From Octopus vulgaris (taxonomy: Eukaryota): a stretch of 64,000 nt of DNA. A model generated the notes under the pieces. The model saw only the letters and a list, made by a program, of their open reading frames with translations. It was not told where the DNA came from and did no database searches. The translations under genes were made by a program, and so were the position numbers. How positions within the stretch are numbered: position 1 is the stretch's first letter; the number at the start of each line of letters is the position of its first letter. Below are positions 1 through 64,000 of the stretch, one piece after another. The stretch is taken from NCBI GenBank assembly GCA_951406725.2, contig OX597820.1, positions 102,734,001 to 102,798,000 of the forward strand. Direction: 5' to 3'.

Positions 1-1689
1 TGCCAAAATATTATATAAATCTTACAAATCGATTAAAATTTAGTGCCAGTAATAAACTAGTGTTAATCTTGGCCAAAATTGTACAAGAATTATGATACTT
101 TTATCAAATGATTTCACGTATTGAGATTGTTCCTTTTCCAAAACCCATGAACAGTTGACGAATATTTAGAACAAAAACAAATCGATGTTAAGAATTTTAT
201 TTACCCACAATTATTCAAGAAGAAAAAATTAGAAAACACATTAGATTACGATACGTAGTTCTTCAAAAGTGATTAGCGACAAGCGTTATAGAGTATCCAT
301 CAGTATTTTAGAGATTGTACATACAGTAAAGTGTATAAAATAAGGACGTCAGGAAATTTGCCGCATACTTCTTAAGTTTTGTAAATGCACCTAAAATAAA
401 AACTTTGCCTGTTTCAGATAAAGCAAAAGTTACAAAATGTTCATCTGCCCTAATTTCTCACAGCGTATTAGGCTTAAATTTTCCAGCTAAAAATACGATA
501 AAACATTCATAAAACTCTCTCAGTAGCTTCTTAATTACATATCGTTTATTGTATTTCATAGCATTCGTTATTTCTTGGTAGCAAAACTTTATTATGTCTG
601 TCAATAATACTTACTGCCTATAATATATATTACGAACAGCCTCTGCTAATCAGTATTAGGACATGTAAGTAGAATGGTGGATAAGGCGGGGAAGAGAAAA
701 ATCCAATTATATGGACATATTGTTTGACTATATTTCTTTCTTTCAAACTGCCAAAGAAACACATATATTCTTTTCACATGTATCACTAACATTGCTTAAT
801 TTCGTTACTACAAGGATAGAATTCACTTTCTTTTGTACAAAAGTTGATATATTATCAGGAAATGACAAGTATTTATGAATAAACGCATGTAAATAAACGT
901 GGAGTTATATAAGCATATACACTGTATGTATATATGTATATATAGATATGTGTGTGCAGGTATAAAGATATATGTATTTATGTATATATATGTGTGTGTG
1001 TGTGTGTACGTATATATACATGTGTGTGATAAGGATATGTCTGTTTACTTCATTTTGTGAGTTTATCTCACCATGGAAAGGTGTTTTTGCTTGTTCCCCG
1101 CTTCGCGTCAGTTCATGAGGCTAGTGCTCTCTATGGCTATTTTGAGTCGTTTTGACTCTTATTTCTAGCAATTGCCGAATCTAATTTGCATCCTTGTTTA
1201 TTAACTTGCGTTTAGGTTTTAATTACTAAAGTGCCACCTATATTATATATGTAGTATATATCTAATATATTAATACATTATATCTTATTGTATGTATAGT
1301 TACTACCCCAAACACACAACACCTACGCATACACACACACTGCAAACAAAACACACACACTATATATATATATACACATACACACATATTTCAAACTACC
1401 AGTACCTTCTACTGACCATTCTCCTTCGCACATGTGTAGGTAGACACACAACAAGATCCACTACTACCAAAATTACTATAAATTCCTGCTATGACCTTAA
1501 ATGATACTAAGCCCAACCACACACATAGATAAACAACCACAAACCACCCGCGACACACACAGACACACAGACACACGTGCTATCATTACACACACACATA
1601 CCCACACACATATACACACATATCTCCTCTTGCACTCTCCTGTCTTTGAAAGAACTTTTTCTTCACCCATTCCCTTCCCGCCATTTCAA

Positions 1690-1880
1690 TATGCGACCGC
1701 GTGTGTATCGTTGACGATTTTCTGTCTCCGTCTTCCATTTCTTGGACGTTTCCTTTTGCTATGTTTCTGACGAAGAGCCCCGCTCGAAACGTTAAATCCT
1801 CGAGAATCCAATAGCACTATACTTGTTCCACGTACTCGCAATATTGTGTGTGTTTTCACTTTGTTCATGTTTGGATTATA
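1690..1880 (+). mobile_element. Penelope-like pLTR fragment carrying a hammerhead motif (family H1)
   Basis: Similar to the reverse complement of 59270-59435 (cgtcttcc..cttggac..tttcctttt..tgtttCTGANGA.gagc...gctcGAAACGT) and bounded by microsatellite. The pLTR assignment is inferred from the hammerhead motif. Confidence 0.6.
1763..1797 (+). ncRNA. Minimal type I hammerhead ribozyme motif
   Basis: GTTT-CTGACGA-A-GAGC-CCC-GCTC-GAAAC-GTT-AAAT. Intact CUGANGA and GAAA core, 4-bp stem II, palindromic loopless stem III (AACGTT), stem I GTTT/AAAT. Confidence 0.65.
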
Positions 1881-1926
1881 TACATACATACATACATACA
1901 TACACACACACATGCACACACACATA

Positions 1927-1994
<68 letters not shown>

Positions 1995-4900
1995 TACACA
2001 TATGAATATATATGCATGTATATGTATGCAGATATATGTGTGCACGTGTATGTATACATGTGTGCGTGTGCATATGTATGTATGCTTTTATATATATAAG
2101 TATACTTATACCTGTATATATATTTATTAACACTGTCATCCTCATATTCATCATGTAATGTCACTTGGATATGGAAACTTGGTAGAGTTCATCCTTCTTC
2201 AAACACCCCCTTACTGACCTTGGTAATTAGGGGGTGGCATGTCAGGCGTTAAGTATAATGCTTCTATCCAGATCATCCTATAGGCCACAATGTAGAAATT
2301 TAATATGGGGTAAAAGGTGAGTCGTATGATCCAATAACTCTGCGTCAAAATAACCGATGCAGTACTTGAACAAAAAGTCATCGAAGAGAAGTTCCGTACA
2401 ACCCTAGTTTGTAGTTTCTCTAAAAGCAAGTCAAATTTTGCGGGTAAATACTTTATTTAGCCTCTGTTCAAGAACGCTATGTGCCAGATTGTGTTTGATA
2501 CTGTAGTGATATTTAAAGAAGACTGGATTATACAATGTTTCCCTCTTACTTGTCGTATTCTCAGTTCATTTATGGCGTTCCATCGGTTTGGACAGACATC
2601 ATGTATCATGCTTTTAATGAAGGAGAAAATGTGTTAAGTACAAGATTTGGAGTATAATTATATTTATTCCATTACTACCTTGTATAGCAACATGCGGTTT
2701 AACAACTGTCAGGTTACAAGTACTAATATACGATGAAAATACTCGCAAATTTTGTCCAAGATGACGCTGATAGCTACTATTACATTAGTTAACATAGGAA
2801 AAATGATTTTACGCAAATATATGAAAAGCAGTTGCAGAATAAATGCAGCTATTCGCAAATGTAAAAAATCACATGCATAGCAATGACAAAGGTAAACAAC
2901 AGTCGCATTACCTCTAGTCACCTATTTACAAACATGAAGTTTAACAACAATCTGATCCTGCCCGCTGATACCATGTCTATGAAAGAAGAAATATTTTCTA
3001 CGTTATTTCGGACCCAAATTCAAACTGCCAATTAAAAAAATATTTTTGTATCTATAGATTATGGCTTAAACATATTTGAATATAGTGTATATACATGGGC
3101 ACCTGGAATGTGATCTGACACTAAAAATTTAAGCTTAAATTTGATACCGCTATCTTAGGCTATGTGTGAACTAATGTATGAAGTCAAGAAAGTTTCGAAA
3201 TTTGCAGTTTGTAATTGTGTAAAACACCATCGCTAAAAAATTTATTGATTCGTTTTTAGTACTAGAAAATCTGGTCTCCTTTCGCTTCTGAAACAGTTAA
3301 TGAATAAAAAAAAAGCAGAATACAGAACCTATCAAAGTTAGCATAGGAGCAAGTGACTCGGCAAAAGCGAGTGACATATTGAGTTTATTGTAAACCGCAT
3401 TTCGAGAAATTTCTTTTTATATCAGGTCATATGTACAGCAATGATGGCGCTGTATTTAACAAAAATTCATTAAAAAAGATGGTTTTCGAAAACTCGTAGA
3501 CAAACTTTTTGAAGTATTTGGATTTACAATAAAAATTAATGTCCACTAATATGCAATTAATTTACTAATGTCACACTCAACTTAAATAATTTCATATGTT
3601 GCTCTTATAAAAATCTAAGAGAAAAATCACAATTCATACTTAAATGGTCTGGCTACCAAATAGTATCATTACTGATTCAAACATTATATATAACGTACGT
3701 CGAATTGCATTTAATTGTGCGTAGAAAACCATCTATGTCACCATATAGTAATTTATTTACATACACTTGGAATAAATTGTGAATATATCTTGATAGTCAA
3801 TCTGGAAATACAGTATTTAAACCTCAATAAATGTTCGTGTCGTGTTTAATTATGATATTCATGGGTACGAAGATAATTGTCAGAAAAGAAAGGTGTATAT
3901 AGTTATATAGACCATTTTATTGCATACCTATTTCATTATTTGTGAAAACTGTTTTAACGGGAATAGTGTCTTTAAACATTTTCTCTGAGTATACGTATGT
4001 TTAGATATAATATATACACATATGTTTGTACTACTCTGTAGAAATGTATTTTTGATTTTTGTTGCATAACTATTAATCATTTACGAATCTATTTTGATGC
4101 AAAAGCTGTTATGAAATATTTTATTGAATTCTAAGTATATGTAATTCATCAGTTACATTATAGTTAGATATGTACATTAGTAGTCGTGCAGAAATGGCTA
4201 TGTAAGTATACCTATATAACGTTTTAATCATTCGTGAATATATTTTGCTAAATAGATATTTTGAAATTTTTTATGTTTTGATAAAAAAGCTATTTTGTAA
4301 TATTTTATTTTATGTCTTTCTGAATATATGAAGTATATGGTTGTTTCCTTATAAAATATGCAGCTACATTCGTAATTATATGTTGCCAACATAAACATGT
4401 ATGTGTTACGACTGCGTATCCATTAGATATTCAGAAATCTATTTTGACACAAATTCTCACTTGAAATATGTTATATCATTTAATTTTACGTATATACGTA
4501 TATTTAGAATTTACATAGATTCATGTGTATGTTCAGACAAAAACGTGTAAAATACATCTGTCGTATTTTTCTCTATATATGCTCTATATGTTCCTGTATA
4601 TATATGTACAAATGTTTTTATGTATGTATTGATACATATATATATATATATATATATATGAATAGTTGCATGTAGATGCTTACATACATACATACATACA
4701 CACATATACGTATCCACGCATCTGTGATAGTATATGTGTGTGACTGTGTGTCAGTGTAAAATCTAATACGGGTGGGTCGTCAGGAAGTGGTAAGAAGTCG
4801 TACTAAAAGATAAGTGAATGAATGATGAAGAAAAGAAATAATAATGGCGTATGAGTTTACGTGAATATATCCTTATACATATAAATATATTCTGTACATG

Positions 4901-5033
4901 TGCGTGTACATGTACATCTATATGTATATATTTACGTATGTACATATACACAAAGGGCAAAATAGAGGGAGGAAGAGAGAGAGAGAAATGTGCTGAGACA
5001 GACAGACGGACAGAGACAAATAGACAGACAGAC

Positions 5034-5144
<111 letters not shown>

Positions 5145-5872
5145 AGGCGCAGGAGTGGCCCTGAGGTAAGTAGCTTGCTAACACACATGCGCAGTTAGTC
5201 AGTTGCTTCCTGTTCAGCCAGAGTGGACGCGAGTCAACCAGCTCCGTCCAATTAAAGAAAAAAGACCAAAAACGGAAAGTTGTCGAGGTAAGTGATTTTG
5301 TTTATTGTGAGTTGGGCATAATTTATTGCGTGCCAATTATTACTTCAGTAAGTTGTGTCCAACTCTGAGACAATTTCGCCTGCTCTCGGCGGCTGCCATT
5401 TTTGTGTTCATTGAAAAAAAAAAGAAAATACAGTGGAGGGGCGTATCCTCGGAATTCAATACAGTTACTGTTAAAATTACGTTTGGCGGTAGCCAGTGCT
5501 GTGTTTGGGTTTGTTGAATTTATTCCCTTGTCAGATTACTTCGCAAGAAAATTATAAAAATAAGCCACTATTGGATTACCTTTCGGACCCATTTTTGTGG
5601 AGGTTGTGTTGCTGTTGCGGCGTTCCAGGTTCAACCCATGCCGGGAGTCCCGCAAGGCCAGAATATTTTTGCTGTGTTATTTTCTGTTTATTAACTTTCT
5701 TTTGAACTTCATTTTGTTTTTTTTCTTTATTGCGACTTTCCGTTGATTTCTTCCCTTCTGTTGTGCTTTCTCCTTTTTGTTTTTTTCAAAAATCTATCAA
5801 ATTTTATTTGGACTTTTGAACTTTTTTCTTCTTGCTTTTTGAGTTTAATTTGAATATATTTAAAAAAAAAAC

Positions 5873-7102
5873 ATGGCAATGAAAAATAACAAAATTTTAG
5901 AATGGGAAATCATACCACCTAAAAAGTGGTTAAAAGACCGTGAAGATAGGACGGTGGTGTTGAGAACCTACTCCAAGGCACTCGACACCATCGCCCTATT
6001 CGAAAAGACGGCAATTGAAAAGTTGGAAGAGTATTTGCCAACAATTAAATTCATTTCTAGGGGTGTCAAATATGCAACGGTGTGGTTGCTATTTGACACC
6101 CCTGAAGAGGCTTGCAAATTTGCTAGCAAACCCCTGGAGGGTAAGGAAATCTTATTCCTGCCCACGTACAAAAAAAGAAATTGATGAAAGCTTGGATTTG
6201 CGGACTGCCACCCGACATAGAACCCGAGTGGATAGAGGAGACTATCCGCCGGGGTCTGGGTGGCAGCGAAACTAAGCTCCTTAATGTAAAAGTTCTTCCT
6301 GCGGCTGCTTGGGTTGGGTCAAAAGCAATTTTGACCCTGTGGACCCAATCAGCCAATCTGGTTCTTCTAGATTTTTTGAAAATGGCCGGGTGCAGGTACC
6401 CGGTGATGCTTGAGGGTCGCCCCCCTATGTGTCATCGGTGCTTGGAGCCCGGCCACATAAAGAAGAACTGTCCCCGGGAACAAAATAGGATCCCGGAACA
6501 GTTAAGTAAAACCCCTCTAGAAGAGGGAATGATAACGACCGAGAAAGCAGAGGACTCCTCAAACAGAGGCCGAAAGAGGAAGGTGAGCAACAATGGGTGC
6601 TCACCAAAGGATAATAGGGATGAGGAGAGGAAGCGAATCTTCCAGCCACGGAGGAGACGCACCCTCCCTCAGTTGAAAAGGGGAAAAAAAAGAAAAAGAG
6701 GAAGAAAAAAGGGTCATTGCCGGCTGTCAGTGACATAGCACCGGAATGTCCCGGAACTACGTCGGTTGGGGTTGTGCTACCACAAGAGAAGGAATACCGT
6801 TGGCGGGAACTGTGCCGCCAACGAAAGAACTATTGGTCCTCTTCTATAGAGGAGGTGAAATTGAAAAGGTGATGGAAGAGCACCAAAAGGGAGAACTTTT
6901 AGCCTTCACACAGGACCCCGAATGGCCTCCGCAGGTAGCTGTGGAGGCCGTGGCGTTCGACGTGACGCTTGGGCTAAAGGAGCTCAATGAAGATTATAAC
7001 TTGGTCCCGGGCGACGCAAACTCGGAACTTGATTACGTTCTGAGGGAGGCGTGGTTGATGGTGGAGGGCGCGGGCACAAGCTATTTCGAGGACGATATGT
7101 AG
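5873..7102 (+). CDS. LINE ORF1/gag-like nucleic-acid-binding protein (RRM-like N-terminus, CCHC zinc knuckle), broken by two frameshifts at A-runs
   Basis: ORFs 5873-6184, 6181-6738 and 6746-7102 abut, with frame changes near A-homopolymers (~6170-6177, ~6684-6691). CHRCLEPGHIKKNC fits CX2CX4HX4C. The paralogue at 24555-24755 reads through the first break. Confidence 0.7.
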
Positions 7103-7123
7103 TTATTGAACTGTTATTATTAG

Positions 7124-7243
7124 TAATGGACTGCTAAGTCCAAAAATTGAAAAATTGTAAGAGGTTTAATACCTCGTTTTGTAATAATGGACTGCTAATT
7201 CCAAAAATTGAAAAATTGTAAGAGGTTTAATACCTCGTTTTGT
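7124..7243 (+). repeat. 61-bp-period tandem duplication in the 3' UTR of the ORF1-only element
   Basis: 7124-7182 matches 7185-7243 with one mismatch; each unit has a GAGGT-ttaat-ACCTC hairpin. Confidence 0.9.
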
Positions 7244-8194
7244 GTTTATCTTTAAAAAGAACAATGTTTTAGAGAAGCGAAAGTCGGCGGGCGCTTTTTG
7301 TCTTCTCCCATCCTTATCATCTTTCTTTCATTATCATTCACTTCATTAATGTCCTCGTCCAGCCCGCAAAGCTAACTTAATCTGTGTACTGCCTTTGTGG
7401 CAAATGTTTTGAAATAAAGTAGCTTGCTAACCAACCACATGGTTCCAGGTTCAGTCCCACTGCGTGGCAACTTGGGCAGGTGTCTTCTGCTATAGCCCCG
7501 GGCCGACCAATGCCTTGTGAGGGGATTTGGTAGACAGAAACTGAAAGAAGCCTGTCGTATATATGTATATATATGTATATGTATGTGTTCGTGTGTCTGA
7601 GTTTGTATCCCTAGCATTGCTTGACAACCGATGCTGGCGTGTTTACGTCCCCGTCACTTAGCGGTTCGGCAAAAGAGACCGATAGAATAAGTACTGGGCT
7701 TACAAAGAATAAGTCCCGGGGTCGATTTGCTCGACTAAAGGCGGTGCTCCAGCATGGCCGCAGTCAAATGACTGAAATATGTAAAAAGAGTAAAAAGAGT
7801 AAAAAGAGAGATAGATATAAATCGCGCGAATAAGATAAAAAAGCAAACGGTGCAAACAATCAAATAAAGCAAGACGTAATACGAGTGACTAAAATGATCA
7901 TTTAGGCATTATTAGAGATTACAGCGTGTTGGCAATATTGATAGGAAAAAGGCATATGATCAACAAAAGCAATAAAAATAAATCTAAAGGAAGGAATATT
8001 ATTATATATATTTTTTCTCTTTAATCAGTAAGTGATATTTTCCATTTGTTTTCATCTAAGAAATCAAAGGAAATGACTACTATTCCCTTCAAACTTTGCT
8101 CTTATCACCTGCACATCAATGTCTTGAAATTAACCCATTTTGTATAATATTTCGGACAGATTCAGCACTGAGTTACTGAAGCAGAAATAAAGCC

Positions 8195-8322
8195 AGTGCT
8201 TATTCTGTTGGTCTCTTTTGCCGAACCGCTAAAGTTACTGGGACATAAACATACTAATACCGGTTCTCAAGCGGTATTGGGAGGGGGGAAAACACAAACA
8301 CAAAGACACAAAGCATACACAT

Positions 8323-8345
<23 letters not shown>
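8195..8345 (-). mobile_element. SINE family A fragment
   Basis: cttattctgttggtctcttttgccgaaccgctaa matches the reverse complement of the family A body. Confidence 0.75.
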
Positions 8346-8357
<12 letters not shown>

Positions 8358-8416
8358 AATACCACTCACAAGGCTACGTCTGCACCTATACACACACATG
8401 TACGTATGTATGTATG

Positions 8417-8451
<35 letters not shown>

Positions 8452-8453
<2 letters not shown>

Positions 8454-9076
8454 CAATAATAAATCACTGGGCGAGATATAAACAGTAACTGCTCTATAAC
8501 ATAAGAAGGATCAGCCATCTAAATGTGGCTAGGGTCAGGGCGGGGTGGTGGGGGTGTTACTGATGCATTTAGCCCCAGGCGAACATCGACGTCACCAGAA
8601 GAGCTGACACCATCTCGGTGTCCTTGCCAGCCAGCAAAGGGAGATCAGCCTCCCCGAAGATACGGATACTACACACGGACCGGTTTCGAGGTTATTGCCT
8701 CTTGTCAACGTATGGTAAGCACCGCTCTTCGTTGAGGGACTTCCTCTGCAGGCTGGATATATATAGATTTTCACAGTAACCACAGTCACTGGCGTAGAAA
8801 ATCTGTTCGAAAACAATAATAAATCTCTGGGCGAGATATAAACAGTAACTGCTCTATAACATAAGAGGGATCAGCCATCTGAATGTGGCTAGGGTCAGGG
8901 CGGGGTGGTGGGGGTGTTACTGATGCATTTAGCCCCAGGCGAACATCGACGTCACCAGAAGAGCTGACACCATCTCGGTGTCCTTGCCAGCCAGATGTTC
9001 GCCTGGGGCTAAATGCATCAGTAACACCCCACCACCCCGCCCTGACCCTAGCCACATTCAGATGGCTGATCCCTCT

Positions 9077-9081
<5 letters not shown>
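8452..9081 (-). mobile_element. Penelope-like pLTR or retrozyme-like repeat: 360-bp unit, partial second unit and inverted arm
   Basis: 8452-8634 matches 8812-8994 (3 mismatches, period 360). 8859-8947 is the reverse complement of 8994-9081. Hammerhead on the minus strand, adjacent to a GIY-YIG remnant on the same strand. Confidence 0.8.
8672..8714 (-). ncRNA. Minimal type I hammerhead ribozyme with U3-A8 covariant core
   Basis: Minus strand CATACG-TTGACAA-GAGG-CAATAA-CCTC-GAAACCGGTC-CGTGTG: 6-bp stem I, 4-bp stem II, palindromic stem III (ACCGGT), GUC cleavage triplet. Confidence 0.8.
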
Positions 9082-9155
<74 letters not shown>

Positions 9156-9224
9156 TCGCTGTTTAATACAATGTAGAAGTGAGGGTGGATGAGTGTTTGG
9201 GGGAGACAACAGAGGGGTGAGGTT

Positions 9225-10050
9225 GTAATTATTTGTAGTTTGAGAATAGATTTAGTGCCCGATATTTGCAGGTGAATATTATGCCGATACGTTCATTGAG
9301 ACTGTCCATTGATTGCAAAATACCCATGACCTCGGCTATACATAGATCACACTTATAATATATCCGCTGTAAGGTTTGGCGTGGGTGATTATGGACCGTT
9401 TAATAGTGTAAGGGTTTGAATCAAGCGTCAGTTTACCGTTAAGTTGAGATAACGATGTACTGTTAGATTTTGTTGGGGATTTGAAGCTAGAATAGTGATT
9501 GTTCACTCTAGCTTTGAAGGTGGTGCTACGTGAGCCGATGTAAATGTAGTTACAGTTGTTAGTTAGTTGGTACTGCGCACATATAAACTATATTTTTAGT
9601 GAGACAGCGATTATCTAGAGGACTGGAGGTTGGGCGTCTGCAGCTGCATAGGTTTGTAGGGTGTGTTCCGGATGAGCCTAAGAGGGAATTGTTATTTAGT
9701 GAGGAATCGGTGTTCGGTTCGTTATTATAGTTAGTGCTAAGGCTATCATTTGATAAGGAGTTGACGATGGTGTTGTTGTGTTGTGTGCTATGATAACTAC
9801 TGTGTCCAGTGTTTTCCTCTGGGATGTTCTTTATTAAGACAGGAGGTATATTTGGGCGTTATGGTACAGTTAAGGGTCGGGTGTTAACAATGGCACTATA
9901 GTTGTAGTTATAAGGGTCAGTTTTGTTAAGGGGTCCGTTTGTGCATTGAATTTACATGTATGGAGTTGGGGTTTATGTTGAATTAATTTACTAGGGTGGG
10001 GGTAGGACGTTGTTGGATTTCGGAATTTCTTGTTAAGATTTATGTTTGTG
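9225..10050 (-). pseudogene. Penelope-like element C-terminal remnant (GIY-YIG endonuclease)
   Basis: Minus-strand frames give CSCRR..PLDNRCLTKNIVY, YIYIGSRSTTFKARVNNHYSSF and CDLCIAE...LNER...CKY, typical PLE GIY-YIG motifs with frameshifts. The upstream boundary is uncertain. Confidence 0.8.
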
Positions 10051-10385
10051 TGTGTGTGTGTAGATATAGTAATGTAGATATATAGGATTTGAATCTAAAG
10101 AAATACATTTCAGTCGTAGTTTTACCCGGGGAAGTATCTCCATATAGTAAAGATATTGCTAAATACGCGACATTATTTGTTATCCATTACCCTGTGGTTT
10201 GACTCTACAGATCTCCCCATATTAGAAAGTAATTGTGTAACCTAGTGATAGATCATTCGAGAACTACCTGTAGCGATCCACTTCCTAGAAATAGCAGCCA
10301 ATATATGTTAGTAACAGAAATAGCTGTTCTCTCTCTGTCTCTCTCTGTCTCTCTCTCTCTGTCTCTCTCTCTCTGTCTCTCTCTC

Positions 10386-10474
<89 letters not shown>

Positions 10475-13400
10475 CTAATGGAAAACAAAAATGGAAGAAT
10501 CCCGACTGAAACTTTTTAAATCCTTATTATGGTCAGTCAAGGTTAAAGCACAACGGCATCATTTTCCAAATTGATTAAACTTGAACTCATCGATACTTTC
10601 TTTTGTGGTATCCTTATATAATATTAAACTCTACTACAAAAATTATTTAAATCTTCAAAACGAAATATAGTTGAATATATTATATTCATTATTTGAAATC
10701 ATTTACATCAACTAAAAGCAAAAGATACCTTTGATTAATAATTGAAATTGACAAATAATTGGATTTTCATTTTCTTTTTATTATTTTTTTATATAAAGAC
10801 AAAATCGTTTGAATATTTTATTCTCGCAAATATTTGTTCTTTTCCCACACGACAACTTTTTGCTTCTGGTAATATAATTAATTCTGCGTTTGTAAATGGC
10901 TAATTGAGCACGTCATCGTATTTCCCGTTGTTGATTAAATTGTAACCACAACGCAATCCTCATTACCTGATTACTTTGAAAGGAAAATGTCTTCCATGTA
11001 CAAAATTTATCTGAATATAAACATCAACAAAATGTAGCTTCGAGTCATATTACTAAAATCTAAATATATTTCTGTTATATTTTTGCAAACAAAAGTTTGG
11101 GATGGTAGTAATTTCTTTAAGTTCTAAATTCAAAATTCTGCTTGTCTCAATATTTCCTGATCTGGAAAAATCCAGTTACATGACGATTTAGTTTTTTATC
11201 CCTTCCCAACATTTATTGTAGTTTGGCTATGTTAGAAATCAACATAATAATTAGCTAACAAAGCATATAAATAATAGGTTTACAGCCAGACAAACATTGA
11301 ACTGAATTTATGCACTTATAGCTAAATCATATTTTATAAAATGCCCTTTGAAATATGATATAGTAGCTGTAAGTAGTTGTTTTTAAGTCAATAGTATATT
11401 TTTAAGTCAATAGTATATTAAAGAGTTTCTAACATAACACAGGACTGAGGTATCAGAGAGTATGTTGAATTGTCGGATGCAGAGTCAAAGATTCCGCGCT
11501 GAGCACGATGAATATTAATGGACAATACTCCCAGCACTCGCTGGTTTAGTCTACATAGCTGTATGTACATACCATGAGGAAACATCTTATTGCTCTAAGG
11601 ATCGGAAACAATGCATACTTATAGCTTGTGCTGAGTTCTACTTCACAGTGTGTTGCAGAAGATAAGAAATCATTACAGTATATTCTTCTATGGAAATCTA
11701 TACTACTTGTAAAAGTTACTAGAATCCGTCAATAAGTCAATGGAGTTGTTAACGCTACAATGCATGACGGTTGTTTATAAAATCAGTTTCTTACTTCGCT
11801 TGTTTTTCTCGGCGAAAGTGTGTTATTAGAGAGGAGTTGAAACGTTTCTATGTTGTAAGTCTAAATGTCTTCCATGTAAGTTTTGAAAATATTAAAGCAA
11901 GCACTTATCTCTTGCTATATGCAACCATTACCAGTATTATTTTAAATTATAATTTCATTAACACAAAGTCGGTGTGTTTAAGTTCCTTTGTATTAAACTT
12001 CGAAAAAATGTATAATGTTTTTAACACATTTAGAATCTTAATTGTAGAACCATGATGAAAATGGCCAAACGAGCTTGCTATCAATTCAAATTCAAGTTAC
12101 CTGCAGAAGTAAGAAATTGCCATTTAGCAAATAGCATTTTTTATTTTAACTGTGTCCGAAGACTATTTTTAAAGGATATATTTTACTCATTATCTTAACA
12201 CTAATTATTGGGATGTGAAAGAATGAAAAGTAAAGAAAAAAATCTGGAGTATTTGAATTCAATCTAGAAGAACGAACTTTTAACATATTTGCTTTGGCTC
12301 CAGATTGTTCATTCATAATCCAAACCTATTTGAAAAGACTGAGAACGAACATTTCTGAAAAGTTTTTTCTGTGTTTTGTGTATGTAGACTATATCATTTA
12401 AAGAAAGATTTGGTGAGTATATTTTTATATATACAGAAAGGCTTAAGCTAACTACTATGAACTGACATTGGAAATTAAACACGATATTTAGAACGACCTT
12501 TTAGAAACAATAATAACAAGAACTCAGCATAAATTCATTTAGACCAAACTTGAGTAGGGCTTTGAAAGTGAAGTAATGTCAGTCAGCAGTAGAGCATGAC
12601 TTGAATGAAACACATTATTAATAGTCTCGTCTACTTCCTAGAGATGCATCTACAAGAACAAGCAAAATCAGAGGAACAATTAGAGCTTGCGAAGGAACGA
12701 TATATATTGGTGGAGCACCAAGCTATGAATTTCAAAATAGATTGGCAGAACCTCTCATAGGAACATAAATAAAACTCCTCAAACTACTTGTTTGGTTTTC
12801 TTTCTTCCCTCTTCAGAAAATGGATTTTACAGCTTGGAAAATATAATCAATGCCAATCAAAATTGTACGTTTTCAATTGTATTTGTGTTTTAAAAGCAAA
12901 TTTTGATAGCAACGAAGAAATTTAATCATTTGTATTATCACTATAAAGGAAAAGAAAGCGGATTTGTTAAAACTAAATACTTTCATTTTGATAACTTTTT
13001 ATTCAATTAATTGGAACGATTTTGACGCTAAAATAAGGAAAGAGTTGATTAAAGTAACGGGTGTTTTAAATAATTTTCACGCAATTCAATAAAGTAAATT
13101 TTATCTTGTTTATTAATTCGTTATTTTTTTTTTTTGCCAGAAAGAAAAAAAAGATCTAATTACAAATGTGAAGATACTTTATGTCTGTATAAATATTTGT
13201 TAATATTTTCAAAACTTACTAACGAAAGCTAATGTTGATTTGTTTTTTTAAGCGAAACATATTTTTGAGACATGACTATAATAGTCTGTTCTTTTTGTTT
13301 GCTCATTATCACTTCATCAAAATTGTTGAAACAATACAAATACTTAAAAATGATGTGATGTCGCTTGAGATCAAACATAGACGGCTAAATTGACAAATAT

Positions 13401-15206
13401 ATTTGCGTCAGTAAAACTGGTAGAGTGACAGAAACGGAAGTGTTCCTCTAATTATATTGCAATATTTGGATTCACCTCAAATCTCTCTGTCCTCCACAAA
13501 TTTACCTTTAATTCCTTCGGCTGTATAAAACACATACAATTATATTTTGGCGTAGAGTCTTATATGCATACACCAGTCATAGATTTGTAGAGTAGCCTCA
13601 ATATCAATAAATCAATTCAGATAGGTAGTGAGACACAATAAGTACTTCGAAGTTTCGTATATATTGCTTCTTAGCTCAGAAAAGAAAGCAAAACCGTAAC
13701 GGAAATTTTTAGTGAATTTAGTAAATGAACAAAGATGGTAGTTTCAAAAAACTTCACGGCTCATGTTTTAGGGAGAATTCTGATTTTTGTTATCAGATAA
13801 GATTATAGTACCAGGCACGCTTCTGTACTATCTAAGGAAATTGACCTTCTAAATAAAGTGTAATTTTCTCAAGTTAACCTGTACAGTTTCTTCTAATAGT
13901 AAAAAGAGTTACAAAACAGATTTGATCAGGAGAGATTTGAAAAATTACAAACCGACATGGAACATGGTCGAGCTTCAAACGAATTACATACTGTTTTATA
14001 TGTTAAATTTTGCCCCTCGACCATCGTTAAAATTTTGGGCCCAAAATCCAAAATCCAAAATCCAAATTTACTGTTAACACCTAAGTAAAGGCATGAACCT
14101 CGCAGATTTTCTTTTATCAAACTAGGTAAATCTAAGTATTTTTCCCAAATGAAACAAAATATTTACTTTCAGTGACTGCCACTCTCATAGAACAAGAAAT
14201 AATCAAAGAAGTAAAGGTTGTGATTTAGTTTACATTCCTTGTAAAACATTTTTATCTAATTGACCAGAATAGCTCTTGAGAAAATCATGGAGATTACAAT
14301 ACAGCATTTAACCTTCCAGAGAAATCTAAGAACTTCGTGTCTAGACAAAAGAAACATTACTTACTTCGGTCGTAGACTTGTAATTCAGCCGAAAAGTTGA
14401 ACGCTGCACTAAATACTTTACAGCATTTAGTTTCGCGTTTTTCATCCCCCTGGATTCAGTAATATGAATACCCATAATGCATAGGATTACAATGAAACAT
14501 CTTGACTTCCACTCACACAAACATTTTTCTTCGGTTTAATGCTATAAAATCAATAATCTGCCATTTTAATGTGACTGGCAATATATAACCGCGTCAAGTT
14601 CTGTAATGGTAACTTATAGAGAGTTCAACACTAATTTTGTCTGAAACACATAGTTTGCAGTATTTGTTTGCAAGAAAAACAATAAATAATAGCAGGACGA
14701 ACGTTATTGTGTTCTCGCTGCTACTTTGACGTCCATAATTAACTGCTTCTTTAGTATAATCAGCATTTTTTACTTCAAGTTTGTAATGCTTTAACATTTC
14801 TATCTTCTATCCGACTAGTGTATTTGGCATATTCAATGCAATACAAAATAGTTTCCTGTTAGCTTAATTCTGACGTGATTAATCTTGTTTCTTTACTTGA
14901 ATATGTTCTGTGAACGACTAGATTTAAAAAACTTTAACTGGTATACTACTATAACATTGGTTTTGGGTTTGTTCCTAAGCCATTATTTCAGTAAATACTA
15001 CATTACATTTCCAGCTTGTTGGTTTCGCTCTTCGACTAAGCAGACCATTGGTCGAAAGCTATCCAGCTTTGGTCACACCGCTTTTCTTTCGGGTTTTTAC
15101 GAGTATGTTCAACTTTAATAGTCCGTAAGGAAAAAAGGGTGTAAAGAAACAACTCGAATAAGAGACAAGTAAATGTCTCTCTCAATGCTTCTAAATGAAA
15201 ATGGAT

Positions 15207-15952
<746 letters not shown>

Positions 15953-16095
15953 ACATTGGTAGGCCATTAAACCAAACTCAATAGTTCGTCAATTTTTTTT
16001 TTTTTTTAAGTTAAATTAAAATACATGAGCAGCAACAGTTCTCACATCGACAATGCTCTTCTCAATACGTGTGATGTACCAGTTAAGACAATCTA

Positions 16096-16170
<75 letters not shown>

Positions 16171-16182
16171 GTTGTTGTTCTG

Positions 16183-16249
<67 letters not shown>

Positions 16250-16253
<4 letters not shown>

Positions 16254-19095
16254 CACTCTTTCCCAGAGACTGTATTTCTGGGTGTCAGAAGTTTTATAAA
16301 TGTTATTCTTCACTGAATTGGTAGCAAGAACCTGGTCAGCAGTGATCAGGCTTTCGGTGGTACACTTTAGATCACCTTGCTCAAGTCATTCCCACAATAC
16401 TATATTATCCTTAACGTTTTCTGTATTCTTTTCAAACTGTTCATGCATTGTCATTCCAAGAAGGTCTTCTTTTCTCTTCTCAGCTCTTTGGTTAAACTCT
16501 TCCTTGCCCATCATTTTAACTGTATGTACACCCATATCATTTGCGGCATATTGTGGCAGGTCTTCATCGCTATTTATCAAATCCTCGGCACACGTACTCC
16601 TTTCACTACTTATAAAATAGTCTATACTAATTAGTCCTCTTTTCATTTTAAGTACTGAGCAGTTTGTAATCCCAAATTTCATAACGATGTCCCTACCATG
16701 CTACATTCACTTACTATATGAGTAATACTTTCCTCTCTTTATTTGCATAACTTACATTGAGAAACAACTTAGTTTTTGTCTGTCCAGTTAGTCTTGTGCT
16801 GCTACTATCAAACTTTCTGTCTTCCATTCCAATCTTCCTTTCTGCATCTAAAACCAAGTTTCACTGCTACTACTTGCTGACACTATCTGCGGGAACCTAC
16901 CATGCAACGCATTCTCCTGCCAGTCAGATAGTTTCTGTTCTCTTTTCTCGTTCTTAACTCCGTTTGGTGTTTTGGTTTCGCTATGTTTTGCTGCGACTCT
17001 AGCAATTCTTAATAAATTTTCTTCACTATTACCTACCTAGGAGATTATGTCTACTCTAGCTCTATGCGGTCTTCTGTTAATAGTAACATTCTTCCACCTT
17101 CCTTTCAAGGTGAGTATAATCTTGCTCTTCCTGCCCTTGTGTGGAGTTCTCCATTCATACTGAATTCCTTCCTGGCTTTTCTATATAGCATTGCTGATTC
17201 AGTTTTTTCCTAAACTACAAAAGCTGCAGTGTATTTAAGTAAGGGTACTGCCAAGTATTTACAGCCTTCACTAAAATCGGATCTCTTAGATTTGATTTCA
17301 TTAGCTTCTTTACCATTTATAGGTACTCTTCAATTTTCGTTTTTATTTCTAAATTTAGAACTCTGTCAGATTCTAATACTCTTATGTACTTATAACTCCT
17401 TCTTTTAATGATTTTAATTACTGGTCATCTGGTAATTGGATGCTTTCACTGTTGCCTACCTGCTCCATTTTCATGACTAATATTACACACTTATCTATGC
17501 CAAATTCCATGCCTATATCTTTGCTGCAGAATCTTAAAGTTTGTATTAAGGAATCTATCTTTTTTTTTTTCATTCTTACTAAAATTCTTCAGATCATTCA
17601 TGTAGAGCAGATGCTTAATCTTTCCCTTACTATTTCTAAACTGATATCCTGCCTTTGCCTTCCTTGATACTAAACTGAGGGTTATCAAACATGACAAATA
17701 TTAAAGGGGGTGAGTTTCCTTGGAAAATTTCTCTTTTGTTATTAACCTTTCCGAAGACTGTGTCACCTGAGTTTAGATCTACTTTCCATTTCTTCATAAT
17801 AAAGCTAATTAATACTCTTATGTTGTCTGATAAACTGAATATACTAAAACATTCACTTATCCATGAGTATGATATCATGTTATCGGCTTTTTTGTAATCT
17901 ATTAGATTTTTCTTTGTAACTTTTACTTCATTTAGAACTGCTTTGTCTATTGATAACGCGTACCTCTAGCCTTCTTCCAGTAAACTTTGTGTTCTTCTGG
18001 CAGTAAATTTTGGTTGTCAAGGTGCTCGTAAATGCTTTCTGAAATCATTCCCGTTACCAGCTTCCACACTGTAAGAATCGTAAGCAAGTGATTGGTCTAT
18101 AATTGCTAGCTGCATCACCCTTGCTTTTATCTTTGATAAGGAGTATTGTCCTCCCTCTAGTTATCTAATCTGGTATTATTCCTCCATTCAGGTAATCTTG
18201 AAGTTGTTCCCTCAGCCTCCCATGAAAACTACTAAATTTCTTTAACCAGTGCCCTTGAAATAAATCTGGTCCTGGGCCCTTCCAAATTGGCATCTTTCCT
18301 AACACTTTACCTATTAATGCTCCAGTTAGTCTTATATATGGCTGCTTCTCACTCACTACTTTAACCATACTTTAAAACTTACTTTCTTTCACCATACTAC
18401 ATCTCCATTATAACTGACTGGCTCATCCCGAATATTACTCCTGAACTTTCTAGCTTCTTCTGCATTAGGTACTTTCTTTTCATCTTCAGTACTTTCTTCA
18501 CCTCAATTAATCTTTTTATAAAATCTCTTCTGGTCTGTCTCAAATAATCTATTCTGTTGATACTGATGCATTCTTTTCTGAGATCTGGCGAGCTTACCTG
18601 CTACTACTATGATTCGCTGTTTCAACTCTTCTATGTTTGTCCCAAATTCTTTCTCTTTGACTACGTATCTTTTCTCAAGAGCAGATTTAAATCTTGTGCT
18701 TCCTAACTTATTCAGTTTCCAAGCTTCTATTCTACTCAGAACTTTCCTTACTTTATTTTGTGTTTATAAAGTCTTCACTTTATTTTGTAATCTCCTTTTC
18801 CACATTTGCTCTTTTCTAATCTTTCCTTGTGGAATATCTAATCCTATAGTAACTGCTACGCACTCCGGCACAGATCAATTAGTTAGTGTTTCTTATATTT
18901 TTAGTATCTGTCCTACTGACGGCATGATCTTTCCTAGTCATATCTAGCAGCTTCCTTCTGTTGGTCCGTTTTAATGCTGGCAATCTTTTTCTGATTTTTT
19001 TACTCACTACTTTCTGCAACTCTTCTAAAATCTTCTGATCTTCCTCACTTAAGTCGCTGGTTCTTGTTGTCCCTTCGTTATTGGTAGTGCTATTA
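16250..19095 (-). pseudogene. Degenerate R4/Dong-clade reverse transcriptase
   Basis: Motifs WKGPGPD..GHWLKKF, NYRPITCL, IFQGNSPPLIF and HLLYMNDLK, with many stops and frameshifts. Confidence 0.85.
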
Positions 19096-19104
19096 TTATT
19101 TATT

Positions 19105-19465
19105 CTTTAGGTTCTTGTTTAGATTGTATTATTGGATTGATTGTGTCTTGCGTATGATGTGGGCTGTTCCCAGGAGGACTATTTTTTCAACAGTGTGTAG
19201 CGTTGAGGATCCAGGTATAGCTTCTACGTTTTGGTTCATATGTTCTTTTCTCATGTCCAATGCTCCGACTATTATTGGTATTGTTTTTACCTTCATGCTC
19301 CGCATTTTGAATACTTCAATTTCGAGTTTTTGTACCTTCTTCTGTCTAGCTTTACTAATTCAGTTTTTGTCCAATCTACAAAAGCTGATGTGCATCTGAG
19401 TAATGATACTACCCAAGTATTTACAGCCTTCACTAGGCTTGGACCATTTAGTTTTGACTTCATTT
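19105..19465 (-). pseudogene. R4/Dong RLE C-terminal fragment joined to a short RT-region fragment
   Basis: Minus-strand LEIEV..TIPIIVGAL..IVLLGTAHIIRK. 19345-19460 resembles 17200-17290. Confidence 0.7.
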
Positions 19466-19559
19466 TATTATTATTATTATTGTTGTTGTTATTGTTGTTG
19501 TTTTGATTCTCGATGTTGTAGTAGCGGTTGTTCTTTACCTGAAAGCAGTCATTATCAAA

Positions 19560-19958
19560 TCACCAAACGTTTCAAGTAGTGTCTTCTCCTGTGACTCAAC
19601 GAGACAAAACTCTCCTTGGAATGCGAGTTGTACACAACAATGCTGTTCTCTGGATCACTTCGAGCCTAACAGCAGCTCCAATATTCTTTGTATGTTTTTC
19701 AAGCTCTTGGAAATTGTCCCTAATGCTCCAATTTCCACCGGTATCATCATTACTTTGCTCAATCCCCATAGCTTTCCTCTATCGTCCCTCAGTGGCTGGT
19801 ATTTCTCACTCTTTTCTATTTCCTAACATTTCACTCTCGAATCCCCTGGTATTGCAACATCTATTATCTTTGCTTCTTTTTCATCTTTATGGCTGATCAG
19901 GATATCTGGCCGTCTCGCCTCTATGACTTAATCGACTGTAAGTTAAAATCCCAGAGTA

Positions 19959-19960
<2 letters not shown>
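19560..19960 (-). pseudogene. R4/Dong RLE domain fragment
   Basis: ILWDFNLQ..IEARRPDIL..IIDVAIPGDSRV..EKYQPL..IPVEIGALGTI, abutting (TAA)n. Confidence 0.8.
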
Positions 19961-20040
<80 letters not shown>

Positions 20041-20075
20041 CATCATCATTATTTTTATTTTTATTATTATTATTA

Positions 20076-20133
<58 letters not shown>

Positions 20134-20168
20134 CATCATCATTATTTTTATTTTTATTATTATTATTA

Positions 20169-20215
<47 letters not shown>

Positions 20216-20273
20216 ATTATTATTATTATTATTATTATCATCATCTTCATCATCATTATTATTATTATTATTG
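19958..20273. repeat. Compound (ATT/ATC)n microsatellite with higher-order duplication
   Basis: The motif catcatcattatttttatttttattattattattatc occurs twice within the ATT array. Confidence 0.9.
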
Positions 20274-20797
20274 TTGAGTGAGAGAGCAGTGCATGCCATC
20301 AAAGTAACACTGGGGTAGGATATACGAAGCCCAGTATACCCATCATGACTACCCGTCTGATAAGGGTACACCAGGCACATGCATCACAACCATATGTGCG
20401 CGACATAGTGATCTCATATCAAGATAAGCAGCGCTTGACCTTGCAGGTGAGGCCCAGTTAGAATTTTCTTCTGGTCGAGTAGCCCATCCCACTCAAAAGG
20501 TTCCTGAATAAGGGTTGTTTAAGGATGTTGAACAGACCACCCATGTTTCCAAAGGTGAATTATCCAAACCTCCAAGAATTCCTTTCAATACATGGCTATG
20601 ATGCTCCTCCACTACTTCTGCTCATGATCAAAGATGCACATATCGTCAGCCACTAAGGGACATGCTCAACTGGTTAAGGTAAACAACTGACAGGCAAATC
20701 TGTGATATTGAGCAGAATATTTGCTGTAGCCCATCTTTTATATACCAAGACAAAACAATGTACATGATAACACTTCCAATCAATTAAGATCAGGAGT
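20274..20797 (-). mobile_element. ~555-bp non-coding TAA-associated element (family C), slightly truncated
   Basis: High similarity to 50968-51498 and 51675-52232; flanked by TTA repeats. Strand inferred from the (TAA)n tail. Confidence 0.85.
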
Positions 20798-21535
20798 CTA
20801 TCATTATTATTATAAGTATAAGTAGTAGTGGTAGTAGTAATAGCAGCAGCAGCAGAAATAGTAGTAGTAGCTGACGTCATTGTTACTCTTGTTCCCTGTT
20901 ACTGCTGCTGCTTCTGATGTTGTTGCTGTTGTTTAACCATACATTACCTAAATATGTGATGGAAGAACAGCAGGTTTGTTATATGCTTGTACTTCTGTAT
21001 ATTTAGGCTCAACTAAGTAGCAACTAAGTTCAGGCTTTCAGTTGATATTTTCATTTGGGGAGAGACGTTTGCTATAGCCATTTATGGAGACAAAATCATC
21101 GATGTAGTATCGATCGCTTTGTTTACTAAATCAATATATAACGAAATCACATATACCTACGAGTGATCTCAGCATAATTTGCCAAGTAAAGACGGTTGAT
21201 AACCTCGTCATGAGAAAATCTACATTGCATTTTATACATATTAGCATACCAGAATACATTACTTGTGTGTATTTTGATCTATCCTGATTTTGTTTCGTTT
21301 GTTTTGTTATTTTATCTGACAAAATATTTGATTTCCACTTGTTTGTTCAAGAGTCAAATACCAGGCAGAAAGATATTTCTACATGTGGTCTACACCTACT
21401 TAAAGAGGAGAATCTGAAAGTAGTATTTGTTTTTTTATTATGCAAGCATATACTGACTTAGAGCATTTTTAAAGACACTTTAGAAATGAGAAAGTGTGTG
21501 TAATATTTGAGATGCAATATTTCTGACAGCGATAA

Positions 21536-21740
21536 GGCAGCAGGGCTGACAGGATCGTTAGCACCACGGACAATATGTTTAGCGGAATTTTGTTTGACTT
21601 TAGGTTTTGAGTTCAAATTCCGCCGATTCGACTTTAATTTTCATTATTTAAGGATCGATAAGATAAATACCAGTACGGGGGTCGATGTAATTTACTCTCC
21701 CTCTACCCCGAACTCGCTGGCCTTGTGCCAAAATTTGTAA
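21536..21740 (+). mobile_element. SINE family B, diverged copy
   Basis: Contains gagttcaaattccgcc and aggatcgataagataaataccagtacgggggtcgat, similar to 23698-23903. Confidence 0.7.
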
Positions 21741-23697
21741 TCAGTTTTCTGACAGCGATAGCATTCTAAAGGCAACGTAAGATTGGCACATAGTCTGATG
21801 ATAGGCCCTCACATCTTTTATCTGAGGTTCATGAATACACTGAAGACATCTGTGGTTAAATTGTATAGAGTGCAACACTTGTTGTTCACTTCAGCTGAGT
21901 AGTTATTGAGCAGAGAAGTAATCAGATACATTCTATTCCTGACCGTCCAGTATTTTTGAGTACATATTCTTTAGTGTCCAACGTGTTCTTTTTATTCTTT
22001 GAACTCAATAAGCATGATTTCCAAGTGATTATTCAACTTTTGTAGCAGATGATGCAACAACGTAGTAAAGCTCTTGACGACAGGTGTAGCGCGTTTTGAG
22101 GGATAGTTGGAAAGGGCTTTGATGTGATTAGTATGTGTGATTGTTCTAATTATTGTGAATCATTTCACCTCAATAACGATGCATCATTTCCAGATTACTT
22201 TGAGGATTTCAACAATTATACACAAGCTATGTAATCCTCTTGATATTTGCTATATATAATTGACAGCTGAAACTTCGTTTAATACAATATTTGCAGGAGC
22301 TTTGACTTTCTGCTTCTGATGTCCATTCATATACAATTGCCAGCTGAAACCATAAGCCTGAATTTTGAATACATTGGATACTTAGATATATTGTAAGTTT
22401 GATTGCGCATTTCTTATCGTGAAGGATGGATACCTATAACCATTTGTACTTGAGAAAAGGCAAAGAGACTATGGTAGACAGGTGACCTAAAATTTTTCGT
22501 GTCGTAGTAGTCTTCTTTAGCAAAACATATTTTAAGAGAGAAAAGGTGGAAATAAAATCTTTATCTGGTTCTTTACAATCATAATGCGATTTTCGTAGAG
22601 ATATACATAATCCTGGGGAAATAAAGAACATGTAGTAAGACGGCGAAATGGAAGAGCCACCAGAGCATCAGGAAGTTTACCTAGAAGTTTTCATTCCGGT
22701 TCTTTGCTCACTGAGTTTATATACCACAAAAGTTATCTTTATGTTCCAACCTTTCAGGGGTAGGTGCGATACATAAACTACCAGATCTTTAGTTCTTTAG
22801 AGTGGAGGAGTTGATTCATCTTTCTTTCAGACTGACTACGCTTTCCCCTCTTTACTCTCTCCCTCTCTCTCTCTTTCATTCTGTGACTAGCTCTCTCTCA
22901 CCCTCTCTCATTCTGACACTTGCTCTCTTCCCTCTCTCCCCCTCTCAGGCTTTGTGTAGGAGAATTTATCTGTAGTTAACGCTAGAATGGAATGGGTTCT
23001 ACTAAATGTAAAAATGCTTAAGCCATGCTGTATGTCACGACGACATCTCTACAACATTTAAACAAGAGATAGTTTACTATGGAAAAAAGTGTTTGCAACT
23101 ACAATTTCATATCACAGGCTCACTTTCTATATGACCATTTATATCCATCTTCATAATGCCTGTCGTCACTAAGTTTTATAGCTTCTCCCCAACCAAGACA
23201 GAGCCATGTTCGATGAAGAACGCCATAACTTTGCAGAAAATATCTATCAGGAGTTGAGATCTGAAGTCACGATAAAACATACTATTCGCTACATATTCGA
23301 ACACATTAAAAACTACTGTGCGGTGACTAAGGTTTAATATAAAGCAGAGTAGTATTGTCACATTCTCAGTCAGGTATTTAAACTCAGAACTACGGGACAT
23401 CGAAACAAGGTTACTGTCTTTGCAACCATAGAGCACAATTTCGGTATTCGAGTTCCCCAAGGCTCTCTAATATCATACCTCTTACTTTGAATAACACATA
23501 AAAAAATGTGCATAGTGAAAACCTTACTACGCAAGCTGGCTGCTCCGATACACGCGCGCGTGCACTCACATGCATGTATGCCAGTAGTGTATATACATAC
23601 ATATGTATCTACATATATATAATAATGTGAGTAAAGATGCGCGCGTGCACGGCACACGGACACATATCGTTATGATAATATAATTCATAGTCTAATC

Positions 23698-23903
23698 GGC
23701 GAGCTGGCGGAAACGTTAGCACGCCGGGCGAAATGCGTAGCCGTATTTCGTCTGCCGGTACGTTCTGAGTTCAAACTCCGCCGAGGTCGACTTTGCCTTT
23801 CATCATTTCGGGGTCGATTAAATAAGTACCAGTTACGCACTGAGGTCGATATACTCGACTTAATACGTGTGTCTGTCCTTGTTCGTCCCCTCTGAGTTTA
23901 ACC
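23698..23903 (+). mobile_element. tRNA-derived SINE family B with Meta/MESC-like central domain
   Basis: Head ggcgagctggcggaaacgttagc, B-box-like gagttcaaactcc, and central gcctttcatcatttcggggtcgattaaataagtacc. Followed by (gagcc)n. Confidence 0.85.
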
Positions 23904-23999
23904 GAGCCGAGCCGAGCTGAGCCTTCTGTGATAGTGACACCAATGACATAGCGTCGACTGTGGGCCGGTAGCTGTGTACAGTCGCCTCAATGTTGCCCA

Positions 24000-24305
24000 G
24001 AGCACTGTGCTGTCGTATTGTACGTATTACATGTACATCTATGTATACATATACGGCTATACATGTACATACAATAGAAAGATGTTTTTATTTCACCTTT
24101 AACACGTAATACTGAAAGTGTGGAGAATGTATGATATTGCTGTGGGCCCGCCCTAGGCAAGATGTTAAACATGTTTTGCTCATGACACTACACAGACCCC
24201 AAGGAAGGCATGTGTGAAAGTTGAATGAAATTAGTTGTGTAGTTCTCAAGTTTTAGGGATTCACACAGGCAGACAGACACACATTCTCAGTTTTATATAT
24301 ATATA
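24000..24305 (-). mobile_element. Non-autonomous Helitron-like element, partial copy
   Basis: 24085-24300 is a direct repeat of 25635-25835 (gaatgaaatt.gttgt.tagttctcaa...acagacac..ttctcagttttatatat). Confidence 0.55.
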
Positions 24306-24309
24306 TATG

Positions 24310-25838
24310 CTAGCATTATGACCCGTCGTTGCCGGGTCACAGTGCTAGTGCGTGTATATATGTGTATATATATGTGTACATATTACATGTACATCTTTAT
24401 ATATATATATACATCTACACATAAAATACAAAGTTATATCTTGATATCGCTAGTGATAACAATACTCAATATATATAACAGACTGGAATTGTAGGCCCGT
24501 CTCTTGCAATTTCGATGAATTGTATCTTGTCCTCCCTCTTGCGTAGAAGTGTTGCTACAGTCCAGCCTTTACTTCTGGGGGGACATTTTTAATTTTTATC
24601 CGGGACGTTCTACGTCCCAGATAAAAAGGTAAAAATAAAATATTTCCACTTTGCAAGGTTCGAGTCGAGTACTCCCTTGCTAGCTCCGTTGACTCGAACA
24701 TTGCTTCTATTGTGGCGAATTTACCGCCTCTGGTTAGATACTCGATATCTTTCATAGTCGCACCAAGACATTTTTCGATGGTGCTTTCCTCCAGGTGTTG
24801 AAATCGATTTTTTCTCTACATTGTATACTTTATAGACAATAGTTTTTTCTTTAATTTAATTTTTTATTTCGTTTGGTGGTGTTATCCTAGATTCACCGTC
24901 TTTGTCGGTGATCAATCCGAAATAGGTTTGTATTTCTTCCATTTTAATTTTAATGAGTTCGCGACCGCCAACGGCTGCAGCGAAATTCATTTTTGGACTT
25001 TCTTCTATCGAAGGCATTCTAACAAAAATGCTTCCATATAAACGGTGAAAATAGCTTCTACCAAAGGGGGAAGTTTACGGTTTACAATTATTTAACAAAT
25101 GCAACACAACAACGTTTCCCTTACGAGGAACCAACAAACGTGATAACAATAGTTAAACAGTAATAATAATAACAACAAACCTTACGGTGAATCAAAAAGC
25201 AGTAGGCAGTTGAAGCTATAGTCCTTTATGTATAAGAAATAAAACAACAGCAGTACTCAGTAGAAGCGGCTGTTCGAGAAAACAGACATTACATACAATC
25301 AAACCTCATATAGATATTTAATGCTAGCTAATTAGCAGATAATCTAATATAAAAGACGTGGTAAAGAGTATGCGCACAGCTCCATCTGGACTATTCCATT
25401 TCTGCACACTAATTTTATTATTAATTTATTCCCATTCATGTGAAACCACTTATTCAAGTTCAAGTCATTGATGCAATGTTATGCCAATTGCTATTTTTAC
25501 TTTTAATTGTTATGTTACGATTTAATTTAGTTTGATTTTAATTATTACTTACTACATATAATTCAATTTTTATTATTATCTCTAATTTTTATTGTTAAAG
25601 TGAAAGTATCTGACATAAAATAGAGAAATGTTTTTGTTTCACTTTTAACACGTAATACTGAAATTGTGGAGAAGATATGATATTGCTGTGGGCTCGCCCT
25701 AGGCAAAAAGTTAAATGACACTCCTCAGACCCTAAGTAAGGCATGTGTAAAATTTGAATGAAATTGGTTGTATAGTTCTCAATTTTTAGGGAAACACAGA
25801 CAGACAGACACACACACATTCTCAGTTTTATATATAGA
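24310..25838 (-). mobile_element. Non-autonomous Helitron-like element containing a LINE ORF1 5' fragment
   Basis: The minus strand starts TCtatatataaaactgagaatgtgtgt and ends with a GC-rich hairpin (gacccg/cgggtc) followed by CTAG at 24310. The base after CTAG is not the canonical T. Confidence 0.55.
24480..25017 (-). pseudogene. LINE ORF1 N-terminal fragment, paralogous to the ORF at 5873
   Basis: IEYLTRGGKFATIEAMFESTELAREY...ILFLPFYLGRRTSRIKIKNVPPEV aligns with IKFISRGVKYATVWLLFDTPEEACKF...ILFLPTYKKR/LMKAWICGLPPDI. Confidence 0.75.
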
Positions 25839-25841
25839 GAG

Positions 25842-26459
25842 ATAAATGTAATTATAGTTAAGAGCAGCATCAGCATACTAGAAATAGATGTCAAATTATT
25901 CCAAAACCATTTGGCGCACTCCTTTAGCATTAGCAGAAAGCGAGGGAATGAGCAAAAAAGATTTACAAATTTTTAGTGGATAAACCAAGATCAAACGATT
26001 TCTGGCATAGAAAATGGTCTGCCTTCGTCGGTAGGAATATACCAAAATAGTACAGAAATGCAAACATATGTATACGTACCCATACAAATACATACAAATA
26101 CATACATATATTCACACGCATATACGAGACCAATCCAATTGTTCATCTCATCATGTGCGTTATCAAAACACTACTGCAGTTTTTAGTGAATATACGTATG
26201 TATCTGTATGGTTACGTATATATATTTTTGCATTTCTGTACTATTTTGGTATATTTCTACCGAAAAGGCAGAGCATTTTACTATGCCAGAAATCGTTCGA
26301 TCTTGGGTTATCCACTAAAAATTTGCTAAATCTTTTTTGTTTATTCCCTCGCTTTCTGCCAGTGCTAATGGAGTGCGCCAAATGGTTTCGGAGTAATTTG
26401 ACATCTATTTCTAGTATATTGATGCTGCTCTCAAGATCCTTAACTATAATTATATTTAT
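25842..26459. mobile_element. Fold-back/MITE-like element with ~250-bp inverted arms
   Basis: 25842-26095 is the diverged reverse complement of 26196-26459, with a ~100-bp spacer. Confidence 0.75.
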
Positions 26460-26679
26460 ATAATTATATATCTGTATAAATCTATATATCTATACGTGTG
26501 TGTGTACATATATATGCCTAAGTAAGTCTTCCCAAAACCATATGAACAGGGCTTAGCTAAGTGGTCCCACATACATTTGTAGAGCTTCTTGGCAAGTCTG
26601 AGATACCCCGCATCTCCCTCCACCATTACGAACCGGCATATGATCTCTTCATAATGATGGAGATAGAAGAGATGTTAAA

Positions 26680-26920
26680 AATTCCAGGGTATAGCCTCTA
26701 ACTTCACATATCACCATTGCTTAGAAACGTATTATCAGAACCAAATTGTTCACTCTCTTAAAAGGAAACGACTTCTTGACTAACTCTCAACGCAGAGAGA
26801 GGCAGCTCTACACTGCTCCGGTAGTACTACGACAGTTGCCAAAACAGGCACTCAACCATTCGGAAGTGGTTGCTGTATCTCTAGACATTTTGAAAGCCAT
26901 CGATACAGTCGAACATCGGA
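26680..26920 (+). pseudogene. APE-type LINE (CR1/Jockey group) RT fragment
   Basis: LFTLLKGNDFLTNSQ...VAVSLDILKAIDTVEH resembles the L..Q.GF and LDFSKAFD.V.H RT motifs. Confidence 0.6.
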
Positions 26921-27949
26921 TGGTGGGTCGTAAACTGCGTCACCAGTTTGGGATGACATGCTGCTATAAATTATATATTTCGTATCTCAGCATGATGTTC
27001 TTCTTTAGTGATTATAACGATTGGCGAAACGCAGGGACATGAACTATCATGTTATCATTATAGAATAATGTGGAAATTTAGCTAACGATTATAATATCAA
27101 TTTAAATAAGTTTCTAATGAACATAAAGAAAGCCATATTAATTTCAAATCTAATATCTCAATGATTACGACGTATCACAAGTTTTTCATTCGGTTATGAG
27201 ACGTAAAACCAATTTACACTATGCTTGTGTAAACTAAAGTACATTTCTGTATAGCTATAAGCTATTGCTTTCGCAGCATATATGCAGGGATATACATACA
27301 CAGATGAGAAATAGTAATTACGAAACGGATAAGATTTGTGTTACTTTAAGGCATTTTGTCAAGAAGTCGAATAACTTAAAGATTCGGTTTACAACAGTAA
27401 AACTGTAACTCTCTTTCTTTCTCCCCCTCTCTCTCTTAAGTGTGCGCACGTGTATCTACATATCTACCAAGTTATCCAGGTATCTCTATTATCTACCCAT
27501 TCAACTATCTATCTATCTATTATTTATCTATCAGTCTAGTCACATATCCCTTTATGTATCTATCCGCGCAAATATATATGTATATATGTGTGTATATGTG
27601 TGTGTATCTGTGTTTGCGCGTGTGTGAGAGAGAGAGAGAGAGAGAGGGAGAGAAAGATAGAGAGAGAGAAAGAGAAAGAGCGAGAAAGAATAAATATATA
27701 CGTAAATCATAGGTCGTGATTGGGTATAAAGGTAAGGTATTTCCAGGGAAGTACTCAACCTGAGTTCTGAGCTACCAGCACTGTAGAATTTCAGTCTAAT
27801 ACCGAAATTCTACAAGTGTAGGAAATCCTGGTTTCACGACGGTTAAACCGTTGTGTAGGTGTGGCGAAGAGTAAACTATAATCCAAATAACAAGAAAAAG
27901 AAATCCTTTAACACATTTTAAACGCTTTATAATTGTTTCTATACTACCT

Positions 27950-28189
27950 CTGCTTGCAACGCCAAATTACGCAAAATTTCGAAGTGGAAATTTGCGTAAT
28001 GTTTGTCGTTTTAGACATTAGAGTGGCATTTCATCAGACTTGTATCAAAGGTGCGCTCTTACATCTATCGCACAATGTAAGAGCGCACCTTAGATGCAAG
28101 CCTGATGAAGTACCACTCTAACGTCTAAAACCACAAACATTACGTAAATTTTCACATCGAAGTTTTGCATAAACTGGCCTTGCTAGTAG
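27950..28189. repeat. Long hairpin with 115-bp arms and a 10-nt loop
   Basis: 27950-28064 against 28075-28189 is ungapped with about 17 mismatches by eye; the innermost 17 bp are perfect. Confidence 0.9.
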
Positions 28190-29488
28190 TGTTGAGACAG
28201 AAATAATTGTAATGAATCATTAAAGATGTGTTGAAGGATTTCTTTGCCTTATTATTTGGATTATATACGTACATATATACGAATGTGTATATTATATAAC
28301 TACATAAAATATTTAGGAATACTACACTCCGAGAAAGACAATGGGATGTCATTTGTGGGACGTCTGGTATCAAATATATTCCAGGTAAGCATGTTATCCA
28401 TTACACAAAAAGGTCACACCATATTGTTCCATCCAGTACAGACTCTAATGTATCACCACAAATCAAATTAGCAGTACATATAATTTCGAAGCTACTTAAA
28501 TATCAATGAATAAACAATCAAGGTGTGTGTGGTGGGGGTCTATTCATTTTCAGCGTCAGCGAAAGGCCTCTTAAGATTTATATATGAAATCTTAGAAATT
28601 AATCTATAACTTTCAATGGATCTATAAACATGTACTCACACACCTTTGTAGTAAGTAATAATTTAAGATATAAATCTTTAACAACGCTAGCCACATACAT
28701 ACAAGATCTCAAGTTGACCAATACACAATATTCTTTATACTGGCCCATCATGGCAGAGGCCCGTCCCTATAGTACAATCACACGAGTATCTAGACTTTGC
28801 ATTAAGGAGTCAAAAGATATTTTCTGTAGTTATAATTTTTTCATTACTGAATAATTTCACTGATGCCATACCTTTTAACTTTTAGGTATTTTAATCAAAC
28901 CAGATAGCTGCACCGTTATACTCTACGATTGACAGTATTCCACATAACATTTATATTCAAACTTTATTAGCCTCCTCTTGGTGTAATTTATTCATTCCCT
29001 TAAAACCCACCATACTTTCAATTTTAACTTCCCATAATTCCTTCTACACTATTCCCTCCTCTTGCTCATAGGCATAACTATATATAAAACTTAGAACTAC
29101 AGTAAGTTTTCTAATACTAAGCGAAATGTGACCCCTTCTAACACTTCCCGATGATGTTGACAGTTATCAAAAATTTTGGATACGAACATTTATTATTTAC
29201 AAGGATTACTGTTCCCGAGAAATGGCCATAGGAGAAATTATTTGATATTTACCTTGAAAAAACAATGTTTAATCTATGAATTACATACACTGGACGTTTT
29301 ATTACATTATACACTTTACCCTGGACACCTTATAATATATTTTTAACACCGTTTGTTAACTTAACGTTTATTAGTAAGTAGGACAATACCTTTTCAAATG
29401 TTTATATATATGTCTCATATATTTTTATAGATTTGCATAATTTGTCGAACATAAGTATATTATATTTTTAATATTTCTGGTATGTCTA

Positions 29489-29542
29489 AGGCGGCGAACT
29501 GGCAGAAACGTTAGCACACCGGGCGAAATGCTTAGCTGTATT
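29489..29542 (+). mobile_element. SINE family B head only
   Basis: ggcggcgaactggcagaaacgttagcacaccgggcgaaatgcttagctgtatt. Confidence 0.75.
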
Positions 29543-29669
29543 CAGTGGCCCAGCAACAAAATTTACTAATGGGGTGCAAACCCAGGTCCTAATTTTTTTA
29601 ATGAAAAATGTGGATTTTTCCAATGTTAACATTAAAACAAATGCAGGTATAATGATAATCTTTATAATT

Positions 29670-30095
29670 ATGAGGATCGGCTGATATCTTCATAAGCTGA
29701 GCAAGACACTCTCAATGGAATGTGACCAAATGAAGTTCATTTTCTAATAGAGTTCCTCTTACTGTCCACACACTTCCATTAGTAGTTGCAGTGCTTGCGT
29801 CGCACTGGTGAAGAAGCTTTTCTGTTCATCAACAACAGATAAGATGTTCTCATCATAGTGATACTGGTGCTCAGCTGAGTGTTTTTCTATGTCGGAAAAC
29901 AGATGATAACCAGAAGGAACCAAATCACTAACATAGGGAGGATGATCAACCAGTTCAAAGCCAGTCACACACATCAGCCATTGAAACCAAGGACTTGTGT
30001 GCTGAAGCATTGTCATAATGAAACAAGACCCCATTCATCAGTTTTTCTGCGTGTTTGGTCTTCATAGCCTTTCATAACTGCCTTAGGAAGTTGGT
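29670..30095 (-). pseudogene. mariner-family transposase 3' fragment
   Basis: LFHYDNASAH (HDNA..H motif) and HPPYVSDLVPSGYHLF (HPPYSPDLAPSDYHLF motif). Confidence 0.85.
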
Positions 30096-30371
30096 ATTGA
30101 AATTTTCGGATCTTTTCCTTTTGAACGGCAGTTTTCAACACAATTTCTAGTTAACTAAACACTTTTAAACTTCGTATACTGGTAGAATGTGTCAAAATAA
30201 AACATTTTTTTCTCTTGGCTTTCTTGGGAAAATTGTAATTTGTAAGTTTAACGTAGTTTAATTTTTCGAATTTAACCACTCGATTGCCTCTATTGAGCTA
30301 AAATCATTTGCTACGTCTAAAACTGAGACAACATCCTGTCATTAACCCTCACCCTAACCCTAACCATAAAT

Positions 30372-30677
30372 TTTAGCCTTTCGTTTTTTTTTTCTTAATT
30401 GTTAAATTAATTTAATTGATACGCGTGTGTCTAAAATTATTCGTTTTGTTTTTGTTTTGAGTTTTTGCTTTCGTTTTAGCCTTTCGTTTTCTTTTTCTTG
30501 ATTGTTAAATTAATTTAAGGATAACAATTAAGAAAAAAAAACGAAAGGCTAAAACGAAAACAATGGAAAATAATTTTAATTTAACAATTAAGAAAAAAAA
30601 ACGAAAGGCTAAAACGAAAGCAAAAACTCAAAACAAAAACAAAACGAATAATTTTAGACGCACGCGTAACAATTAAA
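30372..30677. repeat. Nested direct and inverted AT-rich palindrome next to a short (CCCTAA)n run
   Basis: ~30411-30510 is the reverse complement of ~30578-30677. The ttttagcctttcgtttt..cttaattgtta block occurs twice forward and twice reversed; ccctcaccctaaccctaacc lies at 30346-30365. Confidence 0.8.
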
Positions 30678-31275
30678 ATAATTCTATAATTTTATACACA
30701 CGCTATACACACGCTTTCCGTTTATTCTGTATAAATAGCTGTTTACGTAAACAACATTTGCTCCGTCTAAAACTGTTGTCTCAACAACAACATCACCACC
30801 GCGAACACTAACAAAAGTGCCCAATAAGAAAGAACTTTCGCACTACGTCAGAAATTGACGAGGGACTCCTTCATGCACTACGACATAAATTGTAAAAACA
30901 CGCTAAGCTTTCTAACCATCTTTTTTCACTTTCTCCTTTATTTTATAAAATTCACTATGAGTAAACTTTCAATGGTATATATTTCATATGATCTTCATTG
31001 ACATTTTAAACTTACATTACTGTCTACCTTCTGTGAAACTCAATGAAACTTTTATGAACATTCGTACATTTGATTGTTTAAACATATTTTTGTTCAGAAT
31101 TTCCTCTTGTATATTTAAACTCTGTTAAGCCCCCTATTTATTTATTTTTTTTTAATGTTGCCGAAACCGGTCCGGTATTTGAAAATTTGAAAACTACAGA
31201 TTTTTAGATTCGGGAACATTTTCGAACCCAAAGCAAATTCTTATATGCATATATTCATATATAATAATATAAATA

Positions 31276-31314
<39 letters not shown>

Positions 31315-33752
31315 TATATACATACGTATATGTACATACTTACGTATATACGAATATACATATGCATATGTGGGCACATGACGACAGAACGTAAACAACA
31401 AAAAATACGAAAATATGGAATACGAAATACGAATACATGGAATATAAACTTTTTTTGCGAACAACGTGGGAAATAAATGGAAAACAAGACACGCTACATA
31501 ACGAACGACACCTTCATCAATTGTCGGCTGTTTTTCTAATCCGTATTTCTAGAATTTCACGACAGGATATGCCTTCGATAAATCAGTAGCCCCCGCAAAG
31601 TAAATTAAATAAAATTTGGGATTTTACGCTGAGTCAAAATTGGTAACAAAAACAGGACAGTGAAAACATACAGGGAGGGCTGCTAAGCCTAAAGGAAGTG
31701 AGGTAGCGAACGCAAAGAAGCAAGCTTGGACAGGAGATAGACAAGAATACGTCTGATTCGTCCAGCTGTATCAGGAGGACAGAAACACAAGTTAGCGAAA
31801 GAAAGAAAGATGGCCGATGGTCACGTGGGAGCCAAGAGAGAGCAAATGACACCGGTATATTATTTTAGTTTAACAGTGGCTGACGAGGATGCTGTTCATC
31901 GATATATCTAAATATCGTGCGAGGCAACTTGTATAAAATATTCCATGTTTTCTTCAATGTGGTTTATTTAAATTTACTGTTTAGTTAATTGTCCTAGACA
32001 CATTTTGCGGCATCGTCTACCTGTGGAGTACGCATGTACTCTCATAGGCTAAATTACTCGCTTAGATCAATTAAAACTATGTTAAGTAGATCCATCAACG
32101 TCTAATTACATGTATTCGTGTGCGCGTATACACGTATACATATACTCGTGTGTATGTGTAGGAGAGAGACATACAGTGACTGAGAGAGAATGAGTATGTG
32201 TAACTGTAATAAGCGTATCAATGACCTAAATGGCTACACATTTATTGAACAGTATTGATTTTGTGTGGGTCAACCGATAGAACGGCCATAAAATTTTAAA
32301 TGCTTTATAGATATCAAATATGTCAAGCGATTAGAGATGAATATGTTTGTCTTAGAAAGTTTGATTATGCTATTTCATCTACAACTATCCATTTCGAACA
32401 ATCGATTATTTGAAAAGACAATTGCAGCGTTTGTTGTCTCAGAAGATCGATAAACAACGAGCATTGATCGTTAGTTATCAGTGATTCCCTTAGCTAATGT
32501 TTAGTTTCACTGAGTCAACATTATTTCCAATGTATTAATCGGATATTTTGCTATATGTTTCGATAATTAGCTATGGCAGTGAAGCCTACAAAACATCAAC
32601 TAGCCTTGTCTTATGTGATTTCTTTCAGGTTTCTATTATTTCTTGCTTGTATGCAACAAGCTTATAGAAATACACACATACATGCATACATATGTGTGTG
32701 TTTATATATGCGTGTATATGTATTTAAATATATGTGAATATATATATGTATATATGTATACACACACACACACATGTATATATACATGAATGTATTTAGA
32801 AAAGTACATGTATCAATCAATGTGTGTATACATACATTTATACATACACTCACACACACATGTATATAGATATACTATCAGCCTTTAAACGAAGCACAAT
32901 GTCACATACACACACACACACACATGTACGTATGTATTTATGTATGTATGTATGTATGTATGTATGTATGTATGTATGTATGTATGTATGTATGTATGTA
33001 TTTATGTATATGATTATAGTCGATTAGATTGAAATAAGTGTGTCACTGGTTTAAATTTTATCTACAGCGAATCGAATGGATGTATCTAGTAGAACCAGTA
33101 AATATTTTGTAATTAGAACAGATGCGAGCTAATCAAAATATGAAATATATTAAGGCATTTACTCCTGCGAATTATTTCCTCAGTTACTTACCAGCCTACC
33201 TGACATGGAACCAAAGTTTGGAACTTAGAGATATGTGGTGTTTTGTTGTTCATAACTTACTCATGATCATTTAAGACGAACACTACATAAAATTACCTAT
33301 AGGGAGAAACATATTTCTAATTCTACATTTACTTCTATGGAACTTTCTTGCTGCTTAACTGAGCTCTACAGCATGAAAAAATTAATATTGTCGTCATGTC
33401 CTTGGTTGTATTGCTTTATACAGTCACTAAGCTGCGAGCTAATCCTAACACGTTGTTAAATATGAAACGTGGTGTTGTAATGCGTAGAGAAAAGTCGTAT
33501 TGAGTTACTGACGTAGAACTACTTCAAAGGCCGACTATGTCAAAGGCCGACATATTTAACTTTCATATGAAGCAGTCAACCCACATGTATACATATACAA
33601 ATGCACACACATACACACATAGACGCAACCATACACATATATATGTATATTTGTATGTATAAATGTATGTATATATGTTTATATGCATATATATATATAT
33701 ATGCATATATATATATACGTATAACGAAATGAGCTGAGCGAAATAAGTCACG

Positions 33753-34154
33753 TTTATCTTTTATCGTTTATCTTTTCCTTGTTTTAGTCACTAGACTGTG
33801 GCCATGCTGGGACACCACTTTGAATTTTTAGTCGAATGAATCGACACCAGTGCTTCTTTTTTTGTAGAAGTGGTACTTATTCTGTCGGTCATTTTTGACG
33901 AACCGCTAAGTTACAAGGACACAAACACTGCTTGTCAAGCGGTGGAGATGGAGGACAAACACAGACACAAAGTCACACGCACATAAATATATATATATAC
34001 ATCGAGTTTCTTTCAGTTTCCGTCTGCCAAATCCACTGACAAGACTCTGGTCGGCCTGAGGCTTTAGTAGAAAAAGCTGGCCCAAGGTTTCACACAGTGA
34101 GACTGAACCTAGAACCATGTGGCTAGGAAGCAAGCTTCTTACCACACAGCCATG
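33753..34154 (-). mobile_element. SINE family A, diverged near-full copy
   Basis: Colinear with 42973-43402. Confidence 0.85.
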
Positions 34155-34912
34155 TGTAAATAAGTTAAAAAGGTGGATTTATAGAACTACGTCCGCAAAT
34201 AATCCTTTATAAATTTATATGATCTTTTTTGGTGGAAGAAAAAAGTAATCGACGATTGTTGAAAACTCTCAATGGAAAGGAGAGACAGTTTCAAGAAATG
34301 GACATAATTCATTGACATGTGCAAAGTAATGTCTATTCTTTTTCCTTTTATCAAGAGAACATCTGAAGACAAGTTTCAGTCTTATAGAACCTCATCAGGA
34401 GTGTGTAAGCTTCCTAATAATCCCAATCAACTGACCAAGAACTTTTATATAGGGGAAAATGCTAAGCAATGTTTTAGACAGTACAGTTTACATAATCGAA
34501 AAGTTTATGAGCAAAACAAATGTTTAAAGGGATCAATGATTTTAATCAATTAAGATAATATCGCTAAGTCATTTTGGAAGACAATTTAACTCTCGTCAAT
34601 GCGTGTGATAAACATAAAGGATGCATCTTGCATAGAATTTCTACCACAGCCAGTTTGAAATGTCTGAAGAATCAGAAACTTATAAATCACTACCAAATAC
34701 TATTGACATAGTGCTTCCATCTAGATGTACAGTACCAAGGCTGAAGATAATGAGTTACATGAGATATGAACCTGGTGGACAGGTTGTCCTTAACGAGATC
34801 AATGCCATACGGTGAAGTACATACACGCCCTCTAATCACTATTGAAAGCCTTGGCTCACAAGCTAAGTCAGAAGAAGTTTCTATCGAATTGCCAACTATC
34901 TTTTACCTGTAT

Positions 34913-35340
34913 GGTAGTAGTAGGAGGAGGCATCCGTCGGTCTCAAAAGGTTATAAATCTGCGCCCGAAGAAATCGTGTCAGCTGCTGTTGGTAATGCAG
35001 CGTCTATTGTGGTTGTACAGGCCGACACGGGAGTAGCAGTCACGCATACAGCGACTGCATATTGCTTTTTTTCCTTCTGTGCGTGCGCTTTTCTTTGGTG
35101 GTGAGTTCCTGTTTTTCTTCCATTCGCAGTATTTGTCTTCGGCGTGTGCGATTATTTGCGATCTCTTCCCATCTCAGGAGGTCTAGATCAAGTGAATAGA
35201 AATCTCTCTTACAAAAGATGAGGTCGTCCTCATGCTCTTGTACCGGAAGTCAGTTTCCCGTGTAGGAGGTCTTTTGGGATCCTTCCGACCGGCATGCAAT
35301 GTACATGACCGAACCAGCGCAGACGACGCTATACAAATGT
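34913..35340 (-). pseudogene. RTE-clade LINE 3' end
   Basis: Minus-strand WEEIANNRTRRRQ and CSRCMRDCYSRVGLYNHNRRC (C-terminal zinc finger). The 3' end is gaccgacggatgcct plus a short (CTA)n. Confidence 0.8.
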
Positions 35341-35650
35341 GTATAATCACTGTGAGAAATGATAATACATTGAAAATGATTGTTTGAATTATCACCTTAA
35401 ATTTTAAACACACTGTTCCAGATAGAGTTCAACGCAGCTGATCTAAATGAGCCAGTGTTTAAGTATCTTCAACAGTGGGTATCGTGAATTTGATTACGTA
35501 GCCATAAGATTTTAAACTGGTGTCATAATATAAGTATGTATATGCGCGCGCGTGTGTGTGTGTCCATTAGTGTGTGTCTGTGCGTGTGGACTTATAAGTG
35601 TGTGTGTATATATATATCTATCTATCCATATCTATATCTATCTATCGATA

Positions 35651-35692
<42 letters not shown>

Positions 35693-35974
35693 GGTGAGAG
35701 GTTATATTTCCCTATTTAGACGTAGATGTTCTGTCAGAACAAACTATGCTGTGATAATTTCCATGAGAGAAACTCTACTATTGACTTTTGGTGCAAAATG
35801 CACTCATGTTTATTTCGCTTGCGGGGAGTTTAAGCTCACGCCTCTTCCACCGCCTACGCCACCAGACTGAACGCTCGATCGCTTGAGATAGCAGCAATTC
35901 ATTTCCGCCAGAGTGTTATTTATCAGTATATACTTTAGTAAAGCAAGTCATTAATCAACACATAGATTAATAAA

Positions 35975-36183
35975 GGAGGTGAGCTCGCAGAAGCGTTAGC
36001 ACAACGGACGAAATTCTTAGCTGGTGTGTTTACGTCCCCGTAACTTAGCGGTTCGGCAAAAGAGACCGATAGAATAACTACTAGGCTTCGAAAGAATAAG
36101 TCCTGGGGTTGATTTGATCGACTAAAGGCGGTGCTCCAGCATGACCGCAGTCAAATGACTGAAACAAGTAAAAGAGTAAAAGA

Positions 36184-36186
<3 letters not shown>
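35975..36186 (+). mobile_element. Chimeric SINE: family B head fused to family A 3' part
   Basis: 35975-36020 is a B head (ggtgagctcgcagaagcgttagc). 36021-36186 is an A tail (ctggtgtgtttacgtcccc...gtaaaagag). Confidence 0.75.
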
Positions 36187-36235
<49 letters not shown>

Positions 36236-38790
36236 ATAATAACAATAATCTTTGCATGGAACTTATAAACAATTCCTGCATCGCTACACGCGTTTCCACA
36301 AATCACGTGTCTCTAAAGGTCACAGTCCATATTCTTGGGATGATTTTCAGAGTAGTCTGCAGTATTTGTGGGCATCGGGTTGATCACCTTCATAGATTCA
36401 TCTCTTCAGGCGCTATAACACCTAATAGATGTTTAACAAAGAGTTGTTTATCCCTTTTGACCAGTAAGAAGGTTGGTTGAGTTATGTGGCTATTTCTGTG
36501 TGTATTTGGTGAGGAGGAGGGGAAGGTGATGGAAAGAGAAGAAGGGAATGGGGATGGAGATCTGTGTAGTGATGTTGGAGTTACATACAAACTTATATAA
36601 AGACATACACACACATACATGCATAAATACATACATACATACAAACAAGCAAACAAACATACATACATACATATATGTAGTTAGCTTTAAATAACTAGCT
36701 CTTTGTAATCTTGTAAACCAAACATACATATACATGTATACATATGTTTCTGTATGTGAGTATTTTCTTTGTGGTTGCATTATCACTGTATCGAATAAAT
36801 ATAGCCAGTGGTAGTTAATATTGGAAGGAACGTGCATTAGTTGGAATAAAGCATGCGATAAATAAGATTAACAGACGCTGATGCCTTTAAAATCACCTAA
36901 ATATTTGAAAGTGGTTTTTATGTACGTCCACAGGCCAATGAGGAAATCAGTAAAAGAATAGGAAAATGCTTTCTATACAGAATCTTTGCTTTTTATGTTT
37001 CTACGCATATTTAATCAAATATAATATTAATTTATTTCTGTTGACCTCTGTGAAATTCAGATTTGTAAGATGTCTTATACCGACCATAGTATATAACGAT
37101 TTAATATATTCTGTATATAAGCTAATTTGACGTTATTAAAGCTCTAGATTTTACCCGATTGAAATATGATGCAAAAATGGCTTATTAAATTTTGTCATAA
37201 CTCTATGCGTTATTTTCAACCAAGATGGTCTTCAATTTTCACCTAGATAGAACTTTGATCGATATAATCAAATTACCACACTATCTAAAAGCAATAGTGT
37301 TGATCGATATTCTAATTACCGAATGGTCAAGCAACTGACTAATTGGTACTACTGCGTGGATAAATAAATAGCCGTTGTCTGGTGCTCTATTACGTTTTTC
37401 AAAGCGATATAGTTTCAGGGTGACTTTGTATTTAAAATGGATTTTTTCTGTAAATTTAATGCTGAAATATGCGGTTAAGCTTGAATGAATTAAGTTTTGC
37501 AAGCAAATATATCTTGTCTGTTTTGTAAATCATGAAATATAAAGGAAACCTGTAACATTTCCACAAAATATCATACAGAATTACCATTTCTCTTGACCTT
37601 AAGAAAATTTGGGCGAAAATAACTTTTTGCTTATCTTTCAAGCAAAAATATCTACTTAGACATACTGGAGACATCCTCAAAGTAGGACATTTCTAATTCA
37701 TTAAGGTAACATTGGACAGAAGACAAAAATATTCTTTCTCGATTAAAAGGTTACGATATGAGATGATTCGTTCTATCGAAGAGAAAACTGAAAATGGTAA
37801 ATAATTGTAATTGGTATTTAGTCATTATCTAGACAGTTATTTTCATGGCTTTCACTTATTGCTGCGGATTGCTTGGTGGTATTTTTGCCGATTCGTCATG
37901 CCCTGAGCTCAAATCCCACTGAGGTTAATTTATATTTCTTCCTTCCGAAGTCGATAAAAGAAAATGTCAATCGAACACTAGAATCTGTTTAACGCATTAA
38001 ACACCGCACACGTTTGTGACCTTGAACCTTTATTAGAAATAAAATTTATATATTATCTAGGCAGTTCTATCCGTGATTTCCACTTAGATATTGTATGGCA
38101 CATGCTTAAAAGATGTGATAAACTGGTGTAACAAATGTTTTGTGGTTTTTCGGTCTTCCAACAGACTGAGTTGAAATCACGGCAAAATCAGCTGTTCAAA
38201 CGTCGAGACGCTGTCAATGCAAGAATTAAGAATTATAACAAGTTATTAGAATTAAAAAATAAATTAGTAACCCTTAATTATATTAATGAATTAAATAATG
38301 GTTTGTCGCTTAAGTGTTTGGTCTCGAAGAACGGAATGTCATCATTAATAATAGTTATTTATTTCAACTTCAATTAAAACATTACGCATTTAAAATAAGT
38401 ATATGCTATATATATGAGACAAAAATAATTCCTGCAAAAGTTCTACACACTAAACACAAATACGTTATAATGAATGAAAAATCGCTTAACTGAGGTTATC
38501 TTTGCAAGTGGTAGGAGACCCCGCCCCGCACAAACACACACACACACAAATAAGAAAGGGAGATAATTTAGTAAGACAAATTGGAAATTTTGGTAAAATG
38601 CGGAAACTCGATCCTAAATATCATTAGAGGAACATTTTGGCAACTCCGTGTAGACACTCTCAGTAAAAGGATGCTTTTTCAACACTTTCTGCATTACGAG
38701 ACAAACACACACATATGCAGTATATTGCCTACTTTATTAAATAAATATATTATGTATTACAGGTATTATATATACATAAAATATAATAAA

Positions 38791-38876
<86 letters not shown>

Positions 38877-39212
38877 CTATAGATAAGCAAGTTGTAATAA
38901 TTATATGATTGTTATCTTCTACTAAAGAGATTGATTTCAACATATTACCAGAGTTTCAAACAAATATTAAACATTTATTTGTTATTCATTTGTGTACGTT
39001 TTCATCGAATAATAGTATTCATTTGCATTTGCTCAAGTTGAATTTGCTATATATATGTAAAGTTGGAGACTAATTTGATTATTATTTGAATCATGTTATA
39101 GTGTAAATCATCTAAATCATTGTTAAACAAGAAAATGTTTATTGCCTAGCGTCTTGATATTTCTATAAAATTCTCTTCGTTTAATATTAAGATTTAATTT
39201 CAAGTGTGATTT

Positions 39213-39282
<70 letters not shown>

Positions 39283-39555
39283 TGTTTTTTCTGACGCATT
39301 CAGAAGTGTTATTAATATATACAAGGAAAGTTAAATTGAATTTCTCCTCTAGGAGTATTATTTCTCATTAATGTTGGCAAATATAAATATGGTATTATTT
39401 GAAATGAAACTAAATTTAATTTCTTCTAAATTAGAATTTTAACAGCCGAAGCATAATAATAATAATAATAAAGCAATAATAAAGTCGCAGGAAACAGGAG
39501 GTAGTGTATAAAATACGGTTCGTAAAGTAGGATATGAGTTGTGAGGTCAGGAGAA

Positions 39556-39590
39556 TTCTAACGTTTCAAGTAGTATACTTCTTCGGAGAG
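39556..39590 (-). ncRNA. Degenerate hammerhead-like motif
   Basis: ctct-CCGAAGA-agtatactactt-GAAAC-GTT-agaa; U4C change and weakened stems. Confidence 0.35.
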
Positions 39591-39814
39591 GGAATAAGAA
39601 GCCTGTTTGATGTATGTAAATTTGAAAATTGCGGATGAAAATAGAGTAGTGTTGAAATAACGACATATCAAGCCCGTAGTAAGAGGTTATCAATCAGACT
39701 GATGATTTTCAGAAAAGTTACGAAGCAGTTAGTAGAGACAAAACGGCTGAAGGAAAATATATGCAAGCAAGGTGATTTGGTATTTCAAATCACTGAAATA
39801 ATAAACGAATGATT

Positions 39815-40355
39815 ATTAACCTGTGCGCGTAAGCAAAAGCGAGGTATTGTAGTCGCTCGTCTTTGTTTGTTTGTCTCTGTTTTTGCAAAATTATTGGGAA
39901 ACGGCCCAACGGATTTTCACCAAATTTAGAAGAAATACCCATTGGATGCGTGGCTCATTAAATTTTGGTTTGATTATCTTCAAAACTGACCGACGGGTAA
40001 ATTAAAATATTTTTTCTTCTTTGTTACGTATGCATAAATGATGAGCAGGGAAAATAACTTTTTATGTCATTTTGCTGAAATATGAATTCGTCTGAGAATA
40101 TATTTATTAAATAAAATTTTATTTTATCCTTGTGTGTGCTTAGTGTATGCATCGCCCCCACTCCCGATGCCTTATATTTTTTCATTTTCTATTGTGTCGT
40201 TGAAGTATATGAATAAATTAACGTTCATTGTGGTAAAATATATAATAAAATGCACATCGTGTGCAAAAGAAACTACAAATGTACAGGCTTCAAAGTTAAT
40301 GTATCACAATTTTCATTAGAGCGCTAAGGACAACTTCAACGAAGCACTCGTACTA
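39815..40355 (+). mobile_element. Helentron-associated (DINE-1/HINE-like) non-autonomous element
   Basis: attaacctgtgcgcgtaagc..gaggtattgt..(gttt)n gtct..acggattttcaccaaattt layout resembles HINEs. The 3' end is uncertain. Confidence 0.45.
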
Positions 40356-42584
40356 AATCAATTTATATAGCACAATACACTACAAAAAACTTTGCATCAG
40401 TGATATAAAATGCGAACTGTTTCAGTCGACCACAGTCGACCACTGTTTTTCTCGTTATATCTTGCATGACGAAACAAAGTCTCTCATTTATGAACTACTC
40501 TTCAACATAAGTATAAACTTATGCTGAAATTATCCAGTAATGACTATATTAAAGCCATTTATGAATACTAAAAGAAAATAATTTCATTGTCTGATCATAG
40601 AATTCTTCAAAGCAATACTAACAAAAGGAAAAAAAATTGCTACTATTGTTCAAATATGTAATCGTGTCATTTGAATAGGTAATGCATGTATAACTGCATT
40701 GTGCATAATTTCATTGTTACTGAAAAACGTAGGACAATTCCTTTCATAAATTTAACAAAAGATCATTCAAAAGCCAACTAGACCAGTATATAAACTCTAT
40801 TGATCGCCGCCACAAAGAAATCAGTACATTGCACTCGGAGAACATGTCTCAAAAGTAAATCAGGAGCGTTTAACCAACATTGCATCATTAACACAGTTTA
40901 GACTGAGAAATTTTACGTAGTAAATCTAATCAAAGAAATAATGAATAGAAAGACAGAGCTAACATCGACTTTCGGGAAGCATGAGAAAATATGCGAAAAT
41001 ATGGGAAACAGCCTCAGTAAGGCTGATGTCAAACGTTACAAAAAACGCTGGCATATCTTTTGTGCTAACAACTAAACAGAAGCCACAGAAGTTAACTATG
41101 ATCAAATTCATTGATGCTAGGGTTTGATTATGGTGTATGTACGTGTGTGTGTGTGTGCGTGTATTTGCGTGTGCGTATGTGTGTGTATGTGTGAGTGTGT
41201 GTGTGTAAAAACTACTCGCGTAGAAACTCATTCTGCCACTTGCAATGTTGAATTTACACAGCCAAAAAGCTAAACTTTGAGGAAAACCAAAGCACGAATT
41301 TAGTGAAGAACAAACTTTTATGCCTACATACATACATACAAATCATAATGATTTAGCCAGTGGCCTGCATACAAACAAGCGCTGTCCACTCTACCACTTG
41401 ATAGATTCAATTTAGAAGGTCTTGATTGTTTGGGACCATCACTAGACACATTCACTCAACCATATGAGCCTTAAGTTTTTACCCGTAAAATATTGTTACA
41501 TGTCATTCATGCACGAATGTAGCGGGTAACTTACAAACATTTCTTAGCTTAATTATGAATTCATCTGTCACAGTTTAAATTTAGAGTGTTATTTTCTTTT
41601 TTCGTTGGTGGGTTGGTGGGGACTGTCACTAGATACATTCACTCAAGTGTGTCATCCTTAACTTACGGCGAAAATATATTGCCACATGAAATCAACGCAC
41701 AGACATAGCGGAGAACTTATAAAAGTTTCGAAGCCTAACCTTCCGCCAATTAAATTGTGTCCTAAACAGATATTAATTTGGGTCATGTTCTCTCATTAGA
41801 AATAAGAGAACTTTCGAACTCCAGTTCAGTACAGCCCATATCTATCAATCTCACTTAAATTTTGAAAATCAGAAAAATATGAGAAAAAATAAATCGTCTA
41901 AAAGATTCCAAGTGCATTTTCAACTTCTTTTTTCTGTATTCATACCCCTGTTGAATAAAATTACTTCGTTCTATATGTATATGTATTTACGTGTGAGTGA
42001 GTATGTATGTACACACGCACATATATATATATTATATGCATGTGTTTCAGTATCAATATAACTGTGTGTATTTAGACATAGATGTATTATTGTAAGAGTT
42101 TCAAATATAAGACGATATAAAAATCTTTAAAATGTTAGCTGAGAAAGAAGTGAATACTAAAGTAGAGTTATATGTGTATTCTATATGACATTTCCTTCAA
42201 AGTTTCTTCAAAACTGACTGTGTAAATTATAGAGAATTAACGTACAGTGTGGGGGGGGGGGGCAAATAAATATTTGTTCTTTATTTAATTTCTAATGAAC
42301 ATAAATGGGATATACGAATACTATATTTGCATACAGATGCATAAACTAAGAATATGCAAAAGAAACTAATAAATTATAGTAACTAAGGAACTTATATACA
42401 ATCATAAATATTTAAAAATTGGTTGTGCAATATTTTTTATGTGAAGTCGTGTGTTGAAACAGATATTGTTATATTTCGGAATGGTCATATTGCCAGTTTA
42501 GCCAATAAAAACACACGCACTATATATTTGGTGTTATTTTGCTTCAGTGTTATTTATTTTTTACATTAATCTTAATCTTATTTC

Positions 42585-42628
42585 GACCAGAGTTCTTTCG
42601 TCACACTCCTGAGACCGCATCAGTGGTC
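42585..42628 (-). ncRNA. Type I hammerhead-like fold with A9C core
   Basis: GACCA-CTGATGC-G-GTCTC-AGGAGT-GTGAC-GAAAG-AA-CTC-TGGTC: 5-bp stem I, stem II, 2-bp stem III, CUC triplet. Confidence 0.6.
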
Positions 42629-42972
42629 CTTTGTTTTCTTCTTTCTTATTTGTGTCTCTCCTTACTAACCGTCAGCCATTTTGTATTTCTATTGTATGTC
42701 TTCATTTGCGCATGCTTATATCCCTATGTGCGTCTATGTTTATTTAGTGTGTATGTGGGGGGATGCCTGTAATATTTGTATCTTCTGTTTATATATGTTC
42801 ATGTAATTTGTATTTTGTTTTTTGTTTTTGTTGTTTTTGTTTATTCTTATTTTGTTCATGTGTTTACATCCACTTATTATTATCATTACATATGCATGTA
42901 TGTATGTATGTATAACAACAATACTAGTAATAATAATAATAAATCGAATCGAAATATATATATATATATATA

Positions 42973-43196
42973 TACTCTTTTACTCTTTTACTCTTTTACT
43001 TGTTTCAGTCATTTGACTGCGGCCATGCTGGAGCACCACCTTTAGTCGAGCAAATCGACCCCGGGACTTATTCTTTGTAAGCCCAGTACTTATTCTATCG
43101 GTCTTTTTGCCGAACCGCTAAGTGACGTAGACGTAAACACACCAGCATCGGTTGTCAAGCGATGGTGGGGGGACAAACACAGACACACAAACATAT

Positions 43197-43232
<36 letters not shown>

Positions 43233-43402
43233 ATATATACGACAGGCTTCTTTCAGTTTCCGTCTACCAAATCCACTCACAAGGCATTGGTCGACCCGGG
43301 GCTATAGCAGAAGACACTTGTCCAAGATGCCACGCAGTGGGACTGAACCCAGAACCGTGTGGCTGGTAAGCAAGCTACTTACTACACAGCCACTCCTGCG
43401 CC
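42973..43402 (-). mobile_element. SINE family A, full-length young copy
   Basis: Minus strand begins ggcgcaggagtggctgtgtagtaag (A box) then ggttcagtccc (B box), with an internal (TA)(TG) tract and a (gtaaaaga)n tail. Inserted in (TA)n. Confidence 0.9.
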
Positions 43403-43929
43403 TATATAGTTATTTATTTCAATTAGTTTATTTATCTGTGTATTTATTATGTTTTCAGGATCGTCTATCGTCATATGTTGTGGTGTGTGTTAGTGCTCCA
43501 TTCTAGTTTTCTATTCAGGCTAGGTTTATTTTCTATTATGTGTGTAGCTTCTGTAATTTATGATTTTCTATGCCACAAAATACGGTTAAAATAATTTTTT
43601 TTACTAGAACTTTCTCGTTTGTTACAATAATCTTATCATTTGTCATTTTTAAGTGTCAAAGCGCTAGCTTCATCATTCTGCATTGAGACAACATAAATAT
43701 GAACAAAATAAGAATAAACAAAAACAACAAAAACAAAAAACAAAATACAAATTACATGAACATATATAAACAGAAGATACAAATATTACAGGCATCCCCC
43801 CACATAAACACTAAATAAACATAGACGCACATAGGGATATAAGCATGCGCAAATGAAGACATACAATAGAAATACAAAATGGCTGACGGTTAGTAAGGAG
43901 AGACACAAATAAGAAAGAAGAAAACAAAG

Positions 43930-43973
43930 GACCACTGATGCGGTCTCAGGAGTGTGACGAAAGAACTCTGGCC
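43930..43973 (+). ncRNA. Second copy of the A9C hammerhead-like fold
   Basis: Same as 42585-42628 except the stem I 3' strand is TGGCC (one mismatch). Confidence 0.55.
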
Positions 43974-44290
43974 GAAATAAGATTAAGATTAATGTAAAAA
44001 ATAAATAACACTGAAGCAAAATAACACCAAATATATAGTGCGTGTGTTTTTATTGGCTAAACTGGCAATATGACCATTCCGAAATATAACAACATAAATA
44101 TTTAGGTGTGAAAAAAGTATTTGCACAGAATAAATTTATGATTTTCTATGCCACAAAATACGGTTAAAATAATTTTTTTTTCCTAGAACTTTCTCGTTTG
44201 TTACAATAATCTTATCATTTGTCATTTCTAAGTGTCAAAGCGCTAGCTTCTTCATTCTGCACTGAGACAACATAAAGTAGTATCGTAATA

Positions 44291-45286
44291 ATGGCGAAAA
44301 GAAAAGATCTCACAAATACAGTGAAAAACTTAATTATTGAACAATGGAAAGCAGGTAAAAGTTACAGGAAAATATCAAAGATCCTTTGTATTCCATTTTC
44401 TACCATATCTTCATTTATTCAATGATATAAAAAATCGAGAACTGTTGAAAACAGAATAAGATCCAGTGCACCATGCATTTTCCGTAGATCTTTAAGAAAA
44501 ATGAAGTGAAGAATCGAAAAAACGCAATGATCACCAGAAAGGAGTTGCCAGAAAATTTGTTAGCTGCAGGAACTAGTGTTACACTATGAACAATCAACAA
44601 TGAACTTCATAGGAATGAACTGAAGTCACGCTCTCCTGGAAAAACTCCGCAGCCCGTTTAAAATTTGTTTATGAACATAAAGATAAATCTGATATATCCT
44701 GGGAAAATGTTCTATGGACAGACGAGTCGAAAATTGAATTGTTTGGAAGAAATTCGCGTAGCCATGTTTGAAGAAAAGATGGTACCGCCTATTCGCTGAA
44801 AAACACAATTACTACCATAAAGTTTGGAGGTGGCAACATCATGGTGTGGAGGTGTTTCTCTGCAAATGGTACTGGCAATTTACATGTGATAGATGGTAGA
44901 ATGAATGCAGAGATGTACCAAAATATTTTGAACAATAATTTATGGGACTCTGTAGAAAAGCTCCAGCTTTGTGAAGGGTGGGTTTTACAACAGGATAACA
45001 ACCCTAAGCACACGGCGAAGTCTATCAAAAATGGATAGTCGATCACAATATAAAATTTATAGAATGGTCAAGCCAGTCACCTGACTTGAACCCCATTGAA
45101 AATTTGTGGCGTTATTTGAAAATTAAAATTTATTCAAGAGCCTCAATGTGCGTTCCAGATTTGAAGAAAATTTGTCAAGAAGAATGGGAAAAAATTCCTA
45201 ATGAAACATGCGAGTCATTGAGTAAGAACTACAAGAAGAGATTGGTTGAAGTTGAACTGAATAATGGCTATGCTACGAAGTATTAA
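44291..45286 (+). pseudogene. Tc1-like DD34E transposase, disrupted
   Basis: MAKRKDLT..GKSYRKIS (HTH), [39 protein letters not shown]. Second D to E is 104 nt, consistent with D34E minus one base. Confidence 0.92.
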
Positions 45287-45356
45287 ATCAGAATTATCAG
45301 TTATTTATGTTTGTACGAATACTTTTTACACCCCAAAATATTTGTAATTGTATATA

Positions 45357-46104
45357 TATTTCTTTACTATCCACAAGGGGCTAAATACAGAGAGGAAAAA
45401 CAAGGACAGACAAACCGATTAAGACGATTATATCGACACCAGTGCGTAACTGCTACTTATTTAGTCGACCCCGAAAGGATGAAAGGCAAAGGCAAAGTCG
45501 AACTGGGCAGAATTTGAACTCAGAACGTAACGACAGACGAAATACCTATTTCTTTACTACCCACAAAGGGCTAAGCATTTCGCCCGGCGTGCAAACGTTT
45601 CTGCCAGCTCGCCGCCTTTTAAAGGATGAGAAGGCAAAGTCGACCTCGGCAGAATTTGAACTCAGAACGTAAAGACGAACGAAATGCCTATTTCTTTACT
45701 ACCCACAAGGGGCTAAACACAGGGAGGACAAACAAGGACAGACAAACGGATTAAGTCGATTACATCGACCCCAGTGCGTAACTGCTACTTATTTAATCGA
45801 CCCCGAAAGGATGAAAGGCAAAGTTGACCTCGGCGGAATTTGAACTCAGAACGTAACGCCAGACGAAATTCCTATTTCTTTACTACCCACAAGGGACTAA
45901 ACACAGCGAGGACAAACAAAGGTATACAAACGGATTAAGTCGATTACATCGACCCCAGTGTGTAACTGGTACTTAATTTATCGACCCCGAAAGGATGAAA
46001 GGCAAAGTCGACTTGGGCGGAATTTAAACTCATAACGTAACAGCAGACGAAATACGGCTACGCATTTTGCCCGGCGTGCTAACGTATCTGCCAGCTCGCC
46101 GACT
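45357..46104 (-). mobile_element. Head-to-tail multimer of SINE family B (about 4 units)
   Basis: Unit boundaries at ~45357, 45546, 45688 and 45872. A 21-bp TSD with one mismatch lies at 45336-45356 and 46106-46126. Confidence 0.9.
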
Positions 46105-47155
46105 TAAATATTTATAATTGTATATAAATTCTTTAGTAACAATAGTTTATTAGTTTCTTTTGCATAGTCTTAGTTTATGCATGTGTATACAAGTATAGTA
46201 GTGGTATATCCCATTTATGTTCATTAGAAATTAGATAAATAAAGAATTTTGACATTTACGAATATTTATTTTCCCCCACTGTACATCAGTGAATTGTAAA
46301 GATTGGATGTCTTCAGGAATGGTGGTTTAATTGAAAGGGAGGAGTGAAGTCGCATATGGTGCAAGACTAAAGAAATTATTGAACAACAGATATTAGGCTA
46401 TGGTTACCATAAATAAGTAATTGATTGAGAGGAAATAGAACAAAGTAGTGCAAAATATTGAAAAGAATATTTTATCGTATACTGTGAGAGTAGGCAAAAT
46501 AGTGTTTGAAGAGATGTGCGATAGTTTAGTTATTTTAGAGAGTAAAAATCAATTAAATAAGCCTGTTTCTTGAATTTTTAAAATTTTAGAAGCATCCATG
46601 AATAGTTTAGTAACGGAGAAATGTAAACCTAATTTTTGTGTAGATTTTAAAATAACATCAGTTATTTTAGTTTAAAATTTATGTTAAAACATGTTTATTT
46701 AAAACAAAGTAATTTTGGTTACACCAGCAATGCAAATATTATGAAATCACTTAACGCATATAGTTATAGATGTTTTTTTGGGTTATTTATTTTATTGAAA
46801 TATTCTTTATTTGAAAGACTGTGTCTATATATACATTTGTGCGTGCATTAAACGATAGCAATACTACTGCTAAAAAAATTGTGATGGTATTAGACATAGA
46901 AGAACCAGATACTACAGTTTAAATCCATGTACTGACATCAGTAGTGATCTTTCTACTAGTTTCTACAACCTTTGAAAAGCTGATTTAGGCATTAATAGTA
47001 AATATCTTCCACTGTCTGCGATTCCCAAAAATTAAGCTCAACTTCACTTAGCTTCTATTGGAGTATGAAATCTATTTTTAGTTTATATAACTAAAAGATG
47101 AAACATTGTTGTTACAGCAAATGAAAAAAATATTTATTATTATTCTTGTTGTTCA

Positions 47156-47223
47156 GGCGGCGAGCTGGCAGATACGTTAGCGCGGTGGGTGAAATGCTTA
47201 GCCGTATTTCGTCTGCCGCTACG
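47156..47223 (+). mobile_element. SINE family B head only
   Basis: ggcggcgagctggcagatacgttagcgcgg...gtatttcgtctgccgctacg. Confidence 0.75.
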
Positions 47224-47224
47224 A

Positions 47225-48240
47225 AGCGGCAGTTGAATTTTACTGAAGAACGAAAGACGAAGACTGATGTATAAACAACAAACAGTGGTAGTTTAACGCT
47301 CGGGAAGGTAAGAAAATCTTTTAAGTTTCGAGCCTGGGCTCTTCAACTGAAAGGAACACGAGGAAATAAACAAAGAAAGAATTTAAAAAAATTTTATCTA
47401 GCGGTCAATCATGGTGGCTGGCTGGACAAAGGTAGTTAGACAGGAGAGCAAGGTATGAGTTTGGGGTCACGATGTAGGGTAGGGCTGGGTTTGGATGGAG
47501 GGGGTATCGATGAAAGGAGAAGGTGGGTAGGAGTGAAGGGAGGAAGCAGGTGTCAGGTGAAAAGAGGATAGGAGGGAAGTCAGATGAAGAGGAGAGGGGA
47601 GTTGAGCCCATGTGGAGCAAAAAAGAGAAGATCAATCCGTGTTCACGGCGAAGGTGACAGTCCAGATGGCTCCTAAGCAAAGACAATCCGAACACGATAA
47701 ATGATGGGTAGAGTGAAAATGGAGCGAGACCGAGGTGTCGTTGCCGAATCTAATGTCTCAAAGGTGCTCCGCGAACCGGTCAACCAAGTGGCGTCCCCTT
47801 CCGTTTGACCGATGTACAGAGAAGGACAGAAAGAGTAGGAGATGCAGTAAATGATGTTGCTAGAAGTGCAGGTAAAAGAGTCGGTGATATGATAGGGGCG
47901 ATGATGGTTGTGTGAGGATGGTGGTGATAGAGAGGTAGGAGCAAGTTCGGCAGCATGGGTGGAAGCAGGGGAACGAGCCAGGCTGGGAGGTGGATTTAGG
48001 GAAAAAACTGTGGACCGCGAGATCACGTAGGTTGTGGGCTCGTTTGAAGTAGGGGATGAGTAGGTTGGGGAAGATGTGCGAAGTGGAGTCGCTGGAAGGC
48101 ACGGAGAATGGTGTGTTGGAGAGGTGGTAGGTGAGGGGAAAAGAGAGACGGGTAATGGTGGGGCGGGTGCGAGGAGAGAGAGAGAGAGCAAAGCACGGTC
48201 CACGGAAGTGCTCTGGCAAGGATGGTGTGGATGGGCCGAG
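47225..48240 (-). mobile_element. Penelope-like element 3' part: GIY-YIG remnant plus pLTR with degenerate hammerhead (47318-47353)
   Basis: GSFPCFHPCCRTC and HITDSFTCTSSNIIYCISYSFCPSLYIGQT, then RFAEHL after a frameshift. Downstream: ctttCAGTTGAagagcccaggctcGAAActtaaaag. Confidence 0.85.
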
Positions 48241-48639
48241 CCACATATATATATATATATATATATATGTGTGTTTGTATACATAAAGATATGTATGTGT
48301 GTGCGTGTGTATTTGTATATGTGTATGTGTGTGTATGTGTGTGGTGGGAGCACTGCCAATATATGGAATATTTCTTTAATGTACATAATACTTATGACCG
48401 TCCTTGCCAAAAGGATGTACCAATTTCTCGACCAAATCAGCATCCTTCCCTTTAAACAAAAGGGTGCAAAAGAAACTCATACGTTTGTAAAGATCAGCTA
48501 TTAATAAACCGTATGGTACTCGAAAATTACTCATCCAAAAAACGAAAACGAAGCACAGCATGGATTGACTATCGTTAGGCATTTGACGTTGTGCCACATA
48601 GCTGTATCTTAAAGGCACAAAATATATGTATGGTCTCTC

Positions 48640-50060
48640 CTTTCGTAATATATGTTCTACAACACAGTATGAAACTGTGAAACACAAAATTGTTTCTCAA
48701 CCACGAGAGAACATCAGAATAGATCGTTGAATATTCCAGGGTGATTCACTCTCTCATCTCCTCTTCTGTCTTACTCTCATTCTGTTATACCATGAGATAG
48801 ATAAAACAAATTATGGCTACAAATTGTTTGATAAAATCATCTCACATTGGCTCTATATGCTTGATCTGAAATTATATGCAAATGATGGCAAGATCTAAAA
48901 GGCCTACCGGTAACTGCAAAAAGAAATCAGTGATGACATCAAAATGGAAATTGGCCGTGACAAATGTGCGGTACACTAAAGGAAAGGGATAGCACGGACC
49001 AATGAAAGAGAATACCAGGAAAGAGTATTATAAACGTGTCAGAATGGTCCTGAATACTGAACTAAACTCCCAGAATAGAATTGTAGTTATAAACTCCCTA
49101 GAGGTACCAGTCGTCCGGTATAGCCTTAATGTCATCAATTGGAACCTGTGTGAACTCCAGTGTATGGACATAAATATCAGGAAACTGCTGATACAAAACA
49201 GTATGTTCACCCAAAATCAGGTTCTATCTCCCACGAAAGGAAGGAGGTAGGAGCCTAATACAATTTCAAACGATCTTTAAAACAACCACTTTAGGACTCC
49301 AAATGTACATCCAAAGTAACACCAACTGCCTGATATAGCTGGTGTGGCAACACGAACAGAGTAAGAAACTTCAATCAATTTAAAAGGAGGTATATAAATA
49401 CAGACGAGAGTTTAACCGCCCTGATTATGATGTCAGCAAAAGCCAAATAGGAGAGCTTGAAGGGAATATCAAGACTGTGGAAAAAAGAACGATTGCGTGG
49501 GCAATATCACAAACGAGCTGGAGATGTAAGCATGAGAAGAACACTTCAGTAGCTGCAGAACACTGGTTTGAAAGCAGAAACAGAAAGATTTATACTAGCG
49601 GCACAAGATTAGAGTCTCCTCGACTGAAACTAATAATCTTATGTCACATACAGTGAGACAGACACAAAATGTAGACTGTACAATGACAAGCCTGAAAGTA
49701 TTGACCATATTGTTACCGGTTGCTCAGTTCTTGTTCTTACTGAATATAAAACCAGGCACAGTCGAGTTGGTCAATACTTGCACTGGAGCATATGCCATCA
49801 CTATGATAACCCACACCCTAAGAACTGGCATGAACGCTATCGATTGGCAGTCACTGAGAGATTGTTAGCATCCTATGGGATCATGGGATACATACAGACA
49901 GGCAAATAAATGTTAACAGACCAGGCATCGTCATCAAAGACTTAAATTTAAAAAACATGCCTGTTAATTGATACGACAGTGCCTATCGATAGAAACATTT
50001 CAGCAAAAAAATTTGATAAACTCTCGAAATATAAGAACCATGAGTTTAAGATGTCTAAGA
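48640..50060 (+). pseudogene. R4/Dong-clade LINE remnant (RT, CCHC, RLE)
   Basis: IFQGDSLSHLLFCL, YMLDLKLYA, KEYYKRVRMVLNTELNSQN, CRLY..PESIDHIVTGC, RHSRVGQYLHW, IHTDRQINVNRPGIVIKD. Confidence 0.88.
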
Positions 50061-50823
50061 CGTCCTCTCAATGATTAGCCAGAGATGATTTTTAAAATGA
50101 GAATATCTGAAATAAACTCAACTGCTCTCACAAACAAGAATACTAAAAATGAACACGAATACTCTCAAAAATTAAAAAAAAAAAAACACAGGAAAAATAA
50201 TCCAGAACCCTTGTCAGATACGGGATCGATCCCAAAATCTATTCAGTTCGCGCCAACAACGACAACGTCAGCAGTAGCAGCAGAAACAACAACAACAACA
50301 ATAACAATAACGATATTGATAATCCTTTATTTGCTGCACACATAAACAGTATACAAATGCACATTGCTGCAATACATACACTTACGCACGCTTGTTATCT
50401 ATTTCCCGAACATATACTTTGCTAAAAGTAGGATTTTCTAAGCATCCCCATGATTACTATATGCGTAAATAATTAATGGCCAGACGACATAAGCCGCTTT
50501 TAAAGAAGAAATAGGATATAGGATGATATGTAAACAACTAGGTTAATGAAAAGATAATGAAGAAACAGTCAGATTACAATTACTTTTAATGCTAAAGTTA
50601 TGTGGATGATTTATCGCAGCATGGGTTGGAATTATTAGGTAGTCTATTTTTGCTTTTAAACTAATGTATTATCAAACTTTAAACAGAAACAAATGACATA
50701 CTTTTTGGGAAGTGAAAGATTGAAAGATATATGTACAGAAAATGATAAAATGTTTGTGTATGTTTACCGTGATTAGAAGTAGAATTTACAATGTTTTTAA
50801 AAGTGATATTATTATTATTGTTA

Positions 50824-50881
<58 letters not shown>

Positions 50882-50893
50882 GATCATCATCAA

Positions 50894-50953
<60 letters not shown>

Positions 50954-50967
50954 TATTATTATTATTA

Positions 50968-51498
50968 TTGAGTGAGAGAGCAGTGCATACCAACAAAGTG
51001 ACACTGGGGTAAAATATACAAAGCCCAGTATACCCATCGTGACTACCTGTCTGATATGGGCACACCAGGCACATGCCTCACAATCATATGTGCGTGACAT
51101 GGTGATCTCATATCAAGATTAACAGCACATGACCTTGCAGGTGGGGCCCAGCTAGAATTTTCTTCAGGTCGAGTAGCCCATCCCACTCAAAAGGTCCCTG
51201 AATAAGGATTAAGGATGTTGAACGAAGGTGAATTATTCAAACCCCGAAGAATTCCTCTCAACACAGGTCTATGATGCCCCCCCACTACTTCTGCTCATGA
51301 TCAGAGATGCACGTATAGTCAGCCACTAAGGGACATGCTCAACTGGTTAAGGTCAAACAACTGACAAGCAAATCTGTGGTATTGAGCTGAATATTTACTG
51401 TTAGCCCATCTTTTATACCAAGACAAAACAATGTACATGATAACACCTCCAATCAGTTAAGATGAGAAGCCTTGAGAGCCACTGCCTGTTACTGCATC
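50968..51498 (-). mobile_element. Family C TAA-associated element
   Basis: Colinear with 51675-52232 apart from small deletions; flanked by TTA/TCA arrays. Confidence 0.9.
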
Positions 51499-51565
<67 letters not shown>

Positions 51566-51590
51566 GCTGTTGTTGTTGTTGTTGTTGTTG

Positions 51591-51651
<61 letters not shown>

Positions 51652-51674
51652 CATCATCATCATTATTATTATTA

Positions 51675-52230
51675 TTGAGTGAGAGAGCAGTGCATGCCAT
51701 CAAAGTGACACTGGGGTAAAATATACGAAGCCCAATATACCCATCATGACTACCCGTCTGATAAGGGTACACCAGGCACATGCATCACAACCATATGTGC
51801 GCGACATGGTGATCTCATATCAAGATAAACAGCACATGACCTTGCAGGTGGGGCCCAGTTAGAATTTTCTTCAGGTTGAGTAGCCCATCCCGCTCAAAAG
51901 GTCCCTGAATAAGGGTTGTTTAAGGACGTTGAAAGAACCACCCATGTTTCCAGAGGTGAATTATTCAAACCCCAAAGAATCCCTCTCAACACATGGCTAT
52001 GATGCTCCCCCACTACTTCTGCTCGTGATCAGAGATGCACATATCGTCAGCCACTAAGGGACATGCTCAACTGGTTAAGATCAAACAACTGACAAGCAAA
52101 TCTGTGGTATTGAGCAGAATATTTGCTGTAGACCATCTTTTATACCAAGACAAAACAATGTACATGATAACACTTCCAATGAGTTAAGATCAGAAGCCAT
52201 GAGAGCCACTGCCTGGTACTGCATCAGGGC

Positions 52231-52232
<2 letters not shown>
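51675..52232 (-). mobile_element. Family C TAA-associated element, apparently full length
   Basis: (tta)n-ttgagtgagagagcagtgcatgcc...cctggtactgcatcagggcat-(tta)n. Confidence 0.9.
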
Positions 52233-52288
<56 letters not shown>

Positions 52289-52295
52289 GTTATTA

Positions 52296-52353
<58 letters not shown>

Positions 52354-52433
52354 CATCATTATTATTATCATACCCATAATCATCATCCTCCTCCTCATCA
52401 TCATTATTATAATTATTATTATTATTGTTATAA

Positions 52434-52494
<61 letters not shown>

Positions 52495-52718
52495 CATCAT
52501 TATTATTATCATCATCATCATCATCATCATCCTCATCATCATTATTATTATTATTATTATTATGTGATAAATACTCACAGCTTATGTTGCTGGGTATGAT
52601 GAAGTAGACTAACATGTAATTTTGAACATGTGGAAGGCACACTAGATGCCGAAATATCGTTCAGCCAATTTCACATAACAACTATGGCACTCTTCTATTT
52701 ATTTCTCTATCATCATCA

Positions 52719-52759
<41 letters not shown>

Positions 52760-53260
52760 TGATGAAAAACTCTAAGCTTATTTTGCTGGGCATGATAGAA
52801 ATTGTCAGCTGTCCACAGCAAACTAAGGCGACATTAGTTTACTGGTCATGCTTGAAGAACCCTGCGAAGAATTCTTGTAGTTCTAAGCAATGCTGATTTT
52901 TGTAGGCGTTCTACCTTTACATTTGTACCAATCTTTTTGAACCATGTTGGTAGCTGAGTGCTGATATTTCCAAGTGCGCCAATTATTATTCACATCTACT
53001 CTCCTCATTGACCACAACTTTCGTATTTGCCACTTCAAACGTTGTAGTTGTTCAGTTTTCTTCTTTCTCTTTGATCTTGTTGTCACAGTGACACGCTATG
53101 TCGATTATCATGCACGTTCTTTCTTTCTTTTTCTCACCGCAACAATGTATGGTTTCCAATGTAGGATCAGGTGATCGTACTGAATCATTGTATCTCACAG
53201 GATTCTGAAGCTCTCATTCTCGGTGACTCTTTCTGGGGTTTACTCTTACCACGTCTTTGC
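52760..53260 (-). pseudogene. R4/Dong RLE fragment
   Basis: Minus-strand ENESFRIL*D..IQYDHL..KPYIV..IIDIA..LKWQIRKLWSMRRVDV..IIGALG; next to (TAA)n. Confidence 0.7.
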
Positions 53261-53404
53261 TCTTTGTAGGCCGTGATTACCACAGAGTATTACAAAGGAT
53301 AATACTTGCCATATTGTCAAGTCTGAATTATTCTTGCCACATGACATGTCGAGATTATTTTTGCCACATTCATTGTCATGTGAATTCATTCTTGCCTATT
53401 ATTA

Positions 53405-53475
<71 letters not shown>

Positions 53476-53649
53476 ATTATTATTATTATTATTATTATTT
53501 TTATTATTTATGCACATCAGATTATATCGTTGGAAAAATTCCTAACATTAGAGGGCAAGAACCTTCTTAAGTATCCTAAGTTTCACTATCATAATACTTT
53601 TGCAATTATCTTGGGAAATCTACCATGCAAAGCTTTCTTTTTTCCAATC

Positions 53650-54060
53650 AGTTAACCTTGTTTCTTTTGGTTTCTTTGATTTTTAACTACATTTGCTTTT
53701 CCCTTTTGTTTCTCTAACTCCTTCTATTGCACAATTAATAACATTTCTTCACTACTACCGACATAGGAGTCTATATCTAATCTAGCTAACGCCACATAGT
53801 CTCCGATATCTATCAACTTCCTTTCTAGGTAAATGCAATTTTGCTAATCCTGCTGTAGGATGGAATCCTTCATTCATAGTAAATTCCTTCCTAGTTCTAT
53901 CTAGACTTGCTAATTCAAATTTTGTCTAGTCTACAACAGGTGTTAAATATCTAAGTAGCGATATTGCCCAAGTATTTACAGCCTTCCCTGGATTCGGACC
54001 ATTTATTTAGTTTTCATTAACATCCTCAACCTGCTCTGATTTACTCTTTCCGTAGTTAGT
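53650..54060 (-). pseudogene. R4/Dong RT C-terminal region fragment
   Basis: Contains an AVNTWAISLLRY-like segment similar to 17225-17290 and 19405-19455. Confidence 0.6.
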
Positions 54061-54158
54061 AATCTGTAAGATTCTAATAAATTTATACATTTGATGTTGT
54101 TTTTCATATTTTCCTAGTAAATTTCATTTTAGTTTTGGTGAGGTTATCAGATTGATTA

Positions 54159-54219
<61 letters not shown>

Positions 54220-54430
54220 TTATATCGTTGGAAAAATTCCTAACATTAGAGGCCAAGAACCTACCTAAGTCTCACTATCATAATAAGATATATTTTGGCT
54301 GCTACGTTCGTAGGCGTCCATATTTTTATTCAACCCGGGCCTGATGTCTCAGTAAATCACAGTTCGAAATTCGTCATTATTTGTAGCTTTATTAATGGGT
54401 TTATTTCACAGTATAGCTAATTTATGTGTA

Positions 54431-54650
54431 CGAGGGCGGGTGTTGTAAAGTTCCTGGCTTTAAGGGTCTCACGACAGGCCTAGTTGGAGGCCTAGAACTT
54501 CGAGTTCTTTTACAGGGCTTAGAAAAACTGGAGGACCGCTGCAATATGTGTGTCAATCTGAGATAGGAGTATGTTGGACAGAATTATAACAACTGGTTCT
54601 CCTATATTTTCATTCACTCAAAGCTAGGACCTTTTTAGCACCCACTCAAA
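54431..54650 (+). mobile_element. Non-autonomous mariner deletion derivative (MITE-like)
   Basis: TA|cgagg..gtgttgtaaagttcctggcttt and aaagctaggacctttttagcacccactc form diverged TIRs. Internal GLEKLEDRCNMCVNL..EYV resembles a mariner C-terminus. Confidence 0.7.
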
Positions 54651-55788
54651 TATATTTTAGATGTTATTGGAAGATAATTTAAGTTGTAATGTGCTTTTGT
54701 TCGTTTCGTCGTTTCGTGTTTAAATATCAAAAGTTCATTTCGTTTGTTCTGTGTTTTGTTCCGTTTCGCTGAATGATTTGATTCGTTTCACAATCTATTT
54801 TGTTTCGTTTCGCCTTGTGCTTTGTTTATCTCAATCTCACTTGTTTGTGTCTGTGTTCATTATGTAATTAGTAATTTGTGCGTGTAATGATAAAAATATC
54901 TGATGTACTTCCTGTTTGATTTAGTCTTGTGTTGATACTTTGGGTTTTTACCAATTCATACAGTAATGTTGTTGGGTTATTTTGCTATATGTCGGTTTCT
55001 TTTTACAGATGAGGGATTTTCACACACAACTTGTACTTGACAAAAAATATATATATAAAATATAAATGTGTAAAAAATATAAGGAGCGTTATCAATCTTT
55101 TATTCATTAAAATGTTCTTTTCCATTTCCTTAATAAATTCCATTCTAGTTTTGATGATGTTATTTGACTATTCAGTACATCTTTAGGACAAGGGTTCGGC
55201 GATCCAGGGTAAATTACCCCAAGTGGGGTAAAACTGAAATTCTTGTGTGTAATGAGAACTTATTAAACATAAGCAAATTATTTAAAACAAAAACGTGTTC
55301 CTTTCTTCTGGTGTGAGGAGGCAGCCAAAACGTTGTTGCCTTTCGCAACATCCTACCTTTGCAAACAAAGATTTTCCAATCTAATCAACGTAAAGACAAA
55401 GCAGTGCAATCGATTGGATCGCGAAGACTGTAACTAATTTGGTCTGGCATCAACTTGCCCCAGTTTTGATGTAATCGTAACAAAAATGAAACATCATTTC
55501 TCCAGAACTTTAAGTGAAAAAATTTCTTGAAAAGTCGCATTTCGTAATGAGGATATCAATCTATTTTATTGCATTTGTTTTATACTTTATATATTTATAA
55601 TTGTATTCTCCATATAAATAGATTCAATAAATCTTTTGAATTCAAAGAATTTATGATTTTCTTCCTTTCAAATTAAGCGGGGACGTCGACATACATAGAG
55701 ATATTTTGGGGTAATTGGTTAAAAAATTTTCCTGACCATGTTTTAGGAGCTACGTTCGTAAGCGTCCATATTTCTACCGAGCCGAGAA

Positions 55789-56017
<229 letters not shown>

Positions 56018-56260
56018 GGAGTTACGTTGAATATGTATCATAAGTGTAAACTGTATATTATTTTTATAAATACATGCTCCTTTATTTCATTTTATTTTGA
56101 TTGTTAAATTATTTGTGTTGTAAGATGATTATTTGGTTTTAGTTATATGGAATGAGTAAATATCAATGCTGAACGTATTTAAACGAATAATAGTCTCATA
56201 GGAACAAACCTACGTAGAGTCTACCGCACTCACATACATAAATATCGACATACACATATG

Positions 56261-56465
56261 CAGTAATCCCTCGACTATCGTGGGTGTTACGTTCCAAAAC
56301 CTCCCACAGAAATAATTAGAATCTAGAAAAATTTAAATAGCTATCGGCCGCAGAAACCCGGCTATACTGAGAAGTCCGCGATATAAATGTATATATATTA
56401 ACCAGAAAAATCCGCGATGTACTGAGTGCGCGATAGTTGAACCGTGATATGGTGAGGGATTATTG
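56261..56465. mobile_element. pogo/Tigger-like MITE
   Basis: TIRs cagtaatccctc and gagggattattg|TA, with internal repeated cgcgata motifs. Confidence 0.7.
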
Positions 56466-56479
56466 TATAACTCTATCAA

Positions 56480-58060
56480 AACCAGTCTTAAGCTTGGTTG
56501 AAAAAGGTGGAAGGCTGGGTGATATGATAACAAATTGAATCTTTAATAAGCGTGTAACGACTGAGAAAACATCGCAAGTAAATCTCCACAAGAAACTTTG
56601 TTTATGAGAGAAGCTGGAGTTCGTCTACCTGGGAAAGATAAGAATAAAGTCCGCAAATAAGTTGGATTCTTGAAGAGCAGGATTCTGAACACTAAAATCC
56701 TAATTATGATCAGTTCCTGGAATGTACGAACATTGCAGGTGAGCGGGAAAATTATGCAACTGATGAGAGAATACAACTATTAATTAGATAGCTTAGAGTG
56801 AAATGGAAAAATAAGCAGCGTTAGCAGAATTATAAATTATTCCAGCCATGAAAAACAGCACAGCTGGGAAACTAGCGCGGTGTTATGTAAAGAGGCTTCC
56901 AAGGCAGATTCACATAGGTTGCAGTCTATTCAAGGAACACTTCATCGTAACGTATTTTCAGCCAAGATGTAGAAACACGATCATCGTCTAAATTTTGTAA
57001 CTATTGAAGATGCATTGTATAATTAGAAGGCCGCTTTCTGTAAGTAACTACAAAACGTAGCCAACAAAATTCCCAGTCATATAAGCTGCTTATATGCAGA
57101 GATCGGAGGATTCATTCCATCGGGCTGTATAGGTTAAGCAAAGAGACAAGGAAAAAAAAACAGAACAACCTTTACTACTATTCGAAAACATAAACAGCTT
57201 CTACATCGACAAACCTATTTTGTATACAAAACGGTCCGCAGGAAGACATAGTACTCTCTTGATAAGAATATCATCAATGACATTGACTGTAGCTACTGCA
57301 ATGCTCACTGTTGATGTCCAGCATCCATTCATTTGAAAACTAATAATGAAATCGGCTAGGTCTACGAAAATACTCGTCAGAAGATCACCTAGTTTCACTT
57401 AATAGGAAAACTAACAATTAAATTGACTGCCTGCTTCAATGCCCAGTAGACATGGCAGAACCTTCTGATGTTGCATAATATCACCAACTAGAGAAGGCGC
57501 CATTAAAACCGCGATCGAAAAAGAAGCTTACTATCATCCAGCCATTTGCTCTGGAGGAGCTGAAGCTTAAAAGAAAGGAGTGGAATGTATTTAAGTTACT
57601 GAAAACTCTCAGTAGCTTTAAAGAACAGTGAATTATGTTCAGAGCATTAATAACAGAAAGTGCAGAATGTGTTATTGAACGTAGGAGAACAGGAAGTAGA
57701 AAGTGTTTGGGGAAATGTTCATAAAATTTCACTGACCAAGGCAGGGTTGTAAATAACAGAGAACAAGCACAAACAGTGAAAGAGAGATAGAAATAACTTC
57801 CACAAAATTATCCCCTTTAGACCAACTAAGGCGAGTTACAAGATCGACAAGAAAGACTGGTCGTCAATAAAATGTTAAGAAGCAGGTAACAGAAATGAAG
57901 CAAAGTAACGTATCACTTTGTCAGAAAGCTTGCAAGTTCAGAAAGTAACTTCTGAGACCCAGATAAGCAGAAAATCATGTAGAAAAAAAAAGAACAAAGT
58001 GCCAGACGATTGGATCAGTTGCAATAAACCCTGAATTAGCTCGTTCTAGTCACACTCTTT
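56480..58060 (+). pseudogene. Old RTE-clade LINE 5' part (UTR and APE endonuclease)
   Basis: ILNTKILIMISSWNVRTLQVSGKIMQLMRE (APE N-terminal WNVRTL motif); highly degenerate downstream. Confidence 0.6.
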
Positions 58061-58109
58061 GGATTTATTTCAAAATCACTAACTGACATTCTGCAAGTAA
58101 TAATTGAGA

Positions 58110-58133
58110 AGCCCAGCGTATATATGTATATAC

Positions 58134-58176
<43 letters not shown>

Positions 58177-58430
58177 TGTGTGTGTGTGTGTGTGTGAGTG
58201 TGTGTGCGTGTGTGCGTGCGTGTGTCTTTGTGTTGCTGTTTGTCCTCCCCACCGCTTGGCAACCGGTGTTGGTGTGTTTACTTAGCAGTTCGGAAAAAGA
58301 TTCCGAGAGAATAAATACCAGACTTATAAAAACCAAGTACTGGGGTATATACATTCGACAAAAAAATTTGTCATGGCGTTGCCCCAACATGGATGCAATA
58401 TAATGACTGAAATAAGTATAAGATAAAAGT
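58110..58430 (+). mobile_element. SINE family A 3' half, diverged
   Basis: (TG)n, then tttgtcctcccaccgcttggcaaccggtgttggtgtgtttac...cccaacatgg..taatgactgaaa. Confidence 0.75.
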
Positions 58431-59175
58431 ATGACAACAAACAAGCTGGACATATTCCATTCACGACACTTTTGGAAGATCCGCATAGTCATCAGGTTAG
58501 GTAGAATTAGAAATCAATAAATTCTTGTGTGGAGCAAATCCAAGCCATTGCAAAACGCTATGTCTCTGCATTGGTTTCACCGAGGAAATAGATGTTCTTG
58601 CCGACTACTTTGTTTGCAAAGACTATAAGTGAAGTGAAAATCAGAATAATGAAAACGAAATATAAAGGGCCTATTCAAGAACACCAGACACTAAACACTA
58701 CTGGAAAACTTGAAGCTGTCAATATATGACTATGAACATCTATTCATATTATAGTCAGTGATATGGCTCCTTGAAATTCCAAATACGTCTTCATTAATTT
58801 TTGAAATAAGTCATACTACGGGAAGTCTCTTAAATCACCATTTCCCATACATCCACGCACACACATTTTACAATGAATCCAATCGTATTCTCTGTATATC
58901 TTCTATGAGTTATTTATCAATGACAACATTGGTCTTTGTCATCCATTAACGACTTGATTACATTCGTTGCATCAAGGCATTCTATCAATTAATACATAAG
59001 ATACAACTTGTATTAATGCGCTGTTTATTTCAGTTTAGAAGTCAGTAAAGCCACTTTTAGCAAAACGTTCAGCAAAACGCGAGAATATATGCGTATTTAT
59101 GTGTGAGTGTTTGCTGAATGAATAATATACCTGAGCATCTATTTTTGCATGCGTTTATGCATATATTCATACTTG

Positions 59176-59266
<91 letters not shown>

Positions 59267-59269
59267 CTC

Positions 59270-59435
59270 ATTAATCCCAAATATAGAAGCAAAAACAATA
59301 AGTAAAAACAACAGACGCTCGGAGAAGGCAAAAGATAGTTTTACGTTTCGAGCAAAGCTCCTCTTCAGAAACAAGAGAAAAAGGAAAGTCCAAGAGAAAA
59401 GGAAGACGGCGGAAAAAGTCGCCTACGATCAACAC
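59270..59435 (-). mobile_element. Penelope-like pLTR fragment (family H1)
   Basis: Homologous to 1690-1880 and set between (CA)n tracts. Confidence 0.6.
59338..59372 (-). ncRNA. Minimal type I hammerhead ribozyme motif
   Basis: GTTT-CTGAAGA-G-GAGC-TTT-GCTC-GAAAC-GTA-AAAC: intact core, perfect 4-bp stems I and II, GUA triplet. Confidence 0.7.
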
Positions 59436-59838
59436 ACACACACACACACACACAAACACATACACATATAGGCGTTATCCATCAAGCTCGCGAGTTTGGC
59501 CGAAAGACCGTATTTATTCCGTCTTCGTCAATCGTTTTAAATTACATTTGTTTACTTTCGTACATCCACTCTGTATCCTTTTATTTGCTAGAGCCCTAAT
59601 TCTCCGCAAATTTTGCGGGTGTCGCTGATATGCGAAGTTCTCAGTCTTATCATTAAAGACATAAAATTGTGTATTAGCATTTCGGTTGATAACTGAAGAA
59701 GAATTAGTCTTGCTGTATCTGTCGTACGTGTATGTTTTTTTTAGTATTTAATGCATTTTTCATTCATTAAGTAACTGAACCACACACATCCCGACTTTTG
59801 TTAACAGTAAGTTTATATATATGCGCGCACACACACAC

Positions 59839-59894
<56 letters not shown>

Positions 59895-60153
59895 AAAGGG
59901 AGTATAACTCCAAACTTACAGGGAAAAATGCAATTAATATTAAATCAAATTTCACAATATATCAGGGGATTGTGCTATTTATGAATATTATTTAAAAAGA
60001 AATTATTGCTTATCAACTTTAAGTTAGTTGGGGGCAATAATGATGTGTTTAGGAATAAAAATACCTATATTAGCTTTATTTTATTTGTATACGCATGCTA
60101 TATTTTAAGTTTTGCTGTTTTTATATGATGGGAATTTTATTCATCGTTATATA

Positions 60154-61387
60154 CACAGGAGTGTGACAAAATAATGGAAACACCTTAAAATGTCAAAATA
60201 ATTTATCTTAATATGGATTAGGACCGCCTTTGGCAGTAATTACAGCGTGAATTCTACGAGGTATGGACTCGTACAAAGTTTGAATTGTTTCCAAAGGAAC
60301 ATTTGCCCATTCTTCAGCTAAAACAGTCTCCAGATCTTGTAGTGATGATGGTGGAGGATATAGACTCTTTATTTGATTTTCTAAAATGCACCACAAATGT
60401 TCAATAATATTGAGATTTGGGGACTGTGGTGGTCGGATAAGGTGTTCAACTTCACTAGAATGTTCTTCGTGCCATTCATTGACAAATTTAGCTGAGTGAA
60501 TTGGTACATTATCATCCTGAAAGATTGCGTTTCCCTCCGGAAACAGTTCCACAATCATAGGATGAATTTGATCAGATAAAATGCTTAAATAGTCTTGACT
60601 AGATATCTGCCATGAAGGGAAGCCATTGGGTCGGCGGCTTTCCAGGATATAGTTCCCACCAGATCATCACAGATCCTCCTCCACGTTTAACAGCTGGAAG
60701 AAGGCAGTCTGGGTCAAATGCTTTTCTTGGCTGTCTCCACACGTATACTCAGCCAGTGGTCGGAAATAAGGTAAAGGACGACTCTTCCACTGCTCTAGGG
60801 ACCAATTCTGCGGGTTTTTATTCCACTCTAAAAGCTTTGAAACGTTTGTTTTTGAAAGTAGTGGTTTTCTGATTGCAGCCCTCCCGTGAAATCCGGTTTT
60901 GTGCAGCTTCTGGGTGATCAGTTTTTATGGAAACTGGGTTTCGAGGTGCTCATTAACCACTGCAGTAATTTTCCGAGCTGTAATTTTGTGACCCTTTCTA
61001 ACAATTCGCGTAAGAGTTCGACGGTCCCTGTCTGAAAGTTTTGGTTTTCTTCCGGATTTTTGTTTCGACGAGGAAGATTTTTCTTCAAAGGCTGTCATCA
61101 CTTTCGAGACAGAACTTATTGATAGACCAAACATTTCGGCTGCTTTCGTTACGCTAGCACTTACCATACGAGCACCAATAATTTCACCTCTTTGGAAGTC
61201 CGATATATCTGTCATTTTAGGTGAATTTTAATTAGCTTTTTCTGATGATATCTGAAAAGAAACAGCAATTTTAGCAAAACGTATTAAGCAACACTAATAA
61301 TAAATCAACAAGCTTTTGACGGTTTTATAGATATTTCAAAATTATGATGCTATGATGCTAGGTATTTCCATTATTTTGTCCAACCCT

Positions 61388-61390
<3 letters not shown>
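60154..61390 (-). mobile_element. Tc1-like DNA transposon with ~31-bp TIRs
   Basis: cacaggagtgtgacaaaataatggaaacacct matches the reverse complement of aggtatttccattattttgtccaaccctgtg, in a TA-rich context. Confidence 0.9.
60208..61215 (-). pseudogene. Tc1-like transposase, DD36E spacing, disrupted
   Basis: MTDISDFQRGEIIGAR..SGRKPKLSDRDRR (HTH, GRPR-like), then FQDDNVPIH...PPQSPNLNIIEHLW with 36 residues between D and E. Confidence 0.9.
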
Positions 61391-61446
<56 letters not shown>

Positions 61447-61521
61447 ATATGTATGTACGTATGTATGTATATATATATATGTGTGTATATATATATGTAT
61501 ATATATAGATAGATATATATG

Positions 61522-61552
<31 letters not shown>

Positions 61553-61906
61553 GCATGTATGTATATGTATATCTATGTCTTTCAAAAACATTTCGTTTAT
61601 GTATATTAAAGGCAGCACTCAAACTATTTAAGCATTATATTTAACTATCAGACAGGACACATATGTTTGAAAACTAGGATGGCGTAAAGTAACAGTTGCT
61701 GGAAGAAATCCATTTAAACCTACACGCATCTATATCTATATTCTCTTTATATGTAATTTTTGTTTATATTTTTGTCATAAGCAGATGTCTTTAAAACAAA
61801 CACACCCTGTGTTGCTATAGAAGCGTAGAGCAGTACGTTTGCCTATTATTAGAAACATTCAATGATTGGAAGGATTGAAGTGGTATAAAGAGGACAAAAC
61901 ATCCGC

Positions 61907-62010
<104 letters not shown>

Positions 62011-62014
62011 TGTA

Positions 62015-62103
<89 letters not shown>

Positions 62104-62590
62104 CATATAGATAGATATAAATATATATTATATTATATTATATTATAACATACCGTATTATAATATATTTAAATTTATTTATGTATATATATATATATAT
62201 ATTATTTATGAATAGGAATATACAGGTATATATACATATATATGTAAGTGCATAGATGTATAAATATAAATATGTATGAAAAGAAATATTTAAATAGATA
62301 CACACATATGTGTGTGGGGTGTCTGTGTGGTGGGATGGATGGCTGGAATGCATCGCCTACGCGATTTTGCGTGGCAGCCTGTGGCTGTGAACTTTATATA
62401 TGTGTTTCCGTGTGCTTGTGTGTGTGTGTATGTGTGTATGTGTGTGTGTGTGTATGTGTGTGTGTGTGTCTGTGTGTGTGTGTGTGTATGCGTATATGTA
62501 AATGCGTACGCTAGTGTGTTTCATGTGCCAGGATGCTTATCAACCTGGCTGCGAAATATAAATGTATGCATGTGTACGTATGTAAATATA

Positions 62591-62642
<52 letters not shown>

Positions 62643-62809
62643 GTTCAAACATACACCTACACATACATAAATATATATAAATTCATATATAGAAATATAT
62701 GTACATTAAATCATGTTCTTTTAAAATTGTTGGAAATATAATTTACCGTTACTACATATTCTTAAATGTGGGCATAGTAAAGGCTTACCTTATATATGTA
62801 TAGATATAT

Positions 62810-62960
62810 ATAGGGGAAGAATGCAGAAAGAAAAAACCAAGGTCGAAGACAGGTGGTGTAGACAACAAACAAATGTATTAGTATAACGCTCGGGAAGTGA
62901 AAAATTCTTTAACATTTCGAGCCTAAGCTCTTCCACAGAAAGTAACACAGAAACAAGGAG
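62810..62960 (-). mobile_element. pLTR fragment (same family as 47225-47400) with degenerate hammerhead at 62907-62942
   Basis: ctttCTGTGGAagagcttaggctcGAAAtgttaaag...cttcccgagcgtta is shared with 47290-47355. Confidence 0.65.
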
Positions 62961-62972
62961 GTATACTTATAT

Positions 62973-63045
<73 letters not shown>

Positions 63046-63074
63046 TATATACACATATTTATATGTACATACAT

Positions 63075-63127
<53 letters not shown>

Positions 63128-63782
63128 TACGTACTTATTAATATAGATATGTACAAAATATAGATATATTATGCACACAATAATTATCTTTCTGTATCTG
63201 TATTTATATGCATTTATTGATAGCAATGAGTATGATAGAATGCATATTCATTTTTGAACAGGTTCTAGATGAAGGTTGTGATTATGGTTATATATATATA
63301 CAGAAACTAGTGAAAAATATAATATAAACATGTATATATAAAACTGAGCAAAGACCATATGCCATATCTGTATATATGACGTTTTTAATTTAGGTTTGTT
63401 GTTCAAATATTGTAATAGCAGTTGTAGCAACGGTTGAAGATTTGAAGTCGCTGAAAGCGATGGTGATTATGGCATTGAATTTGCATAAGCTGATGATTGC
63501 CACCCCAGTATCTAGTGATTGTAATCGTAAAGATGCTGTGAAAGATGATAGATATGGTGCGTAGGGTGATTGATGAGTGTGATGACGATGTATTTAATAG
63601 CACGAAGATGGATGAACTTGGTGTCAATATGCTAGTAGCAGCGGAAATATTTTCCCACCTCCTCCAACACCACCTCCGTTCCCTTCATCATCACATCACC
63701 ATCACCATCTTCACCACATCCCATTTTAAAACATTCTTTGTTGCCCATCTGCTTTATCCCCATCACCTCTATCATTCCCACT

Positions 63783-63817
<35 letters not shown>

Positions 63818-64000
63818 CCTTCTCATCATCATCATCACCATCATCACTATTATCATCATCATCGTCATCATCATCATCATCATCCTTCCATCTTATCACG
63901 GAGCGCCCACGCGGATAAACGTGATCAAATTTGGCGTTTTACCATTATTTACTGGCTTTCACTAGAGGAAATAGTTTTGCCCATACTTATCTCCAGGCCT

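Follow-up and report, generated by a model that had tools for sequence, protein, structure and literature searches.

The 64,000-nt stretch of Octopus vulgaris DNA analyzed here (the window) carries a 2.2-kb insertion at positions 5183–7416 of the plus strand. We consider it probable that the insertion represents a full-length but decayed member of a non-autonomous LINE family that carries ORF1 only. A separate, autonomous LINE likely mobilizes the family in trans; this partner probably belongs to the L1/Tx1 group. All parts of this non-LTR retroelement and of its immediate flanks are given below in plus-strand coordinates of the window.

The boundaries of the insertion were defined by a target-site duplication of 15 bp (AAGTAGCTTGCTAAC), with the left copy at 5168–5182 and the right copy at 7417–7431. 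The two copies match at 15/15 positions, confirming the perfect duplication around a 2.2-kb element that had been described from an initial reading of the sequence (the original prediction). The chance expectation of such a duplication is ~1e-9 per position pair. When the insert was excised in silico, the flanks joined as a continuous SINE that aligned without gaps to an intact copy starting at 43402 on the minus strand. The interrupted 5′ head of this SINE (5146–5182), which matches the head of the intact copy (43402–43366) at 86%, contains an A-box-like motif at 5156–5166. The remainder of the SINE (7417–7822) shows 88% identity over 406 bases to positions 43380–42960 of the intact copy (minus strand) and contains a B-box at 7448–7458; thus, the insertion separates the two motifs. 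A (GATA)n microsatellite precedes the SINE head.

Insertion between the A and B boxes of a tRNA-derived SINE had been proposed, and the motif positions agree with it, whereas the tRNA origin was not recovered by either tool: ARAGORN predicted 0 genes and Rfam reported no tRNA match in the intact SINE head. An Rfam scan of positions 4900–8000 gave nothing near the gathering score. The A and B motifs lie at a tRNA-like spacing and octopus SINEs are stated to be tRNA-derived in the accessible text of PMC9223172, and it is from this spacing and this statement, not from tool matches, that the tRNA origin of the interrupted SINE is taken.

The element consists of a T-rich 5′UTR of 690 nt (5183–5872), an ORF1-like gene (5873–7102), and a 3′UTR of 314 nt (7103–7416). 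The UTRs are set apart by base composition, with a GC content of 37% and 33%, respectively, versus 49% in the ORF, in line with their description as defined UTRs. The 5′UTR is covered across the family and likely contains an internal pol II promoter. A 62-bp tandem duplication (7121–7182 and 7182–7243, 97%) is located inside the 3′UTR. The element had been described as ending at AATAAA; this hexamer is present at 7413–7418, but it straddles the junction between element and target, and its final two A are therefore duplicated target bases. The 3′ end of the element lacks a poly(A) tail, which is unusual for an L1-type insertion. Folding of the last 176 bases was no better than that of shuffled sequences (z 0.08). 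A 21-base pattern from the 3′ end had 0 viral matches, and its single hit, to a MAG of a rumen bacterium (L001), was taken as chance.

The ORF1-like gene spans ~410 codons, from an ATG at 5873 to a TAG at 7102, and encodes, in this order, RRM1, RRM2, a CCHC knuckle, a basic low-complexity linker, and a C-terminal part. A frame of this length with two homopolymer frameshifts had been predicted. The length was correct, but the frame is interrupted by three single-base losses, at ~6170, ~6631, and ~6781, and only the first of these sits in a long homopolymer. Two homopolymer slips would not carry the reading on to 7102, because the last frame is closed by a stop at 6731; placing an X at each of the three breaks yielded a frame of 410 residues with one stop. 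Other copies of the element, represented by contigs from all four sequencing runs that were mapped, have an additional base at each of the three breaks. They also include in-frame insertions of 3 and 6 bases at 6020 and 6830. As predicted, the element encodes no reverse transcriptase, and it has no endonuclease either: translation in six frames gave no ORF longer than 197 codons, and the four ORF pieces that were scanned had no match to a reverse transcriptase or endonuclease family.

Two further sources of sequence difference were considered and found no support. CpG decay was not supported as the source of the differences of this copy (3/16 versus a background of 21%, no excess), and the comparison therefore does not separate decay from assembly error for the three breaks. 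The excess of A>G over T>C in the contig comparisons is about as large as the G and C content would predict and was not taken as editing.

The type of protein was assessed using its relatives. The closest of these was O. sinensis XP_029652367 (P0001, 281 residues), which has 73–75% identity across 211 residues and continues in frame past the position of the first break (~6170). A profile built from P0001 and two window pieces yielded 49 protein matches. We looked up 20 of them, and the 13 that were named all belonged to Octopus or Argonauta. One of the 13, P0002, is chimeric, joining a 47-residue piece to an integrase.

The CCHC zinc knuckle (C-x2-C-x4-H-x4-C, ~6430–6471) proposed from the sequence is present, and Pfam matched it to zf-CCHC (PF00098) with an E-value of 0.003 and a score of 17.9 bits, short of the curated threshold (20.8). 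The same family matched 15 of 28 members, at E-values up to 5. AlphaFold was run on P0001, a relative and not the window's own protein, with a 28-row alignment. The model (mean pLDDT 78) contains two alpha-beta domains before the knuckle. Foldseek returned two-RRM proteins as its best matches to the model (E 1.5e-5). In VIA-align, each domain matched RRMs (La RRM: Z 9.2, rmsd 2.6, 83 aligned), with Z-scores only just over the stated background (typical best Z 7–8). The RRM-like domains comprise residues of about 15–102 and 103–185 of P0001; mapped onto the window, two tandem RRM-fold domains are predicted at approximately 5915–6425. At the sequence level, no Pfam RRM match was obtained in any of the 28 members, Transposase_22 did not match among the families listed for them, and a search of the alignment against sequences of solved structures mainly matched zinc knuckles.

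Less could be said about the rest of the protein. For the last 106 residues, the model was unusable (pLDDT 39), no relative was detected (0 of 598 candidates, which is weak evidence), and there was no significant match to the fetched proteins. Longer relatives of the middle part were likewise absent among 95 candidates (0 of 95, also weak evidence). Residues 1–210 of P0001 showed a feature-level likeness (score 0.90) to ZCCHC3-type RNA-binding domains (PF23057, PF23058) with zf-CCHC. This likeness, which comes with no alignment or E-value, is a lead only, and the structural match fell under the bar for naming. An LTR element or retroviral gag was rejected as a candidate on the basis of the lack of terminal repeats and an RRM fold, not a capsid. 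ORF1 proteins with RRM and CCHC domains are known outside L1/Tx1 too. Taken at the level of the model, the protein is predicted to be a type I LINE ORF1p with two RRMs and a CCHC knuckle. According to PMC5203782, in its accessible part, type I ORF1p is defined by at least one RRM followed by CCHC and is linked to Tx1 in non-mammalian animals.

We evaluated the family status of the element in sequencing runs. The element stretch was present in 20 of the 24 listed runs, covering 10 studies and five organism labels (A–E). Contigs were mapped for four of the 20 positive runs, with organism labels A, B, C, and A. The numbers of contigs placed in these four runs were 7,562, 6,809, 3,841, and 866, some of which are SINE contigs at the right end; the contig details reported here come from the 32 of 19,201 pieces and 24 of 1,463 loose ends that were listed. 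The mapped stretch included 25–29 bases of SINE on either side, and SINE contigs swamped its last bin and the tables of flanking sequence. All 30 bins were covered in each of the four runs. In run X2, single contigs reached depths of 2,900–3,900 in the 5′UTR, ORF, and 3′UTR alike, and in run X5 the corresponding depths were 360–550. Long diverged contigs had depths of 48–64 in X2 (8/8 listed) and 3.5–11 in X5 (7/8 listed). Contig depth is not itself a copy number, but if the diverged contigs are single-copy, these values would correspond to a young subfamily of ~45–80 near-identical copies with both UTRs. Diverged variants down to 82% likeness among the mapped contigs suggest that older copies exist beside it.

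These data bear on the idea that the window contains a single-copy accident (a LINE deleted internally, or a host RRM-CCHC gene copied as a processed pseudogene) or an artefact of assembly. Such an origin would be compatible with the sole copy of the element in the window, the three frame breaks, and a best run that contained 0.57 of the sampled words. It is very improbable given end-to-end high-depth cover in 4/4 runs, three organism labels, and the diverged variants, together with a second, older relative of the element at 24.5–25.0 kb in the window itself. The element belongs to a repeat family common to several species and is not a one-off deletion. A single-copy deletion of a LINE, which the original prediction had named as the result that would overturn it, was thus not what the repeat cover of 30/30 bins under three organism labels indicated, and the predicted multi-copy ORF1-only family in a mollusc was upheld by high-depth repeats in 4/4 runs and by named ORF1 relatives that were all octopod.

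The contigs also informed on the ends of other copies. No contig in the mapped runs spanned the whole element. One contig from run X15 (record 16) covered positions 6946–7240, across the stop codon and into the 3′UTR, with 4 differing letters, and none of the 24 listed of 1,463 loose ends left the element just behind the stop codon. Depth at 7397 was 3.5–10 times the depth at 5343 in 4/4 runs. As the mid-ORF was equally deep in the three DNA-like runs, this 3′ excess does not demonstrate 5′ truncation. Run X15 was only guessed to be RNA, and no RNA run containing the element was found among the listed runs.

Loose ends at 7112 (four contigs in X2 and two in X5) revealed sequences in which the 3′UTR is common from about the stop codon and the upstream part differs. 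These sequences hint at a lead to the autonomous partner. They can also be read in favor of a different relationship, in which an autonomous LINE shares the same 5′UTR and ORF1, and the 2.2-kb form is its passively amplified deletion derivative with a dispensable ORF1. It is accepted that ORF1-only elements originate by such a deletion (PMC5786205, accessible text), and the relatives exposed at 7112 share the 3′UTR with different upstream sequences, as such a relationship might produce. The differences seen in the ORF when this copy is compared with others are also near neutral: among the 40 of 212 differences listed, 21 fell in the ORF, of which seven were silent and 14 changing. This near-neutral pattern is, in our reading, mostly decay of this one dead copy, and the frame is preserved in the high-depth contigs, whose ORF indels, other than those at the three breaks, were all in-frame length changes among the 12 of 27 indels listed. 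No listed loose end passes from ORF1 into another frame. A passively amplified derivative is accordingly improbable, although a rarer ORF2-bearing form may exist alongside the ORF1-only family. Two 30-base loose-end strings from older copies contained 12 codons that differ from the window, eight of them silent versus ~28% expected for random changes, in a comparison read by eye on a small sample. Like the in-frame insertions and the uninterrupted frame of P0001 at the first break, this pattern is in line with coding constraint on ORF1.

Under the preferred reading of a trans-mobilized ORF1-only family, the following course of events is proposed. The family would likely have arisen by loss of ORF2 from a LINE, with ORF1 retained under selection. 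An intact master copy would be transcribed from its own 5′UTR, and its ORF1p would coat its own RNA and likely co-assemble with proteins of the partner. For HeT-A, HAL1, and Ag-Sponge, ORF1p is considered likely to multimerize with the partner's protein (PMC5786205, accessible text). The partner's ORF2p would nick the target at T/AA, priming would occur at the short A end, over two bases of microhomology, and the partner-driven insertion would leave the 15-bp duplication.

Possible donors of ORF2p exist in the host, as Table 1 of PMC13282606 lists, for O. vulgaris, 421 insertions from 13 L1-Tx1 families with recent activity. Dividing the figures given there, the mean insertion of these families is 5.4 kb. 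The supplement of the same paper gives 80 families in all. Metagenome scans with P0001 (0 of 595 stretches) and P0053 (0 of 201) recovered neither an autonomous partner nor an ORF1-type locus with ORF2, and consequently both the clade and the mobilization in trans are what we infer for the family.

The location of the element raises the question of target choice, and the insertion into the SINE head may reflect chance or a target preference set by the partner. In the second case, the ORF1-only family would be the same, but a Tx1-type partner would cut the tRNA-like head of the SINE at T/AA after the A box, and most copies would be found there. We regard this as possible, if on the doubtful side. 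The insertion site lies within a 153-nt head that is present three times in the window, and the entire SINE makes up 2.6% of the window. One diverged contig (X1 record 1, 13 differing letters and 13 gaps) aligns from 5177, inside the duplication by six letters, without any clipping, and is ambiguous. In addition, the first 7 bases of the element are similar to the SINE sequence downstream of the right duplication, sharing a 5-mer (~0.7% chance in a post hoc count). Many Tx1 families show target preferences, among them preferences for U2 genes or for other transposons (PMC4494074, accessible text).

Against such a preference, the case comes from one insertion and one ambiguous contig, and no junction contig was found among those listed. 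SINEs constitute 11.6% of the O. vulgaris genome (PMC13282606), and T/AA sites are common, with 3,623 in the window. With abundant SINEs and common T/AA sites, some copies of a large family are expected to land in SINE heads by chance. Moreover, copies inside a SINE are the easiest to spot. In PMC4494074, as far as its accessible text goes, the threshold for target specificity is >20% of copies flanked by one repeat, and a SINE head is not named as a Tx1 target. The most specific form of the proposal appears unlikely: a parasite of a Tx1-type LINE, carrying ORF1 only, whose insertions would go specifically to the interval separating the A and B boxes in the most abundant octopus SINE head and would silence the pol III promoter of every SINE hit.

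We compared the element with known systems. Like HAL1 of mammals, it is a non-autonomous non-LTR element that encodes only ORF1p. HAL1 requires ORF2p in trans (PMC5753468, accessible text), and its ORF1 was kept coding over long periods (PMC3627910, accessible text). The designation of the octopus element as HAL1-like therefore holds for the way of working but not for family membership. HAL1 is derived from mammalian L1 and has a Transposase_22-type ORF1p (coiled coil, one RRM, and CTD), whereas the octopus protein is predicted to be a type I ORF1p with two RRMs and CCHC; unlike L1-derived HAL1, the element lacks poly(A), and neither an L1 parent nor any other parent LINE was found. The two RRMs with CCHC and the octopod hosts point to an origin independent of HAL1. 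HeT-A, which is telomeric, and Ag-Sponge belong to clades and hosts that differ from those of the octopus element. They are derived from Jockey and CR1, respectively, and are grouped with HAL1 as non-autonomous LINEs with ORF1 present in the accessible text of PMC5786205; their likeness to the octopus element is by description only.

Tx1-clade LINEs (Tx1L, Keno, Kibi, Koshi, and Tx1-Mar) have the link to type I ORF1p in common with the octopus element (PMC5203782, accessible text). These LINEs are autonomous and defined by RT phylogeny, whereas the octopus element has no RT. Tx1-clade LINEs insert into other repeats, and the SINEU passenger inherits the target of its partner, according to the accessible text of PMC4494074. 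No published report of an ORF1-only element in cephalopods was found: HAL1 and Tx1 did not occur in the main text of PMC9115989, nor ORF1 in PMC8967140, nor HAL1 or ORF1 in the supplement of PMC13282606. Repbase, Dfam, or the Zenodo library of PMC13282606 may contain the family.

The significance of the element depends in part on its target. If the SINE head is truly targeted, a SINE would join the targets of Tx1-type endonucleases, and the family would provide a case of one mobile element disabling another; with specific insertion, LINE, half-LINE, and targeted SINE would form the three tiers of one system, conserved among octopus species. Should the SINE head prove to be no true target, the family still extends the octopus repeat catalogue, solidly if modestly, and may already be present without a name in repeat libraries. 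Several octopus gene models annotated as 'uncharacterized', LOC115225585 among them, likely represent copies of elements of this kind, and this makes the family relevant to annotation. ORF1-only LINE derivatives have been described from three clades, represented by HAL1, HeT-A, and Ag-Sponge (PMC5786205, accessible text). A fourth independent case, with two RRMs and CCHC in octopods, would mark ORF1 in cis with a borrowed ORF2 as a recurring strategy, and tens of young copies with intact frames would offer a system for asking why ORF1p is needed in cis.

The first seven bases of the element (5183-5189) resemble bases 7432-7441 of the SINE, which follow the right 15-bp target-site duplication. 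From this sequence likeness, either the element's 5' boundary may be uncertain within some 7 bases, or its 5' terminus may itself be target-derived. Within the 5'UTR, splice-donor-like and acceptor-like motifs (5285-5355 and 5820-5845) were picked out by eye; none of the 15 joints listed, out of 74 in the contig alignment, matched these splice-like motifs.

A related ORF1 family has also left a relic, older and broken, on the minus strand of the window (24534-25020; 30% identity to the element, E = 4e-9). The proteins P0015 and P0021 are about 48-53% identical to this relic. A T-rich leader was found upstream of it, and another repeat cuts it off near 24480. Also in the window are a 151-codon minus-strand frame (60208-60663), resembling a Tc1/mariner transposase fragment, and minus-strand frames at 47673-48476 with a GIY-YIG-like stretch, possibly a Penelope relic. 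The intact SINE copy (43402-42960, minus strand) sits inside an inverted repeat of 397 bases, with arms at 42463-42859 and 43699-44095 that are 99% identical and 839 bases apart.

Elsewhere, the profile search yielded the O. sinensis gene model XP_029639579 (P0002). In this model, a sequence closely matching residues 1-47 of the element's ORF1 is fused to an integrase fragment, and the model is likely a chimeric annotation spanning nested elements. Four related ORF1 proteins (P0003 and P0050-P0052) lie on contigs that differ little in length, at 1,849-1,930 bases, and leave no room for an ORF2; this is a hint of further ORF1-only families, although contigs of this kind are short anyway.

Contigs from the sequencing runs X2 and X5, aligned at 7095-7112, indicate that the element's 3'UTR is common to a related sequence family from about the stop codon onward, and that upstream of this point the family carries a different, AT-rich sequence. 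This family is a candidate for the tail of the partner LINE, the proposed autonomous source of ORF2 in trans, or for a sister family.

Follow-up and report, generated by a model that had tools for sequence, protein, structure and literature searches.

An ORF-less 360-bp repeat unit with a predicted hammerhead motif and the layout of a Penelope-type insertion in Octopus vulgaris

Layout of the locus and its neighborhood

The window, by which we mean the whole 64-kb stretch of DNA that was analyzed, is animal-like and AT-rich and contains many microsatellites. At 8452-9081, a 630-base insertion sits between two (TA)n runs (Table 1), and its layout and flanks can be read directly. A preliminary description of this DNA had noted a 360-bp period with the second unit cut short, and this was borne out: 8452-8634 matches 8812-8994 over 183 nt with three differences, at 8466, 8507, and 8521 (blastn E 2e-88); the other offsets from 355 to 365 gave background matches only. 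The hairpin with an 89-bp arm and a 46-nt loop that had been described is also present, its arms (8859-8947, 89 nt, and 8994-9081, 88 nt) being exact reverse complements except for one base missing from a G/C run, with the loop at 8948-8993. The inverted copy is joined head to head to the second unit over a 1-nt microhomology (8994), and it carries the second unit's G at both of the differing places that it covers (8507 and 8521). Both pieces point inwards from the TA flanks; read on the minus strand, the order is inverted 5'-truncated copy, 5'-truncated unit, full unit, and (TA)n.

Table 1. Features of the insertion and of its immediate surroundings, in window coordinates
Feature	Position	Strand	Basis
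Left flank, (TATG)n/(TA)n microsatellite, likely insertion target	8405..8451	.	Sequence
One full 360-bp non-coding unit, 49% GC, 3' end at 8452	8452..8811	-	Period, hammerhead strand, head-to-tail joint
47-nt extension of the direct end, absent from the inverted copy, whose last place is equivalent to 8499	8452..8498	-	Arm comparison
Minimal type I hammerhead motif	8672..8714	-	Relaxed descriptor scan and cofold
Second unit, 5'-truncated, 183 nt, without hammerhead	8812..8994	-	blastn
Inverted copy of 88 nt, truncated at its 5' end, covering unit places 8587 to 8499	8994..9081	+	Reverse-complement match
Right flank, (TA)n microsatellite	9082..9152	.	Sequence
Frameshifted end of a probable Hydra-type PLE, with the linker and the GIY-YIG endonuclease	9156..9800	-	Protein relatives, hallmarks by eye

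No ORF with an RT and a GIY-YIG domain lies between the terminal repeats: tblastn of 60 PLE proteins gave no match in 8452-9081, and the unit's longest open frame had no protein relative among 67 candidates in a word-indexed search, which is a weak one. The GC content of the unit is 48.9%. Neither sequence comparison nor a 19-nt pattern revealed a further unit copy in the 64-kb window, and a 26-nt unit pattern had 0 matches in a metagenome scan. At the end of the unit (8452-8517, minus strand), 22 open codons directly follow a pyrimidine-rich stretch and an AG, and these codons start with ATG in the second unit and in the common allele. This terminal frame may be what remains of an ORF start or a splice acceptor in the parent PLE; with its acceptor-like AG, it fits an ordinary pLTR equally, and published pLTRs can include the first codons of an ORF (PMC11167929, PMC3846280). 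We also considered an intron ending just before this frame, and the corresponding skip joint was absent from those listed for the four sequencing runs that we aligned.

The neighbor to the right is a frameshifted remnant whose stop codon, at 9229-9231, is separated from the (TA)n by ~73 nt of 3' sequence. An exhaustive protein search with the piece 9339-9569 yielded 60 relatives at E up to 0.001, which align in frameshifted pieces over about 9220-9800; a word-indexed protein search with the neighbor's endonuclease piece gave no match. The relatives carry a CxCX5C linker without an internal cysteine pair, and one of them (P0026) has an RT upstream, below Pfam cut-offs. The hallmarks described for the Hydra clade are a C-terminal GIY-YIG domain, a CxCX5C linker, no CCHH, and CxxC and CxH around E and N (PMC8557442). 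After comparison with these hallmarks, which were matched by eye and not on a tree, we dropped a by-eye reading of the neighbor as a Neptune element; the third Cys and the His of the remnant are decayed in the window. The remnant is probably a separate and older insertion than the unit, and two insertions at one TA run are the simplest reading.

Several other features of the window were recorded. A second decayed GIY-YIG remnant of the neighbor's type (46 tblastn alignments) lies on the plus strand at 28603-28824, with no 360-bp unit beside it. A frameshifted gag-like frame at 5190-7243 contains a CCHC zinc knuckle (Pfam zf-CCHC E 0.003, below cut-off), with no polymerase seen; its end consists of a pair of direct repeats of 61 bp (7121-7242) that contain small hairpins. 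At 45621-46053, a 184-bp unit is present in 2.3 tandem copies that are 89% alike. Left of the element, the stretch 7420-7780 is, by its look, what we take to be a SINE-like repeat, and 8200-8280 appears by eye to be an inverted partial copy of part of it.

The hammerhead motif and its predicted folds

The preliminary description had assumed a hammerhead ribozyme, and a predicted motif is indeed present, once, on the minus strand at 8714-8672. In a scan of the 64-kb window with a relaxed descriptor, it was the only one of three matches to have a 6-bp stem I. Its other parts are U3 at 8708, A8 at 8703, a stem II of 4 bp with a 6-nt loop, and a palindromic helix III; cleavage is predicted between 8678 and 8677, and a long rod is predicted to continue stem I. 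U3-A8 covariation and a dimer-type helix III have been described for PLE hammerheads (PMC4209133). Nothing in the window reached the gathering score of an Rfam model, and the 26 weak Rfam matches in 8400-9400 (E up to 10), which included no hammerhead model, were set aside as hairpin-type chance matches. Because the hammerhead lies on the minus strand, we took the minus strand to be the sense strand of the unit.

When two of the 43-nt motifs were cofolded, the dimeric hammerhead was the minimum-energy form (-26.5 vs. 2 x -10.8 kcal/mol), and closure of helix III in the monomer was predicted to be unfavorable; the hammerhead is predicted to fold only as a dimer. A predicted circular fold of the unit had z = -3.0 against 60 shuffles for the sense strand, with 58% of the bases paired, and z = -1.9 for the plus strand. 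The four short motif pairs to which attention had been drawn (acacc/ggtgt, ccttg/caaagg, ggag/ctcc, and gaagagc/gctcttc) all occur in the unit. As hairpins they fared differently, since the three local pairs form in the predicted folds but gaagagc/gctcttc (8598, 8724) does so in the plus-strand fold only and not in that of the minus strand.

It had further been proposed that a self-cleaving monomer of ~360 nt could circularize; the copy at 8452-9081 alone would yield neither such a monomer nor the circular RNA. The second unit ends at the equivalent of 8634, before the ribozyme at 8672-8714, so the locus has one ribozyme and one cleavage site and does not contain two consecutive hammerhead-complete units. 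With one cleavage site, a doubly cleaved monomer is impossible from this copy, which would be a dead end for monomer production.

The unit family in sequencing runs

Part of the unit was present in 20 of the 24 sequencing runs listed, across four organisms and eight studies; none of these 20 runs is recorded as RNA, and 14 are only guessed to be RNA. We aligned the contigs of four runs to 8452-8811, with filtering, and obtained 835, 375, 10, and 20 aligned contigs. The runs may stem from other individuals or species; X15 (76% covered) and X17 (98% covered) are DNA-like, X1 is a probable (guessed) RNA run, and X7 is the fourth run. A head-to-tail joint, leading from the unit end at 8806-8811 back to 8452, was seen directly in all four runs, with a depth of 454 in X17, in which the final bin adds up to 1118. 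Judged from these contigs, which cannot give array length, the 360-bp unit represents a family of repeats that also form head-to-tail joints in other individuals or species.

Loose ends before 8454 were mixed (13 contigs with an agreement of 0.56 and 12 contigs with 0.58) and mostly AT-rich, which would fit dispersed 3' ends. Loose ends also lay behind 8492 in all four runs, and several sister families have the last 41 nt (about 8452-8492) in common. In X15, the summed depth, which gives no copy number, was ~510,000-690,000 over 8548-8583 vs. 7,000-33,000 over 8620-8811; such an excess near the 3' end is as would be expected from 5' truncation together with sister families that have a common 3' end. 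Contigs running past the unit ends numbered 66 in X15 and 37 in X17. Two further contigs, the cyclic 343-nt sister unit of X1 and a 390-nt contig of X7, have only parts of 8513-8600 in common with the unit. The joints listed for the four runs include no strand change, a result that is uninformative on the inversion, the runs being partly covered, filtered, and possibly from other individuals or species. Nor did the listing contain a site at which the ends of many molecules pile up, a feature that contigs do not reveal.

The contigs also bear on the claim that the inverted arm carries diagnostic bases of the second unit. G was found at 8507 and 8521 in 30,973 of 30,973 and 61,714 of 61,714 depth units in X15, and in 2,812 of 2,819 and 6,843 of 6,843 in X17. 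Unit 1 carries private changes, and G at 8507 and 8521 is the common state of the family. The arm does have these bases, as the second unit has, but since they are common to the family, its derivation from the second unit does not follow from them.

Within 8678-8708 (31 nt), the listed family differences are confined to loop II and to positions 3, 7, and 8 of the core, with C3 and G8 alleles present. Given the 32 differing places listed in 360 nt, the expectation for the remaining 22 places of the core stretch would be about 2 variable ones, in a difference table that is incomplete (one contig has 12 differences, 5 of them assignable to positions). The confined variation may be taken as weak support for selection on the motif.

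In X1, two contigs had overlapping first and last 30 letters, one of 390 nt corresponding to the 360-nt unit and one of 373 nt corresponding to the 343-nt sister unit, and both close without coding sequence. Any tandem, a 1.5-mer included, collapses to a cycle in a 31-mer graph, and cyclic contigs are therefore not specific to circular RNA. The 390-nt contig has the window's rarer bases at 8633 and 8748. When 37 of its letters across the joint were compared by eye with 8812-8848, which contains 18 As, we observed 10 A>G changes and one A>T change, with all 19 other bases in agreement, and neither of the two As preceded by G in that stretch was changed. The same contig has A>G at 8523 and 8531, where the X15 counts are 47 of 58,261 and 0 of 177,897. 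ADAR hyper-editing targets repeats and avoids an upstream G (PMC5625713), and the plus-strand A>G cluster, observed in one contig of depth 4.7, is likely the product of ADAR hyper-editing on antisense RNA.

In X7, the stretch 8598-8777 is covered by contigs that match the window copy exactly, and one of them, of depth 8.9 (8634-8707), spans the predicted cleavage site. Two X7 contigs end exactly at 8678, and we rejected these as cleavage ends because they lie 30 nt from the variants 8708 and 8747, as the two sides of one graph bubble, and because another contig crosses the site. From these runs, we consider the unit to be probably transcribed.

Origin of the insertion and comparison with known systems

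Published PLE insertions combine a partial tandem with an inverted copy that is 5'-truncated and lies at the 5' end, with a one-ended tail of 30-40 bp, and with microsatellite targets (PMC8557442, PMC3846280, PMC8969392), and head-to-head inverted copies are common among them (PMC8557442, PMC3846280). The copy at 8452-9081 displays 5' truncation with a partial tandem pseudo-LTR, a head-to-head inverted 5' copy, and a (TA)n target, within which a target-site duplication is unreadable. The 3' ends of the direct and inverted pieces differ by 47 nt, a value from one copy that exceeds the 30-40 bp of PLE tails (PMC8557442, PMC11167929), and the extension at 8452-8498 is likely the counterpart of such a tail. 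On the sense strand, the two outer junctions resemble each other: each falls at UGU(U) followed by AU, with 47 nt between them, where the motif at the 8452 end uses the base found in the X17 and X7 head-to-tail joint, from which the window base differs. Because layout, flanks, and junction likeness match those of PLE insertions, we infer PLE-type integration at 8452-9081.

We put at roughly 70% the probability that the locus is a copy of a dispersed, ORF-less, hammerhead-bearing 360-bp unit, likely a non-autonomous derivative of a PLE terminal repeat and likely inserted into (TA)n by a PLE RT-endonuclease acting in trans. The retrozyme-like and pLTR labels of the preliminary description thus pointed in the right direction for an ORF-less hammerhead repeat with head-to-tail joints and PLE anatomy, and the two are not alternatives (10.64898/2026.07.22.740005). 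As to the enzyme and the priming, we infer that the RT-endonuclease would have nicked both strands of the (TA)n target, after which each 3' end would have primed cDNA synthesis on a minus-strand RNA longer than one unit, either a tandem transcript or a circle. Synthesis would have begun at two internal start sites 47 nt apart, both UGU(U) then AU, to give one cDNA of 543 nt (1.5 units) and another of 88 nt, the two being fused in head-to-head orientation at a single shared nucleotide. A purified PLE protein cuts and extends both strands of AT-rich DNA, and it starts at two internal RNA sites whose distance equals the tail (PMC11167929). Head-to-head inversions have also been explained by self-priming on an antisense template (PMC3846280); we prefer two-ended priming because the joint has no palindrome and only 1 shared base. 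The ribozyme would presumably act as a dimer in true arrays elsewhere.

A stronger version of this reading, which we consider doubtful, is that of an active retrozyme family: arrays elsewhere would make a 360-nt circular RNA via the dimer-only U3-A8 hammerhead, the 1.5-mer would have been copied by running round the circle, this copy would keep a complete Penelope-type integration signature, and the antisense transcripts would be hyper-edited. The size, GC content, and type I hammerhead of the unit fit non-LTR retrozymes (PMC7229834), shuffled sequences fold less stably as circles than the sense strand does, and X1 contains cyclic contigs of both the 360- and the 343-nt units. However, cyclic contigs arise from any tandem in a 31-mer graph, the plus-strand A>G changes of the 360-nt contig point to antisense read-through RNA rather than to a circle of the ribozyme strand, and the X7 contig of depth 8.9 crosses the predicted cleavage site. 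The minimal PLE-type motif, moreover, is reported to be weakly active (PMC4209133), and one of nine predicted Xenopus dimers cleaved in vitro (10.64898/2026.07.22.740005). Units 1 and 2 also differ at three places, which they would not after a single pass round a circle unless changed later. Less probable again, and in our view unlikely, is that the insertion is the 3' end of a 5'-truncated autonomous PLE of the Neptune or Penelope/Poseidon type, with its terminal repeat duplicated and no separate non-autonomous family. Most PLE hammerheads are single motifs of truncated copies (PMC4209133), and the palindrome in helix III is like those of PLEs; the unit end could hold an ORF start, and ORF-linked contigs could be among those running past the unit ends. 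Yet the unit closes on itself in all four runs, with high depth in X17, as does its 343-nt sister, and no ORF-like common continuation appears among the loose ends listed, beyond which there are 84 more.

Two readings that concern parts of the locus have much less in their favor. The inverted arm might have arisen by DNA fold-back and repair after insertion, or as an assembly artefact, and the 1-nt microhomology at the joint and the equality of the arm with the second unit in sequence would suit this. We regard it as very improbable: the end of the arm resembles the junction of the other end and abuts (TA)n directly, and head-to-head inverted copies are, as noted, common in PLE insertions. The arm is not a plain read fold-back, because one deletion sets it apart from the second unit. 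Least credible of all, to the point that we give it hardly any weight, is that the unit served the adjacent Hydra-type remnant as its pLTR, in which case the (TA)n at 9082-9152 would be internal to a single element. The preliminary description had suggested that the unit could use the machinery of Penelope elements such as the adjacent one. The remnant is on the same strand, with the unit's side of the locus 73 nt after its stop codon, and Hydra elements target (TA)n and carry hammerheads near the 3' end (PMC8557442). Against this, it is the inverted copy that adjoins the remnant, the wrong orientation for a 3' pLTR, and the many frameshifts of the remnant contrast with a likeness of 98-99% between the unit copies. 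The similarity between unit and remnant was not above that of shuffles (in the best case, one of eight comparisons, 6 of 200 shuffles reached the score). Hydra-type hammerheads have a 3-4-bp non-palindromic helix III, and none of the 26 Hydra rows of File S2 has the helix III of the unit (PMC8557442). The adjacent element is not supported as a partner, being a decayed remnant that does not resemble the unit.

PLE ends with hammerheads and units of the retrozyme type are widespread and already described, and a single locus changes no model. The copy at 8452-9081 is an example of an ORF-less ribozyme unit with a PLE insertion signature, and as such it bears on how retrozymes move, since their mobilization by PLE enzymes is called hypothetical (PMC7229834, 10.64898/2026.07.22.740005). 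If the active-retrozyme reading were true, the locus would be direct genomic evidence for this proposed, unproven PLE-driven mobilization. In the cephalopod literature, with Repbase and Dfam outside the search, we found no hammerhead/PLE unit family of this kind, and no described retrozyme was found in the literature for the unit's host group; 235 hammerhead matches have been counted in a squid genome (PMC6962438).

Non-LTR retrozymes consist of 150-450-bp tandem units with type I hammerheads that are expressed as circles, with PLEs as the proposed mobilizer (PMC7229834); a preprint derives them from PLE pLTRs, an active element having two complete ribozymes in tandem and solo units being termed monomers (10.64898/2026.07.22.740005). 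The unit resembles those of animals, for example the 350-390-bp mussel units, in being non-coding, 360 bp long, below 50% GC, and furnished with a type I hammerhead (PMC7229834), and also in its head-to-tail joints, its dispersed monomer-type copies, and the PLE mobilization proposed for it. It differs in that the copy at 8452-9081 has one ribozyme, a "monomer" and not "active" in the terms of 10.64898/2026.07.22.740005; that its predicted motif is a minimal U3-A8 form whose helix III is predicted to be unable to close as a monomer; and that the copy has an inverted 5' copy and a tail, neither of which is described for retrozymes in the available parts of PMC7229834 and 10.64898/2026.07.22.740005.

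With EN+ PLE insertions, the copy has in common the head-to-head inverted truncated copy, the partial tandem, and the (TA)n (PMC8557442; for Pen2a_Av and trans-mobilized cargo, PMC3846280), as well as a predicted hammerhead on the sense strand of its terminal repeat and a one-ended extension that is likely tail-like (PMC8557442). In contrast to them, no RT-endonuclease ORF lies between its repeats, and its extension is 47 nt rather than 30-40. MRC1 of Chlamydomonas, a non-autonomous PLE derivative, is similarly ORF-less, with pLTRs and head-to-tail insertions (PMC8557442), whereas the unit has an animal host and a predicted hammerhead, and no partner element was found for it. The minimal hammerheads of Schistosoma Cercyon show the same U3-A8 covariation, palindromic helix III, and predicted dimer (PMC4209133), but the unit's stem II is 4 bp long without an extra base after A9, and its stem I is predicted to run into the rod. 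Likeness to the Hydra clade, as matched by eye, lies in the neighbor, with its linker, lack of an internal CCHH pair, CxxC motif, and (TA)n target (PMC8557442); the hammerhead and sequence of the unit are unlike Hydra 3' ends, and five short unit motifs are absent from the Hydra and Naiad terminal repeats in the available part of the PMC8557442 supplement. Taken against these systems, the copy at 8452-9081 works like a PLE-mobilized retrozyme-type monomer, with one ribozyme where an active retrozyme has two and without the ORF of an autonomous PLE.
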